Origin: Tricharina praecox
Taxonomy: Eukaryota
Direction of reading: 5' to 3'
Length of the DNA: 64,000 bases
NCBI RefSeq assembly: GCF_024521635.1
Contig: NW_026250427.1
Coordinates: 1 to 64,000 of the forward strand
Both the position numbers and the translations under genes were made by a program. The notes under the pieces are model-generated. The model was not told where the DNA came from. It ran no database searches and worked only from the letters and a program-made list of their open reading frames with translations. Each line of letters starts with the position of its first letter. The stretch's first letter is position 1. Below are positions 1 through 64,000 of the stretch, piece by piece.

Positions 1-870
1 AACCAGGATAGAGTGGTTTTTACTAATAGATTATTAAGAAGTATCTACCTGTTCGGTTAGTCCAGAAGCAGTATGTAGAATTAAAACAGTGTTCCTGCCT
101 GTTCCCCTACCGGTATGAGAGGTTGAAACATAGTGAATCGTTTCGTGATCCGCAGTCTTCGGTCTCCATGTAGAGTAGCATATGGAGGAGGCTTTGTTGT
201 CTGTGATGTTTCCCAAGCTTCAAAGGCCACAGCTACCTGGTACGGTATTACAGGGTCCAGTCCGCAGCTCCACAGCTCCGCCGAGTCCGCCGAGTCTCGA
301 CAGATCATCGATCCGCAATCGCGCCATCAGCATCCGCTTCCGATTCCGCCGTAGGCAGCCACAGCCCAGCGCAGGCAGGGCGCTCGATCGCTAATCGTAG
401 AGGAACAACCGTGTCGGTACATTTGCACATACGGACGTCCATCGATATCGATTTGCCGGAGCGGATTCCCCACATGCCACATGCACACAAAACAAAACCC
501 GCAGTGGGCCAATGCCAGCTGAAGAATCCCGGTCGGTCGGTCGATCGCTTGGATCAACAAACACCACGAAGCCAGCCAGCCACCTCTCGCTGTTACACCA
601 CCTGCAGCAGCAGAAGCAGCAGTATGCGGCGCCAATGCCAATGCCAGCCCGCATGCGACCGACCAGACTCTGCCCGTCGAGGCTTAAGACTCTAAGTCTT
701 TAAGTAGAGCGCGACGGGAAAAAACCCGCGCCCGTTGATTGATCTCCCTGCCTTCACAATCACCTTCGCCCTCGCCTTCATCATCATCATCACCATCACC
801 ATCACCTTCACGAGCCAACGAGCCAACGAACGCAAGAAATTAAACACACACGCCCCCCCATACACACACA

Positions 871-3282
871 ATGCCGCGACCGGATAAAGACTCCCCCGAC
901 TACGCCGCGCACAAAGCGCAGAAGCGCGCCGCGCGAGCCGCCAGGCGGGACGCGGAGGGGGCCGACGGGGCCGAGGAGACCAGACTGGCCGCGCCGCGGG
1001 ACGACAGCAGGCGCGATCGCAGCCGGAGCAGGGGACCGCGGCGCGATGACGACAGGGGCGGGAGCGAGACCGAGCGCGAGGGCGCGCGGCGGCGCGCGAG
1101 GAAGGATGCTGCTGCCGGTGAAAAGACGCGCGAGCGGAGTTATGGCTACGGTGGTGAGCAGGCTGCAGTGGGTGCAGTGGGTGCACTGGGGGTGTACGGC
1201 GGTGCTGGTGGGGCGTTGTCCAATCAGGCGCAGGCAACGCATGCGGCGAATTACTCGTCGTACCCGCCGGATGTGCCCGCGGATTATGGCGTCGGGAAAC
1301 CGCCGCAGGGGGTGGCATACAACCTTAGCTATCCGCCGCCCGAGAACAGCTACGGACATGTACCCTCTCCGCCGCCGCCCCAGCCTGGGACCTACAGTGT
1401 CACTTCGATTGCTGCGCTCCCGCCCACAGCCGGGGGTGTATACGACCATTGCCGCCCCGCCGCCGCCGCAAACGGCCTCTTTCCCGATGTCTGGCCAGGG
1501 AAGACCGGCGTTGCAGTCTACCGTCCCAACTGTTTTCCAGTATCAGACGGGGGGTCCGACGGCGATCGTTCCGTACGGCGGCGATATGCCGCCAAACTTG
1601 GATCCGAACAATCTGACCGGGCCGTTGCCGGGTGAGGGGGCCGGGAAGGTCTATCCTCCCGGACAGGCACCACCACAGTTTGAGAATCCCGACTATTACC
1701 ACCATGTGCTCTCCGACTCCACTACAACGCAGTCGTTGACACAATCTATATCGGCATCGACCGGGATGGGTGCGAATGCTAGTTACACCGAGGGCAATGG
1801 CAAGCCAAACGGAAGCGGCTTCTCCGGCAAGCTGGGAAAGCTCGGGATTCCTTCGTTGTCGAAGCTTTCTCTGTCGCCGGGCGGCGGTAGCAACGGCCAT
1901 AGTGCACACGCAGCGGGAACTCTGCCACCACCCTCACCCGCCTTGCTGCCCTATCACGGAACATACCAGTCCATCTCGCCCATGCCGTCGCCTGTCTTCG
2001 CCGCCCAGCCTAACTCGCTGATCTCCGCCTCGGGATCCATCGGTATAGGAAAGCACCAGGCATCCGGCTCCTTCTCCATTGGCCCACCGGCATTCGCTAA
2101 GCCATCACTGAGCTTCCACGGCCGACCCAGCTACGAAGGTGAAGGCCACAGCCAATCCAACAACCAGCCCAACACGCCCCAAACAGCAGACCCGTAATGA
2201 TAGCCTCCCCCTATGTCGCCCCCTCCCGCGCCAGCTCCCCATCTCCCGAGCGCACATACAACCCCGCCTCAGACGCGAAAGCAATCCTCGACGAGCTCCG
2301 ACACACATTCACGCGACCCTCGCCGCAGCCACTAATAGAAATCCTGCCGACTCTGACGCCGCAGCAGCTCAAATCGCTGCGCAAAGAATACAAGACGCTC
2401 TACCGGGGCGTAAACCTAGCCAAGCACATAAAATCCGTTTTCACGACGTCCACGCCCTTCGGCAAAATCATCTTCGCCGTAGCCCTGGGGCCCTACGAGA
2501 GCGAAGCGTGGTTTTCGAACGGCTGGTACCAGAAAAAGGAGACGCGCAACGAGCTGCTGATCGAAGCGCTAATGGGCAAATCCAACGCCGAGACGGAAGC
2601 GATCAAGGCATGCTTCAAGGACGCCAAATACGACTCGTCGCTCGAGAAAGCAGTCGCCGAGGAGCTGCCCGCCAACAAGTTCCGCGTCGCGGTGATGGCG
2701 CAGCTCTCCTGCGGCCGCATGGACGAGTCCGCGCCGTTCGTAGAAGCGGGCGTCCATGAGGACGTTAAAAGACTTGGCACGATCCTGGAGCGCACTAATG
2801 GCGCCGCGGGTGGTGAAACCGAAATGGTCGGGATTATTGTTAACCGCTCCGATCGATGGCTCCTCGCCGTCGCCCAGCTGTATAGACAGGTCTATCAGCG
2901 CGACTTGGCGAAGGCTGTCATGAAGCACTCCAAGAACCTTGTGGTAGCTACCCCCCCTTCCCCCAACCCCCCACCCCCCCCCGCGCCCCCGCTCACACAT
3001 GCACACACAGGGCGAAACACTCCTCCACATTCTCTCAGGCGTCACAGACCGGCCTTTGCGCGACGCGAAGCTTTTGCAGCAAGCGCTGGTAGCGGTAGTG
3101 GAGCAGAGCCGCGAGGACCTGCTGATCTCGCGCGCCACAAGGATCCATTGGGACCCGAGACACCTAAGAAGGGTCAAGAAGGTCTTCAAGAAGAAGTATG
3201 GCGGTCTGTCGGTGCGAAGGTCGTCGAGGTCGCCAAAGGGAGCTTTAGGGAGTTTTTGCTGAGGATGTTGAGGGAGGATTAG
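871..3282 (+). CDS. Fungal annexin (ANXC4-like) with long Pro/Gly-rich N-terminus; three apparent single-base frameshifts
   Basis: Annexin-like repeats: YNPASDAKAILDEL..PLIEILPTLTPQQLKSLRKEYK, ELLIEALMGKSNAETEAIKACFK, REDLLISRATRIHWD..KKKYG. Reading frame moves at ~1425 (extra C), ~2192 (missing C) and ~3200 (missing G). Intron 2944-3010. Confidence 0.75.
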
Positions 3283-3619
3283 GGGTGGGGGAAGGGGGCG
3301 CGGGCGGGGGGGGGTTGTTGTACACTTTTTTGGTTATAGGATGGGGTTTAATGGATGGGTATGGGGACGGTCTACGGTATGGCTATGGATGGGTGAACCA
3401 AACTCACGGTGATTCGCTGGAACTGGTCCACGGGAACATGAACAGACTACTACTAGGAAAAGGTGATCGGTCATTTGAGGTCACTCGTGATATCATTGAT
3501 TCAGTCTATCTCAAGAAGCTAGTACAAACGCCCAACCCATGACAATGCGCCAAACAACTGTGCAGCCATCCTACTGACAGAAGTGAATGAAATGAGAGAA
3601 ATGGTAAGAAATGTTAACC

Positions 3620-5310
3620 TCAAATGCGCAGAAGCCTGGAGTGCAACAACATATTAGCTCGGTACCTATCCGGGAATGGGATGGGATGGGATGAGAGGCC
3701 ATATACGTACCAAAAGATCTCGTCCTTGACCCGTTTACCAGGAAGCCCACTGGTTCTCCTCGTTATTGTCCTTCGAAGATCCACCGGCCGTGGTGTGGGC
3801 GGTTGGGCGTCCGCACCTGCCGCTCTTGATGCTGGATCAGCGCCGAGGGGGCGTTGAATTCCCTCTTGCAGGCGGGGCAGCTACGTAGTTACACAACATA
3901 TCAGCTTCAATTCTAGCCGTCGGGGAAGGGGGGGATGGGATGGACGGGATGGGGGGTTCATACACAGCCTTGCGACGGGTATGTGCGGGGCCCTCCAGGT
4001 GCTGCCACAAGCCGTTGTACGTATTCATCTTGCTGCCGCACGGGCAAATGTACTTTCCGTGAACCTGGTTGAAGTACTTGTACATCTCGTGGTGGGCGAT
4101 GCCGAGATCGTTGGCGGCTCTGTTGCTGGCGGTGCTGGTGGTGTCGACCCTGTTGCGGGCGTGGTGCGTGAGGAAGCCGCCGCCGCTGCCACCGCCACCG
4201 CCTACTTCTCCCTGCGTCTTAATCCACTGCATGGATGCGCGCTAAGCGGCACGTCTGGCGCGGTGGTTCGGGGGGCGGTTCGGGGGGTGGTTCGGCGTGG
4301 AGAAGCCTACGATGGCCCGAGTGGAATAGCTGTTGCTTCTGTGATGCGTGGGGATGCTACCGCCGCCCACAACTCCTTGCGTGCTCATCGGCGGCTTCAA
4401 TGCGCGCTGAGAGGCAAGTCTGTTGCTTCTGCTGCGGTTGTTGTTCTGGGTGGGAAACCTCCGCCGGGCAAATCTCCGAGAGTGGTCATCGCCTGATGGA
4501 CTCCGGGCCGAGAGCCATGGTGGTTATTCTGGTTGTAGTTCTGCGTGGGGAACTTTCCAGTGGCCTGAGTGGAATAGCTGTTGCTTCTGTGGTGCGTGGG
4601 AAAGCCGTCGCCGCCCATATCTCTCTGCGTGATCGTCGGTGGCTGGACTGAGCGCTGAGAGGCATGGATGTTGTCCTGGGTGGGGAAACCATCGTCGTCC
4701 ATAGCTCTGAGATCCTCACCCACTGTTGGACTGCTCCGGGTCTCATGGCATGGTCCGTTCTGGTGCATCGAGTCTCCGTGGGCCATTCCTCCCCTGCAGT
4801 TCTTCTCCGAGTGCATTGTGAGCCCGTTTTTGCTGCCTTCAAGGTCTGTCGGCAACACAAAGTAGGTCACATATTCGATGGGCTTGTTTACCTGCGGCTT
4901 GGTCAACAACACCACTCGGGTCCACACCGCGCATCAGCAAGCAAGCAACATACCCGATCCGCATGAATCGCCAATCCGCGCTGACTCTTGAAGTCCTTGT
5001 ACAGATGTGACAAGTGAAATGCCCACGACTGAGAACGCGGTGCTTGCAATGCTCCTCCCACGAACGAAAGTCGATATTGTTGGCAGCCGACAGTACGCAT
5101 GGTCGTCGGCGCTCTCTTTGTGGCTCCTCATCTGGTCCTCATTACGGAACACCTTGATACATATAGGGTCACTTGACGGAAGGTGAGGGATTCACAACCA
5201 CCTCCCCCTCCTCCAGGTCGGAAAGAGTAGCACGGACTGTAGTTACCGCTGCGGGTTAATTTCGGTTGCGGAATGGGAGCTTGTGGGAGCTATGTACTTA
5301 CGCGGGGCAT
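3620..5310 (-). CDS. Multi-C2H2 zinc-finger protein, broken by many indels (assembly errors or pseudogene)
   Basis: Pieces across frames: PICIKVFRNEDQMRSHKESADDHAYCRL, HFTCHIC/YKDFKSQRGLAIH, YICPCGSKMNTYNGLWQHLEGPAH, CPACKREFNA/SALIQH. ATG at 5310 is followed by a GTAAGT donor. Boundaries approximate. Confidence 0.65.
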
Positions 5311-5429
5311 GGTACCAACCTTCGTTACTGGTTGGGCTTCCTTTGCTTTAACTCTGGTTGATTTTTGACCGGCATACCTTGGTTGGTGAAGTTGAGGGTA
5401 GGTTGTGAGATGGCGGAGGGAACACCGGG

Positions 5430-5701
<272 letters not shown>

Positions 5702-5959
5702 GTGCGGTTGCTGTTCTGGATCCTGATAGAACCCGACCTTGTTTCTTTCTCTCCGACTTGGAGGTGATAGAACCCGCTGTGTTTATTTGGCCGACAGTCA
5801 CGTGGGCTGCCCGAGCCGAATCGGGTATTCACCAATTGTGTGTAGAACAGAGGTGCCAAGATAATTCAAAAGCCCCGAAAACACCTTGTATGTTGGGGAC
5901 ATCTAAAACCGGAGTGTTTCACTCCCGTTTTGACGTTCGGTTAGTTAACACCTAATTTT

Positions 5960-6840
5960 AAAACGGCTTTTTACCCTCGTGGACCCCTCCGGCGCTGAAA
6001 TAGCGCCCATGTAACCCCCCTATCCTCGATGTACCCCACACAAATTTTATAATTAGAGTACGGTAATTGTTTACCACAACAAAACAGATTTATTCCTCCA
6101 CCACCACCAAAACCAGATTTTAGTTCAATTAAAGTATGTATTTTTTTGTCACTGTACGGCAATTCTTCACCACAACAAAACAGATTTATTTCTCCACCAC
6201 TAAAAGCCAGATTGTAGTTCTACCCACCAGAACCACGTATGTAGCAGCGTTTTTTTCTTTTTCCGGGTTTTCAGTAATTGCTTACCTGTGTGGCTGCCTA
6301 CATTTGGGCGCATAGTGACCAACACCACTGCAGATGCTACAGCGTGGCGGAGGTTATTAGACACGTCCGGCAGACTAGATCCACCATTGCTAGGAGTGTA
6401 CCCCTTCCTCCGCATGTCGCCCTTCTGTACTCGCTTTTTTGCCGGTCTACCCCGCGGTATCTTGGTCAATGGTGGCTTGCAGGATTGAAGCTGAAGTCGG
6501 TTCTCTCTAGTCTCTTCTGCCTGGCGCGGAGAGTCTGAGCCCGAGTCCTCCTTGATGATTTTGTTGAAGCCCTCCCAGTCGAACGGTGTCACAGCCGCTT
6601 TGTAGATTTCGGCCCATTTGCCATAAGAAAGGGCCTCTATTTTGTTGTGGTGAAGAATTGCCGTACTTTAATTGAACTAAAATCTGGTTTATGGTGGTGG
6701 TGGAGGAGTAAATCTGTTTTGTTGCGGTAAACAATTACCGTACTTTAATTATAAATTTTGCGTGGGGTACATCGAGGATAGGGGGGTACATGGGCGCTAT
6801 TTCAGCGCCGGAGGGGTGCACGAGGGTAAAAAGCCGTTTT
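5960..6840 (-). mobile_element. Non-autonomous Mutator-like (MULE) DNA transposon, internal-deletion derivative
   Basis: Near-identical inverted repeats 5960-6136 and 6664-6840 (AAAACGGCTTTTTACCCTCGTG...), with a subterminal subrepeat. The interior encodes a MULE-transposase-like C-terminus on the minus strand: PPLTKIPRGRPAKKR, then after a frameshift PRCSICSGVGHYAPKC (CCHC knuckle). Confidence 0.8.
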
Positions 6841-7727
6841 TTTTAAAAAAAAAAAGCTCTGTACAGTGATAGAGAAGAGGCAGGAGATGATTTATACAGC
6901 GCCCTTTTTTTAAAAAAAACGTTGTGGTTGAGTGGCAACCAAAATTAAAAATAAATAGACGAAAAAAGATTTAGTATGGAGAGGCCCTGGGAATGTCCAG
7001 CAGCTGAACAGCCACAATGCCCGATTGGGCAGTCTTGCAACACCCAGTTGCCCGATTGGGACGTCTTGGCACCACAACATGGTGGCTAATTGCCGTGATA
7101 AAGGATATTTTGTACATAAATGGAAACTAATTACCTACAATCTACTACAATTCTGACTTATCGCTAACCTGTTGATGAGCTTTGTACATCTGCGCTTTGG
7201 AAAATGGGCAAGAACTGGCCGAGAAATTGTGATATTCGTTCCCGGCGGGGTTGTCGAGCGCTGAAGCGCTAGAGCTCTAGAGTAGGCTGCGGAAGCGCGG
7301 TCAATGGTATTAGTGACAGACCTGTTGAAGAATAGAACCAATAGAATGCGCGTGCTCATGCGATCCAGAAGAGTGTTTTATCGAAGAAAACGGGCAAGAA
7401 CTGGCCGAAATATTGTGATTTTCGGTCTCTGCGGGGCCATGGAGCGTGAGAAAATAAAATAAATAAATGCTAGTATATTACCGCATTTGGATTTTAATTC
7501 CCCCGATCCGAATGTTCACTTACTCCGGCACTAGATGTCCCCTGAGGCTTCAGCCCTATGTGCACTCTAATCTATAGAGTGATGTGATAAAGTTTAGCTA
7601 GTGCACATGTCGATCACCAATTAGGGTTGTCGGCAACATCCTACTTCTACATCCCGCTTCAACCGTATTTCAACTCCATCCAATAACATCCACCCAACGC
7701 CAAGAAAGAAAACAGCGACAAAACACC

Positions 7728-10061
7728 ATGGACATCCCCCTTCCACCGTCGGAAGACGGTTCGCCCCCTCCTCCCGATATTCCATATCTGGTATTTGAAC
7801 CACCTCTTCAGATCCAGAGACAGCGTGCCATCCACGACATTCTGCGCTCAATTGCTGCCACTCCGCGGTTCGCAGGAAACATCCCCAGGCTTCTTGACGT
7901 TGGCTGCGGCGAAGCAACCTTCATCCGTCGTTTGGTCCCGTGTGAAGACGAGTTGCCTCTGGGGCAGATGACAGGTGTCGACATCGATGACGAAGTTGCG
8001 CAGAGCAAGAGTTGGATGTTTCTAGAACAGCCGTTTGGGGACGAAGAGGACAGATGGCGTGGTCTCGACATTAGGCTGCTTCAAGGAAGTTTCGAAGCGC
8101 TGCGGATCGAGGACGTCGGCTACCATGAGGTGATTGTCTCTGCCGAAGGTGGGCGCAACCTAATTTCCCCGCAATCGAAAGGGTACATAGAAACTAACGA
8201 GGAGTGTCTAGTACTTGAACATCTCGACCCTGGCCCACGCTCGCAGTTTGCACCAACTCTGCTGGGAAAGCTGAAACCGAAGGTTTGCATCGTCACCACG
8301 CCGAATAGAGAGTTCAATGCGCTCTTCGACTTCTTGTCGAACCTGGATCCCAACGCGCCGGCGGCTGAGAGGTACCGTCGCGACGGGGTCCCATATCTCA
8401 TGAGGCACCACGACCATCGCTTCGAGTGGACGAGACAGGATTTCAGATCCTGGGCGTTGCAGGCGGCCGAGGAGTTCGGGTACGATGTACAGTTCTGTGG
8501 TGTGGGTGGTCTCGGAAGGGGGATGGGAGAGGTGGGCGGGGAGAATGCTACCGACGTGCTGCGGGAGGCGGCCGAGGCTTGTGGAAGCCCTGATTCGTTC
8601 CTGAAGGGAACGGATAAATGGGGAGAACTGAAGGGGATTGTCTGCGACGTCGATGACGACGACAAGGGAGTGGACATCCTTCGGAAGGCCTTTGGGGATT
8701 GCTCGCAGATCGCAGTTTTCGTCTTGAAACCACAGGAGGAGTCGGACAGCGACATCAACGCGCCGTACACGGCTTGCAGTGACGGACTGAAACTGGTGCA
8801 GCATCACTCTTATCAGTACACGACTGAGGAGTTCCCGCCGTCACTCGAAACAGTCCTTAGACTACTGATGAGTGAACGGCTTTTGCACCTCATCCCGGAG
8901 CTCATCCGAGAAGAATGGACCAGAGACGACAGCGAAATTCAGAAGGATATGTTTCTCCGTAAGAAATATGGGAATTCATTCAATCCTAGGGAGAACGTGT
9001 GGGACAAACAAGATTGGAGGAAGCTCCGCTGCGAGGCCCTGCGGGAGACGGAACGGATTTTTGCGAGCCTTGGTGGCAGGGTCTGGGAGGTCAAATGTGT
9101 CGAGATAATCCTGGACGCTTCCAAGTTGTGGGAGGGGTCATTCAAGCTGCGCAGAGCTTGCCATTTCAGACCCGAGGCATTTGTGGATGTCATGCGCAGC
9201 ATCAAGGCGACGGAGAAGAGTGAGCTCCCTAGTTCTCTGTTGAGACGAAACTAGCTAACCATGTTTGCAGCACCGGAAGTCCTCGTAGAAAACACCAAGA
9301 TGAAAGTGGAGCTCAGCCAGGAGGACGACAAAACCGTCGTTACGGCCAGCTTTCCGGCCAAGAGAAGACCCATCCCCAAAGAGCCCTGGGCAGAGCCGGT
9401 AAAGCTGGAGCGTGTCATCTTCGACGAAGACACCAACGACTACGGATCCTACGAAGAAGTCGACGAGTTTGACGACGAATTTGACGAATTTGAACTCGCG
9501 GACGAGCCGGATGTATTTGATGATGACGAATACGCTGGATCTTCCAATGGCGATGCCGATAGGATCGTTCTTCCCAAGCCCAAGAACCCGGAGTTCCGTT
9601 TGCCTTCCCCGGTGAAACGCTCCAGCTCCAGCTCCCCCTCGGAATCAGTCCTCTCGGGCCACCCAGGTGAATTCGATACCGTCATTGAATGGGTCGCTCA
9701 CACCGAAGGCCCCCGTCCCGAGTTGTGTCTACCGCAGTCGGCGGAGGTAGAGGGAACTCTGGAAATACCCGGCGAAAAACACATTGGCCAGCTGTTTAGA
9801 GTCAGATTCATGGGACCTAAGCGGGAGATTGAGAGTTTCGACGATGATGGTGAGGATGGTGAACCCATATTCAAGGAGAAGAAGGAGATAAAAGGGGTGG
9901 GAAGTTGGTGGGAGGCGGAGTTGGAGAAAACCCCCGAGATGGAGCTTATGCCTGGTTATTACAAGGAGGAGGAGGAGGAGGCAACCCCCGAGGTGGCGCT
10001 TATGCCCGGTCATGACGAGGGGGAGCTGCTGGGAAGATATTTTCTGACATATCTAAGATGA
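7728..10061 (+). CDS. HEN1: Hen1-family small RNA 3'-terminal 2'-O-methyltransferase with acidic C-terminal extension
   Basis: FEPPLQIQR motif, SAM motif LLDVGCGE, GVDID, spliced EVLEH, IVTTPNREFN, RHHDHRFEWTRQDFRSWA, GYDVQFCGVG. Introns 8149-8211 and 9220-9270 keep the frame. Confidence 0.92.
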
Positions 10062-10839
10062 CCGCTCCATCGATCTACTGATTTTCCGTAGCTTCGGTGA
10101 TACTCCGATCTGAAGCTAGAATTCATAGATTTACTTCCTCTTACCTAGATGATACGCTTTTTTCAATTCGGTTTTACATTTCCGGATTCATGAACACATA
10201 ATGTTTTAGACCCTAAAATGAAGATCCTGTGAATTTTGTGCGGAATTCGTACCCAACAAATAGTGGCGCGATGATTGGTTGGGTGGGTTTCGTTCACCAA
10301 TATTGGGTGCTTAAAGCAAGCACTTGAAGTATTCACATGATGTGCCCCCAGTTTCTGGCAATCACAGTTTGTCACTCGCGAATTTTGTGACCCAGCGGGA
10401 AATCTGAAAACTCGGCGATTCGTCAGATTAACTACGCATTGACGTCTGCACTCCTCAACATGAAGTGATTATCCAGACCCAAATATCGTCTCGGAAGATG
10501 GTTGTCCCTGTAAGTAGTACTAGGTAGACAAATTCTAGTAGGGCTTAGGGTATACCTAGTAGAGTTTCTTTCAGCCGCCAGCCATGACGTTATTACCCGG
10601 CGGCCTCGCATCATAGAAGAGCTGCAGATGCATATCCGAAACAGGACACCTTACCTGATCCCAATCACGACCTCCAGTTCAACTCCCCAAGACCGATTAT
10701 CCATCCTTCCTGCTCCCCCGTGCTGCAACGTCGAGCAGCTAAGCACCAACCAGAACCCGACCTAAACGTCATCGTTAGCCGACAAGGCACCATCTAGTCA
10801 GCAACCGTGAGGTAGCTCAAGCCTAGCTCATTACATAGC

Positions 10840-11865
10840 ATGGCGAGCAGCTCGGAAACTCCAACCTACAACAAAAAGTCGCCGACGATAAAGCGGATTC
10901 GTATGCACCCGCACGCGCACTCCCGGCCAGGGACACAGTTACTTACTTAACGCTGCACAGTGCGCGAAGCCGCCGAATTAGCGAACTCGCCGTCGCCGGA
11001 CTACTTTGCGGCACCGCTCGAGAACAACCTGTTCGAATGGCACTTCACGATGCGCGGGCCGCCGGAGTCCCCCTACGCGAACGGGATCTACCACGGCCGG
11101 ATAAACCTGCCCTCCGCCTACCCCATGCGCCCCCCGTCGTTTAGGTTCCTCTCGCCCAGCGGACGCTTCGAGGTCAACCGTGAGATCTGTCTGAGCATCT
11201 CGGACCACCATGAGGATACGTGGCTGCCGGCGTGGGGGGTGCGGACGGCGGTGGTCGCGCTACGTGGGTTCATGGAGAGTGAGCCTCAAGGACAGGTCGG
11301 TGCGCTGGAGTGCAGTGACGACCAGCGGAGGAAGATTGCCGAGACGAGCGGGGAGTGGAAGTGTGAGACGTGCGGAAAGAGCAGTGTCGAGATCCTGAAG
11401 GAGAGCGAAGCGGCGGCCAAGGAAATGGGATTGGATGCGAAGGTGGAGGAAGAAACTCCAGCTGAGCTCAAGATCGGTTTCAAGGTCAAGAAGGAGGAGG
11501 GTGAAGGGGCTCAGGGCGGCACAAACGGCGATGGGCCGGCGGCAGATGCAACTCCTACCCCAACCCAGCCGGCGGTGCCACAGCAGCAGCCGTCGCAGCC
11601 ACAGCCACAGCCGCAACCACAACCGCAACCGCAACAAGCCCCACCACCTATGAACGGACATCTTCCGCCCGGCAGAGAGCAGAACGGAGTACCCGCACAC
11701 CTGCAAGGAGCATTACCGCCATATCTAGATCCGCGCTTTGCACCCCCGCTGCAGCAGCAAGCACGTGAAGAGACATTCTGGCTGGACCGGATCATTTTTG
11801 CGTTGGTCGTGCTGTTGACTGCAATCCTCCTTAAGAGGTTCCTGGGTTTGCCGAGTGTATACTAG
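10840..11865 (+). CDS. Tail-anchored ubiquitin-conjugating enzyme E2 (Ubc6/UBE2J1-like)
   Basis: SPTIKRILREAAEL, NLFEWHFTMRGPPESPYANGIYHGRI, PSGRFEVNREICLSISDHH (catalytic Cys), C-terminal TM WLDRIIFALVVLLTAILLKRF. Intron 10901-10960. Confidence 0.92.
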
Positions 11866-12258
11866 ATGAACCATCTTCCTGTTTAATTGCTTCTGTCTTT
11901 TTGTTCTGGGTTGGTTTTCGATGCTTCGGCGTTTGAGTCGGTCTACTCTAAATTTGAACATCTGGTTTGTGTTATTGGGAATTGTTTGCACCGCTTGATT
12001 GTTATTGCATGTACCCGGGGCAGTGTGAGTGGTCTCGCACGATAGGGACTGGATCGAGGGCTAGTATTCATCCAGGTCCCACTTAACTACCTGCGGGGCA
12101 TCGTCTCCATTTGAAATCAACTTACCAGGTTGCTGATTAGTAATTCATCCATCACTCGCAGCACTGTACATTGTACAGGTATGTAACTGTGAAGCAAGAT
12201 AAGATAAACTACGATACGATCCATCCGCCCCATCCCACAATACGAACAATCCCAAGCA

Positions 12259-12883
12259 ATGTCCCCGCCCGCCATACCGTCCCGCGAGGAAATCCACCAA
12301 TGGCTTCTTGACGTCCACCTTCCCCACCCACGGCCTCTATTCCACCAGCTAACCAGCTAACGTGGAGCAGTTCCACTCGACCAGCGCCGCCCTCGACGCA
12401 GAGAATTACGTCGACAAGTTCTTCACGCCCACGGCGACGATCCACTTCGGCAACCTGCCACCCGTGAGTGGGCGCGAGAACATCCTCGCCGTGGGTTTCC
12501 CCCGTCCCCTCCCCCCATCATCCCTCCCCTATCCGTCCCCAGGTCATTCCTGAGTCCCTCCTTCCAAACGTTATTAACACGAGCAGATGTTCACGCAAAC
12601 CTTTGCCGCACTCGACTCGATGGAGCACGAGGTAGTGCACTTCGATATCGTCCCTGGCACTGGCAGGGTATACCAGGCGGCCGATATCACGTACGTCGTC
12701 AAGGGGGATCCGAAGAGGGAGGTGTTTACGGTCCGTGGGTTGGCCGTGTGTGATTGGCCCGAGGAGGCGGAGGGGGAGGGCGGGGTGATGAGGGCACAGC
12801 GAATGCAGATCTTTTTGGATCCGTCGGCGGTGTTTGCGAGAATGGGTGAGGTGGCTGCGGCGAGGGCGGGAGCGGGGGTGTAG
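12259..12883 (+). CDS. SnoaL-like / NTF2-fold small protein
   Basis: Exons 12259-12312, 12371-12490, 12587-12883 join in frame; FTPTATIHFGNLPPVSGRENILAMFTQTFAALDSMEHEV is typical of SnoaL-like domains. Confidence 0.75.
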
Positions 12884-13105
12884 GGAGTGGATGGGTGGGA
12901 TTGGGGACCACAGAGTAATAGCACGCGTATGTCACAGTGGGGAAGGAAGGTTGGAAGGTATGGCTGGCTGTTACGACATGTATGTACCTACAATATCACC
13001 ATTACAAGAAGAAGTCGTTAAGAAAAAAAAGAGATTTATTTGGTATCTCGTACTTTTAAAAACAAAAAAGGAACTCACCCGCAACGCAATCCCACCCCCT
13101 AGGGC

Positions 13106-14312
13106 CTAGACCCTCCACTTCTGGTCAGGAAACTTCCAGCCAGCCTTGTAGTTGGCCATTCTCAGCTCCTCCATCGACATGCCCATCCACTCGGGCGACA
13201 TGCAGATGTTCTGGTAGACGACGGGGGGAATGACGGGATCAGGCGAGGCGTAGTACACGCCCTCGAGGCGGGGGTGGAAGGCGGGAGTCACTGGAGCGCC
13301 CCTTCTAGACGTGTACCTGTTGGCGTCATTGATGTCACTGGCGTCGTCGTCGTCCTGCGTGGTGTTCGCATCGAAGAATGTCGGCGGAATACCCATCTGC
13401 CATTGATAGTGCGTGTCCTGGCTGAAGGTGGGACCCGCTCCGGGAGGTGATGGATCACGGGTAGTGAAGTTACTGAATATGGTGGGAGCATCGATAGTGT
13501 CGGGCCAGTTGGGAGCGACGGTCGTCGAACTCGAAGCCGAAGGGCCGCTTCCGGTCCCCCAAGGACGTTTCGGAAACAGAAACGGGTTGTCCTTGATATT
13601 GTTGCAGGTGGCTGCAACAGTCGGGTCGGAGCTGGATGGAGCGACCCTCTGGTCGGGAAATCTCCAGCCGGCCTCGTAGTCCGCCAGCCGAAGTTCCTCC
13701 ATCGGCACATCAGTGCATGCAGATGGAGCGGTTTGGCTAGCTGTGTTTCCGGCCGTGTTGGTCGTGTTTCTGGCAGTGAGAGGCATACTGGAGCCATCCT
13801 CCAAGTTTAGCGCTTCCAGCGCTTGAGTGATAGTCTGTATCTTGCAGACAGGAACTTCGAAAGGCGGCATGGTGATCGCCATGAAAACGTTAGTGGGGAG
13901 TAGTACTCCCCAGAGCGCAGCTAAGGCTGCGCCGTACGCTTTCAGCTCGATCGGCTCGGCGGGAGTAGCGGAATCTGCACGCATCGTCAGCGTCAAGCAA
14001 GTGTATATATAGGAAATCAATACTCTACGTACCCTTGAAACCCTCAGCGGAAGTAGCCGCCTTTCCCTCCTCTACCGGCATGCTCTTCGCCGACTTGAAG
14101 ATTTCATCCCAATCCGCATACACTTCCTGAATCGGCTCATGGTACCGGTTGAGGATCATATCGATATACGCATCGTCGCGTTCGTCCGTCGGCGGCGGAC
14201 GGCTTCCCGGCTTCGGGGCTCTGTTGTTGGGAAATAGGGTGGACATGAAGGTGGCGGCGGTGGTGGGGGTAGGGATGATACGTAAATCGTTATCGGTGTT
14301 GGGATCAGCCAT
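13106..14312 (-). CDS. Hypothetical protein with C-terminal GLEBS-like motif (copy 1)
   Basis: Exons 14312-14033 and 13974-13106 (GTACGT..CTGAC..CAG intron). Ends YQNICMSPEWMGMSMEELRMANYKAGWKF; extra internal MEELRLADYEAGWRF. Confidence 0.7.
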
Positions 14313-15712
14313 TTTTAATGGTGTGAATTTGACGTGGTGGAGTGGGGAGTGAGTTATCGTGACTTGAGGAGTGTTGGTGGTTGAGGAAGAGGAAGATGAG
14401 TGGTGGTGGTGGAAGAGGAAGAGGAAGACGAGCGGTGGTGGTGGAAGAAAAATGGGAGTGGTGGTGGAGGAGGAGGAGGAAGAGGAGAGAAGGGAAAGCC
14501 AAGAGAGAACCCCGAAAAGGGAAAACGAAACTTACTTACCTATCTACGGAATTCCAAGTCAACACATCACCATCACTCGGCGAATAGGCACAGGCTAGCC
14601 AATACTAGCCAACAGCCTTGGTGCCCAGTCGACTGGAGTTCAGGGCAGTCACGGAGACGGAGACGGGGGAGGGATGGCGGTGTACCTATGTAGGAGAACT
14701 ACATATCTTGTTGACATGCTCGGGAGGAGGAAGGAGGTGTTAGAGAAGGTTTGAAGTTTCTAAGGAGATAGGGTGAGGGTGAGGGTGAGTGATCGTCCGT
14801 GCTTGGGTATGGCGAGGGGAACTTGTGTAAGTAAGTACAGGCGTACAGGCGGGGCTGATGTGCTCTGCCTGGTTACTGATAACGGCGCTTGGGAGTCTTC
14901 TAAGCTAGAACTCTGAACGACTCCTCTAGGTACCTTCTCAATATCTTGGACGACGATGAATGTAGCGGCCGGCATGGGTAGGACTAAACCCGAAGTTCAT
15001 GCAGCTCAGCAGCGCTCCTGCGGGCCACATTCATCACTCGTGGCGAATATCGCCAAAAAAGCCGTACCATCCCTCATCCCCAAGCGCGGATCTGTGGATC
15101 CGTGTCCCCGTGTCCCCGTGGCTTTGTCTTTGTCTTTGTCTTATGTCGCCGCAGCTTCTGTGTTTGCAACTGCTATTTGACATTGCTATTTGACATTGCT
15201 ATTTGATAATTCCATGACGCCAGCTGGAGTCTAGACTGTACGTGATGTGCGCGCGGGTCGACGACGAATGACAAGTCATCTATCTATCCTCCCTTCCGCA
15301 GTTCACTCGTCCCGTTCAGATGGATTTAGAGCTGGATTTAACTAGAGCTGACTCCCAAGTATAGTATACCTAGTATAAGGTTGGGTCTTGTACGTATTCT
15401 CTTGACAAGTTGACAAGGTGATATGTTGACAAAGCCTTTGGTGGTTGTACGGAGACGGAGATGTAGAACGCGAAAAGGCTGTGGACTACGGGCGGGGGGT
15501 GGGATTGGGGATTACAATGTACTATATAGTAGCACGCCCGTATGTCACAGTGGGGAAGGAAGGTTGGAGGGTTGGAAGTTATGGCAGGTTGTTACGACTA
15601 CAATATCACTACCTAGGTATTACAAATAATGAGGTCGTTAAGAGAAGTAAAAATCTATCCGGTATCTCGTACTTTTAAAAACGAACAAACTCGCAACCAA
15701 GTCCCCCCCCCC

Positions 15713-16760
15713 CTACCTCCACTTCTGGTCGGGAAACTTCCAGCCCGCCTCGTAGTCGGCTATTCTCAGCTCCTCCATCGACAAATCAGCCCACTCGAGC
15801 GAAATGCAGATGTTCTGGTAGACGACGGGGGGGATGGCGGGATCAGGCGAGGCGTAGTACACGCCCTCGAGGTGGGGGTGGAAGGCGGGAGACACTGGAG
15901 TGCCCTTTCCGGACGTGTGAGGTGATGGAATATTGATAGTGGAGTCACCAGATATGATGGGAGCATCGATAGTGCTGGGACAGTGGGGAGCGATGTTCGT
16001 CGAGCTCGAAGCCAAAGCCGAAGCGCCGCTTCCGTTCCCCCAAGAACGTCTCGGGAACAGAAATGGGTTGTCGTTGATATTGTTTGAGGTGGCAGGAAAA
16101 GTTGGCTCGGAGCTAGATGGAGCGGCCTGGCTGTTCTTGTTGGCCGTGTTTCCGCCGGTAGTGAGTGGCATACTGGAGCCATCACCCAGGCTAAGCTCTT
16201 CCAGGGCTTGCGTGATAGTCTGAATCTTGCAGATAGCAATCTGGAAGGGAGGCTTGGTGACCGCCATGACAAAGTTAGTAGGGAGTACTCCCCAGAGCTT
16301 AGCTAAGGCTAAAGCATACGATTTCAGCTCGGCGGGAGTAGCGGGATCTGCACGCATCACATCACAGAGGGCGTCAGTGTCAATCAAGTGTATATATACG
16401 AATTTATTACTGTATATACGGACCGTTCATAACTCTATCGTAGATAGATTCCATTTCTTCCTTCGTGGCGTCATCCACCTCCGCATAAATTTTCGAATAC
16501 CACACCTTGTCCTGCATGTAGAGCATCGCGAGAAGCACATTGTTATCAGTTAAGTCCGGCTGTGGCGGGCGGCTTTCTGGCTTTAGCGCGGCGGTTTCGG
16601 CAGCCTCGTCAGATGGGTTCGGGCGCAACTTGGGGAATATGGAGGACCTGGAGGAGGGGAAGGTCGGGCCGAAATTGGGGAATATGGAAACCCGGGTGGA
16701 GGGGGTGGTCGAGGTGGTCGAGGTGGTAGGCGAATCGTTATTGGTGGCGGGATGGGCCAT
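15713..16760 (-). CDS. Hypothetical protein with C-terminal GLEBS-like motif (copy 2, paralog of 13106-14312)
   Basis: Exons 16760-16424 and 16347-15713, same intron position and phase as copy 1. Ends YQNICISLEWADLSMEELRIADYEAGWKF. Confidence 0.7.
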
Positions 16761-17350
16761 TTTAATGGTGTATATGTAATGTGGTGGAGTGGAGAGTGAG
16801 TTATTTTGATTTAAGAAGTGGTGGTGGTGGTGGTGGTGGTGGTGGAGGACGAGAAGTGGCGATGGTGGTTGAGGAAGAAGAATTGTGGTGGAGGAAGAAG
16901 AGTTGTGGAGGAGGATGAAGTGAGTGGTGGTGGTGGAAGAAGAATGGCGGTGATGGTGGAGGAAGAGGAATGGCAGTGGTGGAGGAGGAAGAGGAGTGGG
17001 AGGAGAAGTGAAAGAGGGAAACTCGAAAAGGGAAAACGAAACTTACCTATCTACGGAATTCCAAGTCAACACATCACCATCACTCGGCGAATAGGCACAG
17101 GCTAGCCATACTAGCCAACAACCTTGGTGCCCAATCGACGACCCCAACACCCACACACACAGCATCGATCAGGCACTACATAGCTCAACACGACTCATTG
17201 CGTTGGAAATATGCGGTAGCAAAGTACATCAGAAATGCATCCAGACGATGATGGCCTAGGTATGCAAGAGATATAGACCTACGTAGCTTTTTACGAAAAG
17301 AGAGTACTAGACACATATCGCCGTGCAGGCAGCCAGCCACAGCGTTTTCG

Positions 17351-17664
17351 AAGAGAGAGATTTTCAGTTTATTTCGCATGCAGCCTATCTAGACTATGGC
17401 GAACCGTCGCACTTCTTTCGTGCCCACTCTGGCCGGCCGCTATCAGCCAGCACGATGTGGCGCCGCTGCCTGCCAAACAAAAAACATAGGAAACCGCACC
17501 AGGACATATAGGTCCCGATGCGATGCTTTCCTCCTCCTCCTCCTCCTCCTCCTCCTTCCCCTTCTTCAGGTCTGGTGGAGCTTTCCTCCCCGTCGTTCCT
17601 AAAAACTCTAGGATTACCTCTCTGCACTGTTCATCAGCGAACAACCCCACTATCGACAACCTCT
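17351..17664 (-). mobile_element. 5'-truncated non-LTR retrotransposon (LINE, Tad1-like) 3' end with 16-bp target-site duplication
   Basis: Perfect direct repeat AGCCACAGCGTTTTCG at 17335-17350 and 17665-17680. Minus strand reads SIVGLFADEQCREVILEFLGTTGR (resembles a fungal LINE ORF2 C-terminus) and ends in AATAAA followed by a short (TC)n tail. Confidence 0.75.
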
Positions 17665-18491
17665 AGCCACAGCGTTTTCGCAGCAGTAAAACATGGCAGT
17701 GAAACAAGCAAACGAGTGACCCCCAATGAAGAACACACGTGATAATCAACATTGAACAGGATGGATATTATGAAGGGTTGAAAGAGTTGCGGTGACGCGG
17801 TGATGTTTCTTCTACATAAAGGATTCGGTGGGGTTCTAATAGGCCAGCCACTGCATGGTTTGACCAAGAAATTTTAGAAAGTGGCAGTCGACTGGCGTTT
17901 AGGGCGGTCACGGAGACGGAGACGGGGAGGGATGGCGGTGTTCCTATGTAGGAGAGGAGTCATACAGAATCTACAGGGTGCTGGTGGGTATGATACTGTC
18001 ACCACCACGAAACAATGACCAGGAAATGGCCAGGAGGAACCGCAATGTGTGCGTATCATACGGCGAATTCGGAATAAGAGCCGTGTGACCACCTGTGACA
18101 GATATGCCAGATCATCCAACACCGAGTGCTAGGATATGATTACAATTGATCCCCCATCGCTCCGCCCCCCCCATTGCCCCAGTGCTCCGAATGCACCTCA
18201 CGCTCGATGATCCCCACATACACACACGGCCTCCAATTACGTTACAATCCAGCTCCCAATTCGAGCTGAATGAAGCAAGCAAGCAAGAACAAACAAGACA
18301 AAGCAAATAGACGGTCGGATAAAAACGTGACCGATAATGCTCCTAAACTCCCAGACTCCTAAAAAAAACAAAAAAAAACAACTCTATACTCCAAAACACC
18401 CAACTCCATTCCTTTTCCTTCCCAAAACCCCCAGCAACCACATCCCCATCCACGCCACGCTTCAGTACCACGTCCACAGCGATAACAGGCA

Positions 18492-20865
18492 CTAATACCC
18501 GCCTCCCTTCGCCGGGCTCTTCCTAACATAGACCTTCAACCACCTAAAGGCAGTATTATGTCTCCTACACTCCTCCATGATGTCCTCATCCATCCAGACG
18601 TCATTCTCATAATGTCTTCTCGGCTTATCGCCTCTCGACTCCTCATCGCGGTCCTCTTCTGGTCGTGGACAATACAGCTCGTCGTAGAGGTACCTTCCGA
18701 TGCTGGAGGTGACGGAGCTGAGCTCGTCGCCCGCCGACGTCGCCGGCATCCACATCCACACCTTGCTCACGTCGGTGAACCCCGCCTCGCGCAGCGTCGT
18801 TAACACCGTCTTGCTCGGCATGATGTCGAAGCTGCGCGGGTGCGCGGGGTCGGACAGGATATGGTCGAGGATCCATGCGCGCAGCTTCGGCCCCATGTCG
18901 TTCAACACCGGGTCGAGGATCGAGAGTTCAAGGTAGCCGTCGTGCTTCAGCACTCGGTGGCACTCGAGGATCAGGGGGAGCCAGCCGTCTTTGCTGATTA
19001 GCGAGGGGAGGAACCGCGATGAGATCACGTCGATGGAGCCCGTGGCTAAAGGGGAGAGCGTAGTGTACCCCGCTGGGATCTGCACGCGCCGTTGGTTGGA
19101 GGGTGAGGCGTGTTCGCACGTGAGGGGCGACACGGGACTGTTGAGGCTGCTGGACCCGCCCGAGGTTATCACGTGGATGATGGCGTCTGGGTACTCGCGC
19201 GATGCGTGCCAGGCCCAATCCGCTGGGTTGGGGGTTAGCAGTGAGCGCGGAGGGGACTGGCGGGGAGAGTGGGTTACCTATTGCGGGGCCGTCGATATCG
19301 AGCACGCGCAGCTCGTCGCTACTGGTTCTTGGACGGCCATCTCCATCAACGCCATTGAGTCGCAGTAGGTGGTGACCGGGGGAGAACAGGATGCGGCCGA
19401 AGTAGAGCCACTTGACGGCCATGAGAAACCACGCGCGTTTCTTGAGCACAGCTTTCGAGTCCGCTAGTTCGTCGTCGAGGACCACCAAGTTCCCTGGGTG
19501 CGGCAGGTGCGTGCTCGAGCCGGCAAAGCTGGCATTGCTGGGCTGGTAGTCTTCGTCCTTCGCGTAGCCAAATATCTTCGGCGTCGATTCGAATTCGTCG
19601 ATGAGGGAGGAAAATACATCCAGCAGGAGCATCGATGGAGGCGTGTACGAGCACTCGTCGTAGCCATTGGTCAGCCCGTACGGTAGTCCGCCGTCCCGCA
19701 GTGGCCACCTATCCCGTGAGTGGACGGAAGGCGGATTGGATTCGGAGGCATTATCATCCGGATACCGCGATGAGGTGAAGGATGGTCGGGTTTCTTGAGA
19801 CGAGAAGGAGTGTCGTCGAGAGGAACTAGGTCCGAAACCAGGAGGAAATGCTGGCGAGCGCGGTTCGACGACTGGAGCTTTCGCGCCGAAGAGGACACGA
19901 TCGGCCCATGTGGGAGTGGGTAAGGTTCCCACTGTAGACCACGTCGCGGAGGATTCAAGGGTGAGGATCGTTGCGTCGCTCACGTTACGAGGGCGAGGGC
20001 GGGAAAAATTCGAGGAGGAGACCGAGGCCGAGCGGGTCCGCGACAATCCGCGGTCGGCTGCAAGCCACGGCGAAGCCGGAGGTTCGAGCTTATAATCACC
20101 GGGGGAAGGAAACCGAGAGAGCGGTTCCAGAAGAGGAGTCATGCCGGGACTCATACGCGGACTCATACGAGGACTCATACGAGGACTCGTTAGAGGTTCG
20201 CCTTTAGGGAACTGGCGCGGTGGTGCTGCTGCAAGCTGCGGCGAAAGCCTGGGAGATCTGTTAGGAAAGAATGACTTCTTCTTCCTAGACGGCACTGCCG
20301 ATGCGGAGGACGCGCTCGACCTCCGACGGGAAGCGGAATCATACAATTGAAGGTGGAAGTCGGAACCATTGGCAAAGACATCCAGGTACGGCGCGTCATT
20401 CTGCTTATAGTCCGTGTCCAATTGCTGCGACTGCTGCAGTTTCCTCTCGCGCTTCTTGGCATTCCTCTGCTCTTCCGTCTGAGCATCGGGCTTGAAAAGC
20501 CTCATGGGATTGTTACGATCCAATATGGTTCCAAGCTTCGGTCTCGCCGGCGCCCGCGGCGGGGAAGCGGAATAGCCATCGGAGATGGCAGGTACCGGAG
20601 GCAGGGAGTCACCCGATGACGACTGCGTGCTGGCCGACTGGATGCTATTCGTTCTGGACGGGTGTGGTCCGTTGACGAAGGAAGCCGTACTGGCATCGGG
20701 TTCGAGAGGGGTGTCTGTGGGAATGATCTGCTTTTTGGCTTCTTTCCAGGAGGCAGCGGGAATAATACCTGCGTCCCGTGCTTGGTCCAGGTTCTTGCGC
20801 TCGGTGACGTACTTGTCGCGGACTTTCTCGTGCTGGAGATTCTTCTTGTAGAGGAAGTGCGCCAT
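18492..20865 (-). CDS. Ser/Pro/Arg-rich protein with C-terminal class I SAM-methyltransferase-like fold (conserved fungal family)
   Basis: Exons 20865-19278 and 19222-18492; AVKWLYFGRILFSPGH, VLDIDGPAIADWAW, GSIDVISSRFLP, ECHRVLKHDGYLELSILDP. Confidence 0.75.
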
Positions 20866-23800
20866 GACTGCTTGCTTAGTAGAGTTTAACAATTGCGAGA
20901 GGGCATGCAACGGAAGATCGGAGCGATGGAGAGGGAGAGAAGTCCGCGAACGAGGCAGAGCAACTCAGTCCGTCTGCTGTCGATTTGTCGGACTGACGGA
21001 CTGTCGGAATTTCGGACTGTCGGTCTTCTTTCTTCTTTCTTTCTTGGGCCATCCTTTGCAAGGACTCGGGCTCGATTATAACACCCTGCGTACCGCAGAA
21101 ACCTCACGGAATAACAAATACACCCCACGCTCCCACGTTCTCGTGTACTGGCTGCTGGATTCCAGGTTCTTGCCCGGCCATCACCACCGCGGCTCCTTCC
21201 GACACTCGGTGGACTACCAGTACCGTGCACGTTGCCCTGAAGATCCCTCTGATTCGTTGGGCGCTTGCAAGGAAGGACGATCTCACGCCTCTGATTTGCT
21301 GAAGCGAGAAGTGGAAGTACGGCTAACTAAGTACTAGCATTTAGCAGTTAGGACCAGTTGGTTAGTTTAACCTGTATTTTTTTTAACTGCGGGACAGAGC
21401 AGGCAGCTGTCATCGCACAACGCACACACGGTGGAGCAGCCAGATGGGCTTCGTCAGGAACGTCGCACACGAGCACCCGATGATTTCCATGACCCGAGAG
21501 ATGCCGCATCGCACGTGGCACAGGGAACCCCCTCCATTCATGTCTCCGACTCAAGATGCCGGCCCCTTCTCTCGTATATGGCACTTTTCCCGACTTTCGT
21601 TCAGAGTGCGCACGGACTCCCGTCACCAAGGACCGAATGTCTTAAGCAGCGTCTGGCACTCCAGTGAACTCCCTCTTTGGAAAGCCTCACCGAAACCATG
21701 CCCCCTTCGCCGGCCTACACCGGAAGTCCTTCAGTGCGGATCACGATGCAACCCACCCAGGTACTTACCGATCGTCCGGATGGACTTGTCGTTCCTTGGC
21801 TTCCGATGACACATCCGAGTGACCCCGATGGACCGTATGCGCTGTTGCTCGCTGTAGTTATCCCGACGAACAGGCTTCGGCGCAGTACATATATACTCCT
21901 CCCTCGAAATCGAAATCTGTATGTACTCTGACGGCCCATCTCAGCATCGATTCGAAGGTTGATTCGCCATCGTCCAGCTTTTCGAGTGGTACCTCGCCCA
22001 CCCTCTCGGTATGTGCTTACCGTAGGTACCGGTATCCTTCGACAGTCCGTAAGGCTGAAGGTCTGAGTACGGCCCCGGATATAGTTTTGTTCTCGAGTCC
22101 CGGAGCGTGAATATACATGCCGGCGTCGGATGAACCTCGGAAAAACGACACCGACCCTCTCGGCTGGCCCGATGTTTACTCCGAGACTAACCAGCACGAT
22201 ATCTCCCCCGTGCCTGACGCCTTGCCCGAGCCAAGCCTATAGTACTGTACACACTGGTAACCAGCTGTGCCAAGAGACCGACAGGACTCCTCAACGAACG
22301 CGAACCCATGGGCTTTGGTTTTGGCTCCCACGTTTCCCGTGCCGAATATCGATACGATATCGAAGTGCTCTAGATGATCCTTAGACCGGCACTACCTTGA
22401 ACAGGAAGAAGAAAAAAACATCATCAGGGGAGGGGGGGAAGGGCAAAGAACCCGAATGCCTGCCCATGGTGCTTGTCAGTCAGGGCACCACCCAGAGTCC
22501 AGTTGCAACCATCGAGCCACGCAGGGCTAAGTTAGTTACCTAGTTAGTTAGCCCGTGTGAATCGTAGATCCTTCGCGAACACTTCCTTCAACACTACGGG
22601 CCACAGGACGAGACTGGTATGTAAATGTGGTACATATGGTACATTTCGCCACCCCTAGGATCCAGATTTCAGCCGTAGATACCATAGGTGCATGCCCAGT
22701 GCCCACGTCCCGTCTCGTCTCGTCAAGCGAGGTGGTCTGGATCAGATTTCCCGGTTACAAGCGGGGGGATTGGGGAATTGGGGGCTTTCTTGACGGCTGA
22801 ATGCAATTAATTGATTTGCGTGCGTGCGTGTGTGGGGAGGGGGGTTCATTCTTGGGTACATATGATAGGTACAAATCTACATATGTGGAGAGGGAGGTTC
22901 TGACTGGTCGGCTTGCTCGTGTTGGCCAACACGTGGGGCCCCGGGGGCCGGGACCGAGTGAGTGCCTGTCTGCCCCAGTCGTTATTCTAGAGTAGGTTCA
23001 CGGAATTCTTCCGCTCGTCGATACGGTATTCTCCCGCAATTAACTACTATGGTAGAGTAACTACCGTAGGTAGATAGAGTGCATACTCGATGCGAGCTGA
23101 GCTGAGATGTCTTTGCTAACTAGAGTAAAGTCATCTGCACCCAGGGAGATTCACTCCACTCCACCCCATAGTAGTTATCGGGGGGTTTTCTCCCACCTCC
23201 GTAATATCAATGCAAGCAAGCAGATATCGATGGCTCGGGATCCAACCACCAGTGGAGGTTCCCTGCACGTGGGGGGGGACTGTGGGAAGTGGTACCCTTC
23301 GGCGAGAAACATTGGGAACCGATGTCGTACCGAAAGAACGAAAGAACGAACGAAAGAACGAACGAACGAATGCAAAAGAAGATCACCATAGTCCTTGGCG
23401 ACCGCGATCGGGAAAACTTTTGACGCACGTACGCGCCGCACCGCGCCTGCCTGTGCTAGTAGTGATGGGCACAAACTTACGGGCATTGGCTTTTGGAACC
23501 TGCGTGGGCTGCTGTTTTGTTTTTTTGTTCCATCATACTTGCATTCTGTCTGTCCGGACCACGGCGGTGACGACTGACCTGTGCTGCGGTCTGTCAGTAA
23601 ACCAGCTATCTACCATACCTAGCTCAAACGGTCGTCGAGTGATGGGTTGAAGAGGGGCGTGTTCGTCGCGTTGGATGGAGTGGACGGATAGAACTCATCG
23701 TACAGATCGATGCCGATATCTCACAAAAAGCTTCGGAAGACGCTCCGTCCCGTCTGCAATAACGGGGGAATTAAGGTATGTACGCATACCTATCCGGGAT

Positions 23801-26180
23801 TCCCGAGATATGCAATTGGTGGTGGTGGTGACAGTGGTGGCCGTTTGGCGATGCCATCATGCCAGCGCCGGTATAGTGGTTCGCCAGGCAAACGCCGCGG
23901 CATGCGGTCATCATCTTCGGTATTTGTGACCGTGGGGTGCCGTATGTACTGCGATACCTACCTACCTTCCCGGTGAATCATGGGGAATAGGCAGCTGGGC
24001 ACTCTAAGTGGAGGGGGAAGCAGTGCAGACAATCCGCCGGATCGGGGCGATATAGTGATCATGTACATGTCATGTTTGCAGCGGACGAAGCCCCGAGAAA
24101 GAAACCGCCCGGGAGACTCGGGGGAGCCATCTGACTGGAACGCTATGCCGCATCTACACTTGCATGCATGCCGCAGAGTGCGTATGATGTACTACTTGTT
24201 CAACTGTCGTTCTGGAAATATCATATCTGACGTCGAAGGATTTCCCCCCCTCCCCCCACGCGCATGAGATGGACCTTTATGCGTCTCGATTTTTGAATTT
24301 TCCCCTCCACCAGCACAAAACCGGTATGCATCTACAAAGGTATGCACTCGCCCTCTAAGTAGCAGCAGTACCACCACGTGGGGGGGCTTCTATGCAGGTT
24401 TGGCGCTTGTCACGGTCGATGCTCCGTCTCCGCAAACAGCCACCCGACTTTGCCCGAACCTCGTCATGAGGTGGAACTCGTCTCGCGAGTGACAGTCTGT
24501 GATGTATTCAGGCTGCAAGAGCCTTGCGATCAGGAGCATAGGTGGGTGAGGGTTGGGATTGCAGGTATCTTCGGGACTGTCACTGCGTCTGATTCTATTG
24601 CGTTTCCATCAGAGAGGTTACAACAAGGTCCAAGCGTAACGTATGTGCGAGCGAGCAGAGAACCTCATTCACCGTGCAAGCGAGCTGTCACGGTCACTAA
24701 CTACTATGTAGTAGGGCTTGTCACTCAATCGTCACACCAAATTCCACTGACTATCGCTGCTCTCGGTCGCGAGCGTCGCGAACCTCTATGCTGCTTGTGA
24801 TACCTATTCCCGGACGAGAATTGTGGAGTCTACAGACCACCCGAGTGACTGCGGAAAGGTATCACATTGTTGTACGGGCTCACACCGCGTTACGCGCTAT
24901 CTCGGCTAAAAAAAACAGTACAAAACTATGCCTGGCCTCTTCGGGAACAATGAGACCTTGCAAGCCAGCTAGTGCCGTGGAAGACCCACCCCCTCCCGTC
25001 GTCCGGGATCTCTCAGTCTTCATTAGGCCTCGAGTGTGAAGTGGCTGGAAAAGGAATATCGGAGGCTAACTAGTATCGAGAAGACGCGGCTGTCAGGGAG
25101 ATGCGCGCTGGGAGGCACTCTAAAGGAGCACGGACATGTGGCTTCCTATGTAGGGTTGGTCACAGTGCTACTTCTAAGCCCGCTCCTCCAAGCCCGCTCC
25201 TCCAAGCCGGCCCTCCAAACCGGCCCTTTCAAGCCCGCCATATCGACCGGACTATTCCAAATCTTGTACTTTCACCTCTCCGGATACTAACGCGCTCTTT
25301 CGAACCCCAGACACGGGTGTCATGGCCGAAGGCTCCTGAAATCCCCTACCCGACTCCTCTATTCATTTAGTGAGCTGAACCAGAGACATTATGCAGACAA
25401 TTCTGAACATCAATCAGCCCCGTGCCACTTCCCCAGCCTGTATGTATACTCGAGGCGCTGTTTTCCGCTTGGATGGTTAGACACTACAGTAAGCGCTTAC
25501 TACGGCCCGGCTGTAGATAGGTATCCGCCCCCACACGTCTATCCTATCCGCTAGGTCCGCGCACCTGCCAACAGCTGTCAACCGCCAGCCTTCAATCCGA
25601 CCTCCTACGTAGGCTACATACCACTACCAAAGTCCAAAGTATTCGCCTCGCTGAGTGAACCTCATAGCTTCAAGGCATCGCCATGCACACGTGTCGAGTA
25701 TGTAGGTATCATTCGGTAATCCACCCCACCCTACAGTATGTAATCCGTCTGCCGCGCTGGTCAGTGGTCACTGTCGGCCATATATTCGCCGCTGTGTGTG
25801 CCCACAGGCTGCCGCTATTTCAACCTTTCGACCTTTTTTGAGCACGGCTCGTTCGTACCGTCCTTTCCTTTCCTTTCCCTGGCGGCAAACATGGCTTCGT
25901 CCCGTCGAGTGCTTGTGCAAAACCTTGGGCCCTGTCGTGGTACATATATCGGTGCAGCAAACGGTACCGTTCCCTTGCGGCTCTGCCCTTCGCCGGTACC
26001 GGAAGCTCCCCGGTGTCGGTACTGACGAGTACTGTTTGTAAATTCGTGATTTTCCTGTTTTCCCATCTTAGGCAAACAACCAAAGCCATCACTACCACCA
26101 ACTCAAGCACCGTCAACCCACCCACCATCAACCCACCCACCACTGTCAACACAGCACCACGACCAACGCAACCAGCAAAC

Positions 26181-27654
26181 ATGGCTTCCGACAAAAATAA
26201 TTTGCAGGGTCCAGACGCAGCCACGCCTCAAGAGCACCAGCCGTCACGTCTCGACTACGAGCGAGATGCTTCGGAGCCGGAAGACGCAGATGACGGCTCG
26301 GACGGGGAGCTACGAGAATACGAGCTTTCGTATGCGGAATCCGCGTCTAGCAGCGAGTCGGAAGAAGACGCTCTCTCTTCCAGCGACTCGGAGTCAGATA
26401 CCCCTCCGGCATTGCAGGCTGGACACGAAACCAGTAGCAGCACAAATGGCGGTAAGGGCAGGAAGGGTTCAGAACAGGTTAGTAGTTAGCGCGCAATAAT
26501 GCTGAGTATATACAGCGGTGTATGTACTGACAGTTAATTAGGGAAACAATGCGCAACCTGAAACTGGTGAGGAGATTGAATTCGCACCAGAGGATGTGGA
26601 ATTCTTCGACAGTTTCGTCCACAAGATTCTGGAGGCCGCGGAGGAGCACGCGGCAACGAACAACAACAAGTTTACCAGCTCGCAGATCCTCAAGATATCC
26701 CGCATCATGCTTTCCGGACACTTCAAAGCTGGACGGTACAAGGTGAAGAAAGTCTCTGCCTGGAATCTGTACCAGTCGGCCATCAAGGATAATATGCCGG
26801 ACACGGTTCGTCTTCCGAAGATGAAACCGAAGGAACGTCCCCAGTTCACTGGAGACTATGCGAAAGCCGCGGCGGAGGGCTGGCAGGAACACAAGGAGGA
26901 GTATGAAGAGAAGGCGCGTCTCCTCAATGAAGCGGGGGGTAAGATCACAGAGGTCCCACTACCGCTGCTGCAGAAAAGGGGTGTACGTAGACTGAGTGAC
27001 TTGGTAAGGCTCACAGCAACCCCCACTGAATAGAGTACTGTCCGACATTGTGTGGTATAATACTCAATACTGACGATATCATGTTCAAGAGCCAGGAACT
27101 CTGCGGCATTGGAGTCACGATGTTGTCATTTGTGGTTCCATCTCACGCCAACGGTCCAACTCTTTTACTCAGCAATGGTCTCGCATGCAGCTACTACGGT
27201 ATCCTTGCTCAGTCAGGTCATACTATTGAACAGTTCGAGAGCTTTGTTTCCACCAGCCGTCTGTTGAAGGAGACGAAGGATGCTCAGGATTCTCAGAGTG
27301 ACTATTCCGGGACTGGTGGCCGGGATGCAATGCGCAAGGTTGTCAACAGCAGACTTCTTGATCTTCTCAGTAAGTTGCAGTATTGTACACTCCAGTCACG
27401 CAAATTGACATACTGACCTATTAGACGATTCTCGAGGAGCGCACGCAATGTTGAAGAAATTGCCGAGATCAAACATTCTTGAAGTTCTGAAGGCACGCAA
27501 GCAAAAGATCATAGTTCCTGAAGACTGGCCTGAAGCCAACCGCGGCAGCGAAAGCCAAATCCTAGCCACGATATTCGGCTCTACGCATCTAGAGGACCTA
27601 CGCCTGACTTTCGAAGCGCTTCAGAGCGGAGGATTGGCAGTTGTCAAACGTTGA
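26181..27654 (+). CDS. Hypothetical ~422-aa protein with acidic N-terminus and HMG-box-like segment
   Basis: Four exons (26181-26477, 26542-27003, 27090-27369, 27425-27654) join in frame via GT-AG introns with CTGAC branch points; KVSAWNLYQS...AKAAAEGWQEHKEEYEEKARLLN. Confidence 0.65.
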
Positions 27655-27904
27655 GTTTCTGTACGCGAGGGCACTGATCTGTCTCGATTGCTTTGGTGGG
27701 AAAAGTTTTTTGAATTCTTTATGATTTACCTACATACCTAGACTCTTTATCTCCGTGCCGGTCGGTGACATGCCGATAGTTCTTGGAATTAAGAAAATAA
27801 ATTTGTTTGGGTCAATACAACCTGATTCTGGCAGATACCTACAGCCTTGTACGCACAAAGGGCTCAGCTACGAAGAGGCCGAATGATTTATCCTGATCCA
27901 CCAA

Positions 27905-28028
27905 ACCTCGTTGACATAAACCACCTTACCTAGCCCTCCACCACCTTCACTACACTCACCTCGTCGACATAAACCACCTTACCTCACCTTACCTAAACTT
28001 CCACCACCTTCACTACACTCACCTCGTC
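27905..28028. repeat. Imperfect tandem repeat (~54-64 bp unit, 2 copies)
   Basis: ACCTCGTYGACATAAACCACCTTACCT...CCACCACCTTCACTACACTC occurs twice. Confidence 0.8.
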
Positions 28029-28265
28029 CACCGGTTTGACCGTCTCCAACACTACCACCGTCTCCAACACCACCACCAAATATAACACCGAAGAGAATAA
28101 GGATGAGAAAAAACTCAGTTCATGTCCACCTCCTCGGACATCCAGGGATGGACGGGATCGACGTGGTAAGCGCGAAGGTTCCCGAAGGCCAGGTTGGGAA
28201 GTGGTTGAACACTAGAGGGGCTGCGAGGTTGATGTTGGATGGAGCGGCCATCGGAGCTGGCAAGA

Positions 28266-28348
28266 GAGCGGGCAACGGAGCGGACAAGGGAGCGGGAAAC
28301 GGGGCGGACAACGGAGCGGGCAACAGGGCGGACAACGGAGCGGACAAT
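28266..28348. repeat. 12-bp minisatellite, ~7 copies (GGAGCGGRCAAC-like)
   Basis: Directly visible; encodes GA(G/D)N repeats at the end of ORF 28103-28351. Confidence 0.8.
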
Positions 28349-31059
28349 TGAGCGGGTGGAGTGGGTGGGGAGTTTCACGTTGACGACATCAACCGGGAGG
28401 ATCTGTTGTAATAGATATCTCACTCGTTGCTTAGTCGCTTACGCGGTCATGACGGCGGGGAGCACTACCTAGCCGCCTACATACCACCCCTCTTTTATGT
28501 CTTCTCTCGAGGCTTTCAGTCTCTACAATAATCCAATACTTGTTCACACATTCCAACAGGGTCCAATACTGGATCGCCTTCAATTGTGAATGTACGTTAT
28601 AGGTATTAATCTCAGCACCTATGAGCTGAGATCTTTCGAGTACATAATGTACTGCAATTGCGCCCGTTCCTGCAGCTGCCTCTTGAAAGGAAGGCTAGGT
28701 ATTTTCCGTCTTCCCCGGTCGAACCCAGATAGAACAGCCTTTTGTTCCCGTCACGGACATCGACAATATGTCCGGGCCGGCCTTTTCTATGCCGAGCTAA
28801 CTACTCGCCGAACATTAAAGCACAGCACAGAGATTGAGTCCCTTCCTACGAATTTCCGAATCCGATCTCGCCGAGGTGATTTTCTCTGTGCCCCCACCGA
28901 GATATCTAGCCAGCAATGCACACGAGATGGATGATGACTCCGGTGCGGTGTAGGTATATAACTGCGGTACCTACGCCCCGGGGGTTCACCCATCATCAAG
29001 CTCGGAAATGCGCCCGTTGATGCAGGACGGGAGTCGCGCTGCAGCCGCAGCTGCCGTGTACTGGAACGTTTGGCCTACGCAGTGCGGTATTCAGGCTCAC
29101 CGACGGGCGTCCGTCGTCGTCGGCGGCTCCTGTTCGTGTTGACGACGATTTACCTAGATAGCGATTCTCGTTCAAAAGCCACATGATACATCATCAAGCC
29201 ATGTCGTCACTCGTTGAAGATTTTGCACATTGGTCATGGGTATTGGTAATATTTGCACGGCTCGAGGCTGGAGGATCCTGTTTATTTTCCATACCTACTT
29301 GCTTTTGCTTCTGTCTGGTATGTCTGGTATGTCTGGTATGTACCTAACGGGCAGTGAAGCCGTGGTGAGAACGGCAAACCGATCACCGTCCGAAGGTGAC
29401 GACCGACTCCTCTGAGCACAACCTATCATAATAGCATCGAGACGAACGAAGCAATACTGCATAGAGAGGAGAAAAAACTGGAAGGCAATCCCCACTTTAC
29501 TAGTGGCCTTCAATTCGACCTTCGCAGGAGGTAGAATTAACTCTACCACAGTTGTTTGCTGATTAGCATTCACGAAAGAAAAATGGCCTTGATACATCCA
29601 ATAAAGAGTAATTTTATTTTGGACGCCGAGTTGTGGGAACGAGTGTGCTCCTGTGAGTAGTCCACTAGCCGTTCGGAGGACCGGTGGTGGGTGCTTAGAA
29701 CACTCGGTGCGGTAGCGGGTCCAAGTTCGGGTTTATTTCTTTCTTTCTCTCTCTCTTTCTTGTACCTGTAGCTCTAAGACACAAACATCACTTCTCCCCA
29801 TCTCGATCGTTCCAGTGATCACCACCACGAGTCCTTCCAACACGAGTAACCAGCACGGACTCGGAGGGGGGTAAATTTTCAACCGCGGGGATGCTCGGTC
29901 GAAGATTTTCCCTGGATTAACTAGCACCTAGCCTATCCTCTTCACCGGGGAGCCACACTGCCACAGACGCCGCACCTAAAATATCGTTTTCCGGAAGTTC
30001 GGCCGGTTGCTGGTCGGGCTTGCCGTGGTGTCCCGGTTCTCCGCCGACCCACTCTAGCACAGCCCCGTGCTTACGTACGTAGCGGGATGCTTGGCGACCA
30101 AGCATCTCTGCGAGCTCGGAACAACAGCCCTCATTCAATGTGGCCAACGCTATTCACCAGCCACACATCCACACCTCACATACCGATTTTCGTCGCGACA
30201 AAGAGAATTGACGAGACAGACGAACCAAAGAGAATAGACAGATGTCAGAGCAGATGTCAAAACAGCTGTCAAAATCTCTTGGGGTACGTGGAAAATTGGA
30301 GTAGCTAAGGCGGGTTGCTGCCGACCCAGATGATCAGATTGGTGTGTGGCTGATGAGGCTGTGGCGTTCCGCAGGCCACATCATTGAATGAGCGACTCAA
30401 GTCTCAACGACTCGTCACTCAGCGAGTACATAGAGTACTTTCACCACCAAGAATAGAACACCATGCCATGGGGATGATCATTTCTCTCCATCAGCCCCCT
30501 CGAGTTACGTGGAGCAGAGAACCCGTGGCACGTAACATGGCCGGCCGACCTGCTATTGCTTGCGTCAGTCGCCAGTCCGCCGTAGACCAAGGCCGGAATA
30601 GTTAGATTGGCCCTGGTTCGGGCGTACGAGTACTGCCATAGCTTCAAAGCATTCCAAAACTGAGCGTGACACGGACAACCAAAACAACCAGCTGGGCACC
30701 ACTCATTTCCTTCCCCCTCTCTCTCTCTCTCCCTCTCCCGTCCATCTCCCTCTCCCTCTCCCTCTCCCTCCCTCTTTCTCGATACCTCCTCCCCATTCAT
30801 CCTTCCGAGGGATCCTCACGAACTGCGCAGACGCACAAACCCACCTTCCACTTGTTGCGCATCCCTGAAAGGTCATCCGCACACCACTACCACTCGACCC
30901 ATTCTATTACGACGACCACCACTCCACCGTACCCCCCACCAACACCTTCGTGATTTAAACCGATACAACTTCGCCTGAGACATCGCTCCGAACCGATCGG
31001 GTACCTTCCGCCCCCGCCTCGACCCGTCCCCGGAAGGCCCCGCCCCTCCATCTAGAACA

Positions 31060-32774
31060 ATGGCTGCCGCCAGCTACTACGGCGCCGGCACCCCAGCTGA
31101 CCAGAACAAGCTCAACGCTCCCACCTCCCCCGTAGACTCGCCGGTGGGCGATACCAACAAGCCGCTCCCGCCGCCCCACCAGAGCTCCTTCCCTCCCACG
31201 CACCAGAATACGTTCCCTCCGACACACGTCGACGCCGGATACAACGATGACCTCTCGTATGCTCCCAACCACTACTCGAGATACTCCGCCGATACCGGAT
31301 ACGACCCGCATTCTTATGGTAACCGTCCCGGTGACAGTCCCACAAAGTACAATTCCGACCCGTTCTCGGACAACATCCCGCTTCACGAGACCGGCCACAA
31401 GAATCAGCCGCCCAGCACACAGTTCCAGCAGCCGCCCATGTCGCACGTCGAGAACGGGGGCTCCCAGTACCCCCCGTACCCACCACCGCCTACGGACCGG
31501 AGAAAGCGGAAGAAGTCGTGGAGATCGCGGCCGTGGTTCGTGTACTTCATGACGCTAGTCCACACGATCGTTTTCTGCGTCGAGTTGGGGCGCAACCAGG
31601 CCTTGCAGGGATCGCCAATCTCGACGAAACCGTACTTCAATCCCATGATCGGCCCGTCGACGGATGTCCTGATCAACATGGGCGCGCGCTTCGTACCGTG
31701 CATGCGCCTTGCGCCCAAGTTCATGAACGCCGACCCGACCCAGGTGTTCCCGTGTCCCTCCAGGACCGATGACTTGCTCAACTGCACGCTTGCTCAGTGG
31801 TGTGGGTTCAATGGAAGGGATATTCCGGAGCCCATGGGCGGAAAAGGGCCGGCAGATAGCAAGCCCGATCAGTGGTACCGGTTCATTATCCCGATGTTTT
31901 ACCACGCCGGTTTGATCCATCTCGCTTTCAACATGTTTATGCAGGTTACGCTAGGTGGAGAGATGGAGCTGGAGATTGGAGTGGTGCGGTTCATCATCGT
32001 GTATTTCTGCTCCGGAATCTTTGGTTTCGTGCTCGGAGGCAATCTCGGCGCAGTTGGTCAGCCATCGGTGTAAGTTCACTCCGCTCCCCCACCCCCGGAT
32101 GTCGTCCGAAACGTTCATACTAACGGGTGGTACTCGATTGTAGGGGTGCTTCTGGCTCACTCTTCGGAATCTTTGCGCTCGTCATGCTTGACCTGTTCTA
32201 CACGTGGAAGGAACGGGAATCTCCCAAAAAAGACCTTATCTTCCTTTTGCTGGACATCATCATAGCATTTGTCCTAGGGCTCCTGCCGGCAATCGACAAT
32301 TTCTCCCATATTGGCGGGTTCATATGCGGGATCTGCCTCGGGGTGGCGCTCATGCGATCCCCTAACCAACTGCGGAAGAGGATCGGCACCACGGCATCGG
32401 ACCCACCATACACTCCCGCGACTTCCACGAACCCCTACAACACGTCAAGCGGTGGAAACGAACTCATCGGCTTCCGCGGCTTCGTCAAGCAGCCACTCGC
32501 TTTCTTTAAGGGCCGCAAATCCCTGTGGTGGGCCTGGTGGCTCGTCCGGGCTGGCATGTTCACGCTCATCCTAGTTGTGTTCGTAGTACTGATCAACAAC
32601 TTTTACTTGCCGACGATGAAGACGTGCTCGTGGTGCAAGTACCTGAGCTGCATGCCGGTCAACGGTTGGTGTGATATGTACGATGACCTCGGCATCAAGA
32701 CGGTGAATGTCACGTCCGGCTCGAGGATGCTGATGAACAGAGAGCTGCTGGGAGGTTTGGATGAGTTTCTCTGA
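31060..32774 (+). CDS. Rhomboid family intramembrane serine protease
   Basis: NPMIGPS, QWYRFIIPMFYHAGLIHLAFN, spliced SVGASG (catalytic Ser), IDNFSHIGG (catalytic His). Intron 32070-32143. Confidence 0.93.
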
Positions 32775-33592
32775 GCATTTGGCTACGTGGGTTTGGGGGG
32801 ATGGAATAGGAGCATAGCGTGGAACTGAAGAACTCTAAGCTGGCAGCTGTTTTTTCCCGGGGTGTTCTGTTTTTCTTTTCTGTTACTTTTCATGGCTGCT
32901 ACGAAAGCATCCGCTTTTTTCTTTTTTTCTTCTTTTTTTGCGGACTGTTTGGGATACCATCAAAATAGTTGCCATGAATGTGTTTTCCACCTGTATCACT
33001 TGTATTTTGCTTTCCACGGCGCAGGGGGATGGGGCTGGTTGGAGGGTTTAAGAAGACGTTTGAATTGTCATGAGATGGATAATACAAAGTGGCTCTTCTT
33101 GACTTCTTATTTACTTGGTTACTGCCTATGAGTGATGCGGAAGTGTCGTGTGTTTGTGGAAACCGAAGAAATCTCTCCTGGAGTAGCTGAGTTGCTGTGA
33201 ACTTGGCCTGTGAGGGACAATCTTACAATAATAGGCACATATTTCCAAGCTCCAACGATCTATGATCTGACCTCCATCACCCTAAACTGGCCTGCTCCCT
33301 TCATCTGCAAGGAATGTGTTGATCGTGATCCGGCTGTGCTACACATGCTGGAATTCTTACTAAGCTCAAGCTGTCTAGCACCGGCATGGAACCACGGAAT
33401 TCCAGCACCACGCGTCTCCTCCCCGCCGTGCCCACCCCCTAAAGGGCCGAATTCTCAGAAGAACACCATCTTTGCATCTTTCGCATCCGCATCCCACGCT
33501 CCCTCGCAAGAAACGCACGACGACGCAAAAACAGGCCCGCAAAACAAAACAAAGCAAAAGTGGCGAAAACAACGTTCGATTCCATCATCCCC

Positions 33593-35175
33593 ATGGACTC
33601 GGGTACGCCGACGGTATCCGGTCCCCGGCGGCGTCGCTCCCGCTTCACATGTCGCCGCCTCGATAAGCTGTGCTGTCTGGTCGCCGGCTACTTCCCGCTG
33701 TTCTTCGTGTACGGCGTGACCTCGTGGGCGCTCTACACCGAGGCCTACAGCATCGGCTACCGCACTCTGGGCGGCTTTCAAGGTGCGTGCTCGTCCCCGT
33801 CGGTCCGTCCATACGGAGAGGGCTCATGGTCTTAGGATAGGCCTGTTTTGGGGGGGCCTCGGTGTGCTGTTCTATGTTCTGCTGATGTGGTCGTACACGC
33901 ACGCCGTGTTCACCAGTCCCGGGACGCCGATGGACAATGTGGGCCTCTCCGAGTATTGCGACTAACTATTGACCGTCACTGACATCTCGACAGAAGCACG
34001 CCTACTCGCACCTCCCCACCACCGAATCTATCTCCACCTCTTCCGTCACGGTAAAATCCGACGGCCAGGAGCGCTTCTGCAAGAAATGTCAATGCCGCAA
34101 GCCTGACCGAACCCATCACTGCTCGTCGTGCCGCACCTGTGTACTGAAGATGGACCACCACTGTCCGTGGCTAGCGAACTGTCTCGGGCTACGTAACTAC
34201 AAAGCATTCCTGCTGTTCCTAATCTACACTTCGCTGTTCTGCATGGTGTGTTTCGCCGCTTCGTTGAAGCTCGTCTACCAAGAGCTATTCGCCAACGGCC
34301 CACCGGCAGACGGGCAGCCCAACCCCATCGACGACCTCGCGCCGATCAATTGGGTTCTCCTCCTCGTGATCTCGGGGATCATCGGCCTGGTCATAACCGG
34401 CTTCACGATCTGGCACCTGATGCTCACCGGCAGCAACACGACGACCATCGAATCCCTCGAAAAGGTGCGGTACACTGCGCCGTCGCTGCGCAACGGCGCA
34501 CCCCCGCCCGGAGCCCGCCTGCTGGATGACTACTCCACGCCGCACCACGAAGCGAACCGCTACGGCGCCTACCTCCTCGAAGAGTCCTCCAAGAAGCTGC
34601 CGCACGCCTTCAACCTCGGGCGGCGCCGAAACTTCGCGCAGGTCTTTGGCGGTAAGGAAAAGTGGCTTCTCTGGTTCTTCCCGGTATTCTCTGGTGTCGG
34701 CGACGGCTGGAACTGGGAGACGAGCAAGTCGTGGCAAGACGCGGCGATCGCGCTGCGCGCAGAGCGCGAGAAGTGGCTGCGCGAGCAGGGCGAGCGCGAG
34801 CGCGCCGCGGGCTGGGGCTACGATCCGGCTGAGGAGCAGGCGTGGAATAGAGGCAATCCAGACGGCCTGGTCAAGTTTGCGGGCTCGGCGCCGCCGCAGC
34901 CCCAGCCCCAGCCGCAGCCGCAACACAAGCGTGCAAGGTCAAAGGCGGATAAGCTCCTAGGCCGCACCCCGGGCGCGTACACAGATTCGGAGGGCGTGCC
35001 TCTGAGGAAGATGAAGCGTCCGCCGAGTATGCATGCGGTCGAGACGGACTCGGATGAGGAGAGCGATGACGACGTGCAGTTGAAACTGAAACCCGTCCGG
35101 TGGGGCCGCGGGAAGAAGCCACATCCCCATCCGCATCCGAATAATGACGATGCGGAGTGGGGGACTTGGAATTGA
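33593..35175 (+). CDS. PFA3: DHHC palmitoyltransferase, Pfa3-like
   Basis: RFCKKCQCRKPDRTHHCSSCRTCVLKMDHHCPWLANCLGLRNYKAFLLFLIY, TTIESLEK. Introns 33783-33840 and 33939-33993. Confidence 0.88.
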
Positions 35176-38100
35176 GTCCGTGGAGTGGAGTTGGCGCAGA
35201 GTAGATGGGTGCTATGTATTTTTATGCGGTGTGGCGATGCGGCGCGGGGATTCCGACGGGCGTGGGGCGTGTGGATGGATGTTTGATTTTTGCATGTTTG
35301 GTTGCGGTTGCGGTTGCAGGGCTTGCCTTTTGCGTTTTCTGGGGTCTCTTCTTCTTCTCCTTATTCTCCGCCTTCTTCTTCACCGTTGTTTTATACCTTT
35401 CGTTGGTGAGTTCGAAAATATCATACTTGCAATACCAATAGCCACATCAGCTCTCACTCGGCCGAAGGGCTGCTTTGCTGATTTTGGAGTTGCTCCTGAG
35501 GGTTCATTGCTAATAGTTTCTATATTGTGGATTATGTAGGTCACATGCAATTGATGATTAAACAAAGGAAAAAACAAATATGTGCCCCTGATTCCTGAAA
35601 GCACTGGAGTGGAGTCTGGTGGAATTCCTAAGGGTAGATCGTTAGCCAGCTGGGTGCATATGTACGGTATTTCCAAGCTGCAAGCCACAATGGCTGGCTC
35701 AATGGCAACTGGCTGGCTGGCTGGCTAAGAGACGACATCTGGATTTCAAGGTTCCATGATTTTGAATGACTGCTTGAGGCGCTGCCCCGGATGCGTTGGC
35801 CACCAGCGGCGCGGAGTCACCGACTTCCAAGTTCCAAGTTCCTGAGCCGAGTTCTAACTCCCGTCTACTAGGTAGTAGGTGCTTCGTGTTATCCAGCGCC
35901 TGTTCCTACATAAATCGCAAGCTATTACCCCCACAATCATCCTCTCTATCTTGTTGGCCTCTGCCTGTCTGACTAGTAGCTAGCATCTGTCAGAAGTGAA
36001 ATTACCGATCAACGACGACGTGTGCAGTGTGCAGTGTGCACTTGGTTTAGTCCGAGTCGCCGACAGATCGTGCACTTTCTTTGCTTTTCTTTTCCTTTTT
36101 CCTTTTTCCGTTTTCCTTCTTTGAGTAAAGGTGCTCTGCAGACTCAAGATGCCCATCCCATTGCCCACGATTTCGCCATGTCCTTGGGGGAAGTTCCATA
36201 ATCCATTCCATTCTATGCCCACACTACTACATATATCTGCTATGATAGAACGGAGGACATTAACTATTGCCTTATCCACGAGTTCTGTCCCGTCCCGTCC
36301 CGGCCCGTCCCGGCCTCGGGTGGGTGGGTGGGTGATCTTGAACCTTGAACCGTGAACCGTGGGAACGGAAAGGGGATGAACTCAGACCGAGTGCTCTATG
36401 GTCCCCATAAGGTGGGGTCGCCCATGCACACCGAATCGGTCCCTTTCCTATATCCAGCAGTGGTAAATTAGGCGACCAACTAGATAGATACTGTATATAT
36501 CCCGTAAACAGTAGTTGCCGTCACTTCGGTCCTCGTATGTACTAGGTAGTACGGTGCGGATATCACTGCCGCAGCTCCAGATATCTACACATCTAAACTT
36601 CCACCAGCCCTGGATGCTCTCGCAAGGCCGAGTCTCAGGCTGCTGCGCTGCGGTACCACGCTGCGGCGGGATTATCACCGTTACTCAGTGAAGCTTCACC
36701 GCTTCATGGCCGTTTCACGCAGTGGGAAATGGCCGCTGTATATCTAGATGGTCTCCCCCCATAGGCATAGGGTCGCTGGAGACGTCACCAGTGACCCACC
36801 TACGTATGAAATAAACCGACGGCGTAGCACTGGCTGAAATCCCACCTCACCTCAACTCATACATACCAACCAAAAAGCTGCAAAAACCAAACAGCCAAAG
36901 CAGGATTGCCCCAACCCTCCATCCATATGGTGGAAATCCTCTCTGCAGCCGAAACAGCAGGCACAGTTGGTTGGGGGTGGGGTCCGTAACCTGATACACG
37001 GGTCATGGACTCATGCTTGTCGGCGACCCGGAGAGTCAGTCAGTCAGTCAGTCAGTCAGTCAGTGAGTCAGCCCCCCGGTCCGGTTCGCCAAAGGAAAGA
37101 TACGAAGCCGTTCCAAACACCGTACATAACTAACCGGCACGGTGTCTGCTTCCGTTTCCTGTCGTGATTAGTCGCCGGTCCCTGATTACAGAGGCGGAGG
37201 CATTGCTGGGTCGCACAAGTGATGTGGAATATAATCATGTTTGCCGAGCAGAGCTGAGTGGATGGTCCCCCACACTGAACCAATACGCCGGCTCGTCCGG
37301 TATGTAGGAAGCAGGCGCCCCGGATACGGAGGCGATGTCGGCTATTGGATGCAGATGGTGTCGGTTCCACGCTGCTCGCGAGGATGATGTCTCCATCTCC
37401 AAGCACCCGTGGCGGCGAGGATTCGCATGGAGGAAGCGGAATTCACGTCCGTCCGGCGGAGTGACGGCTGTGATCCGGCATCCAGTCCATCCAGTCCATC
37501 CAGTCCGCTGCATCTAGATATCCCAGTGCGTCAATAGAGTATATCTAGTAGAGTAGAGTAGTTATCGTCTGCTGTGTTGCGTATACCGTACTCTATGCGT
37601 GTATGCAAGAACGAAGTGAATGCCTACCTGTGTATATAGAGTGCTCGTACCTAGATGCGCTAGGTATACGGTGTTCATTCCCAATCGGTGTTTGGCCTGG
37701 GGTAAGCGAGGGGCCCCCCTCAAAAAAAAAGAAACGCTGTGTTTCAACGATTCGGGGTCCAGGCCTACTAACACTCTTCCAGATGAACACCGAAACGACC
37801 GTCTTCTCCGCAAGGCTTGATTTGATGTCTCTCTCTCTTGCCCTGCAAGTCAATTTAAATTGTATACGGAATACTATGATGATTACTAACCACTATATGC
37901 TATAGGTGATATAGTACTCTTCGTATGGAGTACGTAAAGCTCGTGAGTGCTCCGGCGGTGGTGGTGGTGGTCGTGTCCTGACCACGGGCCTGGATAGTTA
38001 CCTGGCGGCCGGTTAGTCAGTCCCCCTAGTCTAGCACCGCCTGTCTAATCGAAACTGGGTGGTATCCCCCGCCCCCGGCCACAGGGAGACGAAGTGGGTT

Positions 38101-38624
38101 TCGGTTAACTATTTCTTGACACCGGACGCGTGGTTCCCACACTCTGCTGGATCCCATGCTAGTTAGAGCATACTTCCGTGGGGGGATATGTCGCGTGAGT
38201 TGAGTTGAGTAGGCGAGGAGGAGGAGGGAGGGGGGGGTTTCTTTCTTTCTTTTTCCCTCCCTCCGAGACAATAAGGGGTGCAGTGCTGTGCAGTGGAAGT
38301 AACCACAGCCGCCGGCATAGCTGAATAGAGTACTCGCCATAATAGCTTCGATAAGACGACGACGGGTAGGGAGCTGTGTTGCAACTTGCATCGGAGCGAG
38401 TACATAGGGTCGAGACTGCCGATCGATTTGGCTGCCGACGGGAGGTTGTGGATTGGATGCATGCTCCGTTACTATTCCTCTTTCTTTCTTTCTTTCCTTT
38501 GCTTTTCTATATCTACTTCTGCCTACTAGTATAGCACTCTCGTTCTCTCACGCTCTCACTCACTCCCTCTCACGCTCTCTCTCGCCCCTTTGCTGTGACC
38601 GCACATCATCATCATCGCTAGGCA

Positions 38625-40653
38625 ATGATGCAGAACGACGACGACGACGAGAGCGCGGGGGGTGGAATCGAGGTTACGAAAACAGTGTCGTCGCAGCAGT
38701 CGGATCCGAAGGGGGGCGAGGCGGGAACCGGAACGGGGACTCGGAGGGCGCAGGCGAAGGGGATGGCAATGGATTGGTTGACGGCAGCGTGGGACGAGAC
38801 GGTGTTTCTGACGACAACAAAGGAGGGTCTGATTGGCGATTACGAGTACGTCCGTCTGTCGTCCTCCGTATATCACGGCGTGGATATAAGCAGGCGGGAG
38901 GGGAAGGGGGCCGTGGTACAGGTATTAACGAGCTAGGAATTTCAAGCTATGCGTACCTCCTGACACCCGACATCCCGCCGTTCAATCGCAAGTATAAGGG
39001 CCGCTCGCAGCCGTTTTTTGGCGTGGACGACCGGATACCGCTGCTGCTCACGCTGCTGCTGGGCATTCAGCACGCACTGGCTATGATTGGGGGTGGTATG
39101 TGCCGTCTCACTCGGCGTAGGGATGGGGGTAATGCTGATGTTTGGCAGCCGTGTCGCCGCCGCTCCTCATCGCTGGCGCCTCCGGGGCGAATCTCACACC
39201 TGATGAGGTCTCGTATCTGGTATCGGCATCGTTGATCCTCTCCGGCGTGTTCAGCTTCTTCCAGATCGTGCGCTTCCGCATCTTCAACACCGGCCTCTGG
39301 ATCGGCACGGGAATGCTGAGCGTGGTCGGAGAGTCGTTCGCAGTGGTGCCGATCGCTCAGGGCTTCATGGCTGGCGAATACGCGGCTGGTCGTTGTCCCA
39401 CGTCCGATGAAGGACAGAAGTTGCCGTGTCCGAAGGCGTACGGACAGCTGCTGGGGACAGTATCGCTCGTCATGCTGTTCCAGGTCGCCATGAGTCTGAT
39501 CAAGCCGAGGTACCTGAGGAAGATCTTCCCGAAGCTTGTGAGCGGGATGGTACTCATGTGCATCGGTGCGGGGCTGGTGGCGAGTGGGATGAAGAGTTGG
39601 GCTGGCGGCTCGGGGCCGTGCATGATGCGGCCGAAGGATGGGTTTTTCGCATTGTGTCCGGACATCGGTATGGATGGGATCCAATTGGACTGCGAGCGAA
39701 TGCCATCGAGTGACTGACTTGCTGCAACCCTAGATGCCCCCAACCCACTGCCCTGGGGCCACCCCAAATTCCTCGGCCTCGGCTTCCTGGTCTACGTCAC
39801 GATCCTGATCGTCGAAATCTGGGGATCACCGCTGATCCGCAACGGCTCCGTAGCCATCGGCCTCTGCATCGGCGCCCTCGTCGGCGGCCTAACCGGCTAC
39901 ATCGACAGCTCGACCATCACCTCAGCACCGAAAGGCACCTTCCTCTGGACACACACGTTCCCGCTCGGCCTCAACGGCAGTCTCGTGCTCCCCCTGATCG
40001 CCTGCTGCCTAACCACGCTCGTCAGCTGCCTCGGCGACGTCGTCGCCACCGCCGAAGTCTCCCGGCTCGACGTCGACGGCCTCGGCATCGACGCGCGGGT
40101 ACAGGGCGGACTCACCGCTGACGGCGTGTGGAGCGTGCTCGCGCCCCTCGCCACCACCACGCCCACCGTCCTGTTCGCGCAGAACGTTGGCGTGATCGCG
40201 CTGACCGGCTGCGCCTCCCGCCGCGCCGGCTACGCCTGCTGCGTCTTCATGATTCTCGCCGGCGTTGCTAGTCGCTTCGGGGCCGCTATCGTCGCGCTGC
40301 CCCCCAGCGTCATCGGCGGGATGACGACGTTCCTCTTCACCAGCATCGTCGTCAGCGGTATCTCAATCCTGTCAAAGTGCAGGTGGACCAGCAGGGACAG
40401 GTTCATCGCCACTGCCGCACTGGTCTTCGGCATCAGCGATCTTGTCGTCCCCGACTGGCCGAGGTACTTGTTCCCCGACGGCGGATCGGTCGGCGTCGAG
40501 GGGCTCAAGGATGGGCTGGCGCTGATCGTTGGCACGAGCTATTGCATCGTTGCCCTGGTCGGAGTGCTGCTCAATGCGGTTATTCCTCAGGATAGAGGCG
40601 CTGAGGATATATTGCCGCAGACGGAGGGGGCGGATGGCGCGAAGGCCGATTGA
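38625..40653 (+). CDS. Nucleobase-ascorbate transporter (NAT/NCS2), UapA/UapC-like purine permease
   Basis: GLIGDYDYAYL, GIQHALAM (QH motif), LPWGHPKFLGLGF, NAT signature FAQNVGVIALTGCASR. Introns 38846-38946, 39096-39148, 39668-39733. Confidence 0.92.
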
Positions 40654-40905
40654 GGAATGGGAATGGCAGCGCAGATGGGCGGTTTGCTTGTAGCCTTGTA
40701 TACTAGAAATCTTAATGAATGTGATATCACGGTAATGGTAATGATGGTTGAGGGTTGAGGCCGATAGGGGAACTGGTGGATTGTGGGACTCCAGGTGAAT
40801 CTCACAGTTGGCACGTACTTTTGCAAATAGGAACGCTCGAGTTCAGTGGGCCCAGTGCGATTGATACATATTGCAAATGTTGAGTGATAATTAATGCTGT
40901 GTGAG

Positions 40906-41306
40906 GAATCTTGGGCTTACTATGGAGTGGAATGGGCAGACCTAAGCACAATTATCACTCCCAAGCGCATGGGCTATTCACAGCAAGCTCACTCGTCTTG
41001 ACTTTTGGAACTTGGAGCCACAAACGAGGCCAGATGTAGCTCTCAAGGTTCATTCAATCTGATTGCGCTCGGAAGCCAGCTGTGTCTGGGGGATCTTGGG
41101 CTTACTACGGGAGTGGAATGGTGGAGGGCAGACCAAAGAATAATTACCACTTCCCGGCCCGTTCAGTTCACGCTCACCATTCACGTCAAGCTCACTCGTG
41201 TTGGAACTTGGAACTTGGAGCTACATACATACATTATGTACATCCGAGGTCAAATACAGCTCGTAGCTCGCAGGGTTCATTCGATTTGATTCGATGCGAT
41301 TGCGCT
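40906..41306. repeat. Diverged tandem duplication of ~165-215 bp, followed by a (GGAACTT)n array
   Basis: ATCTTGGGCTTACTA..GGAGTGGAATGG..CAAGCTCACTCGT..TTGGAACTTGGAGC..GGTTCATTC occurs at ~40906-41069 and ~41091-41306. Confidence 0.75.
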
Positions 41307-41867
41307 TGGAACTTGGAACTTGGAACTTGGAACTTGGAAGCCTGCCGTGTCCAGGAGCTTACTACACTGTGCTAGTATATAACCCTCGCCGTACCAGTAG
41401 CCATCCACCAGGTTTGGAGCTTGGAGCTTGAAGTGTTGGGGCTTTGAAGCCGTGCAATTCAACTATCTATCTTCACATAGCTGGCTCATTCTACCCGGGT
41501 ACTCCACCTAGTTCTGATGGAATTGGAGATTGAGTGCGGGAGGGATCACTCTCACATCACTCTCTATCACTCGCCCCGGAGAGCCGGAGAACCGGAGAGT
41601 CGGAGAGTCGGAGCTTCAAAAATTGAAAGCGCGGGCCGCGCTTGGCACCGCTCGCAGCGCCCATTCGGCCCTATTATCGAGCTTGGCACGTGCGCGTGCG
41701 CGGCTCGGAGCTGGAGCTGAGCTGATTTGAGCTGAGCTGAGCGCTCACCTGTGGCATTCGGACGGGTCATTCACTCCACCCGCACAGCGCAAGAACTCCT
41801 TCAACTGGCGAAATCAACGCCGGAAAAACTTGCCCGCTATGGACAGCTGGATCTCTTGGAGTCTTGG

Positions 41868-41926
41868 GGCTGAAGTCTTGAGGCTGAAGTCTTGGAGGCT
41901 GAAGTCTTGGAGGCTGAAGTCTTGGA
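41868..41926. repeat. 15-bp tandem repeat GGCTGAAGTCTTGGA, ~4 copies
   Basis: Directly visible. Confidence 0.85.
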
Positions 41927-43216
41927 GTGAACCAGTGCCCAGCCCAATGCCCAGTGCCCAGACGAGTGCCCAGTGCCCCGTCGAGCTTGGGCTTGGGCTT
42001 GGAGTTACATAGCAGCTTTGTACTATGACATAGTGATATGTAGTGGCTTGTTCCGCGCCGTCCCCGCGCCGTTCACTCAACATCTCCAACTTTTTTTTTT
42101 GCTCGAAGGGACCAAATTCCAATTCCAATCCCACAGCAAAGCAAGCAAAGGAGCCGATCCGTGTAACAAGTATCGTACTACCGGTTATGCCGCGACTCTG
42201 CGAGTAAATATGTAGAGTAGGAATCTGACAGTATGTAAGTTTGTCAATGCGGCGATCAGTGAGTACGGTACAATATAGTAATCACAATATCGCCACTGAT
42301 GCCTTGTACATAGTGTGGCAATGGCAAAGGCATCCGGGTTCCGCTCAATTCGACTTGACTCGGCGCGGCTCGGCGTTCGTGATCGAAGCCCCAGATGTAC
42401 AATATATACAGACCTACCTACCCAAGCATGTAGTTGCATCCCTAGCAGAAGTGCAATTCACCCTCGCGGCACGGCAGTGGGCACTGGTCGGTCGGCCGGT
42501 CTGGAACATTCTTCCCATCCCTCCCGGCGACATTTGGGCTGTGTCTGCGTATAATACTCTGGAGTCAGCCATCCGCAGCGCCCAACGCCCAGCGACGACG
42601 GCGACTACGGCGACGACGACGACGAAGACGCTGACGACGCTCCGTTCCCCCTCCCCACTTATGCCCTATTCCCACTCCACCGAGTGAGCTGTAGTGACCC
42701 TTCGTCAGCCCCTCCCACAGCCGCGAAAGCAACATGTAACTACCGCCGCCGAGCCTTCCAGAAGCCATCTAGAGTATTGTACGTACATACATAGAGCGGA
42801 AAATAGCACCGAACGCCGGGCTGGGCGGGGTGGGGCGGGGCGGGGCATTGCAATTCCTGCGACTGTGACTGCAACGGCAATGTATGTAATGCATTCCTGG
42901 GGGCGGGGGGCGCCACCGCAACTCGGCACCGCGTCAGCCGGCCGGCTGCAGGGAGTGCCTAAGTACTTTGTACTGTGCATAAGTGAAGGCGGAGTAAAGT
43001 AAAGAACACGCACCAGCTTACATATACTACATACCTATAAAGAGCTGTGTATGTGGAGTAGAGTAGAGTATCCTGAGCTGGCCTGACCACACATACATTA
43101 CATATATCCTCCCCTCTTCCCCTCACACGGCCGCCCACCACCAATCCACCCACCAATCCACCAACCAACTCACCACCCCCAATCGACCAACACCATCGAT
43201 CAGTTACTCCACAACT

Positions 43217-43947
43217 ATGTCCTCCAACGATTACTACGGCGCCTCGCAGCAGAACCAGGGGCCACCACAATACTCCCAGCCGCCACCGCAAGGCTACTCT
43301 CCCGCGCCACAAGGCTACGGCAGCCCCTCCGGGTACGCGCCGCCTCACGACCCGTACGCCGCTGCCGCCGCGCAGCAGCAAGGCTACTACCAATCCCCCC
43401 CACCTGCCGCCTCATCACCATACGGCTACCCCGGGACACCACAGTCCGGGGCGCCTTCGCAGCCGGGATACCCCCCGCCCCATCAGCAGCAGCAGCAGCA
43501 GCAGGGCTACTACCAAGGCCAGCCGCAGGAGTACGCGCAGCAGGGCGACGCGCGCGGACAGTATGATCAGCAGCAGCAGCAGCAGTACGCGCAGCACCAG
43601 CAGCAGCAGTATTATCAACAGAACCCGCAGCAGAATCCGCATCTGCAGGGGTTTCAGCAGGGGCAGTATGGTGAACATCAGCAGGGCGGGCATCAGGGGC
43701 AGCAGCCGATGCAGTACGGCCCCGATGGGCAGCCGATGGGACCGAATGGTGAAAGAGGCATGGGTAGTACTATCCTCGGTGGCACTGCAGGCGCGTTTAT
43801 TGGGAGTAAGCTCGGCCTGGGAAAGTTGGGCGGCGCGGCGGCGGTATGTGTTTCTTCCCTCCTTGTGTGGGATAACAGCGGCTAATCAACGGACAGGGCG
43901 CGGTACTGGCGAATGTGCTCAACAAGAAGGGCAAGAAGCATCATTAG
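43217..43947 (+). CDS. Gln/Gly/Tyr/Pro-rich low-complexity protein with C-terminal glycine zipper
   Basis: MSSNDYYG start, QGYY/YAQQ repeats, GERGMGSTILGGTAGAFIGSKLGLGKLGGAAAGAVLAN. Intron 43844-43896. Confidence 0.8.
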
Positions 43948-44922
43948 ATCAATCTATCAATCGGGTTGTGAGGGGTGAGGGGTGAGGGGTGAGGGGTGAG
44001 GGGTGAGGGGTGGTGTGTGCGTCTGCAGGAGCTTGAGTGTCGACAGTTTTCACGAATTTCTTGGGTTATTTAGGGGTGCTTTTGGCTTTTGGGCTTTGTT
44101 TCTATTTCTATTTTTTCAACTTAATTCGTTCTTCTACATACTATCATATTTGTCCCTGTCTCGGCGTACTACCATCGCCGAAAATCCTCATCGGCTTGCT
44201 GCGGGATATGTGCTCCGGGGATACCGGTAGTGGTGCCAGCTTCGTGCGTGTGAAGGCGAAGGTCAAGGTGGTTGAATCAAGCACACGGCGAGACGAGAGG
44301 TGATGCTGTAGGTATCGAGCTCGGGCTCGGGCTCGGCGGTACACAAAACTCAGTCTCGGAGTGATGCTACCCAGACCCCACGACGACGAGGACGAACGAC
44401 GACCAGTCAGGGAGAAGACGTGCCATGTTTGATCACTCGCCTGCTGGAGGAGTCTGATTTTTTGCCCACGAGGAGTCCAGGATCTCCTACCACCTACTTG
44501 ACAGGTATGATACCATCATCAAGAGCATTAAACTTGCTTGTAGTACCCCAGCATTCCCCCGTGACTCCACCGTGTGCGTGGACTCTGGAGCCCCTCGTTG
44601 AATTACCTCCCTACATTACTGGATGACAGGCACAAGTTTTTACTAGACCTCCACCAATCACTAACACTGCACGGTATTCTAAACAGAAAAATCATCCGGG
44701 GTATATTTCACTCCGCTAGGTAGACTAGTACCGTATGCTCCGCGCTGTGCAAAACCAGGAACCTCATCCCACCTCATCCCACCGAACCGAACCAAATCAA
44801 GCAAGCAAGCAAGCAAGCAACCAGCCAGCCCTCCGCACCGTAACACCATTAAATCCCCTCATAAAATCGTATCACATTAAATCGTGTCGTAAATTACTCC
44901 CCCTTCCTCCTTCTGAGCCGTT

Positions 44923-46394
44923 CTATGCCGTCTTCTTCTGCGCCGCGGACCCCTCCTCTGTTTTCGGGTGCTTAATAGTCAAACACCAGATATCGAGGTA
45001 ATCGCAAATATTCGTGACGACATCAACAACAAAGCTTCCATGTACACCCAATGCCAGCCCCAAGGACGCAAAGACGTACGCAATTTCGTAGTGTCCGTCA
45101 CCGAGTACACTCGTGAGTCCGAACTTTGGGGCCCATGCGTCCGCGGCGCCGAACAGCATCGGCAACAAGAGGATGTTGGCGTATGGAAACTCCGACTTGG
45201 TCAGGTGCGCGGTGATTATCAGCCCCACTTGGTACGCGAAGGAGAGCCCGATGAAGAAGAGGAACGGGATCAGGTGCTGCTGCAGAATGGATGGACGCTG
45301 GGAGAGCCACAGTGGAAGCAACGTCCAGGTAACAGCGAAGGGTGCTAGCCCGGCGAGCGCGGGGAGGACGGGTAGGTCCTTGGAACGGCGGGAGCGGATG
45401 ACGTTCTGAGAGCTGTTGGGGGGTCAGTGGTGCGTTCTTGACTTGTGGTGAGGAGGAAAGAGTGGAAAAATGTGGCATCATATGTGTGTATAAAGTTGTT
45501 GCGTTGTTTATCACCATCTGTCCCGGGAGACCCGGGACTCAGGGTTAAAAACGAATAATCATTTGCCAGTGGATGGGATGGGATGTGAACCGCAGGAACG
45601 GAGTGACTGACCTCTGGAAGACATTGAACGCCAGCATAACGCCACCATACACCAGCGTCCAGTTGGCAAAGCTCAGCTTCACGATCTCCTCGGGCAACCA
45701 AGCGGGAGCCGGCAGACCCAGGGTCGGCACCAGCGCCTGCTGCCAGTAGCTCCCACCCTTGATCGCCGTGATGAGGTAGATCGCCACAAGCGTCAACACA
45801 CCCTCGACGGGTCCGGAGACGAGTCCCAAGTACAGCGTGCCGGTATGATACTCCTCCCAGGTAGTGAGGTAGAAAGCGCCCAGACTCGCAAACGCGGTGA
45901 GCAGCGTCGCCCACGACTGTCCCAGGTTCACCGTGCCCGCAAAGATTACCACTCCGAGCGTGGTATTGATCGCGTCTACACCGTGGTCAAAGAGTTCGCC
46001 GAGCGGCCCACTCTGCCCTGTCCGCCGCGCCTGCGTCCCATCGCACGCATCGAACGTCTGGTACAGGAATAGCCCGATGCCCCAGCTGGCATACACCCAC
46101 CCGGGACAATCACGGTCGAGTGTGGGGTTGTACCACAGCAGGGTCAGGAAATTGACGACGACGAAGAAGAAACCGGTTAGGGTTATCAGGTTCGGCCTGT
46201 ACGGATGTATCGTCAGAAAAGGCGGGTCCAGGAAGGAGGGGGGTAGAGGTGACGTACGCCATGGACATAGGAAACACATGGATGAAAAAGTTGGTATAGA
46301 ACGGCTTCAGGATGTACTTCGAAACCAGTGAGTGGTCCACGGAACTGTACTTGTAGGCCTTGAGATGGCGCAACTTCGACTGGCGGATATACAT
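44923..46394 (-). CDS. EPT1: Choline/ethanolamine phosphotransferase (CDP-alcohol phosphotransferase, Ept1/Cpt1)
   Basis: YKYSSVDHSLVSKYILKPF, APNLITLTGF, DACDGTQARRTGQSGPLGELFDHGVD, ICDYLDIWCLTIKH. Introns 46197-46257 and 45413-45611. Confidence 0.93.
45473..45568 (-). ncRNA. Candidate intronic box C/D snoRNA (snR47/U36-like, 18S Am619 region)
   Basis: Inside the 199-nt EPT1 intron: terminal stem TGGCA/TGCCA, box C ATGATTA, guide TTTTTAAC plus D' CTGA, perfect 8-bp hairpin, C' ATGGTGA, GCAACAACTTTA, variant D box ATGA. Both tracts are complementary to conserved 18S UAAAGUUGUUGC-N-GUUAAAAA. Confidence 0.6.
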
Positions 46395-46971
46395 CGTGGC
46401 AGCGATGTGGTGGTGGAGTTGGGGGAGGAGTGAGAAGGAGTTTGGTCCTGCCCGAGGGAGAGGGAGAGGATATAGAGGGGACGGCGGGGAAAATGTGAAA
46501 AGTCAGAAGAAACTACAGTGTTCTCTTCGAACAAGCGGGATGGGGCTCCGCCAAGGCTTTATCGTTCCAGATTTTTTTAACAACGTCACTAATTTGCAGG
46601 GGTCTTCTCTTATCTTGAACGGGAGAACATCGGCATCGGCATCTGACATCTGGGAATCCTGGAGCATCACTAGGTAGGTTGATTATCGCTATGGAGCATC
46701 TCGAGCCCAAAACATTCCCTACGTCAAGTAATTGGAACCAGTTATGAATGCAAACCGCAAGATAACAAGATGGATCACCAGTGGAAAAACAGAAAGTTCA
46801 CGTATCGGCGGGAGGGTACCCGTCTCCCGGGAAGCTCCACCTCCCGTTCGCACGGCAAAATTAAAGCTGGAAATATCACGCGCGTGTAAAAATACGTCAC
46901 CGCAGCATCCAATCACAATCGAGTAGCTAAAAGTACAATCATCGAACTATTGCACGTGTCCTAGCCACCCC

Positions 46972-47732
46972 CTACGAGCCATTAACCTGCTGCTGAACCT
47001 GACCCGCACCAGAATCGAACTCGGCCCAAGCCTGCTCCTCTCCGGGAGCGACCCAGTCCTTTACGACACCCTTGTGGTTGGCGACTCTGGCCCAGGAGAT
47101 GGTCACGACGACGATCCTCGCATCCTCGCCCTCGAGATAGCACATGCTCTCGCCGGCGCCAACACAGTTGTCGGTGTGCACCTTCTTGTAGTACGCCTCC
47201 TCGTCGGAGCCGCTGTCGATGAGATGCGCGTAGCCGAAGAGCGTGGCCGAGATCGACGACAAGCACGCCGAGTTGAGGTTCGTTAGCAGCGTGGCGAGCG
47301 ACGACTGCTGTGGTTTATCCTCAGACGGGGTGTCCGAGAACGAGGCGCGATGCGAGACCCAGTCGTGGACGAGCAGTGAGACGCGGGGGTTGGCGCGGAG
47401 ATTGAGCGTCTTCTTGGTGGCGGACTGAACGGTAAGGATGATCACCGGACCGGACGACGGATGGGTAGCCGAGGAGGCGGGGCTGGCGGGGACGGGGTGG
47501 GGTGTCACCGGGAGGAACGTGTAGTTCATCAGCGAGACGTGCGGCCAGACGCCTCCGCTCGTGGCCAGGTGGAGCTACTCCAGGCATCAGATCAAACTGC
47601 TCCGTAGATGGCGGGAGCTCGTTCGCATAGTGGATGGAGTCGGTTACTCACATAGCGCGCATTCTTGAGGGTGCTAACGACGTCGAGCGGCAGCTCGCTG
47701 GCCGCGGCCACGGAGGTAGCAGAGGAAGCCAT
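46972..47732 (-). CDS. Pyridoxamine 5'-phosphate oxidase-like FMN-binding protein (YGR017W-like)
   Basis: LKNARYLHLAT..PHVSLMNYTF, TKKTLNLRANPRVSLLVHDWV. Intron 47575-47651. Confidence 0.85.
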
Positions 47733-49002
47733 CCCGTGAGTGTTGTGGGGGTTGAGTTTGGTCGGGGGAGGGAAGGATGAAGGTGGTGGAGTGGGTGTCG
47801 GAGCTGCCAGATGGGATTTGCAATCCAATTGGCAGATGGCGAGGAGCTAGCGTGGGGGGCGGGGGGCGGGGGGCGGGGGGCGGGGGGCCAGGTATGAGGT
47901 ATGAGGTATGAGCCCTGTGTTGCTTATGGAAGCGGGGGTTGGTGGCGGCGGGCAGCGTGCTCACATGGATGACGATGTTAATCCATTTCGGCAGGCCACT
48001 TGCGCCAAGGCGGTCCGTTCCTGGAAATAGCATTACCGCATGCGGGCGTTTGTCAACATGCCGATGCGTCTCCAGGATGATGCGATTGTGTGGATCGCCG
48101 GGCAAGCTGCAACAAACAACGCCGTGCGAGTCGGCCGCCGCGAACGGATTTTCTGGCTCGGCTCGGAATGCGATGGTGGCTGCTCTGCATCAAGGGTGCA
48201 TTTGTTCCGATGCCGAAACGAGCAAGCCGAGGGGCCGCCCCTTGCGGTTCGGGACACTCGATTAGTAATTTGGCGTAGAGCAGGGCAGAGTGCCAATCGG
48301 AATCTTAGCCTCGAACGACGGATTGCCCCGCACGGCAAACGTCCTGTTTGCACGGCTGGTGATCGACTGGCCCCTCTTCCCCGCAGACCGCCAATTGCTG
48401 GCGACGGCCCGGATTTCGGGACGCTTTCCGTAGTCACTTGACGTATGCACTAGTGTGTACATACAAGCCGGTGCGATTTCTTGCCTCTCTCTCTCATTGG
48501 CAATATCATCGTAGAGGCCTGCAGAGTACCGTGTATACACAGGTTCGTCGAAGATTCCAGCATTCGGCCGTCCGTCAGCTAGTCGTTCACACCAGTTGCA
48601 TCGTCACACGGTCCCGTGGCGATCGGCGACGTCGCCAATGATCAATGCATCCCCGCCGTGTCCTGCCCTGCCCCACCCCCGGCCGCATTAGCTCGCTCCC
48701 ACGCAACAACTGCCTTGCGAGTTGCGAGGTGCGACCTCCTTCCCCGCACCCATCAAATCAGCTCCATCACGAGTGGCTGCACACAAATAGAAAGCGGGTC
48801 TTATTCTTGTGCCACCCTCCTCCTGTCCCTCCTCCTCATCATCTCCTCCCCACCCCGCTTCGTCCATCTCTCGACCAACCAACCAAACCAACCAAGCCAA
48901 ACCCACTCCACAATCATCACCGAATTCTCTCGTTTGGTCGTTTCCGTTCCCGTTCCCCTTCCCCGCGAAAGCTAGTATAGCTTGAGCTTATCCAGCACCG
49001 CC

Positions 49003-50041
49003 ATGTTCCGCCGGCAGCTCGTCGTCGCGGCCGCTGGGCGCCGCGCACTCTCGACCACCGCCGCGCTCAATGCGCAGCGGATCCCTACTCTCGGCGACGT
49101 AACGCACTCACCGCAGAACAGCGCGGCGTTCCGCGAGCGGCTCAAGGCGTACCGGGAGCAGCTTTCAGCGCAAAAGAAGGCTGCTGCGGCGGCGGCGGGC
49201 GCCAACGTCGAGCACCACAAGGGCGGCATCGTCAAGTCGATCCTGTACGGCTCGGAGAAGGGCCAGCGCGAGGAGGCGGAGATGGAGCAGTCGTACTCGA
49301 CAGTCCTTGCTAGGGGGAAATATGTCCACGCCATCGAGTTCCACCATGTCAAGCCGGATAGACACAGCGAGTATGTAGAGCTCGTCGGAAATACCTACCC
49401 AGAGATCGCTGCGGATAAGGCGAACAATTGCCATCTGGTCGGCAGCTGGAAGACCGAGATTGGCGATGGCGATACTTTCGGTATGTGCCCCCGTTCCCAT
49501 CCCTCGCCCCCCATCCCCCCCGCAGTATTGATCTTACTGACCCACGTGTGCAGTCCACATCTGGGAATACCAAGGCTATGCAGGTTACCACAACACGCTC
49601 CACAACCTCGCCACGAACACGCCCGCCTACGCAAAGTTCTCGCAATTGCTGCCCTCGTACCTAACCGGCCGACGCACGGACCTAATGCAAGAATTCTCGT
49701 TCTGGCCTACGTCTCCACCCCGCAACCTCGGCGGCGTCTTCGAGCTGCGCAGCTACACGCTCAACCCAGGCAACCTCCTGGAGTGGGAGACGCACTGGCG
49801 GGCGGGGCTGCAGGCGCGCCGGAACGTGATGGAGGGCGTCGGCGCGTGGTTCACACAGGTCGGTGCGCTGAACTCGGTCCACTACCTTTGGCAGTTCCAG
49901 GATCTCAGGGAGAGGCAGGTTGCCAGGGAAAAGAGCTGGGGCGAGAAGGGCTGGAGCCAGACGGTCCATAAGACTATTCCGCTTATTCAGAGGATGGAGT
50001 CGAGGATTCTGGTGCCGCTGCCGTGGAGTCCTGTTAGCTAG
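49003..50041 (+). CDS. NIPSNAP family mitochondrial protein
   Basis: Presequence-like N-terminus; YSTVLARGKYVH, LVGSWKTEIGDGDTFVHIWEY, FELRSYTLNPGNLLEWETHW, KGWSQTVHKTIPLIQRMESRILVPLPWSP. Intron 49481-49553. Confidence 0.92.
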
Positions 50042-50492
50042 TCGGATGGATTGCGCGATGTGATGAGCGGATAAGACGAGGGGGAGTCTGTTTTTTGTGG
50101 CTTTGATTGTTCGCATGCTGCTGCTTCTTGGGTACCTTTGGCATCGTGGGTGGTGGGTTGTTTTTCTGGCTTCTAGCTGCTTTCTTTCTGGCATCTGGCT
50201 TCTAGCTGCTTGCTTTCTAGCTGCCTGCTTTCTGGCTGCTTGCTTTCGAGGTTGACATGGCATGCATTGTCCATTCCATGTTTCTTGCCCATGTTTCTTG
50301 TCCATGTTGCATGTTGCGTGTTGTTTCCATGGAACCCTTGGATCTTGGATCCTGGAGACGAGATTGTACTCTGCTGTACTGTAGGTAGTTGCGTGGAAAT
50401 TCTACACACAGACAGCTGGTTCAATGCGAGTCTTTGGTGTTGGTGTTGTGTCGTATGTGTCGTATGGGTCGAATGGGAAAGAGATTGGAAAA

Positions 50493-64000: not shown

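Follow-up and report, generated by a model that had tools for sequence, protein, structure and literature searches.

What are the two tandem genes that occupy positions 13106-16760 of this Tricharina praecox contig, and what might proteins do that end in a motif resembling a nucleoporin's docking site? Export of mRNA and of pre-60S particles includes a conserved step in which Rae1/Gle2 docks to the GLEBS motif of Nup98/Nup116/Nup145N, and the Rae1/Gle2-GLEBS complex is attacked by several viruses. The window analyzed here comprises 64,000 nucleotides of the contig; the two genes are referred to below as A and B.

The initial annotation had recognized a tandem pair at this locus, and its positions were confirmed: the interval is bounded by the gene A stop codon at one end and the gene B start codon at the other, and both two-exon models, on the minus strand, have intact frames and retain their splice signals (Table 1). 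The introns match in position and phase and are 86% identical over aligned bases. The gene B model agrees letter for letter with P0006, a hypothetical protein from Tricharina praecox; another database model, P0016 (117 aa), runs from gene B exon 1 into the intron at 16348-16423. For gene A no protein entry was found in the database, where its exon 2 is also without any 100% match. GC3 is 0.66-0.71 in the two genes, similar to that of neighboring genes, and in gene A it is 0.69, the first two codon positions having a GC content of 0.53. Four read runs were mapped. Run X1, taken as RNA by an automated guess, gave a 232-nt contig (depth 3.5) on 13749-13980, which spans the first part of gene A exon 2 and 6 nt of the predicted intron and contains no splice joint, plus a contig over the 3' end of the neighboring gene; runs X2-X4 gave nothing matching. 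A further 71-nt match to the duplicated region lies at 17885-17955 and is 93% identical to 14626-14697 (blastn, window). Judged from the intact frames, the retained intron position and phase, GC3, and dN/dS in the helical domain (see below), A and B look like real genes.

Table 1. Coordinates of genes A and B, their parts, and the duplicated units within the window
Feature	Position	Strand	Description
Gene A	13106..14312	-	Two exons, 382 aa, ATG at 14312; open frame and GT..AG intron
Gene A exon 1	14312-14033	-	
Gene A intron	13975..14032	-	58 nt, GTACGT...TGCAG, CTGAC branch-site-like sequence, phase 1 as in gene B
Gene A exon 2	13974-13109, stop 13108-13106	-	
Gene A C-terminal GLEBS-like arm	13109..13216	-	YQNICMSPEWMGMSMEELRMANYKAGWKFPDQKWRV; PF21240 top Pfam match, 15 bits
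Gene A second, internal GLEBS-like arm	13643..13717	-	CTDVPMEELRLADYEAGWRFPDQRV; hhalign to family motif, probability 98.5, plus regex match
Gene B	15713..16760	-	Two exons, 323 aa, ATG at 16760; identical to P0006
Gene B exon 1	16760-16424	-	
Gene B intron	16348..16423	-	76 nt, GTCCGT...TGCAG; stop 5 codons into read-through
Gene B exon 2	16347-15716, stop 15715-15713	-	
Gene B predicted helical region	16193..16547	-	P0006 residues 72-164, split by intron; AF2 model
Gene B C-terminal GLEBS-like arm	15716..15820	-	YQNICISLEWADLSMEELRIADYEAGWKFPDQKWR; gapless alignment to Nup98 HQCITAMKEYESKSLEELRLEDYQAN
Duplication unit 1	12893..14697	.	Gene A and both flanks; blastn of unit versus window
Duplication unit 2	15497..17139	.	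Gene B and both flanks; blastn of unit versus window

A and B have a common layout: a disordered N terminus, a small helical domain, a disordered linker rich in Ser, Thr, and Pro, and a GLEBS C-terminal arm at the very C terminus. An AF2 model of P0006, computed from a 5-row alignment (mean pLDDT of 44.5), places helices at residues 72-94, 97-112, 117-131, 136-143, and 155-164; this helical region is the sole part of gene B modeled with moderate confidence, the pLDDT being 65-77 over residues 90-130. The confidence of the Atlas structure model is poor (0.41). Clusters of Nup42/Amo1-like proteins in the ESM Atlas (best feature scores of 0.81 and 0.77) were given no weight as evidence; shuffled proteins often score alike, and the structure matches have TM values of <0.5. 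A single-sequence search of the PDB with the whole of gene B exon 2 gave two matches only, and both were judged to be due to chance. The earlier claim that the proteins are free of FG/GLFG repeats and of autoprotease, kinase, and TPR regions proved correct: the FG dipeptide occurs 0 times in A and once in B, GLFG is found in neither, and there was no Pfam match at E up to 10 to the autopeptidase (PF04096), to PF13634, or to kinase, TPR, or C2H2 zinc finger domains.

Both proteins end in YQNIC..EW...SMEELRxA(D/N)YxAGWKFPDQKWR (FHPRLE...YQNICMSPEWMGMSMEELRMANYKAGWKFPDQKWRV in A and FHPHLE...YQNICISLEWADLSMEELRIADYEAGWKFPDQKWR in B). The initial annotation had quoted these C termini exactly, and the Nup98 string to which it likened them, HQCITAMKEYESKSLEELRLEDY, is as shown by PDB chain 3mmy_B. 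It had overlooked the internal arm of gene A, PMEELRLADYEAGWRFPDQRV, as well as two further T. praecox paralogs located elsewhere in the genome, P0005 and P0007, and the restriction of the recognizable likeness to one arm of the GLEBS, the C-terminal one. The internal arm lies inside an insertion that is missing from gene B; it is only about 22 residues long, without the YQNIC..EW half, and its DNA is 82% identical to gene B 15724-15789.

Compared by sequence, the C-terminal ends of A and B are GLEBS-like, of the Nup98/Nup145N type, and the likeness is statistically real. The contrary reading, that a short acidic or helical stretch unrelated to GLEBS has matched by chance, draws on the single-sequence and Pfam searches. 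With phmmer, the gene B arm as a single sequence gave only 4 PDB matches at E up to 10, all of them Nup98 GLEBS chains (E of about 0.9), and the last 48 aa of gene A matched nothing. The GLEBS profile check proposed in the initial annotation was borne out in part: PF21240 was the best Pfam match for all five family proteins scanned (E of 0.027-0.1), its score of 13.1-15 bits fell below the gathering threshold of 27 bits, and searches with a profile of the family itself were significant. Genuine full-length Nup145 proteins of Erysiphe and Golovinomyces, at 12.2 and 11.9 bits, also score below 27; since the model under-calls fungal GLEBS (about 12 bits for genuine Nup145), the subthreshold score is weak evidence against membership. 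The failure of PF21240 to detect genuine fungal Nup145N GLEBS is an observation useful for annotation in its own right.

Against a chance match stand the profile searches. The family profile was built from 4 motif copies of the window and its paralogs and searched among 5.8 billion proteins, with 8000 candidates scored. At E up to 10, 11 of these 8000 matched: 3 T. praecox paralogs; P0008, which bears PF21240 at 39 bits (E of 1.8e-8); a Wilcoxina dynamin-like protein (4.2e-7); a tardigrade Nup98-Nup96-like protein with PF21240 at 145 bits (1.2e-5); one JGI protein (3.4); and four full-length Nup145 proteins, from Erysiphe, Golovinomyces, and two unnamed Logan records (about 7-8). When 1.84 billion proteins were searched without filters, the E values were 4.7e-7 and 3.6e-4. 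In the PDB, a 3-copy family profile found Nup98 GLEBS chains in 7 of 7 matches at E up to 10, with a best E of 0.067, comparable to the 0.055 given by a genuine fungal Nup145N GLEBS used as a control. In the reciprocal direction, a profile of non-family GLEBS sequences, whose members were found through the family and which is hence not fully independent, was run against 1810 six-frame ORFs of the window; it scored A at 50.3 bits (two domains), B at 38.9, and the next best ORF at 4.6. Reciprocal profile matches, together with scores equal to those of authentic fungal Nup145N GLEBS, uphold the original assignment of the C terminus to the Nup98 type.

The full GLEBS hairpin has roughly 57 residues and two arms. 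By profile-profile comparison, the C-terminal arm alone is recognizable in the family, and the N-terminal arm is not: hhalign gave the C-arm a score of 57.1 against GLEBS, which 0 of 100 column shuffles reached, and the N-arm a score of 5.5, which 86 of 100 shuffles equaled or bettered. The arm alignment is ungapped, with equal spacing over about 30 residues, and the matched stretch is Nup98 187-216, inside Nup98(181-224). With the shuffling result and this alignment added to the E values above, a chance match is very unlikely, and we give it hardly any credence. All GLEBS-consensus positions are intact in each of the five arm copies; the Glu-Glu pair is kept in every one, even in P0007, which has diverged much further, and in gene A's internal arm. 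The corresponding pair in Nup98, E201/E202, forms two conserved salt bridges to arginines of Rae1/Gle2 (PMC3783196). The family has Trp where nucleoporin GLEBS has Arg or Asn after the Gly (GWKF versus GRRF or NRKG).

A GLEBS-like arm need not bind Rae1/Gle2; it could instead bind Bub3, the spindle-checkpoint paralog of Rae1, and stabilize, recruit, or titrate it in the manner of BuGZ or Bub1/Mad3. The GLEBS motifs of Bub1, BubR1, and BuGZ hold Bub3 via the same conserved Glu-Glu pair, BuGZ sets a precedent for a GLEBS carrier outside the nucleoporins and kinases, and cross-binding is known, RAE1 binding the BUB1 GLEBS too (PMC9147866). The arm of A and B is, however, nucleoporin-type: the seven PDB matches include 0 Bub1/Mad3 chains, the database matches identifiable by name or by known Pfam domains are, except for one dynamin-like protein, Nup98/Nup145 proteins, and 14 of 31 positions, counted on the alignment, are identical to the Erysiphe Nup145N arm. 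We consider Bub3 an improbable partner.

The initial annotation had also noted that the C terminus is the best-conserved part of the two proteins and that exon 1 has diverged strongly, and the alignments agree: the last 62 residues of A and B are about 81% identical (counted on the BLASTP alignment), the exon 2 products as a whole are 51% identical (gapped BLASTP), and exon 1 is far more diverged, with a dN of 0.57 and a dN/dS of 1.16. The step from this pattern to constraint on the motif was not supported. Nucleotide identity is 90.4% over the last 60 codons and 88.0% over the motif arm, as against 86-89% in the noncoding flanks and intron, and the dN/dS of the motif, 0.51, is indistinguishable from 1 (p = 0.25). 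Since the C termini are no more alike than the noncoding flanks, the A/B pair does not reveal selection on the motif. Codon comparison does show the helical domain to be under purifying selection (codons 1-60 of exon 2; dN/dS of 0.40, p = 0.017); the linker has a dN/dS of 0.91. The dS of 0.135 at the C terminus, as against 0.457 for the helical domain, suggests that the C terminus lies in a tract of recent conversion.

These figures lend weight to another explanation, in which the motif is real but idle: A and B would be young, fast-evolving orphans or pseudogenes-to-be with an inherited GLEBS-like fragment (for example, a partial Nup145N duplicate), persisting through recency and gene conversion and playing no role with Gle2. 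The C-terminal identity at the level of noncoding DNA, the low dS there, and the dN/dS near 1 for both exon 1 and the linker are what this explanation would lead one to see, and gene A is missing from the protein database. Two paralogs look truncated or rearranged, P0005 being without the helical domain and P0007 a remnant-like model of 156 aa, so the family may be decaying. Homologs are moreover confined to one species: outside the motif, only T. praecox proteins matched in searches of protein databases and metagenome contigs, and a scan of metagenome contigs with gene B exon 2 gave 109 pattern matches and 0 relatives, in keeping with the earlier description of the family as lineage specific. 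An idle motif is harder to reconcile with the intact consensus positions in five of five copies, diverged ones among them, with the open frames and splice signals of both window genes, and with purifying selection in the helical region. P0009, an otherwise unrelated dynamin-like GTPase of Wilcoxina mikolae, another species of the Pyronemataceae, also ends in this arm and has the identical Trp variant, which argues that the cassette has been retained for a reason. On balance we regard an idle motif as somewhat unlikely.

P0009 is one of several proteins in which such an arm occurs outside a nucleoporin. P0008 and P0018 (129 and 106 aa) have two nucleoporin-type arms each, and P0017 (781 aa) has three repeats; the variant GW[RK][FY] is common to the family, P0009, P0008, and P0018. 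The remainder of each of these four proteins is unrelated to A and B; none is characterized, and most come from unnamed metagenome records. A search of longer proteins for a Pyronemataceae Nup145, made with the Wilcoxina C-terminal region, gave 2 candidates, none scored. A scan of 27 long ORFs of the window revealed no WD40 gene, and none of the searches yielded a Rae1 or Bub3 sequence. A bolder and, in our estimate, rather improbable proposal is that the arm is a portable cassette, joined repeatedly to unrelated proteins in Pyronemataceae and in eukaryotes known from metagenomes, which seeded in T. praecox a set of fast-evolving, tandemly amplifying natural Gle2 decoys that compete with Nup145N and throttle or redirect mRNA and pre-60S export. 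Such decoys might act in a developmental or stress state (after fire, for example) or in genetic conflict; if the proposal is right, they would be the fungus's own equivalent of viral proteins directed at Rae1-Nup98.

The explanation that we prefer, and to which we would assign about an even chance of being correct, is that A and B are candidate ligands or competitors of Rae1/Gle2. The GLEBS arm would lie on the top face of the Rae1/Gle2 β-propeller, as the nucleoporin's own GLEBS does, and the invariant Glu-Glu pair would form the two conserved salt bridges. The proteins could then vie with Nup145N for Gle2, in the manner of a naturally occurring dominant-negative GLEBS fragment, or they could carry Gle2 to a partner of the helical domain; in either case, Gle2-dependent export of mRNA or pre-60S particles would be modulated. 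The analysis shows the gene models, the motif with its likeness to real GLEBS, the restriction to one species, and selection on the helical domain; from these we infer that the proteins bind, which partner they choose, and how export would be affected. Overexpressed Nup98(181-224) displaces RAE1 from the nuclear envelope and makes poly(A)+ RNA pile up in the nucleus, and a point mutant is inactive (PMC2133102). Several observations count against the preferred explanation: the unrecognizable N-arm, the subthreshold Pfam score, the Trp substitution, the level of motif conservation between A and B, the dN/dS values of exon 1 and the linker, the possible decay of the family, the missing database entry for gene A, and the poor structure models.

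How do A and B compare with known systems? To our knowledge, the natural carriers of GLEBS are nucleoporins and the Bub3 ligands Bub1, BubR1, and BuGZ, and an FG-less GLEBS fragment that blocks export is known only as a laboratory construct. In the open-access full texts searched, we found no description of orphan proteins that end in a nucleoporin-type GLEBS arm. With the GLEBS of Nup98/Nup116/Nup145N (PF21240), A and B share the arm spacing and the consensus [FYH]QNI(x5)[YW](x3)S[ML]EELR[LIM]A[DN]Yxx[GN]x[RK][FY]. They differ from it in the missing N-arm, in the Trp after the Gly, and in the placement of the motif at the extreme C terminus of a small orphan protein, with two copies in gene A; the nucleoporins also have FG/GLFG repeats, an S59 autopeptidase, and a Nup96 part, all three of which A and B lack.

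Stand-alone GLEBS motifs of the Bub3-binding type are already known in non-nucleoporins, namely, Bub1, BubR1/Mad3, and BuGZ/ZNF207, which likewise grip a Rae1-like WD40 propeller with a short GLEBS and a Glu-Glu pair (PMC9147866); their partner is Bub3, and they contain zinc finger, TPR, or kinase domains, none of which occurs in A or B. A parallel to the behavior proposed for A and B is given by the overexpressed NUP98(150-224) and NUP98(181-224) fragments of Pritchard et al. 1999 (PMC2133102), which are FG-less GLEBS as in A and B, titrate RAE1 off the nuclear envelope, and block poly(A)+ RNA export. Those fragments are artificial constructs in human cells, whereas A and B are natural genes, known here from their sequence. 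A natural family built from an unrelated scaffold and a nucleoporin-type GLEBS arm would be the first candidate for an endogenous Gle2 competitor or adaptor, and the arm itself might serve as a 35-residue tag expected to pull down Gle2.

The region 13106-16760 of Tricharina praecox (Pezizomycetes, Pyronemataceae) contains two genes, A and B, each with two exons on the minus strand; their introns share an identical position and phase 1, and each has a CTGAC branch-like sequence. The gene B model is identical at every residue to the NCBI hypothetical protein P0006; a database protein search found no record for gene A. Another record, P0016 (117 aa), is exon 1 of gene B continued into the intron (…VMNGPYIQ), an alternative unspliced call of the one locus. 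A scan of 27 long window ORFs against Pfam showed that the neighbors are ordinary housekeeping genes (annexin, ubiquitin-conjugating enzyme, rhomboid, DHHC palmitoyltransferase, permease, CDP-alcohol phosphatidyltransferase, and Hobbit), with no WD40 gene among these ORFs. Each gene lies with both flanks in one unit of a tandem duplication. The two pieces of unit 2 are ∼745 bases apart (17140-17884) and contiguous in unit 1, so the gap is an insertion into unit 2 or a deletion from unit 1. Long simple-sequence tracts (14340-14520 and 16800-17000), GGT/GAA-rich on the plus strand and CCA/TTC-rich on the gene strand, lie directly upstream of the A and B start codons; read mapping left out the repeats 14450-14503 and 16809-16859.

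Coordinates of genes A and B and of the duplication units that contain them
Feature	Position	Strand	Details
Gene A	ATG 14312; exon 1 14312-14033; exon 2 13974-13109; stop 13106	minus	382 aa
Gene A intron	14032-13975	minus	58 nt, GT..AG
Gene B	ATG 16760; exon 1 16760-16424; exon 2 16347-15716; stop 15713	minus	323 aa
Gene B intron	16423-16348	minus	76 nt
Duplication unit 1	12893-14697		gene A and both flanks, tandem
Duplication unit 2	15497-17139		gene B and both flanks, tandem
Extra unit 2 match	17885-17955		71 nt; counterpart 14626-14697 in unit 1

The C-terminal sequences of A and B quoted in the initial annotation are exactly as given, and its description of both proteins as devoid of FG repeats and of autopeptidase, kinase, and TPR domains holds: FG dipeptides number 0 in A and 1 in B, neither protein contains GLFG, and none of these domains appeared in a Pfam scan at E values up to 10. 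That account overlooked a second, internal copy of the motif in gene A, PMEELRLADYEAGWRFPDQRV (13643-13717), which sits within an insertion missing from B, has 82% DNA identity to the C-terminal arm of gene B, and matches the family motif profile at an hhalign probability of 98.5. The Glu-Glu pair is found in 5/5 motif copies. Canonical GLEBS is a hairpin of ∼57 residues, in which this pair makes both of the conserved salt bridges with Rae1 (PMC3783196); the recognizable part in the family is the C-terminal arm only, with a profile-profile score of 57.1 (reached in 0/100 column shuffles), whereas the N-terminal arm scored 5.5, equalled or beaten by 86/100 shuffles. Where nucleoporin GLEBS has Arg or Asn (GRRF or NRKG), the family has Trp (GWKF).

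On single sequences, the evidence for GLEBS identity is marginal. Queried with the C-terminal 48 residues of gene B, the PDB gave only four matches at E values up to 10, each a human Nup98 GLEBS chain (E of ∼0.9, ungapped to HQCITAMKEYESKSLEELRLEDYQAN); the gene A C terminus as a single query gave no PDB match. A profile of three C-terminal copies, searched under the same limit, matched Nup98 in 7/7 cases, with a best E value of 0.067. A four-copy motif profile was used to search longer proteins within 5.8 billion sequences, and of the 8000 candidates scored 11 matched: three T. praecox paralogs; P0008, which bears the Pfam Nup98_GLEBS domain PF21240 (E = 1.8e-8); a dynamin-like protein from Wilcoxina mikolae, P0009 (E = 4.2e-7; 19.8 bits to PF21240); a tardigrade Nup98-Nup96-like protein (E = 1.2e-5); a JGI protein (E = 3.4); and four full-length Nup145 proteins from Erysiphe, Golovinomyces, and two Logan records (E of ∼7 to 8). 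Filter-free phmmer with P0006 against 1.84 billion representatives gave five matches, three of them T. praecox proteins and the others, in the motif only, P0017 (E = 4.7e-7) and P0018 (E = 3.6e-4). A profile of non-family GLEBS, whose independence is incomplete since its members were found via the family, picked exactly the A and B ORFs from 1810 six-frame window ORFs (50.3 and 38.9 bits; third-ranked ORF, 4.6 bits). By manual count anchored on EELR, the gene B arm shares 14/31 positions with that of Erysiphe Nup145N, with identical spacing. At the level of sequence, the profile searches settle the likeness of the A and B C termini to GLEBS, and chance resemblance appears very improbable.

The GLEBS assignment was upheld by motif profiles, which match Nup98. 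PF21240 is the best Pfam match of each family protein, at 13 to 15 bits, below the cut-off of 27. The same model gives 12.2 and 11.9 bits for genuine full-length Nup145 from Erysiphe pulchra (P0013) and Golovinomyces cichoracearum (P0015), both with FG, S59, and Nup96 domains and with GLEBS at residues ∼184-206; fungal GLEBS motifs are therefore left unannotated by PF21240. A genuine Erysiphe Nup145N GLEBS reached E = 0.055 against PDB Nup98 chains, on a par with the 0.067 of the family profile. Because genuine Nup145 scores equally low, the low Pfam and PDB figures do not weigh against GLEBS membership.

Other carriers of the motif were also found. P0009 (913 aa), from another Pyronemataceae species, is a dynamin-family GTPase (Dynamin_N, Dynamin_M) ending in a nucleoporin-type arm, RYQNIGFMPELKDMSMEELRLADYDRGWKFGEDTKKC (residues ∼867-913); the Trp variant occurs here and in P0008 and P0018. 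The latter two are tiny (129 and 106 aa), consisting of two arms each (39 and 47 bits, above the Pfam cut-off). P0017 (781 aa) has three full-length GLEBS repeats in tandem, and the P0011 cluster (323 aa, five members) has a Nup145N-like GLEBS at the C terminus. P0008, P0018, P0017, and the P0011 cluster are uncharacterized and come from metagenome or unnamed records.

Outside the motif, word-index, filter-free, and metagenome contig searches found no relatives beyond T. praecox, in agreement with the proposed lineage-specific family. Two further paralogs are on a separate 56-kb contig: P0005 (288 aa), which lacks the helical domain, and P0007 (156 aa). An AF2 model of P0006 from a 5-row alignment (mean pLDDT, 44.5) has a helical region at residues 72-164 (pLDDT of 65 to 77 across 90-130), then a long disordered linker, and short helices at 286-294 and 303-312 within the motif. 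Atlas look-ups gave leads below threshold only.

The C terminus had been described as the best-conserved part of the pair. Its nucleotide identity over aligned bases is 90.4% for the last 60 codons and 88.0% for the motif arm; the 3' flank (88.6%), 5' flank (88.9%), and intron (86.2%) are similar, and its conservation is therefore at the neutral level; the helical domain is at 82.1%. Nei-Gojobori dN/dS values for A versus B, with p from Fisher tests, were 1.16 for exon 1 (p = 0.76), 0.40 for the first 60 codons of exon 2, which are helical (p = 0.017), 0.91 for the linker (p = 0.72), and 0.68 for the last 60 codons (p = 0.36). For the 37-codon arm, where this ratio had been proposed as a check, 0.51 (p = 0.25) was not distinguishable from 1. 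Divergence is mosaic: dS is 0.135 in the last 60 codons versus 0.457 in the helical domain, a pattern suggestive of gene conversion or a faster-changing 5' coding half. An idle, recently homogenized motif within decaying orphan genes is consistent with the neutral level of the C terminus, and we consider it possible though rather unlikely. Constraint on the genes is argued from splice signals and reading frames that are both intact, a GC3 like that of coding sequence, and the helical-domain dN/dS. Because the A/B C terminus is at the neutral level, constraint on the motif is argued from retention of the arm both in P0007, which is more diverged, and in the internal copy of A, and from invariant columns that coincide with the GLEBS consensus. 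Sequencing run X1, RNA by software guess only, gave a low-depth contig at 13749-13980 without a splice joint. Another X1 contig (depth, 642), directly downstream of a plus-strand ORF ending at 12883, terminates at 13035 in a loose end that resembles adapter (12900-13035); if X1 is RNA, this may be the 3' end of the neighbor's transcript.

We propose, at about even confidence, that A and B belong to a family confined to this species, with a C-terminal GLEBS arm that binds Gle2/Rae1. The arm would dock on the top face of Gle2/Rae1, and the proteins would then compete with Nup145N, or the helical domain would carry Gle2 elsewhere. Binding of Gle2 to the GLEBS of Nup145N is stated for a filamentous fungus (bioRxiv 10.1101/2021.10.26.465790). 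The family motif maps to Nup98 187-216, within NUP98(181-224), whose overexpression in human cells removes RAE1 from the nuclear envelope and causes nuclear poly(A)+ RNA to build up; a point mutant lacks these effects (PMC2133102). A BuGZ-like role as Bub3 ligand is improbable: every PDB match is Nup98, and the database matches that are named or have known domains are Nup98/Nup145, bar one dynamin-like protein. Searches of open-access full text found no description of natural FG-less proteins with nucleoporin-type GLEBS; Bub3 ligands are known GLEBS-bearing non-nucleoporins. As in A and B, the GLEBS of the Bub3 ligands described in PMC9147866 lies outside nucleoporins; the arm of A and B, in contrast, is of the nucleoporin type.
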